In this document: in pieces, positions 1 through 64,000 of the stretch
Layout: every line of letters begins with the position of its first letter
Numbering within the stretch: position 1 is the first letter of the stretch
Assembly: GCA_963737125.1 (NCBI GenBank)
Contig: CAVTRL010000006.1
Span: 64,352-128,351 of the forward strand
Direction of reading: 5' to 3'
Origin: an uncultured Chloroflexia bacterium
Lineage (GTDB): Bacteria; Chloroflexota; UBA5177
Length of the DNA stretch: 64,000 nt
Notes under the pieces: generated by a model
The model's database searches: none
The model's input: the letters and a program-made list of their open reading frames with translations, nothing else
What the model was told of the DNA's origin: nothing
Position numbers and translations under genes: made by a program

Positions 1-517
1 CCTGGAGGGGCTGGAACGGCTGCGTCCGCTACTTGATTCGGTCATCGTGATCTCAAACGATCGCTTATTGCAGGTCGCTCCTCAGACCACCGGAATTCAC
101 GAGTCGTTTCGCATGGCCGACGACACACTCAACCAGGGGATTCACGGTATTGCCGACCTCATCCTGACACCCGGCCTCATCAATCTTGACTTCGCCGATG
201 TACGTAGTGTCATGGAACACGCCGGATCGGCCATCATGGCGATGGGTACCGCTGTCGGTCCCAACGCGGCGGTGACGGCAGCCGAGCGAGCAATCGCCAG
301 TCCACTTCTCGATACGTCTATTTCCGGTGCACGCGGCGTGCTTTTGAACATTACCGGCGGGCCGGATCTAGCGTTGCATGAAGTCAAGCTTGCGGCGGAA
401 CTGGTGGCCGCGCAGGTTTCCCCCGAGTGCAATACCATCTTTGGCGCGGTTATTCACCCTCGACTGGGAGACGAGGTCCGGGTGACCATCATCGCTACCG
501 GTTTCGGGAAGGGGTAA
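1..517 (+). CDS. ftsZ: Cell division GTPase FtsZ, C-terminal part (5' end lies outside the window)
   Basis: The in-frame translation from position 2 reads LERLRPLLDSVIVISNDRLLQV...GLINLDFADVRSVM...GSAIMAMG, which is the FtsZ T7-loop/C-terminal domain signature. The ORF track entry 47..517 is the same frame. Confidence 0.9.
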   Translation, partial: LEGLERLRPLLDSVIVISNDRLLQVAPQTTGIHESFRMADDTLNQGIHGIADLILTPGLINLDFADVRSVMEHAGSAIMAMGTAVGPNAAVTAAERAIASPLLDTSISGARGVLLNITGGPDLALHEVKLAAELVAAQVSPECNTIFGAVIHPRLGDEVRVTIIATGFGKG

Positions 518-527
518 TCACACTATT

Positions 528-1061
528 TTGAGCCCCGGCTCCGACGGCATAATCACGTTCGACTACGTTCGTCCGGGGGGACGCGCGTCTTCGTTTCAGG
601 CCCGCTTGCTTCATGCGGATATCAATCTCCTGGTCTTTACGCACACAGCTCCCCCATCAACACACTCCCTGCTGTTTCAAGGAAATGAGGTGATCGCTCG
701 CGGATACACGATCGTATGGTTTGTCTTTCAGGGACAGTCGTACGACATCGGACGGTTTTACCGTCCGGATGGAACGTGGACCGGGTATTACGCGGACATT
801 CTGGAGCCGGTGCGATGGGAACTGTCCGACACGCCGGTTCTGAGTCCGCTGGTCGACCTCGCCCTAGACCTTTGGATCGCCCCGGATGGGACTCATGCCG
901 TCCTGGACGAGGATGAGTTCAACACTTTCACACGCGACGGCTCGCTCACTGCGACACAAGCCCAGCACGCACGCTCGATCCTGAAGGAACTTGAGCGCTA
1001 CATTGCGAACCAAACATTCCCACCCGACGTGGTTCGCAACTTCCAGGCTGCAGGTGTCTAA
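528..1061 (+). CDS. DUF402-like (FomD/YgaC-like) protein
   Basis: 177-aa ORF directly downstream of ftsZ. Its composition and motifs resemble DUF402 proteins, but this rests on weak recall only. Confidence 0.4.
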   Translation: MSPGSDGIITFDYVRPGGRASSFQARLLHADINLLVFTHTAPPSTHSLLFQGNEVIARGYTIVWFVFQGQSYDIGRFYRPDGTWTGYYADILEPVRWELSDTPVLSPLVDLALDLWIAPDGTHAVLDEDEFNTFTRDGSLTATQAQHARSILKELERYIANQTFPPDVVRNFQAAGV

Positions 1062-1171
1062 AGTGTTATGAAATGATCGTGCCTGGGTATAAAGTACTAG
1101 AAAAGATAGGACGTTAGACCACTAGATGCTGTCAATAGTTTGCTGTAGGTTAGCTCTGGTGGAGGGAAGGC

Positions 1172-2506
1172 GTGACCAGACAGCGTAGGCTGCATCTATA
1201 TATCGCTGCGATCGGTCTTCTATCGGGTGCGCTTGCCGTGTACTGTCTTCTGCGCGTCGTCGCAATGCCGGCTCGTCACACAAACGACGAACTTCTTACG
1301 TCCGCAATTCTCATTATACTGACATCAGTATGTTTGCACCGCAGCGCATATTTGAGCGATTCAAGTGCGGTCAGCTTGGGCAGTATCGGCCAAATTGCCA
1401 CGCTAATCGTACTTCCGATGGAAAATGCGCTCCTCGTCATCATCATCTCGAAGGGTTTGAGTGAGATACTTCTCGTCACACGGAAACAGCGGCGCAGCTG
1501 GAGGGCGCTTGCGGTAAACGTCGGAGGCGCGGCTCTGGCCTCACTCGCCGGCATTGTGGCGTTTCATCTCGTTCCGGGTCACCAACACCTCTGGGACGCC
1601 AACCTCATGCCCGTGCTGGCTTTTCCAGCTCTCGTGGCCCTCGCAGCTGCTTACCACCTGACCGAATCTTTTATCGTGGCGGGGGCCATTACGTTGACCA
1701 GCAGTGAAACCCTCATGGCGATTTTCGGGCCATTGAACCGTGAAACGCTGCTTCCAGAGTTATCACTTATCGTGGTCGGGCTCATGTTCGGTGTGCTCTG
1801 GCATTATCGACCGGTTCTGTCTGCCCTGGTGGTGGTGCCGGTATTTTTTAGCCTGCGCTCTTTTGAGTCGGAGGCGCGGCTTCGTAAGGAAACGATTGAA
1901 GCCGTGCTAAAAATGGCGGAGAGTATCGACTATCGCGATACAGGAACCTATGAACACTCGCAACGGCTAGCAACCATGACAAAAGAGTTGGCCTATGCAG
2001 TGGGTCTTACTCCAGAGCACTCTACAGACATCGTGCTCGCGTCTCGCGTCCACGATCTTGGCAAGATAGGGATTAGCAACGACATCCTGCTGAAGCCGGG
2101 TTCGCTGACGCCGGAGGAACGTCACATCATGCAAGATCATCCATCCATCGGAGCGAATATCCTATCGAGTTATTCTGCCTTTCAGGGAAGTGTCAGTATT
2201 GTGAGGCACCATCACGAGCGATGGGACGGCCGGGGGTATCCGGAAGGCCTGAAAGGCAGCGAGATTCCGATCGGGTCCCGCATTATTACGGTTGTGGACG
2301 CGTTTGATTCCATGACAGCCGATCGACCATATCGCCGTGGCATGTCGGTAGACGACGCGGTCATCCGGCTCAAGGACGGCATGGGGACGCAATTCGATCC
2401 CAGGGTCTGTGCCACATTTATTCAGTTGTTGATCGAGCAAGGCACGTACTTACCGGTGCAATCATCGGTTCCCGAGCTGCACATTGTGGCGTACGACGCG
2501 GGATAA
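1172..2506 (+). CDS. Membrane-anchored HD-GYP domain phosphodiesterase (c-di-GMP signalling)
   Basis: The N-terminal ~230 residues are hydrophobic with multiple TM segments. The C-terminus carries HDLGKIGI....HHERWDGRGYP, the HD...GYP signature. Confidence 0.8.
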   Translation: MTRQRRLHLYIAAIGLLSGALAVYCLLRVVAMPARHTNDELLTSAILIILTSVCLHRSAYLSDSSAVSLGSIGQIATLIVLPMENALLVIIISKGLSEILLVTRKQRRSWRALAVNVGGAALASLAGIVAFHLVPGHQHLWDANLMPVLAFPALVALAAAYHLTESFIVAGAITLTSSETLMAIFGPLNRETLLPELSLIVVGLMFGVLWHYRPVLSALVVVPVFFSLRSFESEARLRKETIEAVLKMAESIDYRDTGTYEHSQRLATMTKELAYAVGLTPEHSTDIVLASRVHDLGKIGISNDILLKPGSLTPEERHIMQDHPSIGANILSSYSAFQGSVSIVRHHHERWDGRGYPEGLKGSEIPIGSRIITVVDAFDSMTADRPYRRGMSVDDAVIRLKDGMGTQFDPRVCATFIQLLIEQGTYLPVQSSVPELHIVAYDAG

Positions 2507-2536
2507 CCGCTTGCGCCAATCCCGCTGAACGATCGC

Positions 2537-3808
2537 TTACCGTTGACTGCGAACGTCGCTCCGTAGCCACACGAACAGGCTTCCCGCCACAATCACCGCT
2601 CCCTCGACGATCCACAGGGATCGGTACGAAAATACGAGCAAGAGGGACCCGCCAAGGGTGGCGCCGAGAGCCAGGGCAGTATTTATCACGGTAAAACGCG
2701 CCGCCAGCACGCGGCCCCGAATTTCCGAAGGTGTCAGCGCCTGCACGAGCGTAACACCCGATATGACGAACAAGCTGTTGAACAGCCCGGCCAGCAGCAA
2801 GGCGCCGGTTGCTGCATAGATGTTTGTTAGAAATGCCAGCGAGCCGTCCGCCAACCCCATTCCGGTTATACCGATACCAAACAGGTAGCCTCTGGGCATA
2901 CTCTTCGCCAGCCGTCCGGCCGTGATGCTGCCTACCAATGCGCCGACCGCTTCCCCACCCTGTAAAACGCCGTAGCGAAACGCCCCGCTGCGAAGTGGCC
3001 CCACGACGCCAACGCCGCGGGCCAGCACGTGTTCGGCAAAGAGTGGCGTGAGAACGAAGGCCGCCCCGCCTGCGACTGGTGCGACGGCGAGAGCCACAGT
3101 GCTCCATTTCAAGAAAGGGCTTCCCATCAAGAAGCTGTAGCCGTCTCGAATACGGCCAGGGATCTCTCTCCAGGTCGGCGCATCACCACTGCGTACGGTG
3201 GGAATAGTCATGAATGACAGTAACGCCGCCGAAACAACAAAGGTCGCTGCGTCGATGTAAAACGGAACTTTGAGATTCAATGAGTAGATCAGAGCGCCAC
3301 CCAATAGATAGCCGAGATCTCCACCGGTCTCGACACTTTGCAGATACGCGTTCGCACCCATCATGCGTTGTTCCGGTACAACGTCGGGCAGTGCGGCCCG
3401 AGCTGCCATGTCGAACACAATCGTGAACGCATAGAGAGCTACGACCAGGGGATAGACGATCCATAAGTTGAGTAGCCCGAGCGAGGGAACGACGACCAGC
3501 ACCGCCGCGCGTCCGAGGTCGCAGGCGATCATCAGGCGCTGTCTGGATACGTGATCGATAAATACCCCGACGACGAGGCCGCCTACCAGCGTTGGTAAGA
3601 GCCGGCACACGTAAAACAGAGAGAGCGCCAGCGCGAATGAGTGTGATAGCGCGATGACGAGGAACGTCAAGGCGATCAGCGCAATGCGATCTCCAAGCAC
3701 CGACACAACCTTTGCTGTCAAGTAGTACTTGAAATTTCGTCCGTATTGCTGCACTTCATCTTCTAGCCCGCTCTGGGCCGGCGCACCCATCGAAGTCATC
3801 CCTCCCAA
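2537..3808 (-). CDS. MFS transporter
   Basis: 12-TM hydrophobic profile with MFS-type loops. The ORF track uses a TTG start at 3808; ATG at 3799 or 3790 is more likely. An RBS GGGAGG lies upstream. Confidence 0.75.
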   Translation of the reverse strand: MGGMTSMGAPAQSGLEDEVQQYGRNFKYYLTAKVVSVLGDRIALIALTFLVIALSHSFALALSLFYVCRLLPTLVGGLVVGVFIDHVSRQRLMIACDLGRAAVLVVVPSLGLLNLWIVYPLVVALYAFTIVFDMAARAALPDVVPEQRMMGANAYLQSVETGGDLGYLLGGALIYSLNLKVPFYIDAATFVVSAALLSFMTIPTVRSGDAPTWREIPGRIRDGYSFLMGSPFLKWSTVALAVAPVAGGAAFVLTPLFAEHVLARGVGVVGPLRSGAFRYGVLQGGEAVGALVGSITAGRLAKSMPRGYLFGIGITGMGLADGSLAFLTNIYAATGALLLAGLFNSLFVISGVTLVQALTPSEIRGRVLAARFTVINTALALGATLGGSLLLVFSYRSLWIVEGAVIVAGSLFVWLRSDVRSQR

Positions 3809-3824
3809 TAGCCTTTTTTTGGCG

Positions 3825-3838
3825 TTTTGGCGCCAAAA
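3825..3838. promoter_or_regulatory. Perfect 14-bp palindrome TTTTGGCGCCAAAA between divergent MFS gene and peptide array
   Basis: Read directly from the sequence. It lies in the divergent promoter region and is a candidate operator. Confidence 0.3.
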
Positions 3839-3929
3839 ACAGCCCAGAAGCCGTCTTGTCGGCAGGGCTGCCGGAAGTGAGTACTCATGCTCAGTCGAAA
3901 GGAGTAGAGGAGAAAAAATACAGTACCCC

Positions 3930-3958
3930 TTGACAGGGGGACTAAAGTCCTATAGGTT
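3930..3958 (+). promoter_or_regulatory. Sigma70-like promoter candidate (TTGACA-17 bp-TAGGTT) for the micropeptide array
   Basis: TTGACA sits at 3930-3935 and a TAnnnT hexamer 17 bp downstream. It is the only good -35 match in the 430-bp gap. Confidence 0.3.
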
Positions 3959-3976
3959 ATGTGACTAAGGTCACAT
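3959..3976. promoter_or_regulatory. Inverted repeat ATGTGAC-TAAG-GTCACAT overlapping predicted transcription start
   Basis: Perfect 7-bp arms. The position immediately after the -10 suggests a repressor operator. Confidence 0.3.
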
Positions 3977-4236
3977 TGGCCTCGACACGAAGTGCATCGA
4001 GAGTCAAGTAAAGCATGAGGAGGTCGGCGTATCGTGGCGCAATTCATCATCACTTTTTCCAGCGAGGGCGCGGAATTTGTGCAGGTAGCTGAACACGAAA
4101 CGCCCGGCGAGACAGGATACTCGTACTCGCCGACGAGTTCTCCGACACCTCGGTGTGGATGCCGAAACTTGTCAACCAAGTGTACTTCGCGTCATCAAAA
4201 GTGAGTAGCTCTAACGACTACCAAGGGAGTAGAACA

Positions 4237-4296
4237 ATGACCCATTTCGCCATCGACTGGATTGACACCGGTAAAGCAAAAGACTGGCTCGGCTAG
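4237..4296 (+). CDS. Micropeptide sORF copy 1 (MTHFAIDWIDTGKAKDWLG)
   Basis: ATG is preceded by AGGGAG-N8. 19 codons end in TAG. Confidence 0.5.
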   Translation: MTHFAIDWIDTGKAKDWLG

Positions 4297-4318
4297 ACCG
4301 TACTGGAGGAGGTACATC

Positions 4319-4378
4319 ATGACCCATTTCGCCATCGACTGGATCGACACCGGTAAAGCAAAAGACTGGCTCGGCTAG
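4319..4378 (+). CDS. Micropeptide sORF copy 2 (MTHFAIDWIDTGKAKDWLG)
   Basis: GGAGGAGG-tacatc-ATG. Differs from copy 1 only by a synonymous att->atc Ile codon. Confidence 0.5.
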   Translation: MTHFAIDWIDTGKAKDWLG

Positions 4379-4400
4379 ACCGTACTGGAGGAGGTACATC

Positions 4401-4460
4401 ATGACCTATTTCGCCATCGACTGGATCGACACCGGTAAAGCAAAAGACTGGCTCGGCTAG
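4401..4460 (+). CDS. Micropeptide sORF copy 3 (MTYFAIDWIDTGKAKDWLG)
   Basis: GGAGGAGG RBS. Carries cat->tat (H3Y). Confidence 0.5.
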   Translation: MTYFAIDWIDTGKAKDWLG

Positions 4461-4482
4461 ACCGTACTGGAGGAGGTACATC

Positions 4483-4542
4483 ATGACCTATTTCGCCATC
4501 GACTGGATTGACACCGGTAAAGCAAAAGACTGGCTCGGCTAG
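4483..4542 (+). CDS. Micropeptide sORF copy 4 (MTYFAIDWIDTGKAKDWLG)
   Basis: GGAGGAGG RBS. Y3 with the att Ile codon. Confidence 0.5.
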   Translation: MTYFAIDWIDTGKAKDWLG

Positions 4543-4564
4543 ACCGTACTGGAGGAGGTACATC

Positions 4565-4624
4565 ATGACCTATTTCGCCATCGACTGGATCGACACCGGT
4601 AAAGCAAAAGACTGGCTCGGCTAG
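4565..4624 (+). CDS. Micropeptide sORF copy 5 (MTYFAIDWIDTGKAKDWLG)
   Basis: GGAGGAGG RBS. Last copy; unique sequence follows it. Confidence 0.5.
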   Translation: MTYFAIDWIDTGKAKDWLG

Positions 4625-4741
4625 TCACCCCAACGTAGACACACGCAAAGTTTCGGCGTTCTTGCCGCCTTTGCTTATTGAAGTCCCGCTCAGTGTCATC
4701 TACTTTGAGCGATATGAACTTCGATCTCTCCGTTATCACAT

Positions 4742-4785
4742 CACCCGGCAACGCACTCGTGCGGCTGCCGGGTGTTCTGTTTTCC
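4742..4785 (+). terminator. Rho-independent terminator after the sORF array
   Basis: A 9-bp stem CACCCGGCA/TGCCGGGTG with an internal sub-stem is followed by TTCTGTTTTCC on the + strand. There is no U-tract on the minus strand. Confidence 0.5.
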
Positions 4786-4843
4786 AGGCTGCCTTCGCAT
4801 CGTGTTCCACTAGTTCTGTACGGGTGCCAGGTCGAGCTCTTCA

Positions 4844-5773
4844 TTACAGGCTGTGTGCAAAGACCAGCGTTTCTTCAGCCAACCGCACGCGATCTTCAAG
4901 GCTCTTCATTACGATCTCGGTGCACAACACTGCTATGCCGAGTGCCTCGATCTCGGGCACCTGAGCGCTATCACTCGATGAGATAACGATGCCGTCGATA
5001 CTTTCCTTATACAGTGCTGCCACACCAACCGATTGGGCTTCGTGTCCCAGCAGTGTCATGAGCTTCCCGGCCGGCCCACTCACTGCCTGCGTTCCAACCA
5101 TCGGACTGACTGCCACGCGTTTGGCAGACGTCGCTTGAAGTGCCTGGAGCATACCAGGCGTGTGGAGAATTGGCAAGATACTCAGGGCAGGATTGGAATT
5201 CACCAGCACCACGACCTCGGCTCGATTTACAGCATCCAGCGCGCCTGATGTTGCAGCCGCATGCTCGATACCGTCGTATCGTACCGCTGCAACATCGACG
5301 CGATGGCGTCGGTGCACAAAGTACTCTTGAAATTCTATCCATGCTCCGTCGACCAGAAGTCTAGTAGTAACGACATCTTCCGTCATGGGGACGACGTTTG
5401 CTCGCACCCCAAGACTATGCGCGATGTTGCGCGTGACTGCCGTCAGCGATGTTCCATTTGCCAACGCGTGCGTTCGGTACACGTGCGTGGCAATGTCGCG
5501 GTCACCAATCCCGAACCAGGTTGGCAGACCGTACCGTTCGAGCATCGAGAGCGCGCCAAAGGTGTCTCCGTCAATTCCCCACCCTTGTTCCAGCGGCGAC
5601 AGGCCGGCGAGCGTGTAGCACACGGTGTCCAGATCGGGGCAGACTCGTAGTCCGAGGAACTCGACGTCGTCACCGGTATTGACGACTACTGACAGCTCGT
5701 CATCGGGGACACTTCGATACAGTCCGTGAGTCAGCTTCGACCCGCCGACGCCCCCGCACAGCGCGGTAATCAT
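4844..5773 (-). CDS. cofD: 2-phospho-L-lactate transferase CofD/FbiA (F420 biosynthesis)
   Basis: MITALCGGVGGSKL...VVNTGDDVEFLGLRVCPDLDTVCYTLAG matches the CofD/FbiA signature region closely. Confidence 0.85.
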   Translation of the reverse strand: MITALCGGVGGSKLTHGLYRSVPDDELSVVVNTGDDVEFLGLRVCPDLDTVCYTLAGLSPLEQGWGIDGDTFGALSMLERYGLPTWFGIGDRDIATHVYRTHALANGTSLTAVTRNIAHSLGVRANVVPMTEDVVTTRLLVDGAWIEFQEYFVHRRHRVDVAAVRYDGIEHAAATSGALDAVNRAEVVVLVNSNPALSILPILHTPGMLQALQATSAKRVAVSPMVGTQAVSGPAGKLMTLLGHEAQSVGVAALYKESIDGIVISSSDSAQVPEIEALGIAVLCTEIVMKSLEDRVRLAEETLVFAHSL

Positions 5774-6390
5774 CGAAGATCGACAACCTCGGTGAACGGC
5801 CGCCGCTCTCGCACCTTACCGGACGCCGACGCATATCCCAGAAGCGCGAGCGCCTGCGGCTCAAAATCTCCCGGAAGCGACAACACATCGCGGACCGCAG
5901 CGGGGCAATACATGGGCGCAGCCAGCCAGCACGAACCGATCCCTCGCCGCCAAGCCGTGAGAAAAATTGTCTGCAGAACCGCGCCCAGGCTTTGTACTGC
6001 CATTTGCCATTCGAGTGCGGCTCGCCGTTCATCGACGTATTCCACCAGGCCAGTGGAAACGAGCGACACCACAAGTACCACCGGAGCGCTCGTGACCCGC
6101 CACAGCGATCGATCTACTTGCCTTTCGATACTCTCCAGTGACAGTCCATCGGCCTGTAAGTCAACTTTGAGACGCTCGCCCATAGCCTCAGCGAGCCGAA
6201 GCTTTTCGCCGTCGTCAAACAGTCCGGTGAAGCGCCACGGCTGAACGTTATGAGGCGATGGTGCCCACTGCGCAACGCGCAATATGTCCGCGATGGCGTC
6301 ACGCGGCACGGGCGTCGGAAGAAAATGTCGCACCGACCGCCGGCTCCGAATAAGGTCTTCCACTTCCGCACAGGGCGCGCCCACCACCAT
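5770..6390 (-). CDS. Nitroreductase-family protein (FbiB C-terminal-domain-like), translationally coupled to cofD
   Basis: The nitroreductase fold motifs are RRSVRHF...PSPHNVQPWRF. Its stop overlaps the cofD start (ATGA). Confidence 0.6.
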   Translation of the reverse strand: MVVGAPCAEVEDLIRSRRSVRHFLPTPVPRDAIADILRVAQWAPSPHNVQPWRFTGLFDDGEKLRLAEAMGERLKVDLQADGLSLESIERQVDRSLWRVTSAPVVLVVSLVSTGLVEYVDERRAALEWQMAVQSLGAVLQTIFLTAWRRGIGSCWLAAPMYCPAAVRDVLSLPGDFEPQALALLGYASASGKVRERRPFTEVVDLR

Positions 6391-6511
6391 GGTTCATGGT
6401 ACACGGACGATCCACGGCGCCGGTATTCCCGTCCGGGGCCCCTTGCCAACATCTTCCGACGATACTCCACGCATCACAGTATGAGACACGACGTGGCCGG
6501 ACGGTGGCGGA

Positions 6512-7510
6512 TTGGTCCTCGTCCGGTCAAAGTGGCATGGAGAATCTGTTAGAATCAGCGACAGAATGCTGGTCCACTTTGCCGATGGCGTAGAGCGGGC
6601 CGGCCATGACCAGTCAAAGGAGTACGGTGTGGAAACGGGCACGTGGAAGGCAAAAGTAGGGCTGGCGCAAATGCTCAAGGGCGGCGTCATTATGGACGTG
6701 GTGAACGCCGAGCACGCGCGAATCGCGGAAGAGGCGGGTGCGGTCGCCGTTATGGCGTTGGAGCGCATACCGTCCGATATCCGGAAGGCAGGCGGCGTGG
6801 CTCGGATGAGCGATCCTCTTTTGATTGAGGAAATTCAGCATGCCGTGACTATTCCCGTAATGGCGAAATGCCGTATCGGCCATTTCGCGGAGGCGCAAAT
6901 TCTGGAGGCGCTCGGTGTCGATTATATCGACGAGAGCGAAGTGTTGACGCCTGCGGACGACAAATATCACGTCAATAAACACACGTTTACGGTCCCGTAC
7001 GTGTGTGGCGCACGCGATCTGGGAGAGGCGTTACGGCGGATCGGTGAAGGTGCGGCGATGGTGCGCACCAAGGGCGAAGCCGGTTCGGGCAATATCGTCG
7101 AGGCAGTGCGCCATATGCGCGCCATGGTCGACGGCATTCGTCACGTTGCGTCACTTTCCATCGAGCAGCTTGCGGGTGCGGCGAAAGATCTACAGGCTCC
7201 ATTCGAGCTGGTGCAGTACGTGCACGAGCACGGAAGCCTGCCAGTCGTGAATTTCTGCGCGGGAGGCGTGGCGACACCAGCCGACGCGTCGTTGATGATG
7301 CAGCTGGGCGCCGACGGTATCTTCGTCGGGTCCGGGATCTTCGCCAGCGACAATCCGTCCAAGCGAGCTCGAGCCATCGTCGAAGCAACGACGCACTACG
7401 ACGATCCAGCGGCCGTCACAAACGCCAGTCGCGGCCTCGGTGAAGCGATGCGTGGGCTCGAGATCAGCGCGATCCCGGAACGCGAATTGCTGGCGGCACG
7501 AGGCTGGTAG
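6512..7510 (+). CDS. pdxS: Pyridoxal 5'-phosphate synthase lyase subunit PdxS
   Basis: [36 protein letters not shown]...[27 protein letters not shown]. The true start is probably internal (about 6566). Confidence 0.9.
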
Positions 7511-8097
7511 TGCCGGCGATCGGTGTCCTGGCGCTCCAGGGGGACGTCGCCGAACACGGCGAGATGCTGGCGGGGCTGGGCGCCCAGCCCCGCTTTGTGA
7601 AACGCGCGGACGAACTCGATGCGGTTGACGGCCTGATCATCCCCGGCGGAGAAAGTACGACGATCGGCAAGCTATTGCGTCGCTTCAACTTGATCGAACC
7701 ACTACGGGCGCGCATCGATGCCGGATTTCCAGTGTACGGCACGTGTGCCGGTATGATTCTCCTGGCAGATTGCATCGAGGACGCGGCTGAGGATCAACCC
7801 TCACTTGGCGGCATGGACCTCACGGTGCGCCGCAACGCCTTTGGCCGTCAGCGAGAAAGCTTCGAAACCGATCTCGATGTGCCTGCGTTGGGGACAGACA
7901 CCTTGCATGCCGTGTTCATTCGTGCTCCTTTAGTAACCCGGCTGGGCTCGAGAGTCGAGCCGCTCGCAACACTATCCGATGGGCGTGTCGTGGCGGCCAG
8001 GCAGGACAACCTGCTTGTGACTTCATTCCATCCAGAGCTAACCGACGATCCACGAATGCATCGATACTTTGTGGACATGGTCGAGGGTCAAGCATAG
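7510..8097 (+). CDS. pdxT: Pyridoxal 5'-phosphate synthase glutaminase subunit PdxT
   Basis: IGVLALQGDV..HGEML...IIPGGESTT...GTCAGMILL is the class I glutamine amidotransferase PdxT signature. Its start overlaps the pdxS stop by 1 nt. Confidence 0.9.
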   Translation: MPAIGVLALQGDVAEHGEMLAGLGAQPRFVKRADELDAVDGLIIPGGESTTIGKLLRRFNLIEPLRARIDAGFPVYGTCAGMILLADCIEDAAEDQPSLGGMDLTVRRNAFGRQRESFETDLDVPALGTDTLHAVFIRAPLVTRLGSRVEPLATLSDGRVVAARQDNLLVTSFHPELTDDPRMHRYFVDMVEGQA

Positions 8098-9574
8098 CGC
8101 GGTGACAACCTTCGCCGACATCGACTTCGCCTCGGGAGCCGCGCTCCACCGCCAGGTCTATGTGTCACTGCGGGCTGCAATCTTGAGCGGACGCCTGGCT
8201 GCCGGGGCACGTCTCCCCGCCACGCGCGTCCTCGCACAACAGCTCTCGGTGTCTCGATCGACGGTATCGGATGCGTACGATCAGCTCCAATCCGAGGGCT
8301 ACATCGAAGGACGCCACGGATCCGGAACGTACGTCGCACCCAATCTTCCGGAGGACCGGACATCCGGTAGAGGGCCGGCCGCCTCGAACTCCGGGGCTGC
8401 GGCCGGTACGCGGTCGTACTCTCGCTGGGGAGAAAACGTCATCCGGTCCGCAGCATCCGGCACGGGGGCGGGGACCGAAGGCGAGCACTTCGAATACGAT
8501 TTCCGGCCTCACCGGGTCGCGCAGGATATGTTTCCGTGGGACGCGTGGCGAGCAGGTATCGACCGAGCATTGACGAACAATCGCGATGCTCTCTTTTACG
8601 CTCCTGCCGCCGGCCACCCCGCATTGCAGGAAACGATCGCCCGCCATATCGCCAAGCATCGGGGTGTGGTGTGTACGCCCGATCAGATCGTCATCGTGAA
8701 CGGCACTCAACAGGGCCTGAATCTACTGGCCGATCTCCTACTCGAGGAAGGAGAGCGGGTCGCGGTCGAGGATCCGGGATACCCGGCTGCCAGATTGGCA
8801 TGGGAGGCGCGTGGACTCGAAATCACGCGGATTCCGGTAGACGCCGAAGGCATCATGGTGGACGAGTTCGTGAAGCGGGGCCCATTTCGACTCGTCCATG
8901 TCACGCCGTCTCACCAGGACCCGACTGGCGCGACACTGTCTCTTCCGCGGCGGCTGGCGCTGCTCGATGCAGCGCGGCGCACCGGGTGCGTCGTGCTGGA
9001 GGATGACTACGACAGCGAGTTCCGCTATGAGGGTCGGCCCGTGGAGTCGTTGCAGGGACTCGACAACGCCGGTCTGGTGGTGTATGCAGGGACGTTTTCA
9101 AAGTCGGTGCTGGCCGGTCTGCGCATCGGCTTTGTCGTCTTACCGTCCCACCTCGTGGGACCGTTCGTAGCGGCCAAATCTACCTGGGACAGCGGCGCGC
9201 CGATGTTGGAGCAGTTAGCGCTGGTGGAGTTCATGCGATCCGGCATGTTTGAGAAACATATCCGGCGAATGCGGCGCGTCTATCGTGCCCGCCGGGATGC
9301 ATTGGTCGATTCCCTGAAATCGACATTTGGAGAGAGCATCCACATCGGTGAGCGACATGGGGGCCTGAATGTATTGGTTCGGTTCGATGTGTCGTTTGCC
9401 GCCGGCGAACTGGCTGAAAGGGCGCGCGCTGACGGAATCGGACTTCGCACCGCATCGTCGTATTACGAGCATTCCCTGGATGGCGTCACATTGCTGATGG
9501 GATTTGCGGCCATACCGGAACAAACGATCGCGGACGGAGTAGCAGCCCTGGCTCGGTGCATGCGCAACCGGTAG
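8069..9574 (+). CDS. MocR/GabR-family transcriptional regulator (GntR HTH + PLP aminotransferase-like domain), PdxR-like
   Basis: An N-terminal GntR HTH (LPATRVLAQQLSVSRSTVSDAYDQLQSEGYI) precedes a ~380-aa aminotransferase class I fold. The likely true start is the GTG at 8102, just after the pdxT stop. Confidence 0.8.
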   Translation: MWTWSRVKHSAVTTFADIDFASGAALHRQVYVSLRAAILSGRLAAGARLPATRVLAQQLSVSRSTVSDAYDQLQSEGYIEGRHGSGTYVAPNLPEDRTSGRGPAASNSGAAAGTRSYSRWGENVIRSAASGTGAGTEGEHFEYDFRPHRVAQDMFPWDAWRAGIDRALTNNRDALFYAPAAGHPALQETIARHIAKHRGVVCTPDQIVIVNGTQQGLNLLADLLLEEGERVAVEDPGYPAARLAWEARGLEITRIPVDAEGIMVDEFVKRGPFRLVHVTPSHQDPTGATLSLPRRLALLDAARRTGCVVLEDDYDSEFRYEGRPVESLQGLDNAGLVVYAGTFSKSVLAGLRIGFVVLPSHLVGPFVAAKSTWDSGAPMLEQLALVEFMRSGMFEKHIRRMRRVYRARRDALVDSLKSTFGESIHIGERHGGLNVLVRFDVSFAAGELAERARADGIGLRTASSYYEHSLDGVTLLMGFAAIPEQTIADGVAALARCMRNR

Positions 9575-9671
9575 CGAGAGTCGCGTAGCAGAGGTATGGC
9601 AACTCGTAGACGGGCTTGCAAGCCAGATTACGCGGCCACGGCAAGAGGTATAACGGAACGATGAAAGCGGT

Positions 9672-9748
<77 letters not shown>

Positions 9749-9820
9749 AAGTCGCTGTTTCATCGTAAGTGTAGTCACTTCCCCGGCAAACAGGCAAAGA
9801 CGGGATGGCCCTGCATGCCG

Positions 9821-12634
9821 CTAAGCTCCCAGCAGCAAGGACCGATACCGGCCGTACAAGTACGATACTCCGAGCAGGATCACGCCGAGCCCGACAAATG
9901 AGATGCTTCGGTACAGGCTCTGCAGAAACGACAGGTCGTAGATGAACACCTTCAAGATGATGAAGCCGAAAAGGGACATCGAACCAATCCGCATCCAGCG
10001 GGTCCGCCGCCATAGTCCGATGCCCATGAGAGCAATCGCATAGGCGAGCCACAGGCCAGACAATGTCAGCTGTTCAAGACTTCGGAGCTGATTCGAATCC
10101 GTCAGGGCACTGGCCGACGTCGACGCCGCATGATCGAAGAAATCCCGTGTCTCGCCGGTGATGAGCTCGAAGCCGAGGACCACAATCGCGGCCTGGAAAA
10201 CTACCAGAACGGAGTCGAGCCAACGGTATAGCGCCCTTGCGTCTTTGGTCCATTGCAGGTGGAGGTAGAGGCCGAGCATCAAGAGCGGGATCATCACCGC
10301 TCGTGTCCCCAGAACGAATGGCAACCGATCGATAGGTTGAGCGGCGAAGCCGCAGTACAGTCCGCTCCCGATAGCAACGCCCGAACATCCCAGGCCCGCG
10401 GCCAGCAGCGTTTGAGATGACTTACGCAGGCCATTCCACACCAGGAAGAGTGAATAGACCATCCACGTTATGCCAAGCGCTACAAACTCCGAAAACAGCC
10501 CGACGTCATGCGTGGTCTGCGTGAGGTGACCGGCTGAGCGAGCGAAATAATCGTTGACCTCGGCGGTCAGCAGCTCAAAGCCGACCAGAATTAATGCGGC
10601 CTGGAACCCGATGCGGACGGTTGCCAGCCATGGGAAAGCATCGACCTCGTCCCGTAACCAGCGGAAGTGGACGTACAACGCCCCCATTATGGCCACGAGT
10701 AAACCGGCTCGCAGATTCAAAGCCGGCGTGTAGCTTTGCACCGGCTGATATGCCGCTCCACTCCACGCGCCCAGAACCACGCCAAGCACCGCGCAGCCGA
10801 GACCGCAGAGCAATACGGGCAAAATTCGTCGCCGCAACCCCAACCGCACGAATAGCAATCCAAGGAGCGTCCACACACCGGCCAGCGCCAGAGATCTGAA
10901 ATAGTGCAGTGCGGTGAGATGAGTCCCACTTGCACCTACGAAGGTGCGTCGAAAAACGTCGTTGGTTTCGACCGTGAGTCCGATGAAGGCGATACCACTC
11001 CAGCCCGAGTGCAGCGAAGTCCAGATGGGCTGGACGTATTTGTCGCGCAGCGTACGCACAAGCGCCGTATCGATGGCCAGTCCACCGGCGAGAACCGCGA
11101 AGGCAAGGAATCGGAGGTTGAATACCGGCACGAATCCGCCGATTGGCTCGTAGGCGAGGGCGTTTGCGGTTCCGGCCAGCCATACAGCTGCCAGGCCAAG
11201 TAGTACCAGCGCCGGCTGCCAGATGCAGCGGAGATTCCACCGAGTTCCGCACCAGAACAGCGCCACGGCTTCAAACGACCAAATCACAACCGTGATAAAG
11301 CTCGCTGTAAGCAGCGCGGTGCCAATGACCAAAAGCGTTAGACCGGACAACGTGAAGCGAACGTCCACCAGGTCGCCGTCACGCAGCGACCGGCGCAGCA
11401 GCAGAATTGTCGATCCGTACACGGCACCGATCATCAGACTGACGACACCGATTATCGCCCGGTGAGAGGGAAACATGAGTATGAACATGAGTCCGTAGTA
11501 CGCCACGGTGTTGCCCGAGGCCACGAGAGTGCGCAACCTCTGGAAGGCCGGCGCTCCGGATCTGATGTGCCACACATCCAAGGAGTAAAACACGAGCCAA
11601 AAGAGGGAGAGTGCGATCGCCGCGGTCCCAAGTTGATTGGAATGATACGACACGAGGAACCAGGAGAGATAAACGGCGTACGTCGCCACGAGCGATAGCA
11701 CCTCAAGCGACAGCCATGCCTTCTTCCTCAGGACGATGCCGATGATCCCCAGGTCGAGTATCAGCACGTAAGCAATAACGCCCACCGCCTGGCTGCCGGA
11801 AGAGCTCAGCAGAAACGGCGTAAGGAAACCTCCACCCGTCGCCAGTACCGCGACGGCCAGCGAATCGTAGTACAGAGATTGCGAGAAGGCAACGGCGGTC
11901 ACGCCGCCCAGCGCGACAAACGCGATGGAAAGTGGTACCAGGTGGTAGAAGTTGTACGATGCGTAGGCCGAGAGATACAGAATAGCCAGTCCAGCTCCCA
12001 CCAGCCCCTGTGCAAAGATGGCGTACCCTCTGGCATATGACCGATGTGCGAGTGCGAGTAAGATGACGCCGACCACAATGCCGACACCCACCTGCGCGCC
12101 CTGTTTGATCCAGTTATTGTCAAAGGCGTACTTGAGAAAAAAAGCAAGACCGAGGATCAGCGCAATTGCCCCGACGCGATTGAGCCAGTTGCCGCCGATA
12201 AGCGCTTCCCACTCATCGCTGGTTCTGGCGCGGGCCATGAACCTCTCAGCCCACGATGGGCCTTCCGGCTTCCTTTTCGACGCCACGTCGGCGGCAATCG
12301 CTAAGGCAACAGCTAGCCCTGGTGCGACCTCTTCCACGACCGGTTGTGGCGTTGCGCTCGTAGCTGGAATCTGAGACTGGGCGAGCGCAGGACGGCGACG
12401 CCTGGGCGAAGGTGCAACGCCAGAGGCAGGGGTCTTCGCAGAATCGTCCTCGGCTACGGCCATCATGTGAACGCGTGTATTGGTCAGGGACAACTCGTGG
12501 TCAAGAGTCCGTACACGCGTCTCGAGCTTCGAGGTTCGGGAACCAAGCCACAGGATGCGACCAACACAGAATACGAGGCCAATTGCGAAAAACCATTCCA
12601 CCGGTCTGCTCCCTTCACGTCGCTCGCGCCACAC
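9821..12634 (-). CDS. Large polytopic membrane protein (DUF2339-like)
   Basis: 937 aa. An N-terminal short coiled segment is followed by more than 20 predicted TM helices with internal repeats. The family assignment is from recall only. Confidence 0.55.
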
Positions 12635-12957
12635 ACGGACGAGCGACTATTGCACGAGTTCTACTGTACGCCGGTCGAGAAGCATTTACATCGGGGGAAA
12701 TACGGTACTACACACGAACCAGTTCCGTAAAGATACTGACCCGCATGTCCGGATCTAGTAATCCTCCGGAGACGCGGCACGAAGCGCGCTTACCAATTCG
12801 CGTTCACGAAAGGCGTTGTGCTTTAAGAACCCAGTCTGGGATTCTCAGGTCCGTCTCAGGCCGTACACCGTATGTTTAAACGCATCACCATCTGAGCGAT
12901 CGCAGCTTCCCGCGCGGCCTGGTAGTAGATTCGGGTTGGACCGACAAGGAGGGCACG

Positions 12958-13173
12958 GTGTCTGAAGTGCGTAAAGTAACAATCGAAACCGTGGCACATG
13001 GGACCGAATCCCTTCATCACGTCAATGCCAACGTAAATGTCGGCGGCTCGCTCGTCGACGTGTCGTGCAACAGCGAGGGAGATCCTGAGCTGCACGAGCT
13101 GGTCGATCGCCTAGAGGACAAGCTGCGCATGCTGGCGATCGACGTGGTCAACGCCTCCTTGCACTCGTCATAA
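12958..13173 (+). CDS. Small hypothetical protein (71 aa)
   Basis: GTG start preceded by AAGGAGG at optimal spacing. It lies in a 700-bp gap with no competing ORF. Confidence 0.4.
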   Translation: MSEVRKVTIETVAHGTESLHHVNANVNVGGSLVDVSCNSEGDPELHELVDRLEDKLRMLAIDVVNASLHSS

Positions 13174-13324
13174 AGGACTGCCCGCTTTGTCCATCCGTTG
13201 CATGCGTCCTGGGAGGGTGCGTGCCAGTATGAGGCATTGATCGTCCCGACAAGCTGATTTCCTAGCATATCGACACTCCAGGCCGTACTATGGCTCGTGA
13301 AATGTTGTCAGGAGGGCAGCCCCA

Positions 13325-14971
13325 TTGAGTGACCTCGAGCGTGCAATCACCGCGTTTCGGTCCGGTGCCCTGACCCGGCGCGAGTTCGTACGCAGACTGG
13401 CAGTACTGGGGGTGGGGTCAGCGTTTATCGACGCGCTGCTGGGAATGCCGGCCCGTGCGGCTCTCGCCTCCTCGACGCGACTGCAAATACCTGCTCGCAC
13501 CCCTCGGCTCGTCCTGATCGTAGCCGACGCGTTTCGCTCCGACTATCAGAAACTCGCTCCGATGCCGAATCTCGCACGCTTGATGGAACGCGGTACGACC
13601 TTTCCAAACGCGTGGGTCGGACAGCTCGAGAGCGTGACGCCCGCCAGCCACGCAACTATCTCAACCGGCGCCACGCCCGCCCACCAGGGAATCATGGGAT
13701 TTTCGTGGCGTAGTCCGGCCACCGGGCAGGAAGTGTTAGGCGGGTGGTACGACGATGTCCTGGCGGGCCGCCTCGAGCAGCAAATGCTTTCACACAACGT
13801 GAATTCAATTGGCGCGGCGGTAAAAGGGCACGATCCGTCCGCACGGATCGTGTCGTTGAGCAGTGAAAAATACTACGCGGCCGACGCCCTGGGTGGGCCC
13901 GCGGCCGATTACATTTTCTTTGGGCTTCCGCACGGGGGGTCTATCACCCCTCAAGGTATTCCTCACCACATGCCGCCCGCGTCCTTTCTTGCGAATCCCG
14001 CGCTGCAGAGGCCGTGGCCACTCAAGTTCGAACAATATGACGAACTGGCGATGACCATGGCCCTCCAAGCGTACTACTCGTTTGATCCTCGGATACTGAT
14101 GATCAATTTACCCGGCTGTGATACCTACGGTCATAGCTCCGGTGGGCCGAACCGGCCGGACATTATGTCGAGGTTGGTTGCCGGTGTCGATCTCCAAATT
14201 GGCAGGCTCGTCGACGCCCTCGTCCAGCGCGGCGTGTTGGAGCAGACGATCGTCGTCGTCGCCGCCGATCACGGTATGGTTCCAAACACATACCAGGTTG
14301 AGGACACGGACATTAAAACTGCTATAGCGGCAGCCGGAGGACAGTATCTTTTTCATACGGGGGGCAGCGCGGCGTTTATCTGGCTGCGCAACCCACAATC
14401 AGCTGGTGCCGTGGCGCAGCACCTGGTGGACTCGATACCTCATGCGTCATTCGCGCACTATCAAACGATGGACAACGGCCGGTATACCTACCATGCGGTC
14501 GCGCCGACTGGCGTCAGTCTCGATCCCGCCATCGAAAATGCGTATCAGTACTTATTGAGAACCTGCGCGGGCCCATTGGCGCCAGACCTGGCTCTCACGC
14601 TGGTGGAGAATATGGTCGTTCGCAACCGGCAGCAGGGACCCGCATCCGCGGCGCACGGCAATCATAGCGGCGGTACCTGGGGTGTCCAGAGCGTCCCATT
14701 GATAATGGCAGGTCCCGGCGTGAAAAAAAATTCGGTGTCGACCTTCCCAGCACGGCTTCTGGATATCGCACCCACAATTCTCACGCTTATGGGTATCCAG
14801 CCGACGAACATGGATGGGGTGCCGCTCACCGACGCGCTACTGAGGCCTACGTCCGCCGCGCAGGCGGCGTCCGACGAGCTGGTGCCAGAGCTTACCGCGG
14901 TTCAGCGCGCCATTGTCCAGAGGTCGGAAAGCGATTTGCGCGCATCCGGGTTGGAACGCGCGACACAGTGA
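13325..14971 (+). CDS. Alkaline-phosphatase-superfamily phosphodiesterase/nucleotide pyrophosphatase, Tat-secreted
   Basis: A twin-arginine motif TRREFVRRLAVLGVG is followed by LVLIVADAFRSDY...TPASHATISTG, a type I phosphodiesterase/NPP-like metal-site motif. Confidence 0.65.
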   Translation: MSDLERAITAFRSGALTRREFVRRLAVLGVGSAFIDALLGMPARAALASSTRLQIPARTPRLVLIVADAFRSDYQKLAPMPNLARLMERGTTFPNAWVGQLESVTPASHATISTGATPAHQGIMGFSWRSPATGQEVLGGWYDDVLAGRLEQQMLSHNVNSIGAAVKGHDPSARIVSLSSEKYYAADALGGPAADYIFFGLPHGGSITPQGIPHHMPPASFLANPALQRPWPLKFEQYDELAMTMALQAYYSFDPRILMINLPGCDTYGHSSGGPNRPDIMSRLVAGVDLQIGRLVDALVQRGVLEQTIVVVAADHGMVPNTYQVEDTDIKTAIAAAGGQYLFHTGGSAAFIWLRNPQSAGAVAQHLVDSIPHASFAHYQTMDNGRYTYHAVAPTGVSLDPAIENAYQYLLRTCAGPLAPDLALTLVENMVVRNRQQGPASAAHGNHSGGTWGVQSVPLIMAGPGVKKNSVSTFPARLLDIAPTILTLMGIQPTNMDGVPLTDALLRPTSAAQAASDELVPELTAVQRAIVQRSESDLRASGLERATQ

Positions 14972-15013
14972 CAAACCTGACCCTCTGACGAGGCGACACA
15001 GGTGCACGGTGCG

Positions 15014-15940
15014 TCAGGTCTCGATCGGCTCCTCGACCGGTAAAGTCATGGTGTAGAACCCGGAAGCGGTCCGTTCAACGCGGAGCGGAGATTCGAACGC
15101 GTGAGAGAGACGCTCCGATGTGAGGATGTCTTCCTTGGGTCCATTCAAGAGGATCTTACCTGCCCGCAGCAGAACAACCCGCTGCACCTCCGGGATGATC
15201 TCATGGACGTGATGGGTGACAAACAGAATGGTTTTCCCATGCCGCGCCAGGCCGCGCAGCGTTCGGAGAAAGTGGCTCGTCGCGACTACATCCAGGCCGG
15301 TCGTGGGCTCGTCCAGGAGCAACGCAGGAGGATCCGGCACCAGGGCACGGGCGATAAGGACTCGCCGCGCTTCCCCAGTGGACATCTCCGGCATTGGCTT
15401 GGCGCAAAGATGGGTCGCATCCATCAGGGCCAGCGCCGCTCGCGCGTCGCGCCACATGGCGTCGGACACCTGTTGAAATCGCTGCACGCCGCGAGTACCA
15501 AAGTAGCCCGACGCCACTACGTCGAGGCCGGATAACACGTGCCCTTCGGCTCCAAGCGTGAGATCTTCGTGGAGGTCGGGTGACACGATTCCCATCAGCC
15601 GGCGGAGCTGGAAAATGTCCCACCGGTCGCGGCCAAATAGTTGCACCGTCGGATGCGCTCCCCGCGCTACGAGGGGGCGGTACTCCTGGCTCAGCAGCTT
15701 GATCAGCGAGGACTTTCCCGAACCATTTGGGCCGAGGATCGCAGTGTGTTCTCCCGGCGCGATATCCAGTGAAAGATCGTCCAGCACGGCCCTGCCGGGA
15801 GGTAGTCCCTTCAGCACGGTGGCATTGCGAATCCGCAGGAGGGGAGGACGCGCATCGCTGGTCATACGATTCGGGACCGCGTTGTGACTGTTCGCACTGT
15901 TGCTTCCTCCCCGCGGAGCGTCGGCCCGTCCCAATCTCAT
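15014..15940 (-). CDS. ABC transporter ATP-binding protein (no adjacent permease)
   Basis: Walker A GPNGSGKSS, signature LSGGE-like MSTGEARR, Walker B LLLDEPTTGLD. Confidence 0.85.
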   Translation of the reverse strand: MRLGRADAPRGGSNSANSHNAVPNRMTSDARPPLLRIRNATVLKGLPPGRAVLDDLSLDIAPGEHTAILGPNGSGKSSLIKLLSQEYRPLVARGAHPTVQLFGRDRWDIFQLRRLMGIVSPDLHEDLTLGAEGHVLSGLDVVASGYFGTRGVQRFQQVSDAMWRDARAALALMDATHLCAKPMPEMSTGEARRVLIARALVPDPPALLLDEPTTGLDVVATSHFLRTLRGLARHGKTILFVTHHVHEIIPEVQRVVLLRAGKILLNGPKEDILTSERLSHAFESPLRVERTASGFYTMTLPVEEPIET

Positions 15941-16239
15941 GCCACTAACCTATCGGGCATCGCCTTGCCGGCGGTTCAAGGCGATGACAATCGCCCCACT
16001 GCTCACGGCCAGCCGAACTGTCTCCATTGAAGGCATTGAATAGAAGCGGCACGTCAACGGGCTCGAAAGCATCGTACAGGATCGGACGGCGGAATCCGGA
16101 TCACGGATATCGAGAACAGGCATACAGCAGTACAGCGATCAAGCACAGTTGCACAAGAAAGGGCGCGTGGCCGTGCTCGATCCCAGGATGCGTCACCGCA
16201 CTCTCGATGCGGTGGCGAGCGTACATGGTGTGAAACCGA

Positions 16240-16270
16240 GAGCGGAGCCGGAAAAACCCCGGCTCCGCTC
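16240..16270 (-). terminator. Possible weak terminator hairpin downstream of the secreted-protein gene
   Basis: 12-bp stem GAGCGGAGCCGG/CCGGCTCCGCTC. The minus-strand downstream sequence CTCGGTTTCAC is only moderately U-rich. Confidence 0.3.
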
Positions 16271-16368
16271 GAATGGCCCGCGCTCATCTCTCAGCGGGTC
16301 CCGATGAGTCGACTGGTGAGTAGCTCGGTTGCCTTGCCTACACTCTCACCTTACGCATGGGACCGCCC

Positions 16369-18036
16369 TTATGGAGCAGGACAGGGGTTATTGGAAAGCA
16401 CCTGTCTGTAGTCTTCATACAGGGTTTCCGGTGAATGTGAACCGAACGCCGTATAGGCAAGCTGCAGTATCCCGCCGTATTGCTGCACCTGATTGAAGTC
16501 GTTGATGCTCTGGGGGATGTGATTTCCAAACTGCCAGTTGCATCCACCATTTTGGTTCGTGGTGCTGAAGAACGGGTAGAAGGCAGCTGGCTCGCCGTCA
16601 TCGGTCATCGGAATCAAGGTGCAACTCGTGCCGGTGAGGATATTGCACGGCCCCCCGAAATCACTGGCCTCGATGCGTGGCGTATCCGCCTCAAAGGCCA
16701 TACGGTTGTACTGCTCATCGAAATTCTGTCCAGTTACGGGACTGCTGAAGCGAAGAGGCGTGGGATGAAGCAACGTATTGCCGTCGGGCCAGAGCGGCTG
16801 ATACGACGGGCCGTCGAAACCTGGATCGTTGGCCCCGGCACAACCGTTGAGGGGAATGAGTAGCGACGCTGAGGCCGGCAAGCAGAAGGTGTCGTCGGAA
16901 TCGGCCGGCTCCCGATCGCGAGGAATGCCTTCCAGGCCGTTGCAGGTTGCGGTTTTGGGATCGATGGACGTGCAGAAATCCCAGTGTCCAATCTCCTCGG
17001 CGAAGGCGATGTTGTAGGAGTGAGCAGCCCACGGTACGCGCGTCTCCTCAGACGACGTCGCGTACATGGGATGGAAGTCGTATGGCATGTTGACGCAGCT
17101 AGTCCCGCTTGGGGCGTACTGCACCTGCCCGAAACCATTGGCCGCACTGGCAGTCATTGAGCCGGTCTGACCCGTTGTCAGATCGTTGATGGCGATTTGC
17201 AGACCGTTCGGCGTGTCGTGCATCGTCATAGACAATCGATCGCCTGAGTTCATGAACAGATCCTGACTCGGATCGGGTGTATAGGTGCCATTCGTGGCAT
17301 TGACCGGGTTGGCCGGCGCTTGCGATTGCCCGCTCTTGGTGATGAACGCGAAGTTAACGTACTCCACACTCACTCTGTTGGCGCAACTCGTATTCAAGAC
17401 TGTGCCATGCACGGGATCTTCAGCCAGGCTATCTATGTTGAGAGCCGCGCACCACTTCGTGGCGTTGCAGCTAATGCCACCTTCCTGGGGGAAGAAAGCC
17501 CAGCCGGGAGGATAGAACTGCATCTCCATGAACGCCGATCCCGCATGATTGGGGGAAATAGCCGGATCGACAATGTTGGAGTCGCTGTCAGGCGTGCAGG
17601 TGTTCTGCAACTCGGGATACGACTGCGTGGCGCACATTGCCATGCCGAACCAAAATGCAGGGTTGAGCTGGAACTCGTATGATTTTCCAACCGCGTTTGG
17701 ATCGGAAGCAGGAGGATCGGTAGGAAGGGTGAATTGATACCTCATGCGATTACCCGAACCATTGACATTCGAGTAGAACAAGGTTGACGGCTCATCGTGT
17801 CCCACGTAATAACTGTCGCCGAAAGCCGGCGTGGGATTGGCTACTTCGGAGCAGAACGCGCTGTATTCACAGTTCAGGGACTCGGGCGGGTATGAGTCGG
17901 CGGTGGCACGGCCTGCCGGAACTTGCCCCGAAAACCCACTGACCACCATCACGCCGGAGACAAAAGCCGCAATGCCCAGCGCCCGGGTGGGAACGCCGAA
18001 GAGCCTGCGGCCAAAAGGTCCAGTACGCATGGACAT
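16369..18036 (-). CDS. Cysteine-rich secreted protein of unknown function
   Basis: Start is taken at MSMRTGPFG with signal peptide ...ALGIAAFVSGVMVVSGFS. The mature region has ~22 Cys with Gly/Asn/Pro-rich, extracellular-like composition. I recognise no family. Confidence 0.55.
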   Translation of the reverse strand: MSMRTGPFGRRLFGVPTRALGIAAFVSGVMVVSGFSGQVPAGRATADSYPPESLNCEYSAFCSEVANPTPAFGDSYYVGHDEPSTLFYSNVNGSGNRMRYQFTLPTDPPASDPNAVGKSYEFQLNPAFWFGMAMCATQSYPELQNTCTPDSDSNIVDPAISPNHAGSAFMEMQFYPPGWAFFPQEGGISCNATKWCAALNIDSLAEDPVHGTVLNTSCANRVSVEYVNFAFITKSGQSQAPANPVNATNGTYTPDPSQDLFMNSGDRLSMTMHDTPNGLQIAINDLTTGQTGSMTASAANGFGQVQYAPSGTSCVNMPYDFHPMYATSSEETRVPWAAHSYNIAFAEEIGHWDFCTSIDPKTATCNGLEGIPRDREPADSDDTFCLPASASLLIPLNGCAGANDPGFDGPSYQPLWPDGNTLLHPTPLRFSSPVTGQNFDEQYNRMAFEADTPRIEASDFGGPCNILTGTSCTLIPMTDDGEPAAFYPFFSTTNQNGGCNWQFGNHIPQSINDFNQVQQYGGILQLAYTAFGSHSPETLYEDYRQVLSNNPCPAP

Positions 18037-18569
18037 ACCAATCCTTTCTGTTCGCTGCCTAGCGATTGCCCGTAGATAATTGACACTATATATCCTCTGC
18101 CGTGAGTGTCTGCCTCCTTCCCTCACAGCGGCCATTTGCCAGCTTGGGATAGGGCACTTTCGGCACTCGGGCTCAATAGCTCGGACTGGCCATGGCTTCT
18201 CGAGGCGCGTTTACGCGCAGCTACTTGCAAGCGTCGAGTACGTGCCATGGTTCCTCCCATCATCGTCCCGGCCGACGTGCCAAGAAGGAGCGGATCGGGT
18301 TCACCAGTGGATCGGCACGACTCGGGTGACCAAACACGGGCCGCGCGTGATCGCCTTTCGCTTCCACCGCCCCTCAGCCGTCACGCTGAGGAGATGAACG
18401 TAGCATACGGCGCGTCAGGGTTACTGTCAATGACTCATTGACTCAAATGTCGCTTCAAGCCGCCGAATGCTTCTGAACAGGTGGGCGATGTGTCGCGCCG
18501 TGCTGATGTATGCTCCGGCTCGATCGGTAGCCACGATGGTGCAATGAGCATTCTTCGTGGCCACCAAAG

Positions 18570-19661
18570 TCAGTGCGCCAGGACGTAGCTCATACTCCCA
18601 ATCTGCCGGATCGACCCTTTCAATTCCAGCATCATGAGCGTGCTGGTGACAGTGGGCGCGGCCAGAGAGCTACCGCGCACGAGGTCGTCGACGTGCACCG
18701 GTTCATGCGATAACAGGGCGAGCAGACAGCCCTCCTCGTCGTTGGCGGGCAATGCCAGCTTGATCTCGAGCTGCTGCACGGCGACCGTGAGATCGAGCTC
18801 TGCCAGAATGTCATCGGAGCAGGTGACCAGTTTCGCTCGCCCGTCACGGATGAGTCGATTGCATCCCGCTGAACCGCGATCCCCGGCACGCCCGGGGAAT
18901 GCGAATACTTCCCGATTTTGTTCGAGTGCGTAATCCGCCGTAATCAAGGCTCCCGACGTAAACTGCGCTTCGACCACGACCGTCCCGAGCGACAAACCGG
19001 AAATGATTCGATTCCTTGCCGGGAAGTTGAAGGCGTCGGGTTTGGTGCCAAGCGGATACTCCGTCACCACGGCGCCGGATTCCTGTATACGTGCGTAGAG
19101 CTGACGGTTCTCAGCGGGATAGATCACATCGATGCCGCAGCCCAGGACGGCGATGGTGCGTCCGCCGGCATCGAGGGCCGAACGGTGAGCGATGGAGTCG
19201 ATGCCGCGAGCCAGGCCGCTCACAATCGTCAACCCGTTCTGCACCAGTTCCGGCACAACACGGCCTGCAAGCTCCTTGCCGTAGACGGTCGGGCCACGCG
19301 TCCCCACGACGCCGATGCTCTGGTCGTCCTGCCGGGTTATCTCTCCCTTGACGTAAAGCAACGGCGGTGGATTGAAGATTTCCTTCAAGCGCAGCGGGTA
19401 GTTGGGGTCAAAGACCGTCAGCACCGATACATCGAGGCGCTGTAGCTTTTCGATCTCACGGTCGAGCGATAAGGCGGCACGTTTTTCGCGCAACGCGGGG
19501 AGGAACTTGGCGTCCACCCCCAACGCGGCGAGCTCCTCTTCCGAGGCCCGCCAGGCACGTTCCGGCTCCTTGAAGCGTTCCAGAAGCCGATGGAATCGTG
19601 CCGGGCCGATCCCGGGAAGCAGACTCAGACCAACCAGGTAGCGCACGTCACGGTGCTGCAT
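18570..19661 (-). CDS. dprA: DNA processing protein DprA (Smf)
   Basis: Rossmann-like DprA core ...GVVGTRGPTVYGKELAGRV...SGLARGIDSIAHRSAL... Confidence 0.85.
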   Translation of the reverse strand: MQHRDVRYLVGLSLLPGIGPARFHRLLERFKEPERAWRASEEELAALGVDAKFLPALREKRAALSLDREIEKLQRLDVSVLTVFDPNYPLRLKEIFNPPPLLYVKGEITRQDDQSIGVVGTRGPTVYGKELAGRVVPELVQNGLTIVSGLARGIDSIAHRSALDAGGRTIAVLGCGIDVIYPAENRQLYARIQESGAVVTEYPLGTKPDAFNFPARNRIISGLSLGTVVVEAQFTSGALITADYALEQNREVFAFPGRAGDRGSAGCNRLIRDGRAKLVTCSDDILAELDLTVAVQQLEIKLALPANDEEGCLLALLSHEPVHVDDLVRGSSLAAPTVTSTLMMLELKGSIRQIGSMSYVLAH

Positions 19662-19683
19662 AGCCGGCTATTTTAGCAGCGAA

Positions 19684-20460
19684 TCAGTCACCCTGAACCT
19701 CGCGCGCGTTTCGCACACGCTGCAAGAATGCAAAGTCTTCGGGTAGCGGTGCTCCCTCGGTCTCCTCGTAGCGCCCCTGCCGGTACCCTTCCGCCACCGA
19801 AGCAGCCAACTTGTCTCGTCCACGGAAGGTCGCATGCACCAATTCGTCCCAACGCTCCAGCAGGCTGCGCGCGCGGGGCGATGCCGGATCGAGGTCGCTG
19901 TTGTCCCGAACCTCCGCGAGCAGACGCGGCCATTCGTCCTCGATTCGCTTTCTCTCTTCCGGCTCAATCTCCTCCCCCAACTCCTGAAACTGTTGGGTCA
20001 TCTGGTCCGGGGTATAGTACTCGTTCATCACATCTCCTTTCGCTTGCAGTCCTTGGTGCACAGCCGCCGATGCGCCGGCCGCGAGAGACCAATCCCAGTG
20101 TCCGGTGTCCGTTCGACGCTGCAGCAGAGCTTCGAGCGCGGCGTCGATACGTGCCAGCTCACCCATGCGGTTGTGCAACACCAACCTCTGGACACGGATG
20201 GACGACAGGAGATCGAAATCAGGCGCCAGCACCAGCTCGGCGATGCGCGATAGCGGAAACCCGAGGTAGCGCAGCGTCACTATCTGCTGGAGGCGCAGAG
20301 TATCCTGTTCGTCGTACCACCGATACCCGGATTGGCTTCGTTCCGTCGGTTTCAATAAACCCAGACGGTCGTAGTGGTGGAGAGTACGCACGGAAACACC
20401 GGTAAGCCGCGCAAATTCCCCAATTCGATACCGGCACATGGTGTCGACTCCTATCGACAC
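19684..20460 (-). CDS. MerR-family transcriptional regulator, TipAL/Mta-like (N-terminal HTH + TipAS-like C-terminal domain)
   Basis: YRIGEFARLTGVSVRTLHHYDRLGLLKP...YRWYDEQDTLRLQQIVTLRYLGFPLSRI. The C-terminal half is acidic with the YT..Q...Q motif. Confidence 0.75.
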   Translation of the reverse strand: MSIGVDTMCRYRIGEFARLTGVSVRTLHHYDRLGLLKPTERSQSGYRWYDEQDTLRLQQIVTLRYLGFPLSRIAELVLAPDFDLLSSIRVQRLVLHNRMGELARIDAALEALLQRRTDTGHWDWSLAAGASAAVHQGLQAKGDVMNEYYTPDQMTQQFQELGEEIEPEERKRIEDEWPRLLAEVRDNSDLDPASPRARSLLERWDELVHATFRGRDKLAASVAEGYRQGRYEETEGAPLPEDFAFLQRVRNAREVQGD

Positions 20461-20471
20461 TTAGCCTACCG

Positions 20472-20488
20472 CCTGACGTTACGTCAGG
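20472..20488. promoter_or_regulatory. Palindrome CCTGACGT-T-ACGTCAGG immediately upstream of the merR-family gene
   Basis: Perfect 8-bp arms, 12 bp upstream of the start codon. Candidate autoregulatory operator. Confidence 0.35.
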
Positions 20489-20503
20489 GTCAAGAGGGAA
20501 TCT

Positions 20504-20546
20504 GGACCGAAAACGACGAAGGGAAGGACTTCTGGAAGTCCTTCCC
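20504..20546 (-). terminator. Rho-independent terminator of hsp20
   Basis: 12-bp stem GGGAAGGACTTC/GAAGTCCTTCCC. On the minus strand it is followed by TTCGTCGTTTTCGG. Confidence 0.55.
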
Positions 20547-20569
20547 TTGCCTTCTCGCAGAGATGGTGA

Positions 20570-21028
20570 TTACTTCGCCACGTTGACCTTGACGCTCCTG
20601 GGGCGAAGGTGTTCGGCCTTTGGTAACTTCAACGACAGGATGCCGTGCTCGTAGGTGGCCTCGGTGCTATCGCCCTGTACCTCGACCGGCAGTGTGAACG
20701 TCTCGAAGAACTCACCGGTCGGAATGCCCTGCCACAGCCACTTACTCCCATCCGGCACGTTGCTCTCGATCGTGCCCTTGATGCTCACTTCGCGGCCCAC
20801 GACTTGAATGTCGAGCTTTTCCGGATCCATCCCGGGAATTGCTGCGTAGAGCTGATAGCCTTCACCGGCTTCAATCAGATTGACCGGCAAAGAGGGCCGG
20901 CTGGCTCCGCTCACGGTTCGATCGAGGACCGTTGGTAACACAAAGCTCTCGCGAAACAGGCGATCCATGAGATCCGGCAAACGGGTCATACCGTTCTGCG
21001 TCGGGTAACGGGTTACTGAATCTGCCAT
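20570..21028 (-). CDS. Small heat-shock protein, Hsp20/alpha-crystallin family
   Basis: ACD core ...PVNLIEAGEGYQLYAAIPGMDPEKLDIQV...GILSLKLPK. Confidence 0.85.
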   Translation of the reverse strand: MADSVTRYPTQNGMTRLPDLMDRLFRESFVLPTVLDRTVSGASRPSLPVNLIEAGEGYQLYAAIPGMDPEKLDIQVVGREVSIKGTIESNVPDGSKWLWQGIPTGEFFETFTLPVEVQGDSTEATYEHGILSLKLPKAEHLRPRSVKVNVAK

Positions 21029-21470
21029 TGGGAAACCTCCTTACAAAACAGTGCCAAGACAGCGTCCGGCAAAGAGATTACATCGAAGAGCACATTGGCT
21101 CTTCACTTTCTTTGTACCACATAGCAGGTTCGGTGTCAATATGCTTTATAGGGATACCAGTAAGTTTTTTGCGAATCACAGGGGCCGTGAAGCATCCAAC
21201 GCGCGGCGGCTTTTCGAGCGCGTGCAGATCCACAGCGCGACCAGGAACCGAGTCGGCGCCTGCACCATCGGAAGAGCGTGCCCAAAGCGATGCCGTCCAC
21301 GGCCGAGAGGCAATCCAGGCAGCAGAGCGGTTTTGAAGCCCCTACGGAACGCAGACCAACTCTCCCCAGTCACAGTGTGCTGGCAGCAAGGAGCGATGCC
21401 GATAAATGCCATCTGTTGGATCGGCTGAGCGGAGCGCCTGGGAGATGATCGTCTCCCGAACTGATACGCG

Positions 21471-22079
21471 CTACAGGTACCCCAGGTTCTTGAGCCGCTG
21501 GGACACCAGCGCCTCTTCCTCCGGACTGTAGGCCTCATCATCGTCGGCGTTTCCGGGCAGCAAACCCATGCTTACAAGCTTCTCGAGAATAATCTCCACG
21601 TCCTGCTCCAGATTTTCGGTATCGGTATGAAGGTGAATTTCCGGATTCTCGGGAGCTTCATACGGGTCGGAGATGCCTGTAAATTGGGCGATCTCTCCGG
21701 AGCGTGCTTTCTTGTACAGGCCTTTGACGTCGCGTTGTTCGCATACCTCGAGCGGGCAATCGACAAAGATTTCCACGAAACGTGGTATCTCCGCTCTCGC
21801 CTGGTCGCGGATCTCACGATACGGCGAAATTGCCGCGGTAATCGCGATCACGCCGTTGCGTGAGAGCAGGCGGGCGACATACGCGATGCGCAGGATATTG
21901 GCGTCCCGGTCCGCCTTGGAGAATCCCAGACCATGACTGAGGTTCTTGCGCACCTCGTCACCATCCAGCAGCTCTACACGTCGTCCGAGCTCGCGCAGCC
22001 GTTCCGCCAACCGGACGGCCAGCGTCGACTTTCCCGCACCCGACAATCCGGTAAACCACAATGTGCATCCTTCGTCCAT
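21471..22079 (-). CDS. cysC: Adenylylsulfate (APS) kinase
   Basis: [18 protein letters not shown]...[30 protein letters not shown] is a near-canonical APS kinase. Confidence 0.9.
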   Translation of the reverse strand: [202 protein letters not shown]

Positions 22080-22190
22080 GATCTCTCCCCTCTATCAAGG
22101 CACGGTGTACCGTGCCCCCCGTACTGATCTCGCGTGCACTGCGCAGCGAGTCGCCACCATGCCAGTGGCTTTGGACCAACCCCGAAAAGG

Positions 22191-23582
22191 TTAAACCTTC
22201 ACACGGCCCTCGCGCGAGTGGGCGATATATTCCAGCAAGTCCGACCGTGTAATTACACCTACCGGGCTCTCGGCATGGATGGCGATGAGTGCCGTGTCTT
22301 CGCCCAGCAGAGGACCGATGAGCGCTTCGATGTCTTCCCGTACGTCAACCGTTTCGAGCGGTGGATCCATCACTTCACCCACGGTGTTCTCGACCATATC
22401 CGGCTCCCGGAACACACGTGCGAGCAGTGATTTCTCCTGAATGCTTCCCACGATGTCGTCGAGAGAATGCCCGTTCGTCCAGGTTGCGACCGGCATCTGC
22501 GAAATGCCGAACTCTTGAAGCATATCGATCGCGCGGCCAACTTTCTCGGTCGGCGCCACCACGACCAACTCCGGCACATCACCGTGTCGATGGCGCAGCA
22601 GATCGGCGACGCGAAGAGCAGCCGGAAGCCTTTCGAGGTAGCCGTTATCCTGCATCCACTGTTCGGAGTACACCTTACTCAGGTATCCCCGGCCTCCGTC
22701 CGGCAGGAGAACCACCATGACCTTGGTTTCGTCCAGATCCTGAGCCACCTGCAGCGCGGCGTGCATCGCAGTGCCGCACGAGCCCCCAACCAGGATGCCT
22801 TCCTCGCGGGTCACACGACGCGCGGTTCGAAAAGAATCACGATCACTCACGCGCACCCAGCGATCGATGATCGTCGGATCGAAGGTGCCTGGAAAGAAGT
22901 CTTCGCCGATTCCCTCAACCTTGTAGGGACGAAGCTCGCCGCCCGACAGAATTGACCCTTCAGGGTCGGCGCCCACGATGATGATATCTGGATTTTGCTC
23001 TTTCAAATATTTGCCGGTACCGGAAATTGTTCCACCAGTACCCACACCGGCGACGAACACGTCGATCTTTCCACCCGTTTGTCGCCAGATTTCCGGACCC
23101 GTTGTCTCGTAGTGCGTCTGGGGATTCGCCATATTGAAGTACTGGTTTGGTTGATAACCACCCGGCGTCTCGCGCGCCAACCGATCCGCCACGCGATAGT
23201 AACTTTCGGGCGACTCCGGCGGCACCGACGTGGGCGTAATCACGACTTCCGCGCCGAATGCTTTCAAAAGCTCAATTTTTTCCGCGCTCATTTTGTCCGG
23301 CATGACAAAGATGGTGCGGTATCCCTTGATAGCTGCGGCGATTGCCAATCCGGCGCCCGTGTTACCGGAAGTGGGTTCGATGATCGTTCCGCCCGGACGG
23401 AGCAATCCTCGCTTCTCAGCATCCTCGATCATTCGAATGCCGATGCGGTCCTTCACGCTTCCACCGGGGTTGGCGTATTCCACCTTGGCCAGGATGGTAG
23501 GCCGCACGTTGCGCGCCACCCGATGCATACGCACCAGCGGTGTATTGCCAATCAGTTCCAGAATGGAATCGTGGATTTCCAT
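22191..23582 (-). CDS. Cystathionine beta-synthase (PLP fold-II domain + C-terminal CBS pair)
   Basis: LIGNTPLVRM...KVEYANPGGSVKDRIG...TSGNTGAGLA (PLP lysine motif). The C-terminal ~120 aa form tandem CBS domains. Confidence 0.8.
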   Translation of the reverse strand: MEIHDSILELIGNTPLVRMHRVARNVRPTILAKVEYANPGGSVKDRIGIRMIEDAEKRGLLRPGGTIIEPTSGNTGAGLAIAAAIKGYRTIFVMPDKMSAEKIELLKAFGAEVVITPTSVPPESPESYYRVADRLARETPGGYQPNQYFNMANPQTHYETTGPEIWRQTGGKIDVFVAGVGTGGTISGTGKYLKEQNPDIIIVGADPEGSILSGGELRPYKVEGIGEDFFPGTFDPTIIDRWVRVSDRDSFRTARRVTREEGILVGGSCGTAMHAALQVAQDLDETKVMVVLLPDGGRGYLSKVYSEQWMQDNGYLERLPAALRVADLLRHRHGDVPELVVVAPTEKVGRAIDMLQEFGISQMPVATWTNGHSLDDIVGSIQEKSLLARVFREPDMVENTVGEVMDPPLETVDVREDIEALIGPLLGEDTALIAIHAESPVGVITRSDLLEYIAHSREGRVKV

Positions 23583-23836
23583 AACGATGGTCCTTCGACG
23601 GTCGCATGATCGTATCGGGATTCCTCGCTAAGAACCCCAGCTGGTACACGCGTATTGTACGGGAGGCGCGCACGTACCGCGGTAGCAGAACCGAATCGAC
23701 CAGCTCTGGGTAGCTACAAGCGTCGTGTAGCTACCGCAGACTGCGCACCCGACTGTGCGCCCACATGCATTCAGAAGACGTCACAACGCATGCCGTGCCG
23801 GGGGCATCTGGTTCCGGCAGGGGTATTGAGACGGGT

Positions 23837-24328
23837 CTACTTGAGCGCCTTTACGTGCTTCGCCTTCTTGATCGCTCCCTGGAGCGACTCTACAAAAGCA
23901 TCACTGGTGTTTGTCGCACCCGACACCTCGTCGATGTTCGCATTCTGGGCCTGCAGGGTCTGCGACTGCAGCATGGGCACCGCCTGGTCGTCGATAAACT
24001 GAGATCGCGGATTCTCGGGTGATACCGAGATACCCACCTTCGTGATTTTCTTGTTCTTGACCGTTATGGACGCCTGAACCGGCCCCCAACGCATGTCCAC
24101 TTCGGGCCCTTTAAAGACAACGGCTTTGGCGGCAGTATTGGCATGGCTCCCCGCTGCAAAGGCAGCACCGGCCGGTGCGATTCCCGCCAAGGACACGAGA
24201 ACTGCGGGTATTACTGTTTGTATCGTCGAATCTTTCACTGGTTTTCCTTCAGTACATATACGGGACATGTCGAACGACGGTGGAAGTGCACGCGCGGCAC
24301 GGTGCACCAAAACGTGCCGAACCAACAC
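23837..24328 (-). CDS. Secreted FMN-binding domain protein (FMN_bind, SGAT flavinylation motif)
   Basis: N-terminal signal/TM IQTVIPAVLVSLAGIAPAGAAFAA, then ...DEVSGATNTSDAFVESLQGAIKKA with the S/T-GAT-T/S motif. The likely start is internal (about 24268). Confidence 0.6.
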   Translation of the reverse strand: MLVRHVLVHRAARALPPSFDMSRICTEGKPVKDSTIQTVIPAVLVSLAGIAPAGAAFAAGSHANTAAKAVVFKGPEVDMRWGPVQASITVKNKKITKVGISVSPENPRSQFIDDQAVPMLQSQTLQAQNANIDEVSGATNTSDAFVESLQGAIKKAKHVKALK

Positions 24329-24497
24329 CGGCCCACATTTCCACTACAACGTCTAACCTCAGAGTATCGACTCATGCTGAGAATGTGGTGAGACAAAAAC
24401 GACAATTTGATGAACAGATAGAAGCCGGTTGTTGGGCAGCATCCACCGGCGCATTGACGGCGTAGGTTACCTCGCGCCATAACTCATACAATCGCGG

Positions 24498-25166
24498 GTG
24501 CGCGCCATTCCTTTTATCGCTCCCGTCGTCCGCGATCGGCCGTTTCGACGTTTTTCGCAGTTATATCTCGGGCTGGTGCTCTTCGGACTGAGCGATGCGA
24601 TGCTGGTGCTGGCCGGTCTGGGACTCGATCCGTGGGACGTTTTTCACCAGGGACTGGCTCGCCACTCCTCAATCGCCATCGGCACCTGGGCGATTATCGT
24701 CGGCGCCGTGGTGTTGCTGCTCTGGATACCGCTTGCCCAGAAGCCGGGATTGGGCACGATCAGCAACGTCATCGTGGTCGGGCTAGCGATCGACGTCACG
24801 CTCGGCATCGTGCCGGCCCCTCGAAACCTTGTTCTTCGCATTGTGACTCTGCTGGCGGCAGTGGTCTTGAACGGCATCGCCACCGGCGCCTACATTGGTG
24901 CTGGTCTCGGCCCGGGTCCACGAGACGGATTGATGACCGGACTGGCACAGCGCGGCGCATCTATTCGCGTGGTGCGAACCGCCATCGAGGTCACTGTCCT
25001 GATTGCCGGTTTCCTGCTTGGCGGCTCGGTCGGCATTGGGACTCTGCTCTACGCACTGGGAATCGGCCCGCTGGTCCATGTCTTCATCCCTATGATGCGC
25101 TTGAGTTCGGCAGACGCCGAGAGCGCTGAACCGATGCTCCTTCCCAGCGACACGCCATTCGGATAG
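24498..25166 (+). CDS. Small polytopic membrane protein (YczE/YitT-like)
   Basis: ~6 TM helices with a G..PWD motif. The family call is weak. Confidence 0.35.
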   Translation: MRAIPFIAPVVRDRPFRRFSQLYLGLVLFGLSDAMLVLAGLGLDPWDVFHQGLARHSSIAIGTWAIIVGAVVLLLWIPLAQKPGLGTISNVIVVGLAIDVTLGIVPAPRNLVLRIVTLLAAVVLNGIATGAYIGAGLGPGPRDGLMTGLAQRGASIRVVRTAIEVTVLIAGFLLGGSVGIGTLLYALGIGPLVHVFIPMMRLSSADAESAEPMLLPSDTPFG

Positions 25167-25478
25167 CTTGACCGGGTAAAGACCGCGCACCCTGAGATCG
25201 ATTCACGGCAGCCGGTGCATGCGTCCCGGCTGCCGTGCGAACCGTACCCCCGCTTCCGGCTCAAGGGATGAGCCGGTAAAATGACACTACACGCCATGAA
25301 CCCGACCGAAACGATCCCGAGCGCTCGGCTGCTGTAGACATCGAACCTACAAGCCATGTAGATCGGTCCGAAGCGGGAAGTACGGGTGTCGACCGCCTCC
25401 GACGAAGTCACGGTGGCACATATGATGCAGTTTTCTCGGAAACAGTAAGCAGGAACGTCCCGGACCGGAGTATTCACC

Positions 25479-27218
25479 ATGCCTCCGGTGACCGACCGTA
25501 AGGAGTTCGTCTCTATGTCCAGGCCAGTCACAGGCCACGCCGGTCCAACGCTAAGCACCCCGCGTATCGTTACCAATCCCTGGATCATATTGATCGTGCT
25601 CGCTCTCGGGTTCTTCATGATCCTGCTCGACACCACTATCGTGAACGTTGCCATCCCGAGCATCATTGACGGCTTGCATGCGTCTCTGGATCAGATTCTG
25701 TGGATTTTGAATGCCTACATACTGGTCTACGCTGTACTGCTGATCACCGCCGGCCGAATGGGCGATATGTTGGGGCCCAAGAAGCTCTTCATTTCCGGCA
25801 TGGTCATTTTCGTTCTAGCTTCCATGGCCTGTGGATTAGCGCAATCGCCCGGTCAACTCATCCTCTTTCGAGTCATCCAGGCAATCGGCGGGGCTATGCT
25901 CACTCCCCAGAGCTTGTCTCTGATCGCCTCGATATTTCCGCCCGAGCGGCGTGGCGCTGCCTTCGGAGTATGGGGCGGTGTAGCGGGCCTGGCATCGGTT
26001 GCCGGCCCAACGCTCGGAGGGTTTCTGACTACCACGTTCTCCTGGCGGGCAATTTTTTACGTGAACCTCCCGATCGGCATCGTGGCGCTCACACTGGCGG
26101 TGCTTGTAATGCCGGAGCTCGAAAGCCACCGGAAGCACCAGCTCGATGTGATCGGCGTGCTACTGGCGTCGGCGGGGCTGTTCGGCCTGGTCTTCGGATT
26201 GATCGAAGGGGAACGGTACAGCTGGGGACGAATTTCGAATGTGGCCGGCTTCTCAATCGGATCACTCCAGGTTGGATTGATCAGTATTCCGAGCATTCTG
26301 TTGGCAGCCGTACTGCTGCTCGTAGGTTTCATCGCCTGGGAGGCACACGTGGAGGAGCCGCTGCTTCCACTGTCACTCTTTAAGGAACGCAACTTCTCCG
26401 TGGCCAATCTGGTGCAAGCCTTTGTGGCATTTGCCATGCTGGGTCTCTTCCTGCCGTTTACCATCTACCTGCAGTCGGTTCGCGGATTATCGGCCGAGGA
26501 GGCCGGCATCGTCATTGTGCCGATGTCGCTCACCATGATGTTCGTGGCGCCCTTCGCCGGACGGCTCACCGATAGGGTCAGCGGTAAATGGGTGCTTTCC
26601 TCCGGAATGCTTCTGTTTGCCCTGGGGATGGGGCTCCTTCTCAAGATCGCGTCGGCGACCTCTCAAGGTACCGATTTCATCATCCCGTTGGCTCTGGCAG
26701 GCGTCGGCATGGGATGTACCTTCGCTCCGCTCACCACGCTCGCCATGCGTACGATCGCTCCTGCCCAGGCCGGCGCCGCGTCCGGCTTTCTCAATACGGT
26801 CCGTCAGGTTGGAGGCGCATTGGGAAGCGCGATCGTCGGCGCCGTTCTCCAGAACCGTCTGGCCAGCGAGATGACGTCCGGCGCGGTTCGCTCCAGCGTC
26901 CAGTTACCGTCTCAGTACCGCGCCAAATTCGTAGCCGGCTTCGCGCATACCTCGCAAAGTGGACTGCAGGTGGGTCGCGGTCAAACAGGAGGAAGCCACA
27001 TACCAACCGGACTACCCGCCAACATCGTCCGGCAGATTGGCCAGCTCAGCCAGGTCGTCTTCCACCAGGCGTACATCAACGCCATGCACGTTGCACTCGC
27101 GCTGCCCGTCATCAGCATGCTTCTGGGCGCAATCCTGACTGTCACGTTCATGCACAGCCAGAAAGATGTGAAAGCCGAGGACAGAAGTGCAGGCGGCATC
27201 GCGGCGGCCGGTGAGTAA
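25479..27218 (+). CDS. MFS transporter, DHA2 (EmrB/QacA, 14-TMS) drug:H+ antiporter family
   Basis: ILLDTTIVNVAIPSI...LNAYILVYAVLLITAGRMGDMLGPKK...ILFRVIQAIGGAMLTPQSLSLI. Probable start at 25515 (MSRPVTG). Confidence 0.8.
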   Translation: MPPVTDRKEFVSMSRPVTGHAGPTLSTPRIVTNPWIILIVLALGFFMILLDTTIVNVAIPSIIDGLHASLDQILWILNAYILVYAVLLITAGRMGDMLGPKKLFISGMVIFVLASMACGLAQSPGQLILFRVIQAIGGAMLTPQSLSLIASIFPPERRGAAFGVWGGVAGLASVAGPTLGGFLTTTFSWRAIFYVNLPIGIVALTLAVLVMPELESHRKHQLDVIGVLLASAGLFGLVFGLIEGERYSWGRISNVAGFSIGSLQVGLISIPSILLAAVLLLVGFIAWEAHVEEPLLPLSLFKERNFSVANLVQAFVAFAMLGLFLPFTIYLQSVRGLSAEEAGIVIVPMSLTMMFVAPFAGRLTDRVSGKWVLSSGMLLFALGMGLLLKIASATSQGTDFIIPLALAGVGMGCTFAPLTTLAMRTIAPAQAGAASGFLNTVRQVGGALGSAIVGAVLQNRLASEMTSGAVRSSVQLPSQYRAKFVAGFAHTSQSGLQVGRGQTGGSHIPTGLPANIVRQIGQLSQVVFHQAYINAMHVALALPVISMLLGAILTVTFMHSQKDVKAEDRSAGGIAAAGE

Positions 27219-27527
27219 CCGCCGGGGAGAAGGATGATGTGGCTCCTCCAGGCGGCCCGCGGAGACGAATCAGGAATCACGGAAGCGATCGAGCGGCAAG
27301 GTACCGCCTGGAGACGAGCGCGCCGCCTCTATGCAGCCGGCTTTGCCGTAACGGCGACTCAGTATTCAATCGACGACCCGCCGCGACCCCTGCATGAGTA
27401 TCGGTTCGACGGCATTCGGTTCGTCGTCATTGCCCCAAGCCGCGCACTGTAACGGGCGAACAATACCGGAGTATCCCGGGGGCGGTTGAGACTCGCTCCC
27501 GGGCGCGGCGAATAGCTTCGGAGTACA

Positions 27528-28400
27528 TCAAAGTTCCCGGCGCGTGAAACTCCAGACGGCAACGCTCAGCATGACCGCGCACCAGCCCAGGACCCACAAA
27601 AGGTATGGCGTCGACGGTCCGGCGGAAACGAAGAATGGATTGCCGGACGCCTCACGTGCACCGGTGCTCCCGGCGGCCACAATCGCAGCCGGCTCCAGGC
27701 TATAGATAGCTGCTCGCCACAGCCCATCGGTGGGAAAGATTAAACTGCCGATCGTTCCGACATTTTCGATCGCCTGGGAGTGAAATGCTGATCCGACCGT
27801 CCCCGCGATACCGCTCATCCACGTCAATCCGAATAGCACCACGACGATAATCCCGCACGTCATAGCGGATATCCTTGTGCTGATCGCCAGCGTGAGGGTG
27901 AGCACGCACCATGATTCGGCCACGAGAAAGGCGATCGCGAGGGTTGGGTGCGGCGGAACGTAGTGCAGCACCACGTTCGCGATGAAGAATTCCATGCCGC
28001 ACGCCAGCGAGGCATAGACGGCGAGCAGAATAGCCAATCCCAACCACTTTCCGAGGACGATCTCTGCCCGCCGGATCGGCCGTGGAAGCATCGACAACAG
28101 CACACCAGATTCGATATCACCGGCGACGGTCGGCGCGCCGATGAAGGCAGCACCGACTGCGAGTACGAAGCTAAACATGAATGCCAGGAGGATCAAGACG
28201 GTAGCCGAGATCAAGCGGACCTCAGCAGCACCACATGCGACTGTCGCGCCACTGTTGGAGCTGCAGCGCAGCCCCAGCAAGCGCTGAAACGCCCATCCGG
28301 TCAGCACGGCTAGCACGGCGGTAAGCACGAAAACGGCCAGAACCAACTTCCGCCGGGCTGCTTCACGCAGTGTGAGGCGAGCGATGATCAGAATCGGCAT
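27528..28400 (-). CDS. ABC-2 type exporter permease
   Basis: Six hydrophobic segments. Start is taken at MPILIIARLT (ATG 28400), which overlaps the upstream ATPase stop. Confidence 0.6.
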   Translation of the reverse strand: MPILIIARLTLREAARRKLVLAVFVLTAVLAVLTGWAFQRLLGLRCSSNSGATVACGAAEVRLISATVLILLAFMFSFVLAVGAAFIGAPTVAGDIESGVLLSMLPRPIRRAEIVLGKWLGLAILLAVYASLACGMEFFIANVVLHYVPPHPTLAIAFLVAESWCVLTLTLAISTRISAMTCGIIVVVLFGLTWMSGIAGTVGSAFHSQAIENVGTIGSLIFPTDGLWRAAIYSLEPAAIVAAGSTGAREASGNPFFVSAGPSTPYLLWVLGWCAVMLSVAVWSFTRREL

Positions 28401-29310
28401 GCGAAGTCCCTCCCAGTAACTGCAGGAAACGGTCTTCCAGCGACTGCCGTCGCGGCTCGACCGCGTAAATACGAGCTCCCGCGGCCACGAGGTCTGAAAC
28501 AAGACGAGGCACATCTTCGGGAGCGATACCGCGAACCGTGTACCACTCCTGTTCGATCTCGACTGTGCCGGCGCGTTGAAGCAGTGCCTGTCCTTCCGGT
28601 CCCAGGCCGCCGAGCCGGAGTCTGATGGCGTGCTGGCCTCCTCGCAACTCATCGATCGTACCGGAGGCGATAACCCGCCCCTTGTCGATTACGGCGACTC
28701 TGTCACTTACCTGCTCGACTTCCGTCAGCAGGTGCGAGTTGAGGAAAACCGACGTACCACGGTGCTTTAGCGATCGAATTATCTCGCGCACGTCGTGACG
28801 CCCGACCGGATCAAGGGCCGAGGTGGGCTCGTCAAGGAAGACGAGCTGCGGTGTGCCGAGCAGCGCGACGCCCAGACCCAGCCGCTGTTGCATCCCCTTT
28901 GAAAACGTTCCAACCCGGTCATCCATTCGATCCTTCAATCCGACCATCTCCAGGGCGTCGTCGATGTGGTTCGGTCGCTGCAACTTCGGTAGTCCCAGGA
29001 GCTCGCAGTGCAACGCGAGGACCTCTCGGGCCGACATCCAGTCTTGATACCGGAAAAGCTCGGGAAGATAACCGATGCGTCGCCGTGTTTCGCGATCCCC
29101 CGCGACTTCGCCGAGCACCCATGCATCTCCAGAAGTAGGGTGCGAGAGCCCAACCAACAGCTTGACCGCGGTAGTTTTACCGGCGCCGTTTGGCCCAAGG
29201 AATCCACAAACCTCTCCCCGGGGCACCGACATGGTCAAGCTGTCCAGCGCCACAATCGACCCAAAGTGTTTACTCAGTCCGACGGTGTGTATGGCGGGTG
29301 ACGCGGGCAT
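28363..29310 (-). CDS. ABC transporter ATP-binding protein (ABC-2 exporter partner)
   Basis: Walker A GPNGAGKTT, signature and Walker B FLDEPTSALD. Start is taken at MPASPAIHTVG (ATG 29310). Confidence 0.85.
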   Translation of the reverse strand: MPASPAIHTVGLSKHFGSIVALDSLTMSVPRGEVCGFLGPNGAGKTTAVKLLVGLSHPTSGDAWVLGEVAGDRETRRRIGYLPELFRYQDWMSAREVLALHCELLGLPKLQRPNHIDDALEMVGLKDRMDDRVGTFSKGMQQRLGLGVALLGTPQLVFLDEPTSALDPVGRHDVREIIRSLKHRGTSVFLNSHLLTEVEQVSDRVAVIDKGRVIASGTIDELRGGQHAIRLRLGGLGPEGQALLQRAGTVEIEQEWYTVRGIAPEDVPRLVSDLVAAGARIYAVEPRRQSLEDRFLQLLGGTSHADSDHRSPHTA

Positions 29311-29402
29311 CGAATCGACGGACTCCGGACGAGTGTCACCTGACTTCGTGGCAGACGCGCTTTCGCTCCCGTGTACCGCCTCTGCGCCCCACGATCTGCC
29401 CA

Positions 29403-30503
29403 TCAGTGCAGTCCGTTGGCGATTGACTCGACCTGGCTCACCGGCAGAGGGCCGCCGACCGCGTAAATGATACCGTCCTTCTCCCATACGACGAGACTGC
29501 CCACGCCGGTTTGGTCTCCCATCTCCTCGCCTTTCACTCCCTGAATTTGCACGGAAGACGCGTGCACAAAGGCGGTTGGAATCGGTATGGGAAGAGCGGA
29601 TGTCGGATCACCCAGGGAACGCAGCTCCGTTGCCAGCTGAGGAGATACGCCCGGCAGCGCAAACACGTAGTCTTCGATCTCGGTCAGCGTCGCGCGGGAG
29701 GACGTCAGACGCGGCGCGACCGTCTGCCCGATGACGAGAGGTGGGATCGTCGAGCACTTGACGGTACAGCCGCCATACATCGTGACCACGGCCGCCCCAA
29801 CTGTAAGGTTGGTGACACTGCCGTTCAAGCGAGCCGGCATGGGAGGCAGGGTCTTCCCGTGTGATTCGGCCCAGGCAGATGCTTTGGATGCGCTGAACGT
29901 AAACGATGCAGTCGCCCCCGGTGAGACCGAGTAGGAAACCGATGTGGGCACTCCAGCAGGAAGGCTCGCGGGTGTGAGCACGTCCATCCCGGAGAGGTCT
30001 GCGGCGCGCTGAGCCGTTGACACCGTTTGATTTGCCACCTGCGGCGGCAAATGAAGTGAACCATAGTTCTGCAATTGCGCGAGCGAACGGACATCGAGCG
30101 ACGTTAACGGAATGGCAGTTACGGCACTTGGCTGAAAGATGGTGACAAAGCTCTGGGCCAGCGATCCGGCGGGGGTAAACGTCACAACGCTAAACGCCGC
30201 CAGAACGGCTGCCACTCCTCCGACCTTTCTCCCCGTGCCCGGCCGTGGCCGCCGCGCGGGCAGCCACCGGCGACGTGCCGGTACCGGCGGCATCTGCCGT
30301 TTGAAACGCTCCCGGGCCGCGCTCGAATGGACCACGAGAGGCGGTGATGCCAGAACCCCTTGCACCACGCGGGAGTCGGCCACCGTGGCCGCCAGTTTTA
30401 CCTGGCACTTCTCGCATGACGCCAGATGAGCTCGCTGTGAATCGGCAATTGCAAACGGCTCGTCAATAGATCGCCGCAGAACTCCATCGTTAAGATGTCT
30501 CAT
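29403..30503 (-). CDS. Membrane anti-sigma factor (zinc-finger anti-sigma domain + extracytoplasmic domain)
   Basis: N-terminal HLASCEKCQ (HxxxCxxC), a single TM (VGGVAAVLAAFSVV) and a C-terminal extracytoplasmic domain. The gene overlaps the 3' end of the upstream ECF sigma gene. Confidence 0.6.
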   Translation of the reverse strand: MRHLNDGVLRRSIDEPFAIADSQRAHLASCEKCQVKLAATVADSRVVQGVLASPPLVVHSSAARERFKRQMPPVPARRRWLPARRPRPGTGRKVGGVAAVLAAFSVVTFTPAGSLAQSFVTIFQPSAVTAIPLTSLDVRSLAQLQNYGSLHLPPQVANQTVSTAQRAADLSGMDVLTPASLPAGVPTSVSYSVSPGATASFTFSASKASAWAESHGKTLPPMPARLNGSVTNLTVGAAVVTMYGGCTVKCSTIPPLVIGQTVAPRLTSSRATLTEIEDYVFALPGVSPQLATELRSLGDPTSALPIPIPTAFVHASSVQIQGVKGEEMGDQTGVGSLVVWEKDGIIYAVGGPLPVSQVESIANGLH

Positions 30504-31038
30504 CAGTTAACTCCTTTCGCAGGGCGGCTTCCGCCCGCCGCAACAATGTGCCCACCTGTCCAACGTTTACGTCGAGTGCCGCCGCCACTTCCCCATAGCT
30601 GAGACCGCTGTAGCGCAAGGCCAACACCATCGCGCCCTTCTTTGGCAGACGCCTCAGTGCGTTCCGAATCTCTTCCCGGCGCTCGGCCTCTTCAAGCGCC
30701 GTTTGTGGATCGAGCTCATGCCCACTCGATACAACCGCGCGGCTGCGATCTTCGGCTTCTCGCGTCTCTCGATACAATCGGCGCTTCCTGCCACGAATAT
30801 TGTTCAGGGCAGCGTGCGCGGCCGCGCGGTAGAGCCACGGAGCTGCCCACGGAACATCGGCGCTGTAGCGCCGGTAGAACTGACAGAACACGTCCTGAGC
30901 AGTATCCTCAGCCTCGGCGGCATCTGCCAGGACCCGATACGCAATGCCGACGACTTTCTGGTACTCGGCCGCAAAGAGCCGATCGAAGGCTGCATCCGAG
31001 TCACGTGGTATCACCCAGTCGCTCGCAATCGTTCCCAT
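30490..31038 (-). CDS. ECF (sigma-70 family, group IV) RNA polymerase sigma factor
   Basis: Region 2 ...FDRLFAAEYQKVVGIAYRVL..EDTAQDVF and region 4 HTH LSYGEVAAALDVNVGQVGTLLRRA. Confidence 0.85.
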   Translation of the reverse strand: MGTIASDWVIPRDSDAAFDRLFAAEYQKVVGIAYRVLADAAEAEDTAQDVFCQFYRRYSADVPWAAPWLYRAAAHAALNNIRGRKRRLYRETREAEDRSRAVVSSGHELDPQTALEEAERREEIRNALRRLPKKGAMVLALRYSGLSYGEVAAALDVNVGQVGTLLRRAEAALRKELTDETS

Positions 31039-31200
31039 CGAGTTGAAGCCCCCTTTCGACTTCTAGATTGATAGCACCACTCACCGCCGAAATGTGACAC
31101 GCCGAGCGACCGGTTACATGGGGGCACGAACCGCGTTAAAAAAGACGAAGCGCCCGATCCACGTCTGTGAACCGGGCGCACGAGAACTCTGCCTCCACAC

Positions 31201-31860
31201 TTACGGCGTGAGGGCAGGCTCACCGGACTTGGCGGGGATTTCGACTGGAGCGCTCTGGTGCGGCTCGAGCAATTCGTCGACCAATCCATAGTCTTTCGCT
31301 TCCAGGGCTGTGAAGAATCGGTCGCGCGAGAAATCTTGCACGATCTGCTCGTACGTTTGATGGGTGTATTCCGCCATGATGCGATTTCCGCGTTCCTGCA
31401 AATCGAGCAAGTGCCGCACGTGAATCTCAATGTCCGGCGCGTACCCACCCAGACCGTAGCCGCCGGCGGGATGGAAATGTACGGTCGCATTGGGTAAGGC
31501 AAATCTCTTCCCCTGCGTCCCCGACGCGAGGAGAAAGGTTGCCATGCTGCCGGTCATGCCCATCGCGATCGTGGCGACATCGGGGCCAATGTTTTTCATG
31601 GTGTCGTGAATGGCCAACCCGGCCGTAATCGAGCCGCCGCCGCTGGCGATGTACATGTAGATATCCCGTTCCGGATCTTCGGATTGCAGGAACAACAGCT
31701 GCGCAACGACAAGTCCGGCCAGCGTGTCGTCGATCGGCACGTTGATGAAGATAATCCGATCTCGCAAGAGACGGGAGTAAATGTCGAAACCGCGTTCTCC
31801 GCGATTAGTGTTTTCGATAACGGTCGGGATCATGTGAGCTCTGGGGCGCTGGTCGTCCAT
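31201..31860 (-). CDS. clpP: ATP-dependent Clp protease proteolytic subunit ClpP
   Basis: RIIFINVPIDDTLAGLVVAQLLFL....IASGGGSITAGLAIHDTM...MGMTGSMATFLL carries the catalytic Ser/His/Asp context. Start at ATG 31860 with an AAGGGAG RBS. Confidence 0.9.
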   Translation of the reverse strand: MDDQRPRAHMIPTVIENTNRGERGFDIYSRLLRDRIIFINVPIDDTLAGLVVAQLLFLQSEDPERDIYMYIASGGGSITAGLAIHDTMKNIGPDVATIAMGMTGSMATFLLASGTQGKRFALPNATVHFHPAGGYGLGGYAPDIEIHVRHLLDLQERGNRIMAEYTHQTYEQIVQDFSRDRFFTALEAKDYGLVDELLEPHQSAPVEIPAKSGEPALTP

Positions 31861-32082
31861 TGGTGACTCCCTTTCTGAATACCCCCAGTATCGCAGGTAG
31901 CAACGTATCGTCCAGCATGAACGGCCGCGAAACGCCGCGGTCAGGCAAAGCAATCAGTACCTGACAAAAGTCCCCACTCAAAAAGGTCCGCGGCCCGTAC
32001 CCAGTGACAGGGGGCTCTGGTTGAATAGAGTCATCCACGGAAGCAAACAAAAAGTCCGAACATCCTGAGGAGGACGGAGCTT

Positions 32083-32295
32083 ATGACAGCATTTCTCGTT
32101 GAGAAGCAGATGAAACTACAGGCAATCCTCGAAACCCTGACGGCTCGATTGGAAAGGGAAGAAGGCCAGGACATGATTGAGTATGCGTTACTCGCAGCGC
32201 TCATCTCGATCGTCGCAATCGCGGTCATCCTGTTGCTCGGGCCCTATATCAAGAACCTGTTCCAGGACGTCGTCAGCGCTCTCGGTACTTCGTAA
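32083..32295 (+). CDS. Flp/Fap family type IVb pilin precursor
   Basis: ...REEGQDMIEYALLAALISIVAIAVI is the Flp prepilin motif (G/XXXXEY + hydrophobic helix). The product is 60-70 aa. Confidence 0.7.
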   Translation: MTAFLVEKQMKLQAILETLTARLEREEGQDMIEYALLAALISIVAIAVILLLGPYIKNLFQDVVSALGTS

Positions 32296-32314
32296 CAGTA
32301 GCTCGTCAAGTGGG

Positions 32315-32347
32315 GAAGGGCGCCTTCGGGCGCCCTTTTTGTATTTT
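32315..32347 (+). terminator. Rho-independent terminator after flp
   Basis: Stem AAGGGCGCC-TTCG-GGCGCCCTT followed by TTTTTGTATTTT. Confidence 0.7.
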
Positions 32348-32411
32348 CCAGCGGCCTCCGGGAAACGGTCGCTCTTCGACCTCGTTCGGGCGCCTCTGCC
32401 CGATAGACGTT

Positions 32412-32876
32412 TCAATCCAACGGTGGTGCTTCCACTACCACGTAGGACGACGTGATAGTCGCCGCCTTGCTCAGCATGCGATGAGCGGGGCAATAGCTTT
32501 CCTCCGATAGCGCAATGGCCCGCTCCACCGCTTCGGTCACTACCCCTCTGCCGGTCACCACGTGGCGGATAGCGATGGCCGTGTAGACGCGAGGAATTTC
32601 TGGCGCCATCGTGCCTGTTACCTCAACGCGATACGAGGTAATATCCTGTCGCTTCTTGCGCAAGATGGTGATGACATCCATGCCGGTGCAACTTCCCAGC
32701 GCAACCAGCATGAGTCCCATGGGACTCATGCCCTGCCCGTTCCCACCGAACTGCGGTGAGCTGTCAACGGAAACCGAAACCCCTTCTTCTCCGGTGGCAA
32801 CGAACTGCATAGCCTGCACCAACGAAATTTCGACCGTACGGGTCGGGATCTCCGACATGTTGGCCCTCCTTGTCAC
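32412..32876 (-). CDS. OsmC/Ohr-family peroxiredoxin-like protein
   Basis: ...GMSPMGLMLVALGSCTGMDV...EESYCPAHRML carries the two conserved Cys of the OsmC fold. Confidence 0.8.
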   Translation of the reverse strand: MTRRANMSEIPTRTVEISLVQAMQFVATGEEGVSVSVDSSPQFGGNGQGMSPMGLMLVALGSCTGMDVITILRKKRQDITSYRVEVTGTMAPEIPRVYTAIAIRHVVTGRGVVTEAVERAIALSEESYCPAHRMLSKAATITSSYVVVEAPPLD

Positions 32877-33228
32877 GTTCCATTCAGACGTCGATCGTCC
32901 ACCCGAGAGTAACGCTACAATCTGCGGTGTACATGGTCCTGTTGGTCGTGGTCGACGCCGTCATTTTTGTCCTTCTTACCCACGTAAGCGGTCCGCTTGC
33001 CATATTGTTTCTGATCGCGGCCGTAGTAACAGTGCCGGCGCTCGTCCTCCATCGGCGCGAGGCCGCCGCAAGCATAGACCTAAGCCCGGACAGCGAGTCG
33101 AGCGCGCGGGGCTGGCTACACCTTTTCGGCGACCTGGGACTCGACCTGACAGGAGTAATCCTGGCGGTCCTCATCATTGTCGCCGCCGTATTACTTCTCA
33201 GATCCCTGAACGCTGCGAGTTTGCACGG

Positions 33229-35217
33229 CTAGCCGACATGGATTGCCGGACGTCTCTTCGGGTTACGCTCGGCCTTCCGCAATACTTCGTGGGTAAGAGG
33301 TGCGATATCCCCCTCGCCGAAGAGGATGTAGTAGGCGAGGTGTTTCAGTGGATTTCCTTCGGACCATCCAAAGTACACGTGAGGACGCTTGTGAGTCTCA
33401 TCACGAATTTTCAGCGCGATTGCGGCGATGGCGTTTGGGACGGCGGAGCTCGCTGCCCGAAGTACCCGGAAATCGTCAATCTCGAAGCCCGACACGTGCA
33501 GTACCTCGACAAAATCTGACGCGTCACTCACGGTAACTTCGAGGAAAAGTACCGTATCGCCCACCGGGATGTGATTGTCTTCGCGCTGCTCGCGCTCCTT
33601 GAGCAAATACTCACGTGCGTTGCGCTCGTCCGGATGGTTCGCTATGATGCGGATCGCCCCGGCACCGGCCTCCTTGATGAATGCCAGCGCGGTTTCGTCG
33701 AATTCCACGCGCGAAACACGGAGCTCGGTCGATCGAAATATCCGTGAAATCAGCGAAGTTACCAGGATCGCGACGATAAAAAAGCCGGCGATCTGGATGC
33801 CGGTTGGTTCCCCGATGATGGTATTGCCGAAGGTGTACAGAAATATGCACGAGACAATCGTAAATCCGAACTGCGCTCGCCGTTGGCGCTTGCGGCGAAC
33901 GTAGAGCGTGACGGCAATCGTGGCCGAGGTCATGATGCCAAGAACTCCCGTGGCGTACGCTCCGGCCTGGGCATCGACGCTTGCGTTGAAAATGAACGTC
34001 ACCAGAATGCAGATGGCCGTGACCAGTATGGTGAGTGGTCGAGAGGCGCGTGTCCAATCCGGCGCCATTCCATACCGGGGCAGATAGCGCGGGACGATAT
34101 TCAGCAGTCCGGCCATGGCGGAGGCTCCGGCGAACCACAGAATGCAAATAGTGCTGATGTCGTAGAGCGTACCGAAGCCATTTCCGAGATCCGCGTGCGC
34201 CAGAAAGGCCAGCGCTCGCCCACTGGCCGGCCCGCCGTTCTGGAAATCACGCGCCGGAATCAAGAGAGTTGTAACAAAGCTGCTGGTAAATAGGAAGAAA
34301 CTCATGATGGTCGCGGCGGTCGTGAGCAGTTTCTTCCCGTTTCGAATTCTTCCTTCCGGGTGGGCCGGATCGTCGTTAGGATCTCCCTTGATGAGGGGCA
34401 TCACCAGCACACCCGTTTCGAAGCCGGACAGCCCGAGCGCAAGCCTGGGAAAGACCAGCAGCGCCGCCCCAAACAAAAACAGCGGATTGGGGTGCGCGTG
34501 CGTCACCGCCGCCCGCCAGACGTTCACGGTGTCAGGGTGGTGCACGATTCTGAGAAGGCCCTCCCCAACTACCACCAGGTTCAAAGCGAGATAGACCGCA
34601 ACCAGGACGACCGCAATGCCGATCGCTTCACTGAATCCACGTAAGAAGACCGCGCCCAGCAGGCAGATGAGGATGAGCGTCACCACCAGGTTATCGCCTC
34701 GGATCGAGCGGGCAGCGGGATTTTCGACGATGTGCGCGGCGGCGTCGGCGGCCGAGAGCGTAATCGTAATGACGAATCCGGTAGCTACGAATCCAATCAG
34801 GCAGAGCACGAAGAGTTTTCCCTGCCACCACGGAAGCAGTCGCTCGAGCATCGAAATCGACCCGTCGCCATGTGGACTGCGTTCAGCGACACGTCTGTAC
34901 ATGGGCAATGCGCCAAACAACGTAACAGCCACGAGCACCAGCGTCGCTATCGGAGATAGAACGCCAGCTGCAAGTGCTGCAATTCCCGGCGCGTAACCAA
35001 GCGAAGAGAAATAGTCGACGCCGGTCAAACACACCACACGCCACCACGCGTGTTGATGCACCGGGTTGGCTCGCTCGTACGGCCCATCGATCGATTTCGT
35101 CTGGCCCTGCAGCAGAAAGCGGGCAAGCGGACCAGATCGCTTTAGCTGGTGGCTCCCTGAGTCGAGAACGCGCACGGAGTGCAGCGGTATCGACGGCGGC
35201 CGCTCGTGTTCGCTCAT
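33229..35217 (-). CDS. APC-superfamily amino acid permease with C-terminal cytoplasmic domain
   Basis: ~12 TM helices over residues 60-480, with APC-like GxxxG motifs. A ~180-aa hydrophilic tail follows. Confidence 0.65.
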
Positions 35218-35234
35218 TCTCGAAGCTTACTCTT

Positions 35235-35897
35235 TCATCGTTTCCGAGTGGAAGGATTCTGACCGTAGGCGCACCACGCTCGCACCGGGCACATGCTGCA
35301 GACCGGCACCCCGGGACCGCAGACGGCACGCCCATGCTGTAAAAACAGTCGATTGCTACCGGCCCACAGATCGCGTGGCATGACCACCTGGAGGGCGCGC
35401 TCCGTTTCCTCCGGTGTCCTGGTATGGACCCAACCCAAACGATTGGTGATGCGGTGCATATGGATATCGACGCACAGGGCGGGTAGGTTGAATGCATAGA
35501 TCAGGACGCAATTCGCGGTCTTCCGACCCACGCCGGGCAGCGATAGAAGCTCTTCAAGCGTGTTCGGAACGAGTCCACGGTGGCGCTCGACCAGTAGGTT
35601 TGCCAGCGCGATCAGCCGCGGTGTCTTGGTTTCTCGGTACTGGCTTCCTTCCATGAGGGCGTACAACTCGCCCTCATCGGCCTGCGCTAGAGCGGTCGCA
35701 TCCGGATAACGCGCGAAAACCCGTTGCGAAACAGCGGTTGTTTGTTCCTCGCGAGTACGAGCGGATATGACGGTAGCGATCAGTACCTTATAAGGATCGC
35801 CCAACTCGACCGAACCGCGGCCGTGGTACGTGCCGGCAAGCACCTGTAGGACAGTCCGAACCGCCTCTTCCGTCACGGCGGCTTCTTGCGTCCCCAT
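35235..35897 (-). CDS. nth: Endonuclease III (HhH-GPD DNA glycosylase with [4Fe-4S] cluster)
   Basis: HhH LPGVGRKTANCVL and the Cys cluster CGPGVPVCSMCPVRAWC. Start at ATG 35897 with a GGAGGTGAGGAGG RBS. Confidence 0.85.
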   Translation of the reverse strand: MGTQEAAVTEEAVRTVLQVLAGTYHGRGSVELGDPYKVLIATVISARTREEQTTAVSQRVFARYPDATALAQADEGELYALMEGSQYRETKTPRLIALANLLVERHRGLVPNTLEELLSLPGVGRKTANCVLIYAFNLPALCVDIHMHRITNRLGWVHTRTPEETERALQVVMPRDLWAGSNRLFLQHGRAVCGPGVPVCSMCPVRAWCAYGQNPSTRKR

Positions 35898-36119
35898 TGG
35901 ATCCTCCTCACCTCCCGGCGCAGGAATGGTGCCACGCTCCTTTGTATACGGTGATGCGGCAGTGGCGCCGCATTGCGCCAACCCATGGCGATTGTTAACG
36001 ATTTTCACTGACCGCCGCGAACCAAACGTAAACCCAACGCGAGCATCGGTATGCTCGCACCGTCAGTGAACTCAGGCGCTGGAGTCAATCACCACAGGAT
36101 CCGATTCAGGAGGGACGAC

Positions 36120-36461
36120 ATGAAATGCTATCTGTTGATCGCCACGATTTGCGTGGCCACCTGCGCCGGTTACGGTGTGCACGGCAAATTTGTACAGTCG
36201 AAGGCCCGCACGACGGCCCTGATCCGTAGAGATGAACAGGACGCCGGCCTCGTCATATCCTTTGCGGTGGTCGATGTACATCTTCATCGAGGTGACTGGG
36301 AATCGGTACGACAATTCATCAGCCGAATGAGAAGTGCCGACACGAGGAACATGGCAGAGGCTCGCCAACATTTCGAAGAAGCTCTTCCCATATTCCGACG
36401 TCTCGGCGCGCGCCCGTACGTCGAACGCAACGAAGCTGCAATCGCTTCTCTGCAGGGGTAA
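36120..36461 (+). CDS. Hypothetical protein with N-terminal hydrophobic segment
   Basis: Internally consistent ORF upstream of the CysO-like gene. No family recognised. Confidence 0.3.
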   Translation: MKCYLLIATICVATCAGYGVHGKFVQSKARTTALIRRDEQDAGLVISFAVVDVHLHRGDWESVRQFISRMRSADTRNMAEARQHFEEALPIFRRLGARPYVERNEAAIASLQG

Positions 36462-36647
36462 TGCAGCGTCTGCCGGTCGCTAGTGCCGGGAGGGGACGCC
36501 CGAGGACCGAGGTCTCCCGGCTGCCGGAATTATTCTTCCTCATTTGGTCTTCAAATGAGTGGCGCTAATCGCCGCGACGTGGCACAATCAACTTCGTCCC
36601 CACCTCCCCTGTCTTGTTCCGAATCGCGGACTCCGCGGGAGGTCACC

Positions 36648-36941
36648 ATGCACGAGGCACGGATGGCGGAAGCCACCGTTCGCATTCCAGTTGCGTTACG
36701 CGGTCGCACTCGAAACCAGCGTGAGGTTGTGATAGCCGGTCGAACCGTACGCGAGATCATTGACGGGCTCGAACGAGAGTATCCGGGCCTCCGCTTCAAT
36801 CTCTGCTTTGAAACCGGCGAGCTTCGTCCATTTGTGAATGTTTTTCTGGGACAGGAGAACGTGCGCGTTCTCGACGGTCTGGATACCGAGATCCCGGCCG
36901 GATCGACCGTCCACATCATCCATTCAGTCGCCGGCGGGTAA
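36648..36941 (+). CDS. ThiS/MoaD-family sulfur-carrier protein, CysO-like (C-terminal Gly-Gly)
   Basis: ATVRIPVALRGRTRNQREV..AGRTVREIIDGLEREYPGL....FVNVFLGQENVRVLDGLDTEIPAGSTVHIIHSVAGG aligns almost end-to-end with mycobacterial CysO (VTVSIPTILRPHTGGQ...FVNIYVNDEDVRF..GL.T.I.DGDSVTILPAVAGG). GGGAGG RBS before the ATG at 36648. Confidence 0.75.
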   Translation: MHEARMAEATVRIPVALRGRTRNQREVVIAGRTVREIIDGLEREYPGLRFNLCFETGELRPFVNVFLGQENVRVLDGLDTEIPAGSTVHIIHSVAGG

Positions 36942-36973
36942 GTTGCACCATCAAACTCAGGAGGTCGCGGGAC

Positions 36974-38107
36974 ATGGCTATAGCTGACGTTGGAGAATCA
37001 CGGGATCAGGATGTCGCTCCTTCTACTGGAACGATTGTGCTGTTGGTCGGTACCAAGCGCGGCCTGTTTATGCTGACCTCGAAGGATCGCGAGAACTGGG
37101 AAGTCGTACGGCACAGCCTGTACGGCACGCGGGTCTTCAACGCGGTGCTCGATCAACGCGCCGGACAACGAATTTTTGCTACCGATAACGGGGATTTTTT
37201 CGGCACGTTTCTCAAGTACAGCGATGACTTCGGGGCCACCTGGCAGGAACCCAGGCAGGGCATCCAGTTTCCCGAAGAAACCGGCCGCAAATTGGTCAAT
37301 ATCTGGATCATTCAGCCCGCCGGACCCGACAACCCGGATCTGCTGTATGCCGGCGTCGACCCCGCAAGCCTGTGGAAGAGTACCGATCGGGGCGAGACCT
37401 GGTCGATGGTGCGAGGGCTGGAAGAACATTCCACTCGCGACCAATGGGGCCCGGGCGCGGGCGGATTGTGCCTCCATTCAATCGTCCCTGACTATTCAGA
37501 TCCCAATCGCATGTGGATCGGCATCTCAGCCGTGGGCTGCATGAGAACGGTCGATGGCGGCGAGACCTGGACCCATAACAACAAGAATACGCGGAACGAT
37601 TTCCTGCCGGACAAGTATCCGGAGTTCGGACAGTGTATTCACCGCTTGATCCAGCATCCAACGAAGCCCGATACTCTCTACCAGCAGAACCACTGCGGCG
37701 TCTACATGAGCGTGAACGGCGCCGACGACTGGCAGGACATTCAAACGAATCTTCCTTCGTCGTTTGGCTTCCCAATTGCACTCGACAGCAACCGCCCCGA
37801 AACGCTCTTCACGATTGCTGAAGAAGGGATGGGGCGCAGCAATTTCGAAGGCTACTTCACCGTGTATCGCACCCAAAATCCGGGGGATGATTGGGAAGAG
37901 ACGCGGAAGGGCTTACCGGAAGGAGAGAATGTGCGACTCGGCGTGCTGCGTCACGGCATGTGCGCGGACACCATGGATCCCTGCGGCATTTACGTGGGCA
38001 CCAATACAGGACAGCTTTTCGCGTCGGCGGACGGAGGCGAGAGCTGGCGAATGATCTGCGATTTTCTACCGGCGATCTATTCGGTGAATGTGGCCTTGAT
38101 CAAGTAG
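36974..38107 (+). CDS. BNR/Asp-box repeat beta-propeller protein (sialidase-like/Ycf48-like fold)
   Basis: Four S-x-D-x-G-x-T/S-W Asp-boxes: SDDFGATW, STDRGETW, TVDGGETW, SADGGESW. It lies 33 bp downstream of the CysO-like gene. Confidence 0.7.
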   Translation: MAIADVGESRDQDVAPSTGTIVLLVGTKRGLFMLTSKDRENWEVVRHSLYGTRVFNAVLDQRAGQRIFATDNGDFFGTFLKYSDDFGATWQEPRQGIQFPEETGRKLVNIWIIQPAGPDNPDLLYAGVDPASLWKSTDRGETWSMVRGLEEHSTRDQWGPGAGGLCLHSIVPDYSDPNRMWIGISAVGCMRTVDGGETWTHNNKNTRNDFLPDKYPEFGQCIHRLIQHPTKPDTLYQQNHCGVYMSVNGADDWQDIQTNLPSSFGFPIALDSNRPETLFTIAEEGMGRSNFEGYFTVYRTQNPGDDWEETRKGLPEGENVRLGVLRHGMCADTMDPCGIYVGTNTGQLFASADGGESWRMICDFLPAIYSVNVALIK

Positions 38108-38128
38108 TACTCGCTCCGGCGGCCGATC

Positions 38129-40186
38129 TCACCTGCAAACAGCCCATGCCTCTGATGATCGGCCGCCCGGCGACCCGCCTACGGCGAGCGTTGACGTGTG
38201 CGTAGTCGCGTCCTGGGCCAGTATGGCGGCGCTCGTTGCCCCAAGTTTCAGCGAGACCTTCCCTTTCGTCACCGTGTACGGCTTGCCTGAGAGGGCATCC
38301 GTCAGCTTTGCGCCGGAGGACACTCCCGCAATCGTCAGCGTTAGCGTGTGTGCCTTGCTGTCGTCGTTAAACGCCACCACCACACTCTGCCGGCTATCAC
38401 GTCTGAGAAACGAAACGATGCGATTGGCGTTGTTCATAGTCAGCGCGGTGATTGTGCCGTCACGCAGAGCCGGATTCTGACGCCGGATTTGCAGCACCGA
38501 TCGATAGTACGCCTGTAGGTTGGTGTCTGGGTGTTGCCAGTCGAAGAATTGACGTGAGACGTATGAAGGGTCCGGACTGACGGCGTTTTGCATTCCTGCT
38601 TCGTCGCCGTAGTAGATGGACGGGGCTCCCAGCCAGGTCGCCTGTAACGTGGCCACCTGCCGCAGCTCCGACTTATTCCCTCGCAGCGACGATAGGATAC
38701 GACTCGTGTCGTGAGAGTCGACGACATTCATCGACGCATAGAGTGCAGGCAAAGGATACTCCTGCGCCATCTCGAGCAGTTGGTTGAAGAAACTGGTCGC
38801 GCTTACCGGAAATCCCCCCTCGGTATCCGCGCCGCGGCCGAAAAATTCGAGGACGATATCTCTGAACCGGTAGTTCATGTCGCCGTCGAATTCGTTGCCC
38901 ATCAGATACGGGGTCGCATCGATCGGGCTGAGATCGCACTCGCAAATCAGCATGTCTTCCGGGAATTTCGCTTTCACGGCAGACCTGAAGCTTTGCCACC
39001 AGGAATGACTCTTAAAGGTTGCCGCGTCGAGCCTCCAGCCGTCAGTGCCGACACCGAGCCAGTGCTGAGCAACCGAATCCGGTCCCCTGAAAATGAAATC
39101 CTGTACGGCCCCACTCTCACTCAGTTGCGGTAAATTAGCGGCGTTGGGAAACGTAATGGGGTTGTTGGGCCAGGATCCAAAGGTGTACCACGGGAAGTAC
39201 GGAGACATCTGGGATTGGTACGCACCTACATCTGGAAACCGGTTGTACTGATTGAAGTAGATGCTGTCACTGCCGGTATGGTTGAAGACTCCGTCCAGGA
39301 TCACCCGTAGTCCGGCGGCATGAGCGTCGGCCAGCAGTTTTTGCAGGGTTTGCATGGTTCCAAAGTGAGGATCGATCGTAAAGTAATCGCTCGTGTCGTA
39401 TTTGTGGTTCGTGGTCGCGAGAAAGATCGGATTCAAGTAGAGGGTATTCACCCCCAAGTCCTTCAGGTAGGGCAGCTTGTCGTCGATCCCCTGCAGATCT
39501 CCTCCGTAGAATCCATACTGTCCCTGCGGCGGATCGCTCTCACTTTCAAACGTGGGAACCGGCTCATTTCCGAGCGGCGGCATGACGTCACGATCGTTAC
39601 TCGGGTCGCCGTTGAAGAAGCTGTCGGGGAATATCTGGTAGTACACCGCATCCTGTGCCCAGGACGGCGTGTTGAAAGTGGGGACAAACGAGGTGAGGTG
39701 AAACTGTTCGTCGGGCGCGTGCGCGTACGCGGTACCTGAGGTGTTTTCGGCGGCGACAGTATCCGAGTACCACCGCTTATCGCTGCCGTAGGTCACCAGA
39801 AAGTCATACCCATAGACGGCCACATCCTTGGGGACGAACGTGGCAGTCCACACGTCGTAGCGCGGGCCGCGTTTCGCGATTGACATTTTTTGCCGGCCAG
39901 TGGCCTGGGTGGTCAGCTGTTGGTATAGCAGCGTCACGGATGACGCTCCCGCGTGTGCCGTACGCAGACGAAGGGCAACGGACGTGCCCGCACGCACGGC
40001 GCCGAAGGGCGAGCGATATGCCAGGAGTCGAGGATCGTGCAACAAGGCTCTCGTATCAATGGTTGCGCTCGCGCCAGCGCCGCCCACGTTCGCGCCCGGC
40101 AAACCCACCGGAGCCGCGCGTGTGACAGAGGTCAAGGAAGCCAGAAATACAATACTCAAAAAAGCGGCCAGGCGCACGGTAGTCAT
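38129..40186 (-). CDS. Secreted GH13 alpha-amylase-family glycoside hydrolase (neopullulanase/cyclomaltodextrinase-like)
   Basis: GH13 regions LYLNPIF...DTSDYF, LRVILDGVFNHTG, GWRLDAA. Signal peptide MTTVRLAAFLSIVFLASLTSVTRA. Start at ATG 40186 with a GGGAGGAG RBS. Confidence 0.8.
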   Translation of the reverse strand: MTTVRLAAFLSIVFLASLTSVTRAAPVGLPGANVGGAGASATIDTRALLHDPRLLAYRSPFGAVRAGTSVALRLRTAHAGASSVTLLYQQLTTQATGRQKMSIAKRGPRYDVWTATFVPKDVAVYGYDFLVTYGSDKRWYSDTVAAENTSGTAYAHAPDEQFHLTSFVPTFNTPSWAQDAVYYQIFPDSFFNGDPSNDRDVMPPLGNEPVPTFESESDPPQGQYGFYGGDLQGIDDKLPYLKDLGVNTLYLNPIFLATTNHKYDTSDYFTIDPHFGTMQTLQKLLADAHAAGLRVILDGVFNHTGSDSIYFNQYNRFPDVGAYQSQMSPYFPWYTFGSWPNNPITFPNAANLPQLSESGAVQDFIFRGPDSVAQHWLGVGTDGWRLDAATFKSHSWWQSFRSAVKAKFPEDMLICECDLSPIDATPYLMGNEFDGDMNYRFRDIVLEFFGRGADTEGGFPVSATSFFNQLLEMAQEYPLPALYASMNVVDSHDTSRILSSLRGNKSELRQVATLQATWLGAPSIYYGDEAGMQNAVSPDPSYVSRQFFDWQHPDTNLQAYYRSVLQIRRQNPALRDGTITALTMNNANRIVSFLRRDSRQSVVVAFNDDSKAHTLTLTIAGVSSGAKLTDALSGKPYTVTKGKVSLKLGATSAAILAQDATTHTSTLAVGGSPGGRSSEAWAVCR

Positions 40187-40633
40187 GCCATACTCCTCCC
40201 TAGACTCGCAATGACCGCGGATACCGATTGTTCTCCGACCGGGAAGAACGAGGCATTCGCATCCCGCTATTATCATGGGTCCTGCTTAAATTCAAGGATC
40301 GCACGGCCTTTCTCTACAATCGTCGACCTAAGGCATCGTAAAGGCGGCGCCGGGCGACACTGCAGAGCACAGACCGCGAATATTTCTTGACGGGGCACCA
40401 TTACTGTGCTAGAGTGCCGCCAGGTTGCAGCCAAGCTCGTTCACGCGGGAGAGGCAAGTTTACCGTGCGCTTCGGCAGTCGGTGTGTGGCCACGCATGGA
40501 ACGCTGTGATATGCGGTGCGCATATCCTGACACCGTGGAGTGCAGGTACAGGACGACCAAAGGAGGAGAGAGCGGCAATACAGATTGAGATTCCATAGAG
40601 CTGAATGTCGAACACGTAACGAGGAGAGAGCAC

Positions 40634-41950
40634 GTGAGGAAATACCTGCACATTACAGTTGCGCTGATTTTCGGGTTGACTTTTAGCCTGACGTCAGCGC
40701 ACGTATCCGCCGCCGGCCATGTGGCGGCCAGCACCACCCCTCCCAAACTGAAGGCGGGCGTGACCCTGTCGGTCTGGGATTACTTCTGCACTACCAGTCA
40801 GACCACCTGCCCGGAGCGCGATACGGAGTGGAAGATCATCCAGCAGTGGGAGAAGATCTCACACGATACGGTGAAGTTCCCCACCAATCCCAATAACCAC
40901 GACAACACCATGTGCACGGCGGGCCCGGCAAAGCAGGGGCCCGATCTCATTGCCGGTCCGCACAACGAAATGGCGCCGATGGTAGCCTGCCAGACGCTGG
41001 CTCCCGTTCCCGCGTGGGCGTGGTCACCTACGGATAAGAAGAAGTACATCAAGGCCGCTATTCAGGCGACCACGCTTGCCGGTAAAACGTACTCGATGCC
41101 ATGGGCAATTGAGACAACCGGCTTGTTCTACAACAAAGCACTGATCCCGACCAGCGCTTTCAAGCCGGCTGCGGGTGCGAAGTACTTCACGTGGACCCAG
41201 TTCATCGCGAAGCTCAAGAAGCTCAACGTCCCCAACGGCCTTCCCTTCGGGTGGGACCAAGCCAACTTCTACTTTGATTACGCCTTCATCTCCGGTAACG
41301 GCGGATACGTGTTCAAGTACACGAAGTCTGGTTACAACTACAAGCAGATCGGTCTCGACAGCGCCGCATCAATCAAAGGAATCAAATTCATTGGCGATCT
41401 GAATGAAAACGGGAAGTACAAGCTGTACCCCGCCTCGATGAATGATTCCGTCGCCAGTGGGCTGTTCACGGGAGGCAAGCTCGGCGTCTACTACACCGGT
41501 CCGTGGAACGAAGCAAACTTCGATACCGCGCATATCAGCTACGGGTTCCAGCCACTCCCGTCATTCGACGGAAAGCACCCGTCTCGCCCCTTCTCCGGTG
41601 TGCAGGTGTATGCCCTCAATGCATTTTCCGCCCATAAGAATGAGGCGGCATCGCTCATGGCGTACCTCACCACTCACATGCAAACCCCCGAATTTCACAC
41701 CTCGGGACGCATTCCGGTGATCACCAGCATCTTGAAGTCCAGCGCGGTACAGAAGAATGCCGTCGCGGGTGGCCTGGCAAGAGCTGCCCTAGCTGCTGCT
41801 CCGATGCCGAACATCGCCGAGATGAATGAAGTGTGGGGCCCGATGGGCACCGCGATCGGAAACGTCGTAGCTGGAAAGCAATCGGCCTCCGACGCCGCCA
41901 AGGCAGCTGTGGCGCAGATCAAGTCCGACATCGCGAAGGCTCACGGATAA
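40634..41950 (+). CDS. Sugar ABC transporter substrate-binding protein (maltose/maltodextrin-binding, MalE-like)
   Basis: Signal peptide followed by a family-1 SBP fold. It sits in an operon with MalF/MalG-type permeases. Confidence 0.75.
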   Translation: MRKYLHITVALIFGLTFSLTSAHVSAAGHVAASTTPPKLKAGVTLSVWDYFCTTSQTTCPERDTEWKIIQQWEKISHDTVKFPTNPNNHDNTMCTAGPAKQGPDLIAGPHNEMAPMVACQTLAPVPAWAWSPTDKKKYIKAAIQATTLAGKTYSMPWAIETTGLFYNKALIPTSAFKPAAGAKYFTWTQFIAKLKKLNVPNGLPFGWDQANFYFDYAFISGNGGYVFKYTKSGYNYKQIGLDSAASIKGIKFIGDLNENGKYKLYPASMNDSVASGLFTGGKLGVYYTGPWNEANFDTAHISYGFQPLPSFDGKHPSRPFSGVQVYALNAFSAHKNEAASLMAYLTTHMQTPEFHTSGRIPVITSILKSSAVQKNAVAGGLARAALAAAPMPNIAEMNEVWGPMGTAIGNVVAGKQSASDAAKAAVAQIKSDIAKAHG

Positions 41951-42033
41951 CCTGACCAGGTGGCGAACACCGGACGCCGGCGGGGTCGACTGTGACTCCG
42001 CCGGCGCTCTCCGGCTAGGGAGGTAAGAGACGC

Positions 42034-43002
42034 ATGGCGACACATACCAGTTCCCGTGCCCCGCGCGGTCGTTCCAGGCTCGGTGAATCCCTCTACGCGT
42101 ATGGCTTTATCGGACCTGCCATCGCGGCCATGGTGATTGCCAGCTTCATCCCGATCGCATTCACGATTTTTGTCGCCTTCACGAACTGGGACGGCTACCA
42201 CAACGCCCTCGTACAAGGCTTCCACTTTATTGGGTTCGCCAACTTTCAGGAGATCGGAGCCGATTTTCAGGGAACGGTGTTGGGCGTGGTGATCTGGACG
42301 CTGGCCTTCGCGGGTATCTCGACCGCGATCAACTTCTCGATCGGACTCTTCCTTGCTTTTCTCTTGAACAATCCACATATGCCCGAACGGAATTTGTACC
42401 GCGCCATTCTCATTCTGCCGTGGGCGCTTCCAGGATCGATCACCATTCTGGCGTGGACCGGTCTACTGAATACCGATTACGGGCCGATCAATCTCATATT
42501 GGGTGGTATTCACCTTGGTCCCTTCAGCCCCGGGCACATTCACTGGCTTGACGACCCAAACTGGGCGCGATTTTCGGTCATCATGGTCAATGCCTGGTTC
42601 GGGTTCCCGTTTATGATGACGGCCTGTCTCGGCGCACTGCAGGCGATTCCGGCCGATCTGGGAGAGGCGGCTCAAGTGGATGGGGCTGGAGTGATGACGC
42701 GCTTTCGAAGAATCACGCTGCCTTTGCTTCGTGCCGCCACGTTACCCCTGACCATCAGCACGTTCGCGTACAATCTGAATAATTTTGGCGCTGTGTACTT
42801 GCTCACGGCGGGTGGTCCCACCGCATCCGGCAGCAGCGCGGGAGCTACCGACATATTGCCCACCTATACATACAATCTCGCCATCGTGCTCAACCGGTAT
42901 GGTTTGGCGTGCGCGTATGCGATCGTTATTTTCCTCTTCATCGGCTCCTTGAGCGCGGCGCAGATGAAGTACAGCCGGGCGTTTGAGGATCTCGACCGAT
43001 GA
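42034..43002 (+). CDS. Sugar ABC transporter permease (MalF-like)
   Basis: EAA motif region ...LQAIPADLGEAAQVDGAG... Confidence 0.85.
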   Translation: MATHTSSRAPRGRSRLGESLYAYGFIGPAIAAMVIASFIPIAFTIFVAFTNWDGYHNALVQGFHFIGFANFQEIGADFQGTVLGVVIWTLAFAGISTAINFSIGLFLAFLLNNPHMPERNLYRAILILPWALPGSITILAWTGLLNTDYGPINLILGGIHLGPFSPGHIHWLDDPNWARFSVIMVNAWFGFPFMMTACLGALQAIPADLGEAAQVDGAGVMTRFRRITLPLLRAATLPLTISTFAYNLNNFGAVYLLTAGGPTASGSSAGATDILPTYTYNLAIVLNRYGLACAYAIVIFLFIGSLSAAQMKYSRAFEDLDR

Positions 43003-43955
43003 TCGAGCAACAAGGCGGAGAACAAGCAATAGGCGCGGTGGCAGCACCCACGGCGGCGCGTGCCGGTGTCCTGGCGGCGAGAGCGTCGGCATCCGGCCGT
43101 GTGCGCACCAAGAGCAGCTTGCGCCCGGATGAAGTAGCGTTTCTGTGGATAAGTCGTGTCATAATCTGGATCTTTATCCTGGCCGTGATCTTTCCAATCG
43201 TCTTGATCGCAATCGCATCGCTCACGGCTGGAAACTCGCTGCTCGTCACGTCGATTATCCCGGCCAAGCTGTCGCTCGAACACTGGCACAATATTTTCGA
43301 TCCAGCCCAGACCAGCATCTTGCTATGGCTGCGCAATAGCGCCATAGTCGCGCTCTCCACGTCAGTCCTGGCGGTGCTCCTGGTCGCAACCACCGGCTAT
43401 GCGTTTAGCCGTTTCCGGTTCTACGGCAAAAAGTACGGACTCATGGGACTTCTCCTGATCCAGATGTTTCCGGCCCAGATGTCGTTTGTGGCGCTGTATT
43501 TTTTCCTGCTCAAAATTGGACTATTGAATACGCTGCAAGGGCTCGTGCTCGTGTTTCTGGGAGGCGGCATTCCGTTCAATGCGTGGCTTTTCAAGGGCTA
43601 CGTCGATGGGCTCCCACGTGACCTGGAAGAATCCGCCTACGTCGATGGCGCCACAAAATGGCAGGCATTCTGGAAGGTCATCTTGCCGCTTACCAGGCCC
43701 ATGATGGCAGTCATTTTCATTTTTCAGACGATCGGGATTTACAACGACTACATCTTGACGAATTTCTTGATCACAGACCCGAGCAAGTACACGATGGCAG
43801 TGGGTCTGCGTGGTTTCATCAACAACCAGTTCGGCCAGAACTGGAACGACTTCGCGGCCGGCGCACTGCTTGCGGCGCTTCCCATTACCGTCATGTTCTT
43901 GCTGGCTCAACGCTGGCTGGTGTCAGGCCTGGCAGCCGGCGCCGTTAAAGGATGA
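42999..43955 (+). CDS. Sugar ABC transporter permease (MalG-like)
   Basis: EAA motif GLPRDLEESAYVDGATKWQAFWKVILPL. ATGA overlap with the upstream permease. Confidence 0.85.
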   Translation: MIEQQGGEQAIGAVAAPTAARAGVLAARASASGRVRTKSSLRPDEVAFLWISRVIIWIFILAVIFPIVLIAIASLTAGNSLLVTSIIPAKLSLEHWHNIFDPAQTSILLWLRNSAIVALSTSVLAVLLVATTGYAFSRFRFYGKKYGLMGLLLIQMFPAQMSFVALYFFLLKIGLLNTLQGLVLVFLGGGIPFNAWLFKGYVDGLPRDLEESAYVDGATKWQAFWKVILPLTRPMMAVIFIFQTIGIYNDYILTNFLITDPSKYTMAVGLRGFINNQFGQNWNDFAAGALLAALPITVMFLLAQRWLVSGLAAGAVKG

Positions 43956-44040
43956 GGTCGCGGCGACCAGGCACCATCGCGCGTCGAAAACGCATGGCAA
44001 TTGCGCTGCCGCCTGTGACTGCGGTAGCAGCCGGTTCGGT

Positions 44041-45966
44041 ATGGGCGAGCTTCGATTGATCGAGAAAGGACACGACACCCCACTCCCGCAGGCGTCTGAA
44101 AACACCATCGCGAGTGCGCCCGGCGATCTGCCGATGCCCGACGTGAGCGCTCGATTCAGCGCTCTTGCCTGGCAATTCCGTCACGACAACACCATCGAGC
44201 CGCTGGCGCCGAAACCCGGAGAAGACGTGGTTGTCACAGCCACCAGCGGTGCTGAGATGTCTCTGCAACGAGCAGCTCTCTATTACACGATCGATGGAGG
44301 CCAGCCGCATACCGGCAGCACCGCGCTACCGCTTCAGGCAGCTCACGTCGAATGGCAGACCGGCATCGGCTTCATCACGACGTGGAGCACGACCATCCCC
44401 GGACAAGCCGCCGGGACGGTGGTGCGCTACCGCATTGCCGGCTGGAGGCGCGATTCGTCCCCCACCGCGGACAAAGCGCCGGATGTATGGGCCGGCGATG
44501 GACAGGGTTTTTGGTTTCGGTTCCCGGGCAAGCGAGGCATCTCGACGTTCGCGTACAGTCCCGAGCCGGCCCGTCGTCCACTGCCGGAATGGATGAACGA
44601 CGCTGTCATCTACCATATTTTTCTCGATCGATTTCATCCCGGCACTCCCGATGGAGGATTTGCGCCAAACGGTGGGGCAATGACGCGGCACGGCGGTACG
44701 ATCGCCGGCGTCCGACAAGCGCTACCGTATCTGGTTGAGCTGGGCATTACGTGCCTGTGGTTCTCACCGCTTGGACCGTCGGAAACCTATCACCGATACG
44801 ACACGATCGATTACTTCAATGTCGATCCGGAGCTCGGCACGATCGAAGAATTGCGCGACCTCGTGCATGAGGCGCATGACCTTGGAATTCGAACGTGGCT
44901 CGACTTCGTGCCAAGTCATTCTTCCTGGCGCCATCCAGCCTTCGTCGATGCGCAGCGCGACCGTTTCGCGCCGACGTACTCCTGGTACACCTTCAACAGC
45001 TGGCCCCATGACTATCGAAATTTCATGCAGTCGTCCCGTTACCTGCCGTCCTTCGATACACAGGACCCAGGGGCGAGAAATCATCTCATCCAGGCAGCAT
45101 CACACTGGCTCCAGGCCTGTGATGTTGACGGCTACCGTATCGATCACGTTATCGCGGCCGGAATGGATTTCTGGCTCGCTTTACGCCTGGCCGCAGAAGC
45201 GGTCAAGCATGATGTCGCCCTGGTTGGAGAGGCGACCGACACTCCCGATTGTCTGCGGCGTTATCGAGGGCACCTCCACGGAATCCTCGATTTCCCGCTA
45301 GCCCGTGCCTTACGCTTGACCTTCGGGACCGGAACCTGGACCGTCGCACAGTTCGATGCGTTTCTGACGGCGTACGAGACGTACATGGCGGAAGGTCCCG
45401 GAACGGTAAGCTTTCTCGACAATCATGACATGGATCGATTTCTCTGGGTAGCCGGGAACGATGTCCAGCGACTCAAGCTCGCGGCGGTCTGTCAATTCAC
45501 ACTGGGCGCCACGCCGGTCGTGTACTACGGCACCGAGATCGGCATGACACAGCGCCAGGGTTCCGGCGCGCTCGGGTTCGGAGGAGATGCCGAAGCGCGC
45601 CGTGACATGATCTGGGATAGAAACGCGTGGCATACCGATCTACTGGAGTTTTACCAGTGCTTGATCAAGCTGCGGCGTCAAGAAGTATCGCTCCAAACCG
45701 GAGATCGCCAGACCGTGCATCTCGACAGGAACGGACAAACCTATGCCTACGTTCGTCACTCCGGGGCAGACCGAACCATCGGGACGGCACTGCTCGTGGT
45801 GTTCAATCTGAATACCACCGAACAGACGCTGGAGCTAACATTGCCGCATCGACCCGATAGCGCCAGGAGCTTGCTGCATACTGCTCGCGAGCCGAGGGTA
45901 CGGTTGGAGGCAGACCGGCTGACACTCAACCTCGACGCGATGAGTGCCGCGATTCTACGTATCTGA
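44041..45966 (+). CDS. Cytoplasmic GH13 alpha-amylase-family enzyme
   Basis: VIYHIFLDRF, GIRTWLDFVPSH, GYRIDHV and LVGEATD map to GH13 regions I-IV. Start is taken at MGELRL (44041) to avoid overlapping malG. Confidence 0.75.
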   Translation: MGELRLIEKGHDTPLPQASENTIASAPGDLPMPDVSARFSALAWQFRHDNTIEPLAPKPGEDVVVTATSGAEMSLQRAALYYTIDGGQPHTGSTALPLQAAHVEWQTGIGFITTWSTTIPGQAAGTVVRYRIAGWRRDSSPTADKAPDVWAGDGQGFWFRFPGKRGISTFAYSPEPARRPLPEWMNDAVIYHIFLDRFHPGTPDGGFAPNGGAMTRHGGTIAGVRQALPYLVELGITCLWFSPLGPSETYHRYDTIDYFNVDPELGTIEELRDLVHEAHDLGIRTWLDFVPSHSSWRHPAFVDAQRDRFAPTYSWYTFNSWPHDYRNFMQSSRYLPSFDTQDPGARNHLIQAASHWLQACDVDGYRIDHVIAAGMDFWLALRLAAEAVKHDVALVGEATDTPDCLRRYRGHLHGILDFPLARALRLTFGTGTWTVAQFDAFLTAYETYMAEGPGTVSFLDNHDMDRFLWVAGNDVQRLKLAAVCQFTLGATPVVYYGTEIGMTQRQGSGALGFGGDAEARRDMIWDRNAWHTDLLEFYQCLIKLRRQEVSLQTGDRQTVHLDRNGQTYAYVRHSGADRTIGTALLVVFNLNTTEQTLELTLPHRPDSARSLLHTAREPRVRLEADRLTLNLDAMSAAILRI

Positions 45967-45992
45967 GACCGGCCATTTCGCGGCACGGTTCG

Positions 45993-47183
45993 CTATATCC
46001 ATTGCTGTCGCTTGAATACCGCGAGGACGCCGCCCACCACAATCAGCACGAGAGAAATCATGATGAGGAAACCCATCGGGCCGTAGATGGGCAAATGCTG
46101 GAAGCTGGTGCCGAAGAAGGAAACGATGAGGGTAACCGGCAGAATGATCGTGGACACGATGGTAAGCACGCGAATTATGTTGTTGGTACGGTGGGCCATA
46201 TAGGAGACATAGATGTCGAACGCGCCGTTGACCGAGTCGCGGGTGATTCGCAGTGCATCGACCAGGCGCCCGAGGCGGTTATCAAGGTCCCGAAAATACA
46301 CGTCGACGTCATTACCGCTCACGAAGGAAAAATCGGGCCGGAGGAATGCCTCGAAGACCTGGCGGTGATGTTCCACGAGCTGGTCGAGCGCAAACGCATA
46401 GCGTTTGACACTCAGTAGCTCTTGTAGAAACGAGTCATCCGGTTGGGACAGCGCGCCCTCTTCCAGCCGTTCGACCTCTCCCCGAATCTCCTCGCTCAGA
46501 TCCTCGTAGTATGCCAGCAGCTCATCCAGGATGATATAGAGCATGTACGAGGAATCAAGCTTCAGCAGTTCGGGATTATGCCGTGACCGTTGCTCCACGT
46601 TCTCCGAGAACGGCAGCGGAAGTTTGTGAGTGCTGACCAGGTAGTTATTCCCGACGAAGAGATCCAGCTCACCGGCCTGTATCCGGTACTCTTTGCCGTT
46701 AATCCGGGCGACGGTCACGGAGACAAAATACTGACCGCTGGATGAGTCCAGTCTCGGCCGCTGCCAGGGTGACAGGGCGACGTGAACTGCAACGCGATCG
46801 AGATCCAGGATTTCGGCGATTCGGTGGAGTGCCATTGGATCGTAATCGGAGAGATCGATCCAGACGAAATACCGATCGTGTCTCACCACCTCGGCGAGCT
46901 CACCGAGGGTGCCATAGCGTGGATCAGCCCCATCGCCGAATACCTGAATCTTTGCCTCGGACGACAATTGGGTGTCCGGCGAGACCTCGCCCGCCGCACC
47001 CTCGACATCCACAATTTCCCCGGCGACGGTCGCCATCGACGAGCCTCCACCGGCGAGTCCGCGTCGCTCACGCAGGTCAGTGGCTGTCGATGCCAGATCA
47101 TCTCGGTCCGCCATCAGATCGCTCGTGTCGATAACCCGTCCTCCTCCATTTTGCGTACCACGGCTACCCTCAGGATTGTGCAA
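45993..47183 (-). CDS. CorA-family divalent cation channel with non-canonical G-T-S pore motif
   Basis: The C-terminal two-TM architecture has ...VLTIVSTIILPVTLIVSFFGTSF..., where GTS replaces the usual YGMNF. The N-terminal cytoplasmic domain is typical CorA length. Confidence 0.6.
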   Translation of the reverse strand: MHNPEGSRGTQNGGGRVIDTSDLMADRDDLASTATDLRERRGLAGGGSSMATVAGEIVDVEGAAGEVSPDTQLSSEAKIQVFGDGADPRYGTLGELAEVVRHDRYFVWIDLSDYDPMALHRIAEILDLDRVAVHVALSPWQRPRLDSSSGQYFVSVTVARINGKEYRIQAGELDLFVGNNYLVSTHKLPLPFSENVEQRSRHNPELLKLDSSYMLYIILDELLAYYEDLSEEIRGEVERLEEGALSQPDDSFLQELLSVKRYAFALDQLVEHHRQVFEAFLRPDFSFVSGNDVDVYFRDLDNRLGRLVDALRITRDSVNGAFDIYVSYMAHRTNNIIRVLTIVSTIILPVTLIVSFFGTSFQHLPIYGPMGFLIMISLVLIVVGGVLAVFKRQQWI

Positions 47184-47212
47184 TTATGCCGGCGCGCATC
47201 AGCCCAATGATT

Positions 47213-48847
47213 TCAAATTTCCTGTAGTGCGTGAGTTTCGAGCACAAACTCCGTAAGAAGCGTCTTGTATCCGACCTCGTCGAAAAGAACGATTACCTCA
47301 TCGTCCTCGTAGCGTTCAACCACACCGGTGCCGAAGACAGAATGAGCAACGCGCGTTCCCAGCGCGAAGGGAACATCCACAGTGGCCGGCGCGACTTCTC
47401 CATGCGCGTCGCACACATCGCAATTGCCGCACGGAGTGGCATACGCTTCGCCGAAATAATTCAAGATGTACTCGCGCCGGCAGTGCGTAAGCTCAGCATA
47501 CCCGCGCATCATGTCGATTCGGGAACGCTTGGTGATTCGTCGACGATCGGCTTCACGGACTGCCTCCTCGACAATATTCTCTCGACTGTCTAAATCTTGC
47601 AGTTGCTCGACATCGCCGCTGGGCGCGATGGCCACCACTCCCGCGTCTTCCAGCATGGTCAACGCCGTCGTCAGCTTTGCTTGAGAGAGGCCGCTCTCCT
47701 CAAGGATCTCGCGCTGCGCGACCATCTCGTCACCATTGTCGACGGCCTCTAAAACACTGAATACGTGTTCCTCGCGCACCTGCCCACCACCGGCAAAAAA
47801 TTGGTGGATGCCGAGATCCTCGGGTCGGTAGAGAAGCAGAGCGGAGGCCGGTTCACCGTCCCGGCCGGCACGCCCGATCTCCTGGTAGTACGAGTCCACG
47901 GACTCCGGGATATCGAAATGAAACACAAACCGGAGATTCTTTTTGTCGACGCCGAGACCGAACGCATTGGTGGCAACGAGCACATCGAGCTCATCCTCCA
48001 TAAAGGCCCGTTGCGTTTCCTCGCGTTCCTCGACCCGCATTCCGGCATGATAAAAAGCGGATCGCGGCACTGCAGCGCTGCAACGCGAGTGCGACCTCTT
48101 CGGCATGCTTCCGGGTCGCCGTGTACACAATCCCCGGTTTGGAAGCGCCTACCACTTTTTCCACCAGGGTCCTTTGCTTCACCGACTCTTCGTGGCACCG
48201 CTCCACGCCGAGCCAAATATTGGGCCGATCGAATCCCTGAATCAGGACATTGGGCTCGCGCAAATGAAGACGGCTTATGATGTCGTCGCGTACTAACGAG
48301 GACGCGGTCGCCGTCAAGGCGAGTACCGTGGGGTGACCAAGGGCGTCGATAACGCTGCCTAGCCGGAGAAAATCCGGTCGAAAATCTTCGCCCCAATCGC
48401 TCACACAATGAGCTTCATCCACGACAAAGAGCGACGGGTGAGCATCACATATCCGTTGCAACGTCGCCTCGTCGCGAAACTGCTCGGGGCCGGTAAACAG
48501 AAACCGGCCACTTTCCCGATCCAACCCCGTGAGGATGGCGTTGCGCTCGGCTCGGGTAATCGTGGAATTCAACACGGTTGCGTCCGTCGACCCGTTACCA
48601 TTCAAACGGTCAGATTGGTCGCGCTGCAGTGCGATAAGAGGTGAAATCACGACGATCGGGCCTTTAAGCATCATGCCTGCGATCTGATACGTGGCGGATT
48701 TTCCCGATCCTGTCGGCATGACTGCGAGCGTGTCTCGCTTCTCGAGCACCGAGTGGATAACCGTTTCCTGCGCCTCGGTGAGGGATTCAAATCCAAGCGT
48801 GTCGCGCGCGATACGGCGCATGTCCCGCGTATCGGTAGTGGTCGTCA
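47213..48847 (-). pseudogene. recQ: ATP-dependent DNA helicase RecQ, interrupted by a +1 frameshift in an A5/T5 run
   Basis: ORFs 47991..49127 and 47213..48130 are consecutive parts of one RecQ (DEAH box [13 protein letters not shown]; then ...AFYHAGM...VATNAFGLGVDKKNLRFVFHFDIPESVDSYYQEIGRAGRDG). The frames switch at plus-strand aaaaa 48052-48056. Removing one base restores [15 protein letters not shown], the same length as E. coli LQSKGISAAAYHAGL. Confidence 0.75.
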
Positions 48848-49007
48848 TTCGTTTGTCTCCGGGTAAAGTGCCCCGCTCGCGCGCGGCCCTCGGGACAAGA
48901 GCAAGCTGCGTACCACGCGACCACCGGCGCTGCGTCTGGGGTGCTTTCGGGTACCGCTCCCGACTCCGAGGAGCCATAATAAAGTACGACACACTCCGAC
49001 GCATCCA

Positions 49008-49757
49008 ATGGGCGCCATCATCGAACAAGGAGAAAGACCAGGAGCCATGGCAAATGCTAAGGCGGATGCACGGGCGAACGAGAGTGACGCCGACAAGGCA
49101 GATAGCGCCTGGGGGCGGGTAGCTCAACGCGAGCCACGCTGGCCTGCCGCGGTCGCGGTCATCATTGCGCTTGTCCTGTATGTCACGCTTCCCGATAAAC
49201 TCACGTTCGGGCCGAAGTGGCTGTTGCCGGGACTCGAGGCTGCCCTGTTGCTGCCCTTAATGGTCACATCACCCGATCGCGACGATGAGGAAGCGCGCTG
49301 GCAGCGTATAAGCGCGCTGGCGGTGATCGCGATCATCAATCTCGCGAACGTCGTATCGCTGGTATTCCTGGTACACGAGCTGCTCCGCGGGAAGGCATCC
49401 AACGGTCACCAACTCATTTTCTTTTCCGTGCAGATCTGGGTAACGAACGTGATCGTCTTTGCCCTGTGGTATTGGGAGCTGGATCGCGGTGGCCCGGGTA
49501 AACGCTGCCGGCAGATGCACCGCGAACCGGATTTTCTCTTTCCTCAGATGTCGACACCGGGGGCGGCACCTGAAAACTGGTACCCATCGTTTATCGATTA
49601 CACGTACGTGTCGTTTACCAACGCCACAGCGTTTAGCCCGACCGACACCATGCCATTGACCGAGTGGGCGAAAATCCTGATGATGATTCAGTCGCTGGCA
49701 TCACTCATCACCGTCGCGCTGGTAGCCGCACGGGCGGTCAACATTCTGGGAGGGTAA
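49008..49757 (+). CDS. Membrane protein (DUF1345-like)
   Basis: Four to five TM helices. The family is from recall only. Confidence 0.35.
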
Positions 49758-49763
49758 GGAACG

Positions 49764-50663
49764 CTATGCGTTCGCCGCTCTTTGGAAGTGCGCCGGGCGA
49801 CCTCCGTAGGCGCTAATCACCTGACGAGCGATCTCGTTGGCAAATTGGCAGGCGGCATACAGTTCGTCTCCCCGCTGCAGCGCCACCAGAGCACCGGCAT
49901 TGAAAGCGTCTCCCGCTCCGGTCGTGTCGACCGGTTGGACCGGTTGCGTCGGCACCTCGCGCGCTTCGCCGTTCGCGGCAAACACCGCGCCGTCAGCGCC
50001 GTGCTTGACGAGGACGGTGGGGACTACCCTGGCAAGTGCGAGCGCGGCCCTGCGACCATCCGTTTCGCCGGTGAGCGCTTCAGCTTCAATTCGATTGGGA
50101 AGCAAGAGCCCGGCTCCGCAGCCGGACAGAGCGTCGAGCAACCGTCGACGGCCAAGCGCCACAATCGCGCCCACGGAAGACGGATCGAAGGAAAGTACTG
50201 CTCCACAGTCCCGCGCAATCCGAGCGGCTGCATCCAGCAAGGCGTATCCCGACGTGCTGAGCAACGCGTACCCCGTTATATGGACTCCATTGACGGGCGC
50301 ACCCAGCCCCGCATCGACAATATCGCCAGGCAGAAGATCGACATTGGCGCCGCGCGACGAACGCATGAGCCGCTCGCCCGAACCATCCAGGTTAACGGCC
50401 ACGCACCCGGTTTCCATGCCCTGAACCGAGCGGACCATCACGAGCACTCCCTCCGCCGACAGCTCGTCCTGCAGCATTTTCCCGACACCGTCGCCGCCGA
50501 CACACCCCACGAAAGTCACGTCGCTCTCGAGATGTGCCATCCAGGCGGCAGTATTGGCAGCAGAGCCACCCGATCGGGCCAACATTCCGCCGTATTGCTC
50601 CTCGTGCTTCAGCTCGGGGAGGAGCAGTACATCCAGCATCAGATCGCCGATGACCAGATTCAC
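49764..50663 (-). CDS. psuK: PfkB-family carbohydrate kinase, probable pseudouridine kinase
   Basis: PfkB motifs GGSAANTA and ...DTTGAGDAFNAG. Translationally coupled (4-nt overlap) to psuG. Confidence 0.7.
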   Translation of the reverse strand: MNLVIGDLMLDVLLLPELKHEEQYGGMLARSGGSAANTAAWMAHLESDVTFVGCVGGDGVGKMLQDELSAEGVLVMVRSVQGMETGCVAVNLDGSGERLMRSSRGANVDLLPGDIVDAGLGAPVNGVHITGYALLSTSGYALLDAAARIARDCGAVLSFDPSSVGAIVALGRRRLLDALSGCGAGLLLPNRIEAEALTGETDGRRAALALARVVPTVLVKHGADGAVFAANGEAREVPTQPVQPVDTTGAGDAFNAGALVALQRGDELYAACQFANEIARQVISAYGGRPAHFQRAANA

Positions 50664-51661
50664 GAGCCAAGCGCCACAGCCACCTCGGCTGCTACCGATG
50701 CATTCGATATGAGTAGAGCAAGGTTCGCTTCGACGGTCCGTCCCTGGCTGAGTTCGGCGACCTGTTCCAGCAGGTAGGGCGTCACCTGTTTACCGGTAAT
50801 ACCATCCCGCGTGGCAGCCTCTTGAGCATCGATCAACCAGTGCTGCCATTGATCGAGCGGAATTGCACAGTGCCCGGGGATTGGATTACCCAGCACTATC
50901 CCCGACTTCAAACCCAATTCCCAGTGCGCACGCGCAACCGCGGCGACCTCAGGCGCGCCGGCCAGTGCTGTTGCAGCCACGCCGCTTCGGGTGAGGTAAA
51001 AGCCGGGGAAATCCTCGGTCATGTACCCGTATACCGGCACGCCGGCGGTTTCCAGAAATTCGAGCGTGCGCGGAATATCCAGGACTGATTTCGCACCGGA
51101 ACAGACCGTTATGACGGGACTTCGAGCCAGTTGAAGGAGATCTGCCGATACGTCACCGGCACTACTTGGCACATGCACGCCGCCAATCCCTCCGGTGGCA
51201 AAAACGCGAACGCCGGCCAGGCGGGCAGCGTACAGGGTTGCGGCCACCGTTAATCCGGCCGAAAGCCGCAGCGCGAGGACCATGCCAAGATCGCGTACGG
51301 ATGCCTTCTCTCGCTTCGGATCGCGCGCCACCGTAGCCACACGATCGGGCGAAGCCCCGATCCACAGTGCACCCTCGTGGGCCAAGCAGACGGCTGGAGT
51401 CGCGCCGTGCGCTCGGACAGCATGTTCCATGGAGGCGACGACATCGACATTGTGCGGTTCGGGAAGACCGTGTGTTATTACAGCGGATTCCAGAGCCACC
51501 ACGGGCCGGCCCAGTCGAAGTGCTTCCGCGACCTCCTCACCCAGTTGAACGCGCTCCGAAGACGGTCGTCCATCTACCTCGTCCACCGCAAGCACGTCTA
51601 CCTTCCTCCATCCGCGCCGTCTCCCGCCGTCCGCATTGTAATGGGAGTGCCCCCGCACCAC
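50660..51661 (-). CDS. psuG: Pseudouridine-5'-phosphate glycosidase
   Basis: ...ALESAVITHGLP.P.N......GATPA......G...IG and ...FATGGIGGVH match the PsuG (IndA) family. Confidence 0.85.
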   Translation of the reverse strand: MVRGHSHYNADGGRRRGWRKVDVLAVDEVDGRPSSERVQLGEEVAEALRLGRPVVALESAVITHGLPEPHNVDVVASMEHAVRAHGATPAVCLAHEGALWIGASPDRVATVARDPKREKASVRDLGMVLALRLSAGLTVAATLYAARLAGVRVFATGGIGGVHVPSSAGDVSADLLQLARSPVITVCSGAKSVLDIPRTLEFLETAGVPVYGYMTEDFPGFYLTRSGVAATALAGAPEVAAVARAHWELGLKSGIVLGNPIPGHCAIPLDQWQHWLIDAQEAATRDGITGKQVTPYLLEQVAELSQGRTVEANLALLISNASVAAEVAVALGS

Positions 51662-51688
51662 CGGGGCATCCGACGCGGCCGCGGAGCC

Positions 51689-52147
51689 TTACGTACGGTC
51701 CTCCTTGCTCCAGGCTGCCAGCCAGGCCCCAATAAGTGCGATTTCGCCGGCGGCGTCCACGAGGTATATCGGACTGATCTCCCGGCGTAACCCGTACACC
51801 ACATCGATAGCGGCTAGCGAAGCCGCCGACGTGGCGCCCAGCAACGGTAATTCGATTTCGAGGTCTCCTCGCACCCCGGCCACGGAAAGCGTGGCTCCAA
51901 TTGATGCAATCAGGAGACCGGCGGCTTTGACCAGCCACAGATCACGCTTGCGTCCGGTGATTGCCTGGAATGACTCGATATGGAACACCGGCCAAAGACC
52001 AGTGCTCGCGTAAAACGTTCCTTGTAGACAGGCGACAGCACGAAGAAGATCCGCACGCGAACCTCCTCCGGATATGATACGGCCGGCTATATTGGGCAAC
52101 ATGAGAACAACCCTCGCTCGCGCGTGCTTCCACGCGGACGGGCGCAC
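51689..52147 (-). CDS. Hypothetical membrane protein
   Basis: Three to four hydrophobic segments. No family recognised. Confidence 0.3.
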   Translation of the reverse strand: MRPSAWKHARARVVLMLPNIAGRIISGGGSRADLLRAVACLQGTFYASTGLWPVFHIESFQAITGRKRDLWLVKAAGLLIASIGATLSVAGVRGDLEIELPLLGATSAASLAAIDVVYGLRREISPIYLVDAAGEIALIGAWLAAWSKEDRT

Positions 52148-52177
52148 ACGAATCCGGTATTCACGCCCGGTTCGTGG

Positions 52178-52687
52178 CTACGACGCTTCTGACGCGTGGA
52201 TTGCACTCTCTTTATTGGGCGCCGGCGTGCCGGGAGTATGCAGGTAGCTCTCGACCCCGCGGACGTGCGGAACAGCACCGACGAGATCAATCAACGTTTG
52301 TATGTCGGATTCCGAATCCAGTTGCCCTCTCAGAATGGCGATACCACTAACCACGTTCAGGTTGTACTCGCCTTTGGGGGCCTTTGGGTCTCCGAATACT
52401 TCACTCTCGATACGATCACGCAGCGTGTTGTCGTCGGGATTGGCATTATCGGGCGTAAGCACGTTCAGTGTGTCGGAAGCAGTGCCGACCGTCCTCCCTG
52501 CGGTGTATCGAGCTTGCTTATCGGCTTGCCGTTTCCCTTTTTTCCAGAACGAGGTTCCAAACTGCATCAGTTTTTGTCGCCTGTTCTTGCCATTCGCACC
52601 ATCAAATAACAAAGCCAGTGTGCTTCCCAGTACCCCTGCCACCAACCAGGATCGAAGTGTCGGCCCACCACTACCTCGTTTTGCCAT
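52178..52687 (-). CDS. BON-domain (OsmY-like) protein
   Basis: N-terminal TM. The C-terminus has ...NVVSGIAILRGQLDSESDIQTLIDLVGAVPHVRGVES, a BON domain pattern. Confidence 0.6.
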   Translation of the reverse strand: MAKRGSGGPTLRSWLVAGVLGSTLALLFDGANGKNRRQKLMQFGTSFWKKGKRQADKQARYTAGRTVGTASDTLNVLTPDNANPDDNTLRDRIESEVFGDPKAPKGEYNLNVVSGIAILRGQLDSESDIQTLIDLVGAVPHVRGVESYLHTPGTPAPNKESAIHASEAS

Positions 52688-52946
52688 CTCAACTCTCCTC
52701 GTCCACGCAATTGCAATTTCAGTCTGGAAGCGGCATGTATCCGGATTGAATACTCACCACATTCAGAACTTAACAAGGGTGGGCATGAATCATGCCGCCC
52801 GTTTGCCTGAGGGTTGGCGAACAATATCTCAATGGCTGTACTGGTTTGCATACCCATGGCACAATGCTTGCTTTACCTCATCGTGGGGTTTTCACGCCCC
52901 CGGACGTTGGACAAGGTGTCATTTCTGAGCGCAAAAGGAGACTGTT

Positions 52947-53411
52947 ATGAGCAATGTAACGAAGTCAATCGATGTTGATGTGCCGGTCCGAACGGCGTAT
53001 AACCAGTGGACTCAGTTTGAGAGCTTCCCAAATTTCATGGAGGGAGTCGAAGAGGTTCGGCAAATCGACGACACCCACATGCACTGGCGCACCAACATTG
53101 GAGGAGACGAGGCGGAGTGGGACGCCGAAGTGACGGAGCAGATTCCTGACGAGCGCGTCGCGTGGCGCAACACGAACGGTAAGACAAACGCCGGCGTCGT
53201 GACGTTCCATCGCATGGGCGACAACCAGACGCGCGTGACCGTGCAGATTGACTATGAAGCCGAGGGAATGGTCGAAAACGTCGGTGACAAGCTTGGCTTC
53301 GACGATCGCCGCGTGCAGGGCGACCTCGAGCGATTCAAAGAGTTTATAGAGTCGCAGGGCAGTGCGACCGGAGCGTGGCGAGGGGAAGTACGACAGACCA
53401 CGACCTCATAA
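52947..53411 (+). CDS. SRPBCC-superfamily (polyketide cyclase/dehydrase-like) protein
   Basis: ~150 aa with the START/Bet v1-like pattern SIDVDVPVRTAYNQWTQFESFPNFM. Confidence 0.55.
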   Translation: MSNVTKSIDVDVPVRTAYNQWTQFESFPNFMEGVEEVRQIDDTHMHWRTNIGGDEAEWDAEVTEQIPDERVAWRNTNGKTNAGVVTFHRMGDNQTRVTVQIDYEAEGMVENVGDKLGFDDRRVQGDLERFKEFIESQGSATGAWRGEVRQTTTS

Positions 53412-53477
53412 CGATTTTTCGGTGATAGGAGGGCCGGTTCGTGGGTAACGGGCCGGCTTTTCTCTTCCCTGGAAGAT

Positions 53478-54443
53478 TTAGAAGGTCGCTACGAAAAGTA
53501 TCCGGCGGAAGCCATAAAAGACCGGGCTTCCGGGCCAGAGAGCGCGGAGGATTGTCTTATATCGATCCAGGAACGGTTCGTGCAAGTCGTTCGGCAAGCG
53601 ATCAAAATACGGCACCAACGCCGTTCCCAGGCTCCAATCGGCGAGCGCATCCGCATCATCCAGAACATGGGGATACACCTTCTCGATCGCCGTTATGTCA
53701 TGCCCACCGCATTCCCATAAAATTTCGGCGTACCGGCCCACTCCAAGTTCCGGGAACTTGCGGTTGTAGCCGTCCAGTGCCTGCTTGAATGGAGCTTCCA
53801 GCGCGACGCGGCGAATAGAGGCCAGGGCCGGGTGTTCTCCATTTGAGGGCAGCTGCACGGCGATTTGACCGCCGGGCGCGATCATCGACACCAATCGAGG
53901 AATGAGCCACTCGTGGTCGTCGATCCACTGGATAGCGGCGTGAGAAAACAGAAGGTCCCATTTCCCGACGACATTCGCGATGTCGGCCAACTCGAAGCGT
54001 AAGCCAGGTCGGGCGTATTGTTCGGCACGCTTGAGCATTTCCGGGGAGCTATCGACTCCCAGCACGTCGCTATCGGGCAACAATTCGGCGAGTCGCAGGG
54101 TGAGCTCTCCCGGACCACACCCCAGATCCACCACTCGCTGACCGGGGCGATTGTCGAGAAGCGCAACGAGATCGTCGAACGGCGCTGCTCGCTCGCTTTG
54201 AAATTGGTGATACTTGTCGGGATTCCACGGCACGGCTCTACTCCTTGCGGCGCCATCCTCGGCGTGGATGGCAATAGCGGTCACCGAGAATACAGGATAC
54301 GGCGGTGGTGGGCCCGAAGCAGTCGTCGCTCGATCACCACTGCTACGCTCAAACATCGGAGGTACGGCGGTAGGCCTTCCGCGGGCGAGGAGGGCTCGAA
54401 TCCTGTCGGCGACCCGGAAATGCCGCAATACGCGGAGAAACAT
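53478..54443 (-). CDS. SAM-dependent methyltransferase, trans-aconitate methyltransferase (Tam)-like
   Basis: WNPDKYHQF...RAAPFDDLVALL...VVDLGCGPGELT closely follows the Tam N-terminus and motif I. The true start is likely ~200 nt inside the ORF. Confidence 0.65.
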   Translation of the reverse strand: MFLRVLRHFRVADRIRALLARGRPTAVPPMFERSSGDRATTASGPPPPYPVFSVTAIAIHAEDGAARSRAVPWNPDKYHQFQSERAAPFDDLVALLDNRPGQRVVDLGCGPGELTLRLAELLPDSDVLGVDSSPEMLKRAEQYARPGLRFELADIANVVGKWDLLFSHAAIQWIDDHEWLIPRLVSMIAPGGQIAVQLPSNGEHPALASIRRVALEAPFKQALDGYNRKFPELGVGRYAEILWECGGHDITAIEKVYPHVLDDADALADWSLGTALVPYFDRLPNDLHEPFLDRYKTILRALWPGSPVFYGFRRILFVATF

Positions 54444-55324
54444 TGAGCAACATGCGGATACTGATTACCGGCGGCGAGGGCCAATTGGCATCGGACCTGG
54501 CGCGCGCCTGCGCACGGCACGACGTGGTGTCGCTCGGAAGGAGCGCGCTGGATATTACACAGGCGGACAGCGTGGCAGCGGCTCTGTCGCGGTACACCCC
54601 CGATGTGGTTTTCAACACAGCCGCATTTCATCGCGTCGACATCTGTGAGTCCGAGCCGGAATCGGCCTTTTTGGTGAACGCCGCGGCGCCTCAGCGCCTC
54701 GCTCAGGCGTGCGCCAGGCACGGCGTGTACCTCGTTCACTTCAGTACCGACTACGTATTCGACGGCCACAAGCGCACTCCGTACACAGAAGCAGATTCAG
54801 TCAACCCGTTGAGCGTGTACGGTGCGTCGAAGGCCGCAGGAGAAATGGCAGTCCGTTGCACGACGGAACGTCATCTCATCATTCGTACCACCGGAGTCTT
54901 TGGCGTGGCAGGCACGCGGACGCGCCATGGTAACTTCGTGGAAACGATGCTTCGGCTTGGCGAGCGTGGTGAGCCTTTGTCGGTAGTATCCGATCAAACG
55001 GTGACCCCGACCTACGCCTCCCACCTGGCAACTGCCACGCTGCGGTTGGTGGAGCGTGATGCGCGCGGCACCGTGCATGTTACCAACACGGGATCGTGTT
55101 CCTGGTACGAGTTCGCAGTGGAAATCTTCCGGCTGGCCGGAGCCTCGGTTGCGGTGCTACCAACCGAACAGGCCAGGAGACCGAGCCCGGCCGCGCGTCC
55201 GGCGTATAGTGTGTTGGCACACGATCGACTCGTGGGTTTCGGAGTTGCCGATTTGCCGCACTGGCAACAGGGTCTACAGGAGTACTTTTCGGCTCGATCG
55301 CCGGCGTCTTCGGCGAAAGTCTGA
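54443..55324 (+). CDS. rmlD: dTDP-4-dehydrorhamnose reductase
   Basis: MRILITGGEGQLASDL...DVVFNTAAFHRVDICE...STDYVFDG...YGASKAAGE. Confidence 0.8.
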   Translation: MSNMRILITGGEGQLASDLARACARHDVVSLGRSALDITQADSVAAALSRYTPDVVFNTAAFHRVDICESEPESAFLVNAAAPQRLAQACARHGVYLVHFSTDYVFDGHKRTPYTEADSVNPLSVYGASKAAGEMAVRCTTERHLIIRTTGVFGVAGTRTRHGNFVETMLRLGERGEPLSVVSDQTVTPTYASHLATATLRLVERDARGTVHVTNTGSCSWYEFAVEIFRLAGASVAVLPTEQARRPSPAARPAYSVLAHDRLVGFGVADLPHWQQGLQEYFSARSPASSAKV

Positions 55325-55438
55325 CGCGCGTGACATACCCGTTCGTGGTGAAATGTGGACCGAAGTTGAGATTGGCCCGTCGAGTACACCCACCAACCTG
55401 ATTAAACACAGTATGCTCGGAGTGTCGGCCGCCGATGT

Positions 55439-56143
55439 ATGATTGTCCCAACGTCCGACGATGGAGGCATGGTGATTCGCGTAGCGCTTGCTGACCGCGA
55501 GCATCTTCTCGTACAGGCAGTCTCTCACCTGGTGAGTGCTGAGGCCGATATGGTCGTTTCCAGCATCTATTGGGATGGTGAGTCTTTAATCGAGGGGCTT
55601 TCTGATAAACCCGCCGACGTTGCCTTGATGGACCCGATCGGCTTGAGCGCGATGGGTATGGAAGTCGTTCGGCAGGTCATCACGGCTCATCCAGAGACCG
55701 CTGTGGTGGTTCTCACGGCAAATCAGCAGGAACAGCAGCTGTTCGCCGCCATTCGGGCCGGTGCGCGCGGGTATCTCTCGAAGAGCTCCGATATCACTGA
55801 AGTACTGGCGGCGATACGCGCGGTCGCGTATGGCGAGGCGCTCATCAGTCCCGAGCTTGCAGTCCAATTGCTTGCCGAATTCGCGCGGCTCAGTTTCATA
55901 GAGACGGGTCTCACCAGTCGGGAACGCGACATTCTCAACGCAATCGTTCGTGGCGACAGTAACCGTGAGATTGCCCTTGGCCTGGGACTGAGTGAAAAAA
56001 CCGTGAAGAACTACGTCAGCGATATTCTCAGCAAGCTGCACGTCCGCGACCGTACCGAGGCTGCGGTGTACGCGTTACAGATGGGTTTGGTGAGCGAGGG
56101 CGACTGGCGAATGTCGATCAAGAAGCGCCAATCGCAAGGGTAG
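55439..56143 (+). CDS. NarL/LuxR-family response regulator (no adjacent histidine kinase)
   Basis: Receiver motifs ...VALMDPIGLSAMG..., VVVLTAN and GARGYLSK. The C-terminal LuxR HTH is LTSRERDILNAIVRGDSNREIALGLGLSEKTVKNYVSDILSKL. Confidence 0.8.
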   Translation: MIVPTSDDGGMVIRVALADREHLLVQAVSHLVSAEADMVVSSIYWDGESLIEGLSDKPADVALMDPIGLSAMGMEVVRQVITAHPETAVVVLTANQQEQQLFAAIRAGARGYLSKSSDITEVLAAIRAVAYGEALISPELAVQLLAEFARLSFIETGLTSRERDILNAIVRGDSNREIALGLGLSEKTVKNYVSDILSKLHVRDRTEAAVYALQMGLVSEGDWRMSIKKRQSQG

Positions 56144-56266
56144 CGACATATTTGTTGCGCTAAAATTTGCCCTTGAATAGGGTGTTCTCGGTAGGCACAA
56201 TAAGCAACGTCCCACCTCCACGGCTTCCGGGCCGTGCAGCATCCCATAGAACCCGTGGAGATTCGT

Positions 56267-56782
56267 ATGTCGTTCATCCTGTTGTTCGCGCTTCTGCTCG
56301 CCGTTTCCGTGTACTGGTGCATCACGCAGATCATGCCTGAACACCGAAAGTCCTCGCTGCTCAGACCCGGACTGGCGGAAGGCTTGATCACCAGTCTGAA
56401 CGAAAAGCGGCATGCCATGGGACTGCCGTTGCTCGAGCTGGATGAAGACTTGATGGACGTTGCAGAAAACAAAGCGTCGCATCAACTCCTGACGGGCCGC
56501 AGCGAGGAAGGATGGGAGTATCCGGACGAATACGCGGACCTGTTCGGTAGGAGCCTCCTGATGGAAACGCTCTTGACGGGTCCGTCGAGCATTATGGCCG
56601 ACCGTATCATGAAGCAACGCGACGTACTCGACGGTGAGTGGATCCGCTGCGGTATTGGCGTGGCGGGCGGAACGTCGACCAATGTGGTCGTAGCTCTGGT
56701 GTTGTGTCGCGAGCCATGGGATCTCGCCCCTCAACCTGCCCACCGGCGGTCGCTCCTGGCGCGTCTCGTCATCGGCCGGTAA
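56267..56782 (+). CDS. Possible CAP (SCP/PR-1, YkwD-like) domain protein with N-terminal signal/TM
   Basis: MSFILLFALLLAVSVYW followed by LNEKRHAMGLPLLELDEDLMDVAENKASHQL, resembling the YkwD CAP motif. Weak call. Confidence 0.35.
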   Translation: MSFILLFALLLAVSVYWCITQIMPEHRKSSLLRPGLAEGLITSLNEKRHAMGLPLLELDEDLMDVAENKASHQLLTGRSEEGWEYPDEYADLFGRSLLMETLLTGPSSIMADRIMKQRDVLDGEWIRCGIGVAGGTSTNVVVALVLCREPWDLAPQPAHRRSLLARLVIGR

Positions 56783-56830
56783 GAGCAAGCCCCGACTCCC
56801 ACCACGCTTGATATTCGGGCCGCTGGGCGG

Positions 56831-57469
56831 ATGCCCGGAGGTGACAAGCTGAGAGTGATTCTGCTCGGACCGCAAGGGTCGGGGAAAGGCACGCAGGCCG
56901 ATCTGTTGTCCGCGCGCACCAAGGCACGGCACATTGCAATGGGCAAGATCGTACGGGAGGAAATCAGTTCAGGGAGCGCTCTGGGCGGCACGCTTCATCA
57001 GTATGCCGATCGTGGAGAACTGGTTCCGGACGCTATCATCCTGGCTCTCATTCGGCCCCTTCTGGCTCAATGCACCGACTGGGTCCTCGACGGTTTCCCA
57101 CGCGACCTGGCGCAAGCGCGTGCCCTGGACGATGTGCTGCATGAGGAGAATTGCCCGCTCGATAGGGTGGTGGCATTGGAGCTTCCGGACAGCGCAGTGC
57201 TGGCTCGCCTCTCCGGCCGACGCGAAAGTGCAGCGACCGGCGAAGTATATCACCTACTATATAATCCCCCGCCGCCGGGCGATCCGGGCCCATTCGTCGT
57301 GCGCACCGACGACGAGCCGCATGCCATCAAACGTCGCCTGGAGCTGTACCACACCGCAACAGAGCCTCTCAAGGAGTATTACAAGGCTCAGGGTTTACTC
57401 ATCGAGATCGACGCCCAGGGATCGATTGAAGACGTGAGACATCGCCTCTTCGCTGCGCTTGGGGTGTAA
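56831..57469 (+). CDS. adk: Adenylate kinase
   Basis: P-loop LLGPQGSGKGTQA, the NMP-binding region and LID ...RRESAATGEVYH... Confidence 0.85.
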   Translation: MPGGDKLRVILLGPQGSGKGTQADLLSARTKARHIAMGKIVREEISSGSALGGTLHQYADRGELVPDAIILALIRPLLAQCTDWVLDGFPRDLAQARALDDVLHEENCPLDRVVALELPDSAVLARLSGRRESAATGEVYHLLYNPPPPGDPGPFVVRTDDEPHAIKRRLELYHTATEPLKEYYKAQGLLIEIDAQGSIEDVRHRLFAALGV

Positions 57470-57526
57470 GACACCGATCGCCTACCTCGGATTCCGAGAA
57501 CTGGCTGCATAATCAGGTAAAACGAG

Positions 57527-58909
57527 GTGATTTCGATGCCTAACCCACTCACCTATCTGGAGCAGCGGCGGACGCAGTCGCTGCAGGAGTTACAGGAGAT
57601 CCTCCGCATCCCGAGCATTTCATCGCTGCCCGAACATGCCGGCGATGTCCAGCGCGCGGCTCGGTGGACCGCCGACCGTCTCGCCGCGGCGGGGATCGAG
57701 AATATCGCCATCATGCCGACCGGCGGACACCCGGTGATTTACGGTGACTGGCTGCACGCTGAAGGGCGCCCCACCGTATTGATCTACGGCCACTTCGACG
57801 TGCAACCGGTTGACCCGGTTGACCTCTGGACGACCTCGCCGTTCGATCCGCAAATCCGCGATGGACGGATCTACGCTCGCGGCGCTTCCGATATGAAGGG
57901 AAACCTGCTCATTTCCATCCTTGCAATCGAAGCACTGTTACAGGACGGAAAGCTGCCGGTGAATGTGAAATTTTTCCTTGAGGGGCAGGAGGAAATTGGA
58001 AGTCCACAGTTGCCCGCGTTCGTCCAGCAACATCGCGAGCTGTTCGCGGCGGATGTCGTGATCAGTGCCGACGGCACGCAATGGAGCGAGGACCAACCGG
58101 CGATGCTGATCGGGCTGCGAGGCGGCTGCGGCGTGCAAATCGACGTCCGAGGCGCCAAAGGCGATCTCCACTCGGGGATCTATGGCGGCGCGGTAGCGAA
58201 CCCAATCCATGCACTGGTACGGATTCTCGATTCCATGCGGAGCGCAGACGGCAAGATCCTGGTCGAGGGCTTCTTCGACGATGTCGTACCTCTGTCGGAT
58301 GAGGATCGACGTGCCATCGCCGCGATACCGTTCGACGAGACCGCCTATAAGGAGGAGCTCGGGGTGCCCGACCTGTACGGCGAGCCGGGATATACGCCGC
58401 TGGAGCGCGCCTGGGCTCGACCAACACTCGAGATCAACGGAATTTGGGGCGGTTTTCAGGGAGATGGCGTCAAGACCGTCTTACCGTCGGAAGCTCACGC
58501 CAAGATCACGTGCCGGTTGGTTCCCAACCAGGAGCCGGCGTCAATCGCTCAGCACTTGATCGAGCACGCTCGCACGGTGGCGCCGCCAGGAGTGACGGTG
58601 GAGGCGACGGCTCTACCATTTGAAGCAAAGCCGTATATTATCGCCCGCGATCATTGGGCCAATGACGTTGCAGCCGGAGTTCTTACCGAGCTCTATGGCA
58701 AGGAGCCGTTCTACACCAGGCTCGGCGGTAGCGTGCCCGTGGCGGAGCTCTTTTCCACCCATTTACAGGCGTTCACAGTGTCGTTTGCTTTTGGCCTCGA
58801 AGACGAAGGAGCTCATGCCCCTAACGAGTTCTTGCGGCTGCGCAATTTCGAGCGTGGCCAGGAAGCGTGGGTTCGCCTGTTCGAGCGTTTGGGAAGTGCA
58901 AGGCAGTAA
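57527..58909 (+). CDS. M20-family metallopeptidase (dipeptidase/DapE/ArgE-like)
   Basis: VLIYGHFDVQPVD...ARGASDMKGNLL carries the metal-binding His/Asp and catalytic Glu context of the M20 family. Confidence 0.75.
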   Translation: MISMPNPLTYLEQRRTQSLQELQEILRIPSISSLPEHAGDVQRAARWTADRLAAAGIENIAIMPTGGHPVIYGDWLHAEGRPTVLIYGHFDVQPVDPVDLWTTSPFDPQIRDGRIYARGASDMKGNLLISILAIEALLQDGKLPVNVKFFLEGQEEIGSPQLPAFVQQHRELFAADVVISADGTQWSEDQPAMLIGLRGGCGVQIDVRGAKGDLHSGIYGGAVANPIHALVRILDSMRSADGKILVEGFFDDVVPLSDEDRRAIAAIPFDETAYKEELGVPDLYGEPGYTPLERAWARPTLEINGIWGGFQGDGVKTVLPSEAHAKITCRLVPNQEPASIAQHLIEHARTVAPPGVTVEATALPFEAKPYIIARDHWANDVAAGVLTELYGKEPFYTRLGGSVPVAELFSTHLQAFTVSFAFGLEDEGAHAPNEFLRLRNFERGQEAWVRLFERLGSARQ

Positions 58910-58963
58910 GCCGGAGCATCCAGCCCGGTCACGGCCCTGGAGGCGGTGACCGGGCCGCACCGG

Positions 58964-59473
58964 TTACCTCCTGGCGAGCACTCGCATGCCTCGGTCCGCG
59001 GTGATTCCGTGCACCACCATCCCGGCAAGGGCGTACAGAATGGAGCCCACCAGGGCAGCCCGGAAACCGTGAACGATGAACCCGGGGATGAGCCACGCTG
59101 CGATTGCAAACAGTACCGCGTTGATGACGAACACAAACAGTCCGAATGTGACCAGCGTAATCGGCAGGGTGACGAGGACGAATACCGGACGCAAGAACGC
59201 GTTGAGAAACCCGATTACCACGGCCGCGCCGAGCGCCGACAGAAACGTGAGCCGTATGCCGGGGACAATATGTGCGATCAACAACAATGCGAGGGCCGAT
59301 AGCACCCAACGAATGAGAAGCCCTACCACTGGAAACCCCTTCCGATTGAGATCGTAGCAAGACGGCGGCGCGTTACGGACGCGATAGCTGCTGCCTCCTA
59401 GTATCGTTCGCAATGCGTCCGGATCACCAGAAACCGGACGATATAATCGGGCTCTTCCCCGACCCGACCACAA
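58964..59473 (-). CDS. DUF360 / phage-holin-4_2 superfamily membrane protein
   Basis: Four TM helices with WLIPGF..HGF.AALVGS... matching the 4-TMS holin-like family pattern. The true start is probably internal. Confidence 0.5.
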   Translation of the reverse strand: MWSGRGRARLYRPVSGDPDALRTILGGSSYRVRNAPPSCYDLNRKGFPVVGLLIRWVLSALALLLIAHIVPGIRLTFLSALGAAVVIGFLNAFLRPVFVLVTLPITLVTFGLFVFVINAVLFAIAAWLIPGFIVHGFRAALVGSILYALAGMVVHGITADRGMRVLARR

Positions 59474-59482
59474 GGACTGTTC

Positions 59483-60109
59483 ATGGCAAAAAAAGGCAAT
59501 CTGTCCGTTATCTGCGGCCCGATGTTCTCCGGCAAGTCACGAGAGCTCATACGCCTGATCCACATCGCGGAAATAGCGGGCCAGAAAACGGTCGTGTTCA
59601 AACCACGCATTGACACGCGCTATAGCCACAGTGATGTGTCGTCGCACGACGGCATCAAGAAAGACGCGCACGCCGTTGAAACAGCAAGCGAGGTATTATC
59701 GATCCTGGCCGGCTATGCTCACGTGCCTCAGGTCGTGGCGATCGATGAAGCTCAATTCTTCGACCGCGGCATCACCGCTGTCTGCCTGGGACTGGTCGAT
59801 CGGGGGCGACGCGTCGTCGTGGCGGGCCTCGATCGCAACTTTCGGGGCGAGCCATTCGGCAGCATGCCTGATTTACTGGCGTGTGCCGATGAAGTTCTCA
59901 AATTGCGTGCCGTCTGCATGCATTGCAAAGATCCCCGAGTGACGGCGACGCTGCCGCAACGGTTCGTCGACGGCCAACCAGCGCCGTACGATAGCCCGGA
60001 GGTCATGGTGGGCGGAGCGGAAGCGTACGAAGCACGCTGCCTCGACTGTCATGAAGTTCCAGGCAAACCGGACTATAACGCACTGTTCCAGGGAGTCCTC
60101 ATTGATTAA
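59483..60109 (+). CDS. tdk: Thymidine kinase
   Basis: GPMFSGKSRELI...VAIDEAQFF...C..C (zinc ribbon). Confidence 0.9.
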   Translation: MAKKGNLSVICGPMFSGKSRELIRLIHIAEIAGQKTVVFKPRIDTRYSHSDVSSHDGIKKDAHAVETASEVLSILAGYAHVPQVVAIDEAQFFDRGITAVCLGLVDRGRRVVVAGLDRNFRGEPFGSMPDLLACADEVLKLRAVCMHCKDPRVTATLPQRFVDGQPAPYDSPEVMVGGAEAYEARCLDCHEVPGKPDYNALFQGVLID

Positions 60110-60111
60110 CG

Positions 60112-60755
60112 TGAGTTCTAACGGAACGTCGCATAACAGCAATCGGCCGTGGCTCGTCCTGCTCTTGGGTGGGGCGAGCGGCGTGGGCAAGACTAGCATC
60201 AGCTATCAACTGGCACACCACTACCACATCGGCCTGACCGAGGTTGATGACTTTCAGGTAGTGCTCGAAGCGATGACGAGTCCGACGCAGTATCCGGTAC
60301 TGCATTTCTGGCGCACGCACCGAGCTGAGGCGTTGGCGATGACTGAGGATGAACGCCTGGATTTCATGCTTCGGTACGACCAGATAATGGACGATGCATT
60401 AACGCTTGTTATCGCGAACCATCTGGAAACATGCACGCCCCTCGTACTCGAGGGTGATTTCATCTTGCCGTCACTCGCCGTCAAGGAGCTATACGTTGAC
60501 GAACCGGCAAACGGCCGGGTGCGCGCCGTGTTTCTACATGAAGACAGCGAACAGCAGCTACGTGGCAACTTTCAGGCTCGTGAACATGAGGACCAGCCAG
60601 AGCGTGCCCGGGGGAGCTATCGACATAGCCAGTGGTTATACGCCGAGGCGCAGCGTCTCGGCGTTCCCACAATTCACGCGCGCCCCTGGGACACAGTGCT
60701 ACAGCGCGTGATAGCGACCATCGACACGGCGGACCAGATCGCAGTACAGCGGTAA
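60112..60755 (+). CDS. P-loop NTPase/kinase (2-phosphoglycerate-kinase-like)
   Basis: Walker A LLLGGASGVGKTSIS. A GTG start lies 3 nt after the tdk stop. Confidence 0.5.
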
Positions 60756-61001
60756 CGGCACTGCATGTTAACGTCTTTTGCTACACGGGGTGAGTTTGCC
60801 GTTGCCGGAAGATGTTGGGGTGCCTTCGCGTGATGCTGTGTGTGATCAAGTGCGGGAACTCCAGCTTATCGTCGCGCTGGAGTGTCAGCTCGTTCGCGCT
60901 GAGAACCTGCACGTCGACGAGCGCACGCTCCACATCTTCATCGCAGAACCACGCCACTCGTCACCGTGATCAGGAGTCCGGCTAGCGTTAAGCAACACGC
61001 C

Positions 61002-61289
61002 CTACACGCCCTCCACCAGGATCATCCGCGACTCGGCGGCGGCGTGACGAATCACCTTGGCCGCTTCGTATTCCGGTGAGTTCCACCAGATGCGAGCCTG
61101 TTCGGCCGTAGGAAACTCAATCACCACCACCCGATCCGGTTGCCAGTCACCATCCAACGTTTCGTGCCGGCCACCCCGAACGCGCCAGATACCGCCATAC
61201 TTTTCAGCCGCGGCAGAGGAGAGAGATCGATATTCTCGATATCGTTCCGGATCTGTGACGTGAATGTCGGCGATTACGAATGCGGACAC
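61002..61289 (-). CDS. DUF1330 protein
   Basis: 95 aa, MSAFVIADIHVTDPERYREY....VIEFPTAEQARIWWNSPEY matches the DUF1330 family pattern. Confidence 0.55.
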   Translation of the reverse strand: MSAFVIADIHVTDPERYREYRSLSSAAAEKYGGIWRVRGGRHETLDGDWQPDRVVVIEFPTAEQARIWWNSPEYEAAKVIRHAAAESRMILVEGV

Positions 61290-61299
61290 GGTGTTCCTC

Positions 61300-61851
61300 T
61301 CACTGGTGCCGAAATATAAAATAGAACATATTAATGAGAACCACTCCGATCATCACTGGAATGGACGCCGCCCCGCCGCCGGCCGCATTGAGAAGCGGAA
61401 TCGACAGAGCCATACTTCCCCCAACCACCAACACCGGTTCCGGAAAGTTGTGCGCGCCTCCGCCCTTGCCTCTGCGCCCACCCGACCGGGCGTCCGGCGG
61501 TATGCGGCGCGCGACTTCGTCATCCACTCTGGACGTGATCTGACCATCTAGATGAGTCAAAAACGACTCGATCAGATGATCTTCCATATCCGGGCCAAGC
61601 TCACGTCGCGCCTCGACGGAGGCTTTGAGCTCGGAAGTCAGGTCAGATTGCGTTCGGTTCGTGGGACGCGGCGCCTGTGCAACCCGCGTGACAGTGGCCC
61701 CACACGAGCTGCAGAACGCCGCCCCATCGACCACTTTAGAGCCACATGAGGTGCAATACACGGCAATAGGTTTCCTTGGATATCTCGACGTAACACACGG
61801 GGCGATGCAGGTAATGGATGGGCCTGATGTGCCGGCCCGGTACCAGCACAA
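61300..61851 (-). CDS. Zinc-ribbon membrane protein (hypothetical)
   Basis: CTSCGSK...CSSCG zinc ribbon, a charged linker and a C-terminal TM. The start is uncertain. Confidence 0.35.
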   Translation of the reverse strand: MCWYRAGTSGPSITCIAPCVTSRYPRKPIAVYCTSCGSKVVDGAAFCSSCGATVTRVAQAPRPTNRTQSDLTSELKASVEARRELGPDMEDHLIESFLTHLDGQITSRVDDEVARRIPPDARSGGRRGKGGGAHNFPEPVLVVGGSMALSIPLLNAAGGGAASIPVMIGVVLINMFYFIFRHQ

Positions 61852-61873
61852 CTAATCGCGGGCTAATAGTTCA

Positions 61874-62128
61874 ATGATATATTCCCGTCTGAAGGAGCGA
61901 TGCTTGAGCTCAATGTACGCGCAAGGAATATATACCATGGGTGATCAGTCGATTAGAACGCCAGCCATGTCGTTCGTTCTACGTCTCTGGCCAAGTGATA
62001 CGCCGGATCTAGAGATGCGTGGCGAGATCGAAAACATTCGCTCCGGCGAGAAACGCTTCTTTCGCGATCACCGTGGACTTCTAAAGCTGCTCGAAAGCTG
62101 GGTCAACGATCGGCAGGCGGCCAACTAA
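61874..62128 (+). CDS. Small hypothetical protein
   Basis: ORF followed by plus-strand terminators. No family recognised. Confidence 0.25.
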   Translation: MIYSRLKERCLSSMYAQGIYTMGDQSIRTPAMSFVLRLWPSDTPDLEMRGEIENIRSGEKRFFRDHRGLLKLLESWVNDRQAAN

Positions 62129-62178
62129 GAACCGAGAGATCGGCACGCCGCCGGGGCATCCCTGAACCATAACGCGGC

Positions 62179-62231
62179 GAGACCTCCGCACGCACCGTGT
62201 CAAGCACGGCACCTGCGCGGAGGTCTCTTTT
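62179..62231 (+). terminator. Rho-independent terminator (long branched hairpin + TTTT)
   Basis: GAGACCTCCGC...GCGGAGGTCTC followed by TTTTCG. Confidence 0.45.
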
Positions 62232-62234
62232 CGT

Positions 62235-62270
62235 GGCCGGCTCGGTTAACCGAGCCGGCCGGTTTTCGTA
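62235..62270 (+). terminator. Second tandem terminator hairpin
   Basis: GGCCGGCTCGG-TTAA-CCGAGCCGGCC followed by GGTTTTCG. Confidence 0.4.
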
Positions 62271-62332
62271 TCAATGGGCGGGACGACAGTCACGTTCGTC
62301 GGCGCCCAACATGTTGGTTTCCGGAAGCAGTT

Positions 62333-64000
62333 CTACGCACTTAGCGGGATTGGATCGTGCACGTCGACGCTCACCGCGCCATCCACCATGGAGAGCCGAG
62401 CTCGCCGGCCCGCCGTCAGCGCGCCGCTCAGCAGCGCGTCGGCCAGTGAATCGTCCACGTGCGTCTGAATCGCGCGACGCAACGGACGCGCGCCGTAGGC
62501 TTCGTCGTAGCCCTCGTCCATGAGGAAATCGCGTACGTCATCGGCGATCTCCAGATCTATCTGCTGTTCCAGCAAGCGGGTCTCAACTTGACGAAGCAGC
62601 AGGTCGACAATGGAGCGAAGGTGTTCGCGGTTGAGTGAGTCGAAGACGACAATCTGATCGATACGGTTGATGAACTCGGGACGGAACGCTCGCTTGAGGC
62701 CCTCCATCGCCTTGGATCGCATTTCGTCGTTCTCGCTCGCTTCTCCCAGGGCCAGGGCGAAGCCAATTCGAGCCGCGCGGCGCAAATCCGAACTCGCAAC
62801 GTTCGAGGTCATGATGACCACCGTGTTCTTGAAGTCGACGGTTCGTCCCTGGCCGTCGGTCAAACGGCCGTCGTCCATGATCTGCAACAGCGCATTGAAC
62901 ACTTCCGGATGTGCTTTCTCGATCTCATCGAACAGAACAACCGAGTACGGGCGCCGCCGAACCTGCTCAGTTAGCTGACCACCCTCGTCGTAGCCAACGT
63001 AGCCGGGAGGGCTGCCGAACAAGCGCGAGACGCTATGCGGCTCCATGAATTCCGACATATCCAGTCGAATCATGGCATCATCACCACCAAACAACTCGGC
63101 GGCGAGAGCACGCGCCAACTCGGTCTTGCCGACTCCAGTTGGTCCCAGGAACAGGAAGCTACCAATCGGGCGCTTCGGATCCTTGAGGCCGGCACGAGAA
63201 CGACGAATCGCTCGGGACACCGCGGCAATTGCTTCATCCTGTCCGACGACTCGGGCGTGAAGGTCCTGCTCGAGATTGATCAGGTTCTTTCGCTCCGACT
63301 CCAGCATTTGGGTGACCGGCACACCGGTCCAGTCCTCGACGATCCGCGCGATGAGGTGGGGTGTGACAATGAGCGGCTCAGCATCAGACAGCGTGCCGCG
63401 AGCTTCTTCGAGCTCTGACTGCACAACGATCTCCTGCTGTCGAAGCTGCGCGGCACGCTCGTACTGCTCGTCCAACGCGGCTTGCTCCTTCTGATGCTGA
63501 ATCGCCGCAAGCTTTTGCTCCAGCGCTGCCACGCCCTCGGGTCCCTGGCCGCTTTCGCTGGCATCGAGTCGCAAGGCGGAGGACGCTTCGTCAAGCACGT
63601 CAATCGCTTTGTCCGGCAGGAAGCGATCGTTGATATACCGATCCGACAGCATGACGGCAGCGCTCAGCGCTTCATCCGTAATGGTCACACCGTGATGTCG
63701 CTCGTACTCGGGACGAACCGCTACGAGCATCGCAATGGCTTCCTCGGGAGTAGGCTCGTCGACGAACACCGGCTGAAATCTGCGCTCCAGCGCCGCATCC
63801 TTTTCGATGTGCTTGCGATATTCATCCATGGTGGTCGCGCCGATACAGCGCACTTCGCCCCGTGCCAGGGCCGGTTTGAGCATGTCGGCCGCACCGACGG
63901 CGCCCTCGGCCGCGCCCGCGCCGACGACGGTGTGAAGCTCGTCGATGAACAGGATAACGTCCTCATTCTGTCGCACCTCGTCGAGAATCGCTTTTACGCG
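62333..64000 (-). CDS. Clp/Hsp100 AAA+ chaperone (ClpB/ClpC-type), C-terminal two-thirds (N-terminus outside window)
   Basis: NBD1 ILFIDELHT, sensor ERRFQ, a short middle coiled coil, and NBD2 [19 protein letters not shown]...[29 protein letters not shown]. Confidence 0.85.

Follow-up and report, generated by a model that had tools for sequence, protein, structure and literature searches.

The tandem array at positions 4237-4624 of the window (the whole 64-kb stretch of DNA analysed here) consists, judged by how its homologues vary, of a genuine, translated 19-codon gene in five tandem copies, and sequence comparison places it in a hitherto unannotated family of small peptides limited to one uncultured Chloroflexota lineage. 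The explanation that we favour for the locus as a whole, with a probability of roughly 0.55, is that of a c-di-GMP-linked, dosage-amplified family of translated peptides exported by the linked MFS_3 transporter. The short open reading frames (sORFs) and the features around them are as follows.

1172-2506, plus strand: gene for a membrane-anchored HD-GYP c-di-GMP phosphodiesterase, convergent with the MFS gene (Pfam HD_5 and HD)
2537-3808, minus strand: gene for an MFS_3 (EntS-like) transporter, divergent from the sORFs (Pfam MFS_3 and MFS_1)
3930-3958, plus strand: inferred promoter of the sORF transcript (TTGACA at 3930-3935, 17-nt spacer, TAGGTT at 3953-3958)
3959-3976, plus strand: second operator-like inverted repeat, ATGTGAC-TAAG-GTCACAT, just 3' of the -10 hexamer, read from the sequence
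3977-4236, plus strand: long 5' leader whose interior shows no sequence conservation and no recognisable riboswitch
4223-4229, plus strand: Shine-Dalgarno sequence of sORF 1, AAGGGAG, orthologous to aagggagtagcaccATG in the related locus L002
4237-4296, plus strand: sORF 1, MTHFAIDWIDTGKAKDWLG, stop TAG; homologues show a coding-type substitution pattern
4319-4378, plus strand: sORF 2, MTHFAIDWIDTGKAKDWLG, with GGAGGAGG at 4305-4312
4401-4460, plus strand: sORF 3, MTYFAIDWIDTGKAKDWLG, with GGAGGAGG at 4387-4394
4483-4542, plus strand: sORF 4, MTYFAIDWIDTGKAKDWLG, with GGAGGAGG at 4469-4476
4565-4624, plus strand: sORF 5, MTYFAIDWIDTGKAKDWLG, with GGAGGAGG at 4551-4558
4742-4783, plus strand: intrinsic-terminator-like hairpin, CACCCGGCA...UGCCGGGUG, then UUCUGUUUU, from RNA folding

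The array and its transcription signals

Tandem Repeats Finder returned one array in the whole 64-kb window, at 4237-4624, with a period of 82, 4.7 copies, 98% matches and 0 indels. Both the repeat finder and a reading of the sequence confirm the array that the initial annotation had described, namely five 19-codon ORFs, each with a TAG stop, with the product MT[H/Y]FAIDWIDTGKAKDWLG. Its “five perfect 82-bp units” stand as to the five ORFs and the period, but the array is made up of only four complete units followed by the 60-nt last ORF. Similarly, each sORF does have a ribosome-binding site (RBS) of its own, as had been claimed, but the consensus arrangement GGAGGAGG-N6-ATG precedes only four of them (sites at 4305, 4387, 4469 and 4551, against 0.01 expected by chance), sORF 1 using AAGGGAG instead. 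The copies vary at the same two positions that had been reported: codon 3, CAT/TAT (His/Tyr), and codon 9, ATT/ATC, a synonymous Ile change; copies 1-2 encode MTHFAIDWIDTGKAKDWLG and copies 3-5 MTYFAIDWIDTGKAKDWLG. All four combinations of the codon-3 and codon-9 variants are present, which requires recombination between units or recurrent mutation and, because the spacers are identical too, the window copies appear to have been recently amplified or homogenised. ORFs of 51-63 aa that span the array on the reverse strand were rejected as either not conserved in relatives or by-products of the repeat. The same organism has also been assembled independently from short reads (L001, run ERR11594400). 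That assembly matches window positions 6444-4595 at 99.9% and ends 30 nt into the last unit; it thus confirms the flank and its junction with the array, with the copy number of five resting on the source assembly.

On the evidence of the signals that surround them, the sORFs are a transcription unit of their own. A promoter with operator-like inverted repeats probably starts their transcription, both in the window and at twelve other loci. The motif TTGAC[ACT]-N17/18(GGnCnAAAGTCC)-TAnnnT is found in 12 of the 13 aligned family loci (L008 has TTGAAG), 66-278 nt upstream of the first sORF; L129 is without the conserved motif, and L132 is excluded from the tally. In the window the inverted repeat GGACTAAAGTCC, at 3939-3950, falls inside the 17-nt promoter spacer, and a simple consensus scan missed this promoter because of its weak -10 hexamer. 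The operator motif GGACTWWAGTCC occurs a single time in the window and has no regulon within it. The second repeat, at 3959-3976, is a putative repressor or activator binding site, and motifs related to AAGGTCC/AAGGTCAC occupy the equivalent position in other loci.

When the region from the promoter to sORF 1 is aligned with L002, L003 and L004, only the promoter itself and the ~30 nt that directly precede the ATG prove to be conserved. An Rfam scan (E <= 1) identified no riboswitch in the window leader, and a candidate 56-aa leader ORF at 4034-4204 was dropped, as it is not conserved in relatives. Downstream of the array, the fold of 4622-4800 has a free energy of -58.3 kcal/mol (z = -3.76), equalled by 0 of 200 shuffles, and a pattern scan found a smaller hairpin at 4654-4667. 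The hairpin at 4742-4783 would stop the sORF transcript ahead of the convergent cofD gene.

A family of sORFs under codon-level constraint

Homologous sORFs are present in at least 16 related loci from uncultured Chloroflexota, with the copy number ranging from 1 to 5 when the window is included. Nine of these relatives were reached by synteny through MFS orthologues (L002-L008, L129 and L132): at the syntenic position L002 has 3 copies, L003 has 4, L004 and L129 have 3 each and L132 has 2, while L005, L006, L008 and L007 each have a single sORF, that of L007 with 2 modules. Scanning metagenomes for the motif IDWIDPxK yielded at least 120 matches; of the matches listed most fall by chance within long ORFs, and at least seven are true members. 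These members, found by peptide motif alone (L033, L071, L077, L089, L104, L099 and L127), adjoin an MFS gene in six of seven cases, the seventh being cut by the contig end. The repeat period in relatives is 80-84 nt, with 160 nt in L099.

The peptides share an N-terminal motif, (E)IDW[ITN][DE]PxK, in which the window has Thr where the others have Pro, and a variable, fast-evolving C-terminal module whose last residue is Trp or Phe; no module residue is invariant across the family, and L008 is without the module Trp. Modules have been multiplied by two routes, repetition of the whole unit of sORF, stop codon and RBS (1-5 sORFs) or in-frame repetition of the module within one ORF (2-4), with multi-core ORFs in L033, L104, L129 and L132; the intragenic repeats are 24 or 27 nt long, so the reading frame is kept. 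In L132 the N-terminal (E)IDWxDPxK motif is itself duplicated in frame. All are hydrophilic and acidic or neutral (net charge 0 to -5, GRAVY -0.04 to -1.41, helical hydrophobic moment 0.04-0.26), without a signal sequence or hydrophobic stretch, and most have a central Pro or Gly. Features that would suit self-assembly include an invariant D10 and K13 around a Pro-x turn, alternating strand aromatics, and repeats rich in Gly, Asn and aromatic residues.

Comparison of paralogous copies within relatives points to translation. Across these copies 22 of 23 variable sites lie at the third codon position (pN ~0-0.03, pS 0.14-0.72); under random placement, at least 22 of 23 at third positions would be expected with P ~5e-10 (binomial). 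By locus, the counts are 8 of 8 in L003 (all synonymous; pS 0.47, pN 0), 12 of 13 in L002 (pS 0.72, pN 0.03) and 2 of 2 in L004. The C-terminal half has a pN of 0.18-0.29 between clades. Spacers vary in both length and sequence, yet the Shine-Dalgarno sequence and start codon are kept in every copy. Third-position drift, variable copy number and differing spacers together argue for translated genes under purifying selection. This bears out the initial annotation's plus-strand micropeptide genes, and its proposed check, copy-number variation with persisting codon-level conservation, came out in favour of coding; a search among relatives for a retained repeat with a broken ORF or RBS, which it had named as evidence to the contrary, uncovered no case.

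The view that these peptides belong to no described family also holds, in that neither protein families nor predicted proteins nor the literature offer a match to the family variants queried. NCBIfam has no match at E <= 10 for the window peptide, and other variants produced at most sub-threshold matches, such as that of one multi-module relative to HxsA4 (17.7 bits, cut-off 55). Pfam Bacteriocin_IIi reached 13.4 bits against a cut-off of 25, on an artificial concatenated query only. Neither the concatenated window peptides nor the L033 multi-module peptide matched anything at E <= 10 in a predicted-protein collection of 5.8 billion clusters. The sole match from an exhaustive HMMER search of 1.84 billion cluster representatives, between a 3336-residue protein (P0102) and a 47-residue extended ORF (E 1.5e-4), was judged to be chance or an unrelated ‘FIDWIDP’ motif. 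Exact-peptide 8-mer scans of viral contigs, GTDB species representatives and JGI metagenomes gave no confirmed relative, because the Thr11/Gly12 variant of the window is unique; GTDB representatives also contained no close relative of the window MFS protein. No Rfam family matches the array, and full-text literature searching found nothing relevant to the array or the family.

Linked genes and c-di-GMP riboswitches

An MFS orthologue lies within ~2.5 kb of the sORFs in every family locus with enough flank, a linkage kept even where the sORF has moved to the other side of the MFS gene, and the divergent MFS_3 protein is our candidate exporter of the peptide. Matches of the window protein to the NCBIfam H+ antiporter/EntS-like models fall below their cut-offs. 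In line with the initial annotation, which named it as the nearest transporter, it is the sole transporter gene nearby, the nearest ABC transporter genes in the window being more than 10 kb from the array. The HD-GYP gene is syntenic with the sORFs in every locus whose flank extends that far; its translation carries an HHERWDGRGYP signature, and the N-terminal ~230 residues are hydrophobic and, by eye, apparently multi-pass. A functional tie between this protein and the peptides may exist. Gene order in the lineage (ParA-FtsZ-DUF402-HD-GYP-MFS-cofCD) is strongly syntenic overall, and so the MFS and HD-GYP linkage could reflect inherited gene order, not functional coupling. The sORFs have on their 3' side a terminator and, in convergent orientation, cofD or cofC (window, L002-L005, L008, L129 and L132).

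The absence of an adjacent maturase that had been reported extends across the window: some 50 ORFs screened over the 64 kb include no radical SAM, YcaO, lanthipeptide synthetase, P450 or ATP-grasp enzyme and no dedicated peptidase. Precomputed Pfam gene calls, available for the surroundings of nine related loci, list no such modifying enzyme either; around the seven metagenome-scan loci the screen covered synteny genes only. Three extra genes beside the sORF in L007, L071 and L089 have no domain matches, are missing in sister loci and were treated as an insertion.

A pointer to c-di-GMP comes from two distant loci of clade E, L129 and L132, where the sORFs lie directly behind two tandem c-di-GMP-II aptamers. 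Against a gathering score of 53.5 for RF01786, the two aptamers of L129 reach 62.4 and 53.0 bits and those of L132 reach 61.4 and 54.3 bits; the second L129 aptamer also scores 46.3 bits against the variant model RF03169 (gathering score 40). A terminator comes after each aptamer, its 5' half overlapping the 3' end of that aptamer, a layout from which c-di-GMP would be expected to turn expression on. In Firmicutes, adhesin genes are known to lie behind tandem c-di-GMP riboswitches. L129 and L132 resemble c-di-GMP-II regulons in having two complete aptamer-plus-terminator units in series, and differ in that the genes controlled are only sORFs of 14-46 codons, in Chloroflexota; a literature search found no paper joining c-di-GMP-II with Chloroflexi. 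Neither the window nor the other 12 loci scanned contain a c-di-GMP-II aptamer, and the window clade has instead a promoter of protein-operator type, so that the c-di-GMP link in the window rests on HD-GYP synteny and on these distant relatives.

Candidate functions and known systems

Under the explanation that we favour, the peptide would be an output of c-di-GMP signalling and would be made in large amounts, as strong Shine-Dalgarno sequences and the amplification of genes or modules suggest. The MFS_3 transporter would export it, intact or after cleavage into modules, and the adjacent membrane HD-GYP phosphodiesterase would supply the c-di-GMP link or feedback; outside the cell, the peptide might serve as a signal, a matrix or self-assembling component, or a chelator. 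MFS_3 transporters export small molecules, and we know of no precedent for an MFS transporter that exports a peptide of 19-46 residues. Being acidic, hydrophilic and without a signal sequence, the peptides would fit a cytoplasmic role equally well.

Several known systems share parts of this layout. The streptide-like K(i)-W(i+4) spacing to which the initial annotation drew attention does not extend to the family: K13-W17 (i+4) is confined to the window clade, the spacing being i+5 in L005, L099 and L007 but i+7 in both L129 and L132, Arg or Gly rather than Lys opens the repeated modules, and L008 is without a second Trp. As KxxxW is not conserved, the analogy fails; in addition, no radical SAM occurs among the window ORFs screened or the related-locus gene calls, no radical SAM/SPASM StrB-like maturase or StrC-like partner is adjacent, and no curated precursor model was matched. 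The proposed resemblance to phenol-soluble modulins (PSMs) survives in gene layout and falls away in peptide character. Like psm-alpha of Staphylococcus aureus, the array has head-to-tail genes of ~20 codons, probably on a single short transcript, each with its own RBS, and no signal peptide or modification enzyme. PSMs, which are under Agr control, form amphipathic helices of cationic or neutral character and depend on the Pmt ABC transporter for export; the present family has hydrophilic peptides, acidic or neutral and without amphipathic character (moment 0.04-0.26, against 0.44-0.60 for PSM-alpha3 and delta-toxin), the window copies are identical rather than diverged paralogues, there is no sequence similarity, and the linked transporter is MFS_3 in place of the dedicated Pmt-type ABC transporter by which psm-alpha products leave.

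Multi-core precursors of ribosomally synthesised, modified peptides (RiPPs; streptide StrA, cyanobactin, prochlorosin and HxsA-type precursors) are similar in their conserved N-terminus, hypervariable C-terminus, repeated cores, tandem precursor genes and nearby exporter. A generic leader/core pattern can be drawn here as (E)IDWxDPxK plus 1-4 variable modules, with the ‘leader’ duplicated in L132 and no defined cleavage site; the differences from those systems are the lack of a maturase in the loci and ORFs examined, a putative leader of only ~12 residues and the lack of a precursor-model match. Leaderless bacteriocins (aureocin A70, garvicin KS and enterocin L50) also come from tandem, leaderless, Trp-containing small genes with an RBS each. 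They are strongly cationic, membrane-active peptides of 30-50 residues, encoded with an ABC transporter and immunity genes, whereas the net charge here is 0 to -5 and Bacteriocin_IIi remained sub-threshold. Microcin C7 likewise pairs a tiny peptide gene (the 7-codon mccA) with an MFS exporter, MccC; mccA shares its operon with the modifying enzymes MccB, D and E, of which the sORF locus has no counterpart. Three further candidates fit poorly: an attenuator of trpL/TnaC type, given the terminator and convergent cofD/cofC with no same-strand gene downstream; type I toxin arrays (Ibs, Ldr), the peptides being hydrophilic with no hydrophobic stretch; and a His-Xaa-Ser system (HxsA), given the 17.7 bits against 55 and no radical SAM neighbours found.

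A more ambitious reading, which we hold only tentatively, is that the family represents a new class of peptide product, c-di-GMP-induced, built of leaderless Trp/Phe modules, MFS-exported, and either a new RiPP class or a self-assembling matrix peptide. In the former case an unlinked enzyme of a new kind would mature the peptide, with a ~12-residue recognition motif and repeatable cores; in the latter the product would be a self-assembling matrix peptide, like a beta-hairpin or beta-solenoid; in either, gene or module amplification would set module dosage. It seems unlikely, if arguable, that the peptides are RiPP precursors, in which an (E)IDWxDPxK leader would direct an unlinked enzyme (forming, for example, an aromatic cross-link) to Trp/Phe module cores ahead of cleavage and MFS export. 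The classic precursor layout is seen in the hypervariable C-terminus behind a conserved N-terminus, in the multi-core ORFs and in the multi-copy genes, an MFS pump suits a processed product of 6-9 residues better than a whole peptide on general grounds, and there is the sub-threshold resemblance to HxsA4, a repeat-containing radical-SAM substrate; against these stand the missing modifying enzyme or dedicated peptidase in the ~50 window ORFs and the nine loci with gene calls, the in-frame duplication of the putative leader motif in L132, and modules that share no invariant residue, conserve no KxxxW and, in L008, have no Trp. More doubtful still is a non-exported intracellular small protein that acts stoichiometrically, for instance on the MFS transporter, the HD-GYP protein or c-di-GMP signalling. 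Regulation of transporters by small proteins has precedents (SgrT, MntS, AcrZ), and such a role would agree with hydrophilic, acidic peptides without a signal peptide, with the lack of a maturase in the ORFs and gene calls screened, and with tight MFS/HD-GYP linkage and the clade E riboswitches. However, known transporter modulators are generally single-copy and many, such as AcrZ and KdpF, membrane-embedded, repeated independent amplification of genes and modules points to a bulk or multivalent product, and the rapid evolution of the C-terminal half (pN 0.18-0.29 between clades) contrasts with the conservation of its MFS and HD-GYP partners.

Two remaining alternatives concern the array itself. 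That the sORF is real while its five-copy number was inflated or collapsed in assembling an 82-bp repeat is improbable: the short-read Logan assembly of the same organism does break inside the array, but two variant sites order distinguishable units, a series of a kind that assemblers do not invent, independent assemblies of relatives show 2-4 copies, and the biological conclusion is independent of the exact number. We consider it highly improbable that the 82-bp repeat acts as DNA or RNA without being coding, or that it encodes leader peptides whose translation, rather than product, matters. The window by itself cannot tell coding from non-coding, since its units are near-identical, spacers included, and the long leader could suit such an element; relatives argue strongly against this reading, conserving the ORF only, at the amino-acid level, and neither spacers nor period, while single-copy members (L005, L008) exist and Rfam has no match to the array. 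With a terminator and convergent cofD/cofC in place of any same-strand gene downstream, there is also nothing to attenuate.

Peptide genes this short escape standard annotation, and we find here a family that appears conserved, under purifying selection and elaborately regulated across an uncultured Chloroflexota lineage. The independent multiplication of modules, by tandem genes or by in-frame repeats, suggests selection on how much product is made or on its valency. In some members the sORFs are the only genes behind paired c-di-GMP-II riboswitches; if the c-di-GMP link is true, a micropeptide would be a dedicated output of c-di-GMP signalling, an arrangement of which, to our knowledge, there is no description. 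The family may offer a testable way into the signalling or natural-product biology of Chloroflexota, a phylum of which few members are in culture.

The sORF array, its neighbourhood and its relatives

Tandem Repeats Finder identified a single tandem array in the 64-kb window (period 82, 4.7 copies, 98% matches, no indels), in which five 19-codon ORFs, starting at 4237, 4319, 4401, 4483 and 4565, all end in TAG. The encoded peptide is MTHFAIDWIDTGKAKDWLG in copies 1-2 and MTYFAIDWIDTGKAKDWLG in copies 3-5. The copies differ at two positions, codon 3 (CAT/TAT) and codon 9 (ATT/ATC, synonymous), and since all four combinations of these variants are present along the array, recombination between units or recurrent mutation is required. 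The initial annotation gave every ORF its own consensus ribosome-binding site; this holds for four of them, the window having four instances of GGAGGAGG-N6-ATG where chance alone would give 0.01, whereas the first ORF has AAGGGAG-N7-ATG in its place. That the locus is real is indicated by L001, an independently made short-read assembly from this organism, which agrees with window 6444-4595 at 99.9%; L001 ends 30 nt into the last unit, so that the copy number of five comes from the source assembly only.

Features in the window around the array
47-517, +, FtsZ, C-terminal part
528-1061, +, DUF402
1172-2506, +, HD-GYP protein
2537-3808, -, MFS_3/EntS-like transporter, divergent from the array
3930-3976, predicted promoter
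4237-4624, +, sORF array
4742-4783, strong hairpin and U-tract 3' of the array (fold z = -3.8)
4844-5773, -, cofD, convergent
5770-6390, -, FbiB-C-terminal-like nitroreductase
6512-9574, +, pdxS, pdxT and PdxR-like regulator
9675-9748, -, tRNA
9821-12634, -, DUF2339

The HD protein has an HHERWDGRGYP signature and a hydrophobic N-terminal region of ~230 residues with several apparent membrane spans, on inspection by eye rather than with a predictor. No cofC separates cofD from the array in the window (4625-4844) or in the closest relative, L002 (1-450); the gene occupies that position in L003 (4511-5113), L004, L008, L099, L127, L129 and L132; tblastn detected no cofC homologue anywhere in the window. 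Elsewhere in the window, a RecQ-type helicase is apparently split between overlapping ORFs at 47213-48130 (-) and 47991-49127 (-), one with DEAD and ResIII and the other with Helicase_C and RecQ_Zn_bind, which could reflect a frameshift, a pseudogene or an assembly error.

Peptide queries found no match in NCBIfam or Pfam, among 5.8 billion predicted-protein clusters, or in viral contigs or GTDB representatives, and exact 8-mers of the peptide had none in metagenomes. The MFS protein has about 96 orthologues at 47-76% identity, below which identity falls sharply to 33% or less; every orthologue bearing a name is a "Chloroflexota bacterium" MAG. All seven orthologue contigs examined have the same neighbourhood and homologous intergenic sORFs beside the MFS gene, and around homologues at 30% identity (L130, L131) the neighbourhood is unrelated. 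A scan of metagenomes with back-translated IDWIDPxK added at least seven further true members, with many chance matches among those listed.

Clades of the sORF family (MFS identity is to the window)
Clade A: window, L002, L003, L004, L127; identity at least 64% where the MFS gene is in the locus; 5, 3, 4, 3 and at least 1 copies, respectively (L127 ends at a contig edge); 19-mers MTHFAIDWIDPNKSRDWVG, MTQFAIDWIDPSKSRDWVG, MTMYGIDWIDPCKTKSWTG, MTKFGIDWIDPSKAREWNG
Clade B: L099; 57%; 2 copies, 160 nt apart; MVYEIDWIDPIKNDHQWGG
Clade C: L005/L006, L008; 49-52%; single copy; MVHEIDWIDPIKSDNNWT; (GTG)VYEIEWLDPVKRDKIVTF
Clade D: L007, L033, L071, L077, L089, L104; about 58-63%; one ORF; (TTG/GTG)ARTIDWIDPAKNVHNWEG, then 1-3 more in-frame RNVHNWEG modules
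Clade E: L129, L132; 48-49%; 2-3 ORFs of 14-46 codons; MYACEIDWTEPKGEHGVNWTRSEHGVNWSYGEHGVNWTYGEHGVNW; MTAYEIDWNEPKTEHCVNFAKGEHCVNFAKGEHCVNFAKGHCVNW

Family-wide, an N-terminal motif, (E)-I-[D/E]-W-[I/L/T/N]-[D/E]-P-x-K, precedes one to four short modules, each of which ends in Trp or Phe. The Logan run that yielded L001, ERR11594400, also holds the L005/L006 organism (as L006), with its single-copy sORF MVHEIDWIDPIKSDNNWT compared with five copies in the window's organism, so different peptide variants coexist in one community.

Two further sequences emerged from the searches. The single match of an exhaustive HMMER search (E 1.5e-4) was one of a group of giant proteins (L094, L103 and L109, ORFs of 3138-3766 aa; P0102, 3336 aa) whose conserved stretch ...GFIDWIDPIKGKLPGP... 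resembles the sORF core motif; the likeness is probably coincidence, and the common IDWIDPxK stretch could be a structural motif. An unrelated short reading frame, ...IPRERAASICPRSIDWIDPRKISA(M/I)*, recurs among the motif-scan matches in several unrelated metagenomes, mostly near contig ends (L009 1454, L017 33, L056 73, L100 2586, L079 373); it has no Rfam match at its site and may mark where a mobile or repeated element ends.

Coding constraint on the repeats

Whether the repeats are genes or a non-coding element can be judged from how paralogous copies have diverged in the relatives. All eight variable sites in L003 are third-position and synonymous (pS 0.47, pN 0), 12 of 13 in L002 are at third positions (pS 0.72, pN 0.03), and both in L004 are synonymous; at least 22 of 23 changes at third positions would, by our own calculation, have a probability of about 5e-10 if positions were random. 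Spacers vary in length and sequence (period 80-84 nt, 160 nt in L099), each copy has an ATG, GTG or TTG start with a Shine-Dalgarno sequence 6-9 nt 5' of it, and L099 has unrelated flanks, yet its two ORFs are distinguished by a single synonymous change and by their stop codons. From clade to clade the N-terminal motif hardly changes and the C-terminal half evolves fast (pN 0.18-0.29). This divergence as coding sequence, with diverged spacers, bears out the plus-strand reading of the initial annotation, and its proposed check for a repeat persisting with broken ORFs found this in no locus. Judged on these substitution patterns, the sORFs form a real micropeptide gene family under selection, predicted to be translated. 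Intragenic repeats stay in frame because they are 24 or 27 nt long, and dosage is amplified by two routes within the family.

In the ENA contig L004, cofD, cofC, FtsZ and ParA are fragmented into several calls (3016-5477, 9293-10967), pointing to an indel-prone assembly; the three L004 sORFs are intact despite this, with a peptide sequence identical to that of L003.

Constant linkage and predicted regulation

The gene order is cofC/cofD →, ← sORF(s), MFS →, ← HD-GYP in every clade except D. There the sORF has been relocated between the MFS and HD-GYP genes, with loss of adjacency to cofCD, so it has remained beside both genes through a rearrangement. The MFS gene is also present in six of the seven loci found via the peptide alone, the seventh ending at a contig edge. 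Linkage to the MFS_3 transporter and the predicted membrane HD-GYP phosphodiesterase is constant. Three genes (266, 128 and 195 aa, no recognisable domains) are inserted between sORF and MFS gene in L007 (9017-10791, -), L071 and L089 (7321-8377), and are absent from L104, L077 and L033.

The sORFs form their own transcription unit with predicted regulation. An unusually conserved predicted promoter is common to 13 loci, consisting of TTGAC[ACT] (TTGAAG in L008), a 17-18-nt spacer containing GGnCnAAAGTCC, TAnnnT and a second AAGGTCC-like inverted repeat; the leader to the first ATG (66-278 nt) is not conserved. Up to three AAAGTCC/AAGGTCC-like elements, ~22-24 bp apart, lie 5' of the -35 element, within the spacer and 3' of the -10 element (window 3918-3976 and the equivalent in 12 loci). 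They co-vary between clades (GGACTAAAGTCC vs GGCCGAAAGTCC) and look like a putative regulator site; no candidate regulator gene is adjacent to the promoter region.

The clade E member L129 is without this promoter motif. Both clade E loci instead have, immediately 5' of the sORFs and on their strand, two tandem c-di-GMP-II aptamers.

c-di-GMP-II riboswitch pairs (Rfam RF01786, gathering score 53.5)
L129 4485-4722, -, 62.4 and 53.0 bits (second aptamer against the GAG variant: 46.3 bits, gathering score 40)
L132 1829-2066, -, 61.4 and 54.3 bits

A hairpin with a U-tract comes after each aptamer, its 5' half overlapping the aptamer's 3' end; by the usual logic ligand binding would prevent termination, and we infer that these are ON switches. 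The only genes under these units are the 14-46-codon sORFs, an unusual target, in metagenome contigs of Chloroflexota, an unusual phylum for this riboswitch class. Neither the window nor the other clades have a detectable riboswitch.

Comparison with known peptide systems

Similar gene layouts are known from psm-alpha, multi-peptide bacteriocins and multi-copy RiPP precursors. The closest formal resemblance is to RiPP precursors, with a conserved N-terminus, variable, repeatable C-terminal cores and multi-copy genes. Against this, the "leader" motif is itself duplicated in frame in L132, and, as the initial annotation noted beside the array, no maturase was found in the window ORFs screened or the gene calls of related loci; a Pfam scan of ~50 window ORFs found no radical SAM, YcaO, lanthipeptide, P450 or other RiPP-type enzyme. 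The streptide-like Lys-Trp resemblance suggested there falls away, as the family lacks a conserved KxxxW and the genes screened include no radical SAM. A PSM or leaderless-bacteriocin type is opposed by net charge (0 to -5), GRAVY (-0.04 to -1.4) and helical hydrophobic moment (0.04-0.26), a type I toxin by peptides that are not hydrophobic, and an attenuator by the lack of a same-strand gene downstream of the sORFs.

D10 and K13, both invariant, lie on either side of a Pro-x turn, with aromatic and aliphatic residues alternating on both sides, and clade E repeats are rich in Gly, Asn and aromatics. A hypothetical structure would be a beta-hairpin or beta-repeat, perhaps able to self-assemble or to bind a partner. 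The peptide would be an output of c-di-GMP signalling, made in bulk and exported through the MFS pump, either intact or in modules. The sORF family corresponds to nothing among the family models, predicted proteins and papers searched; as far as our searches tell, the peptide family, its control by c-di-GMP riboswitches and its two modes of amplification are new.
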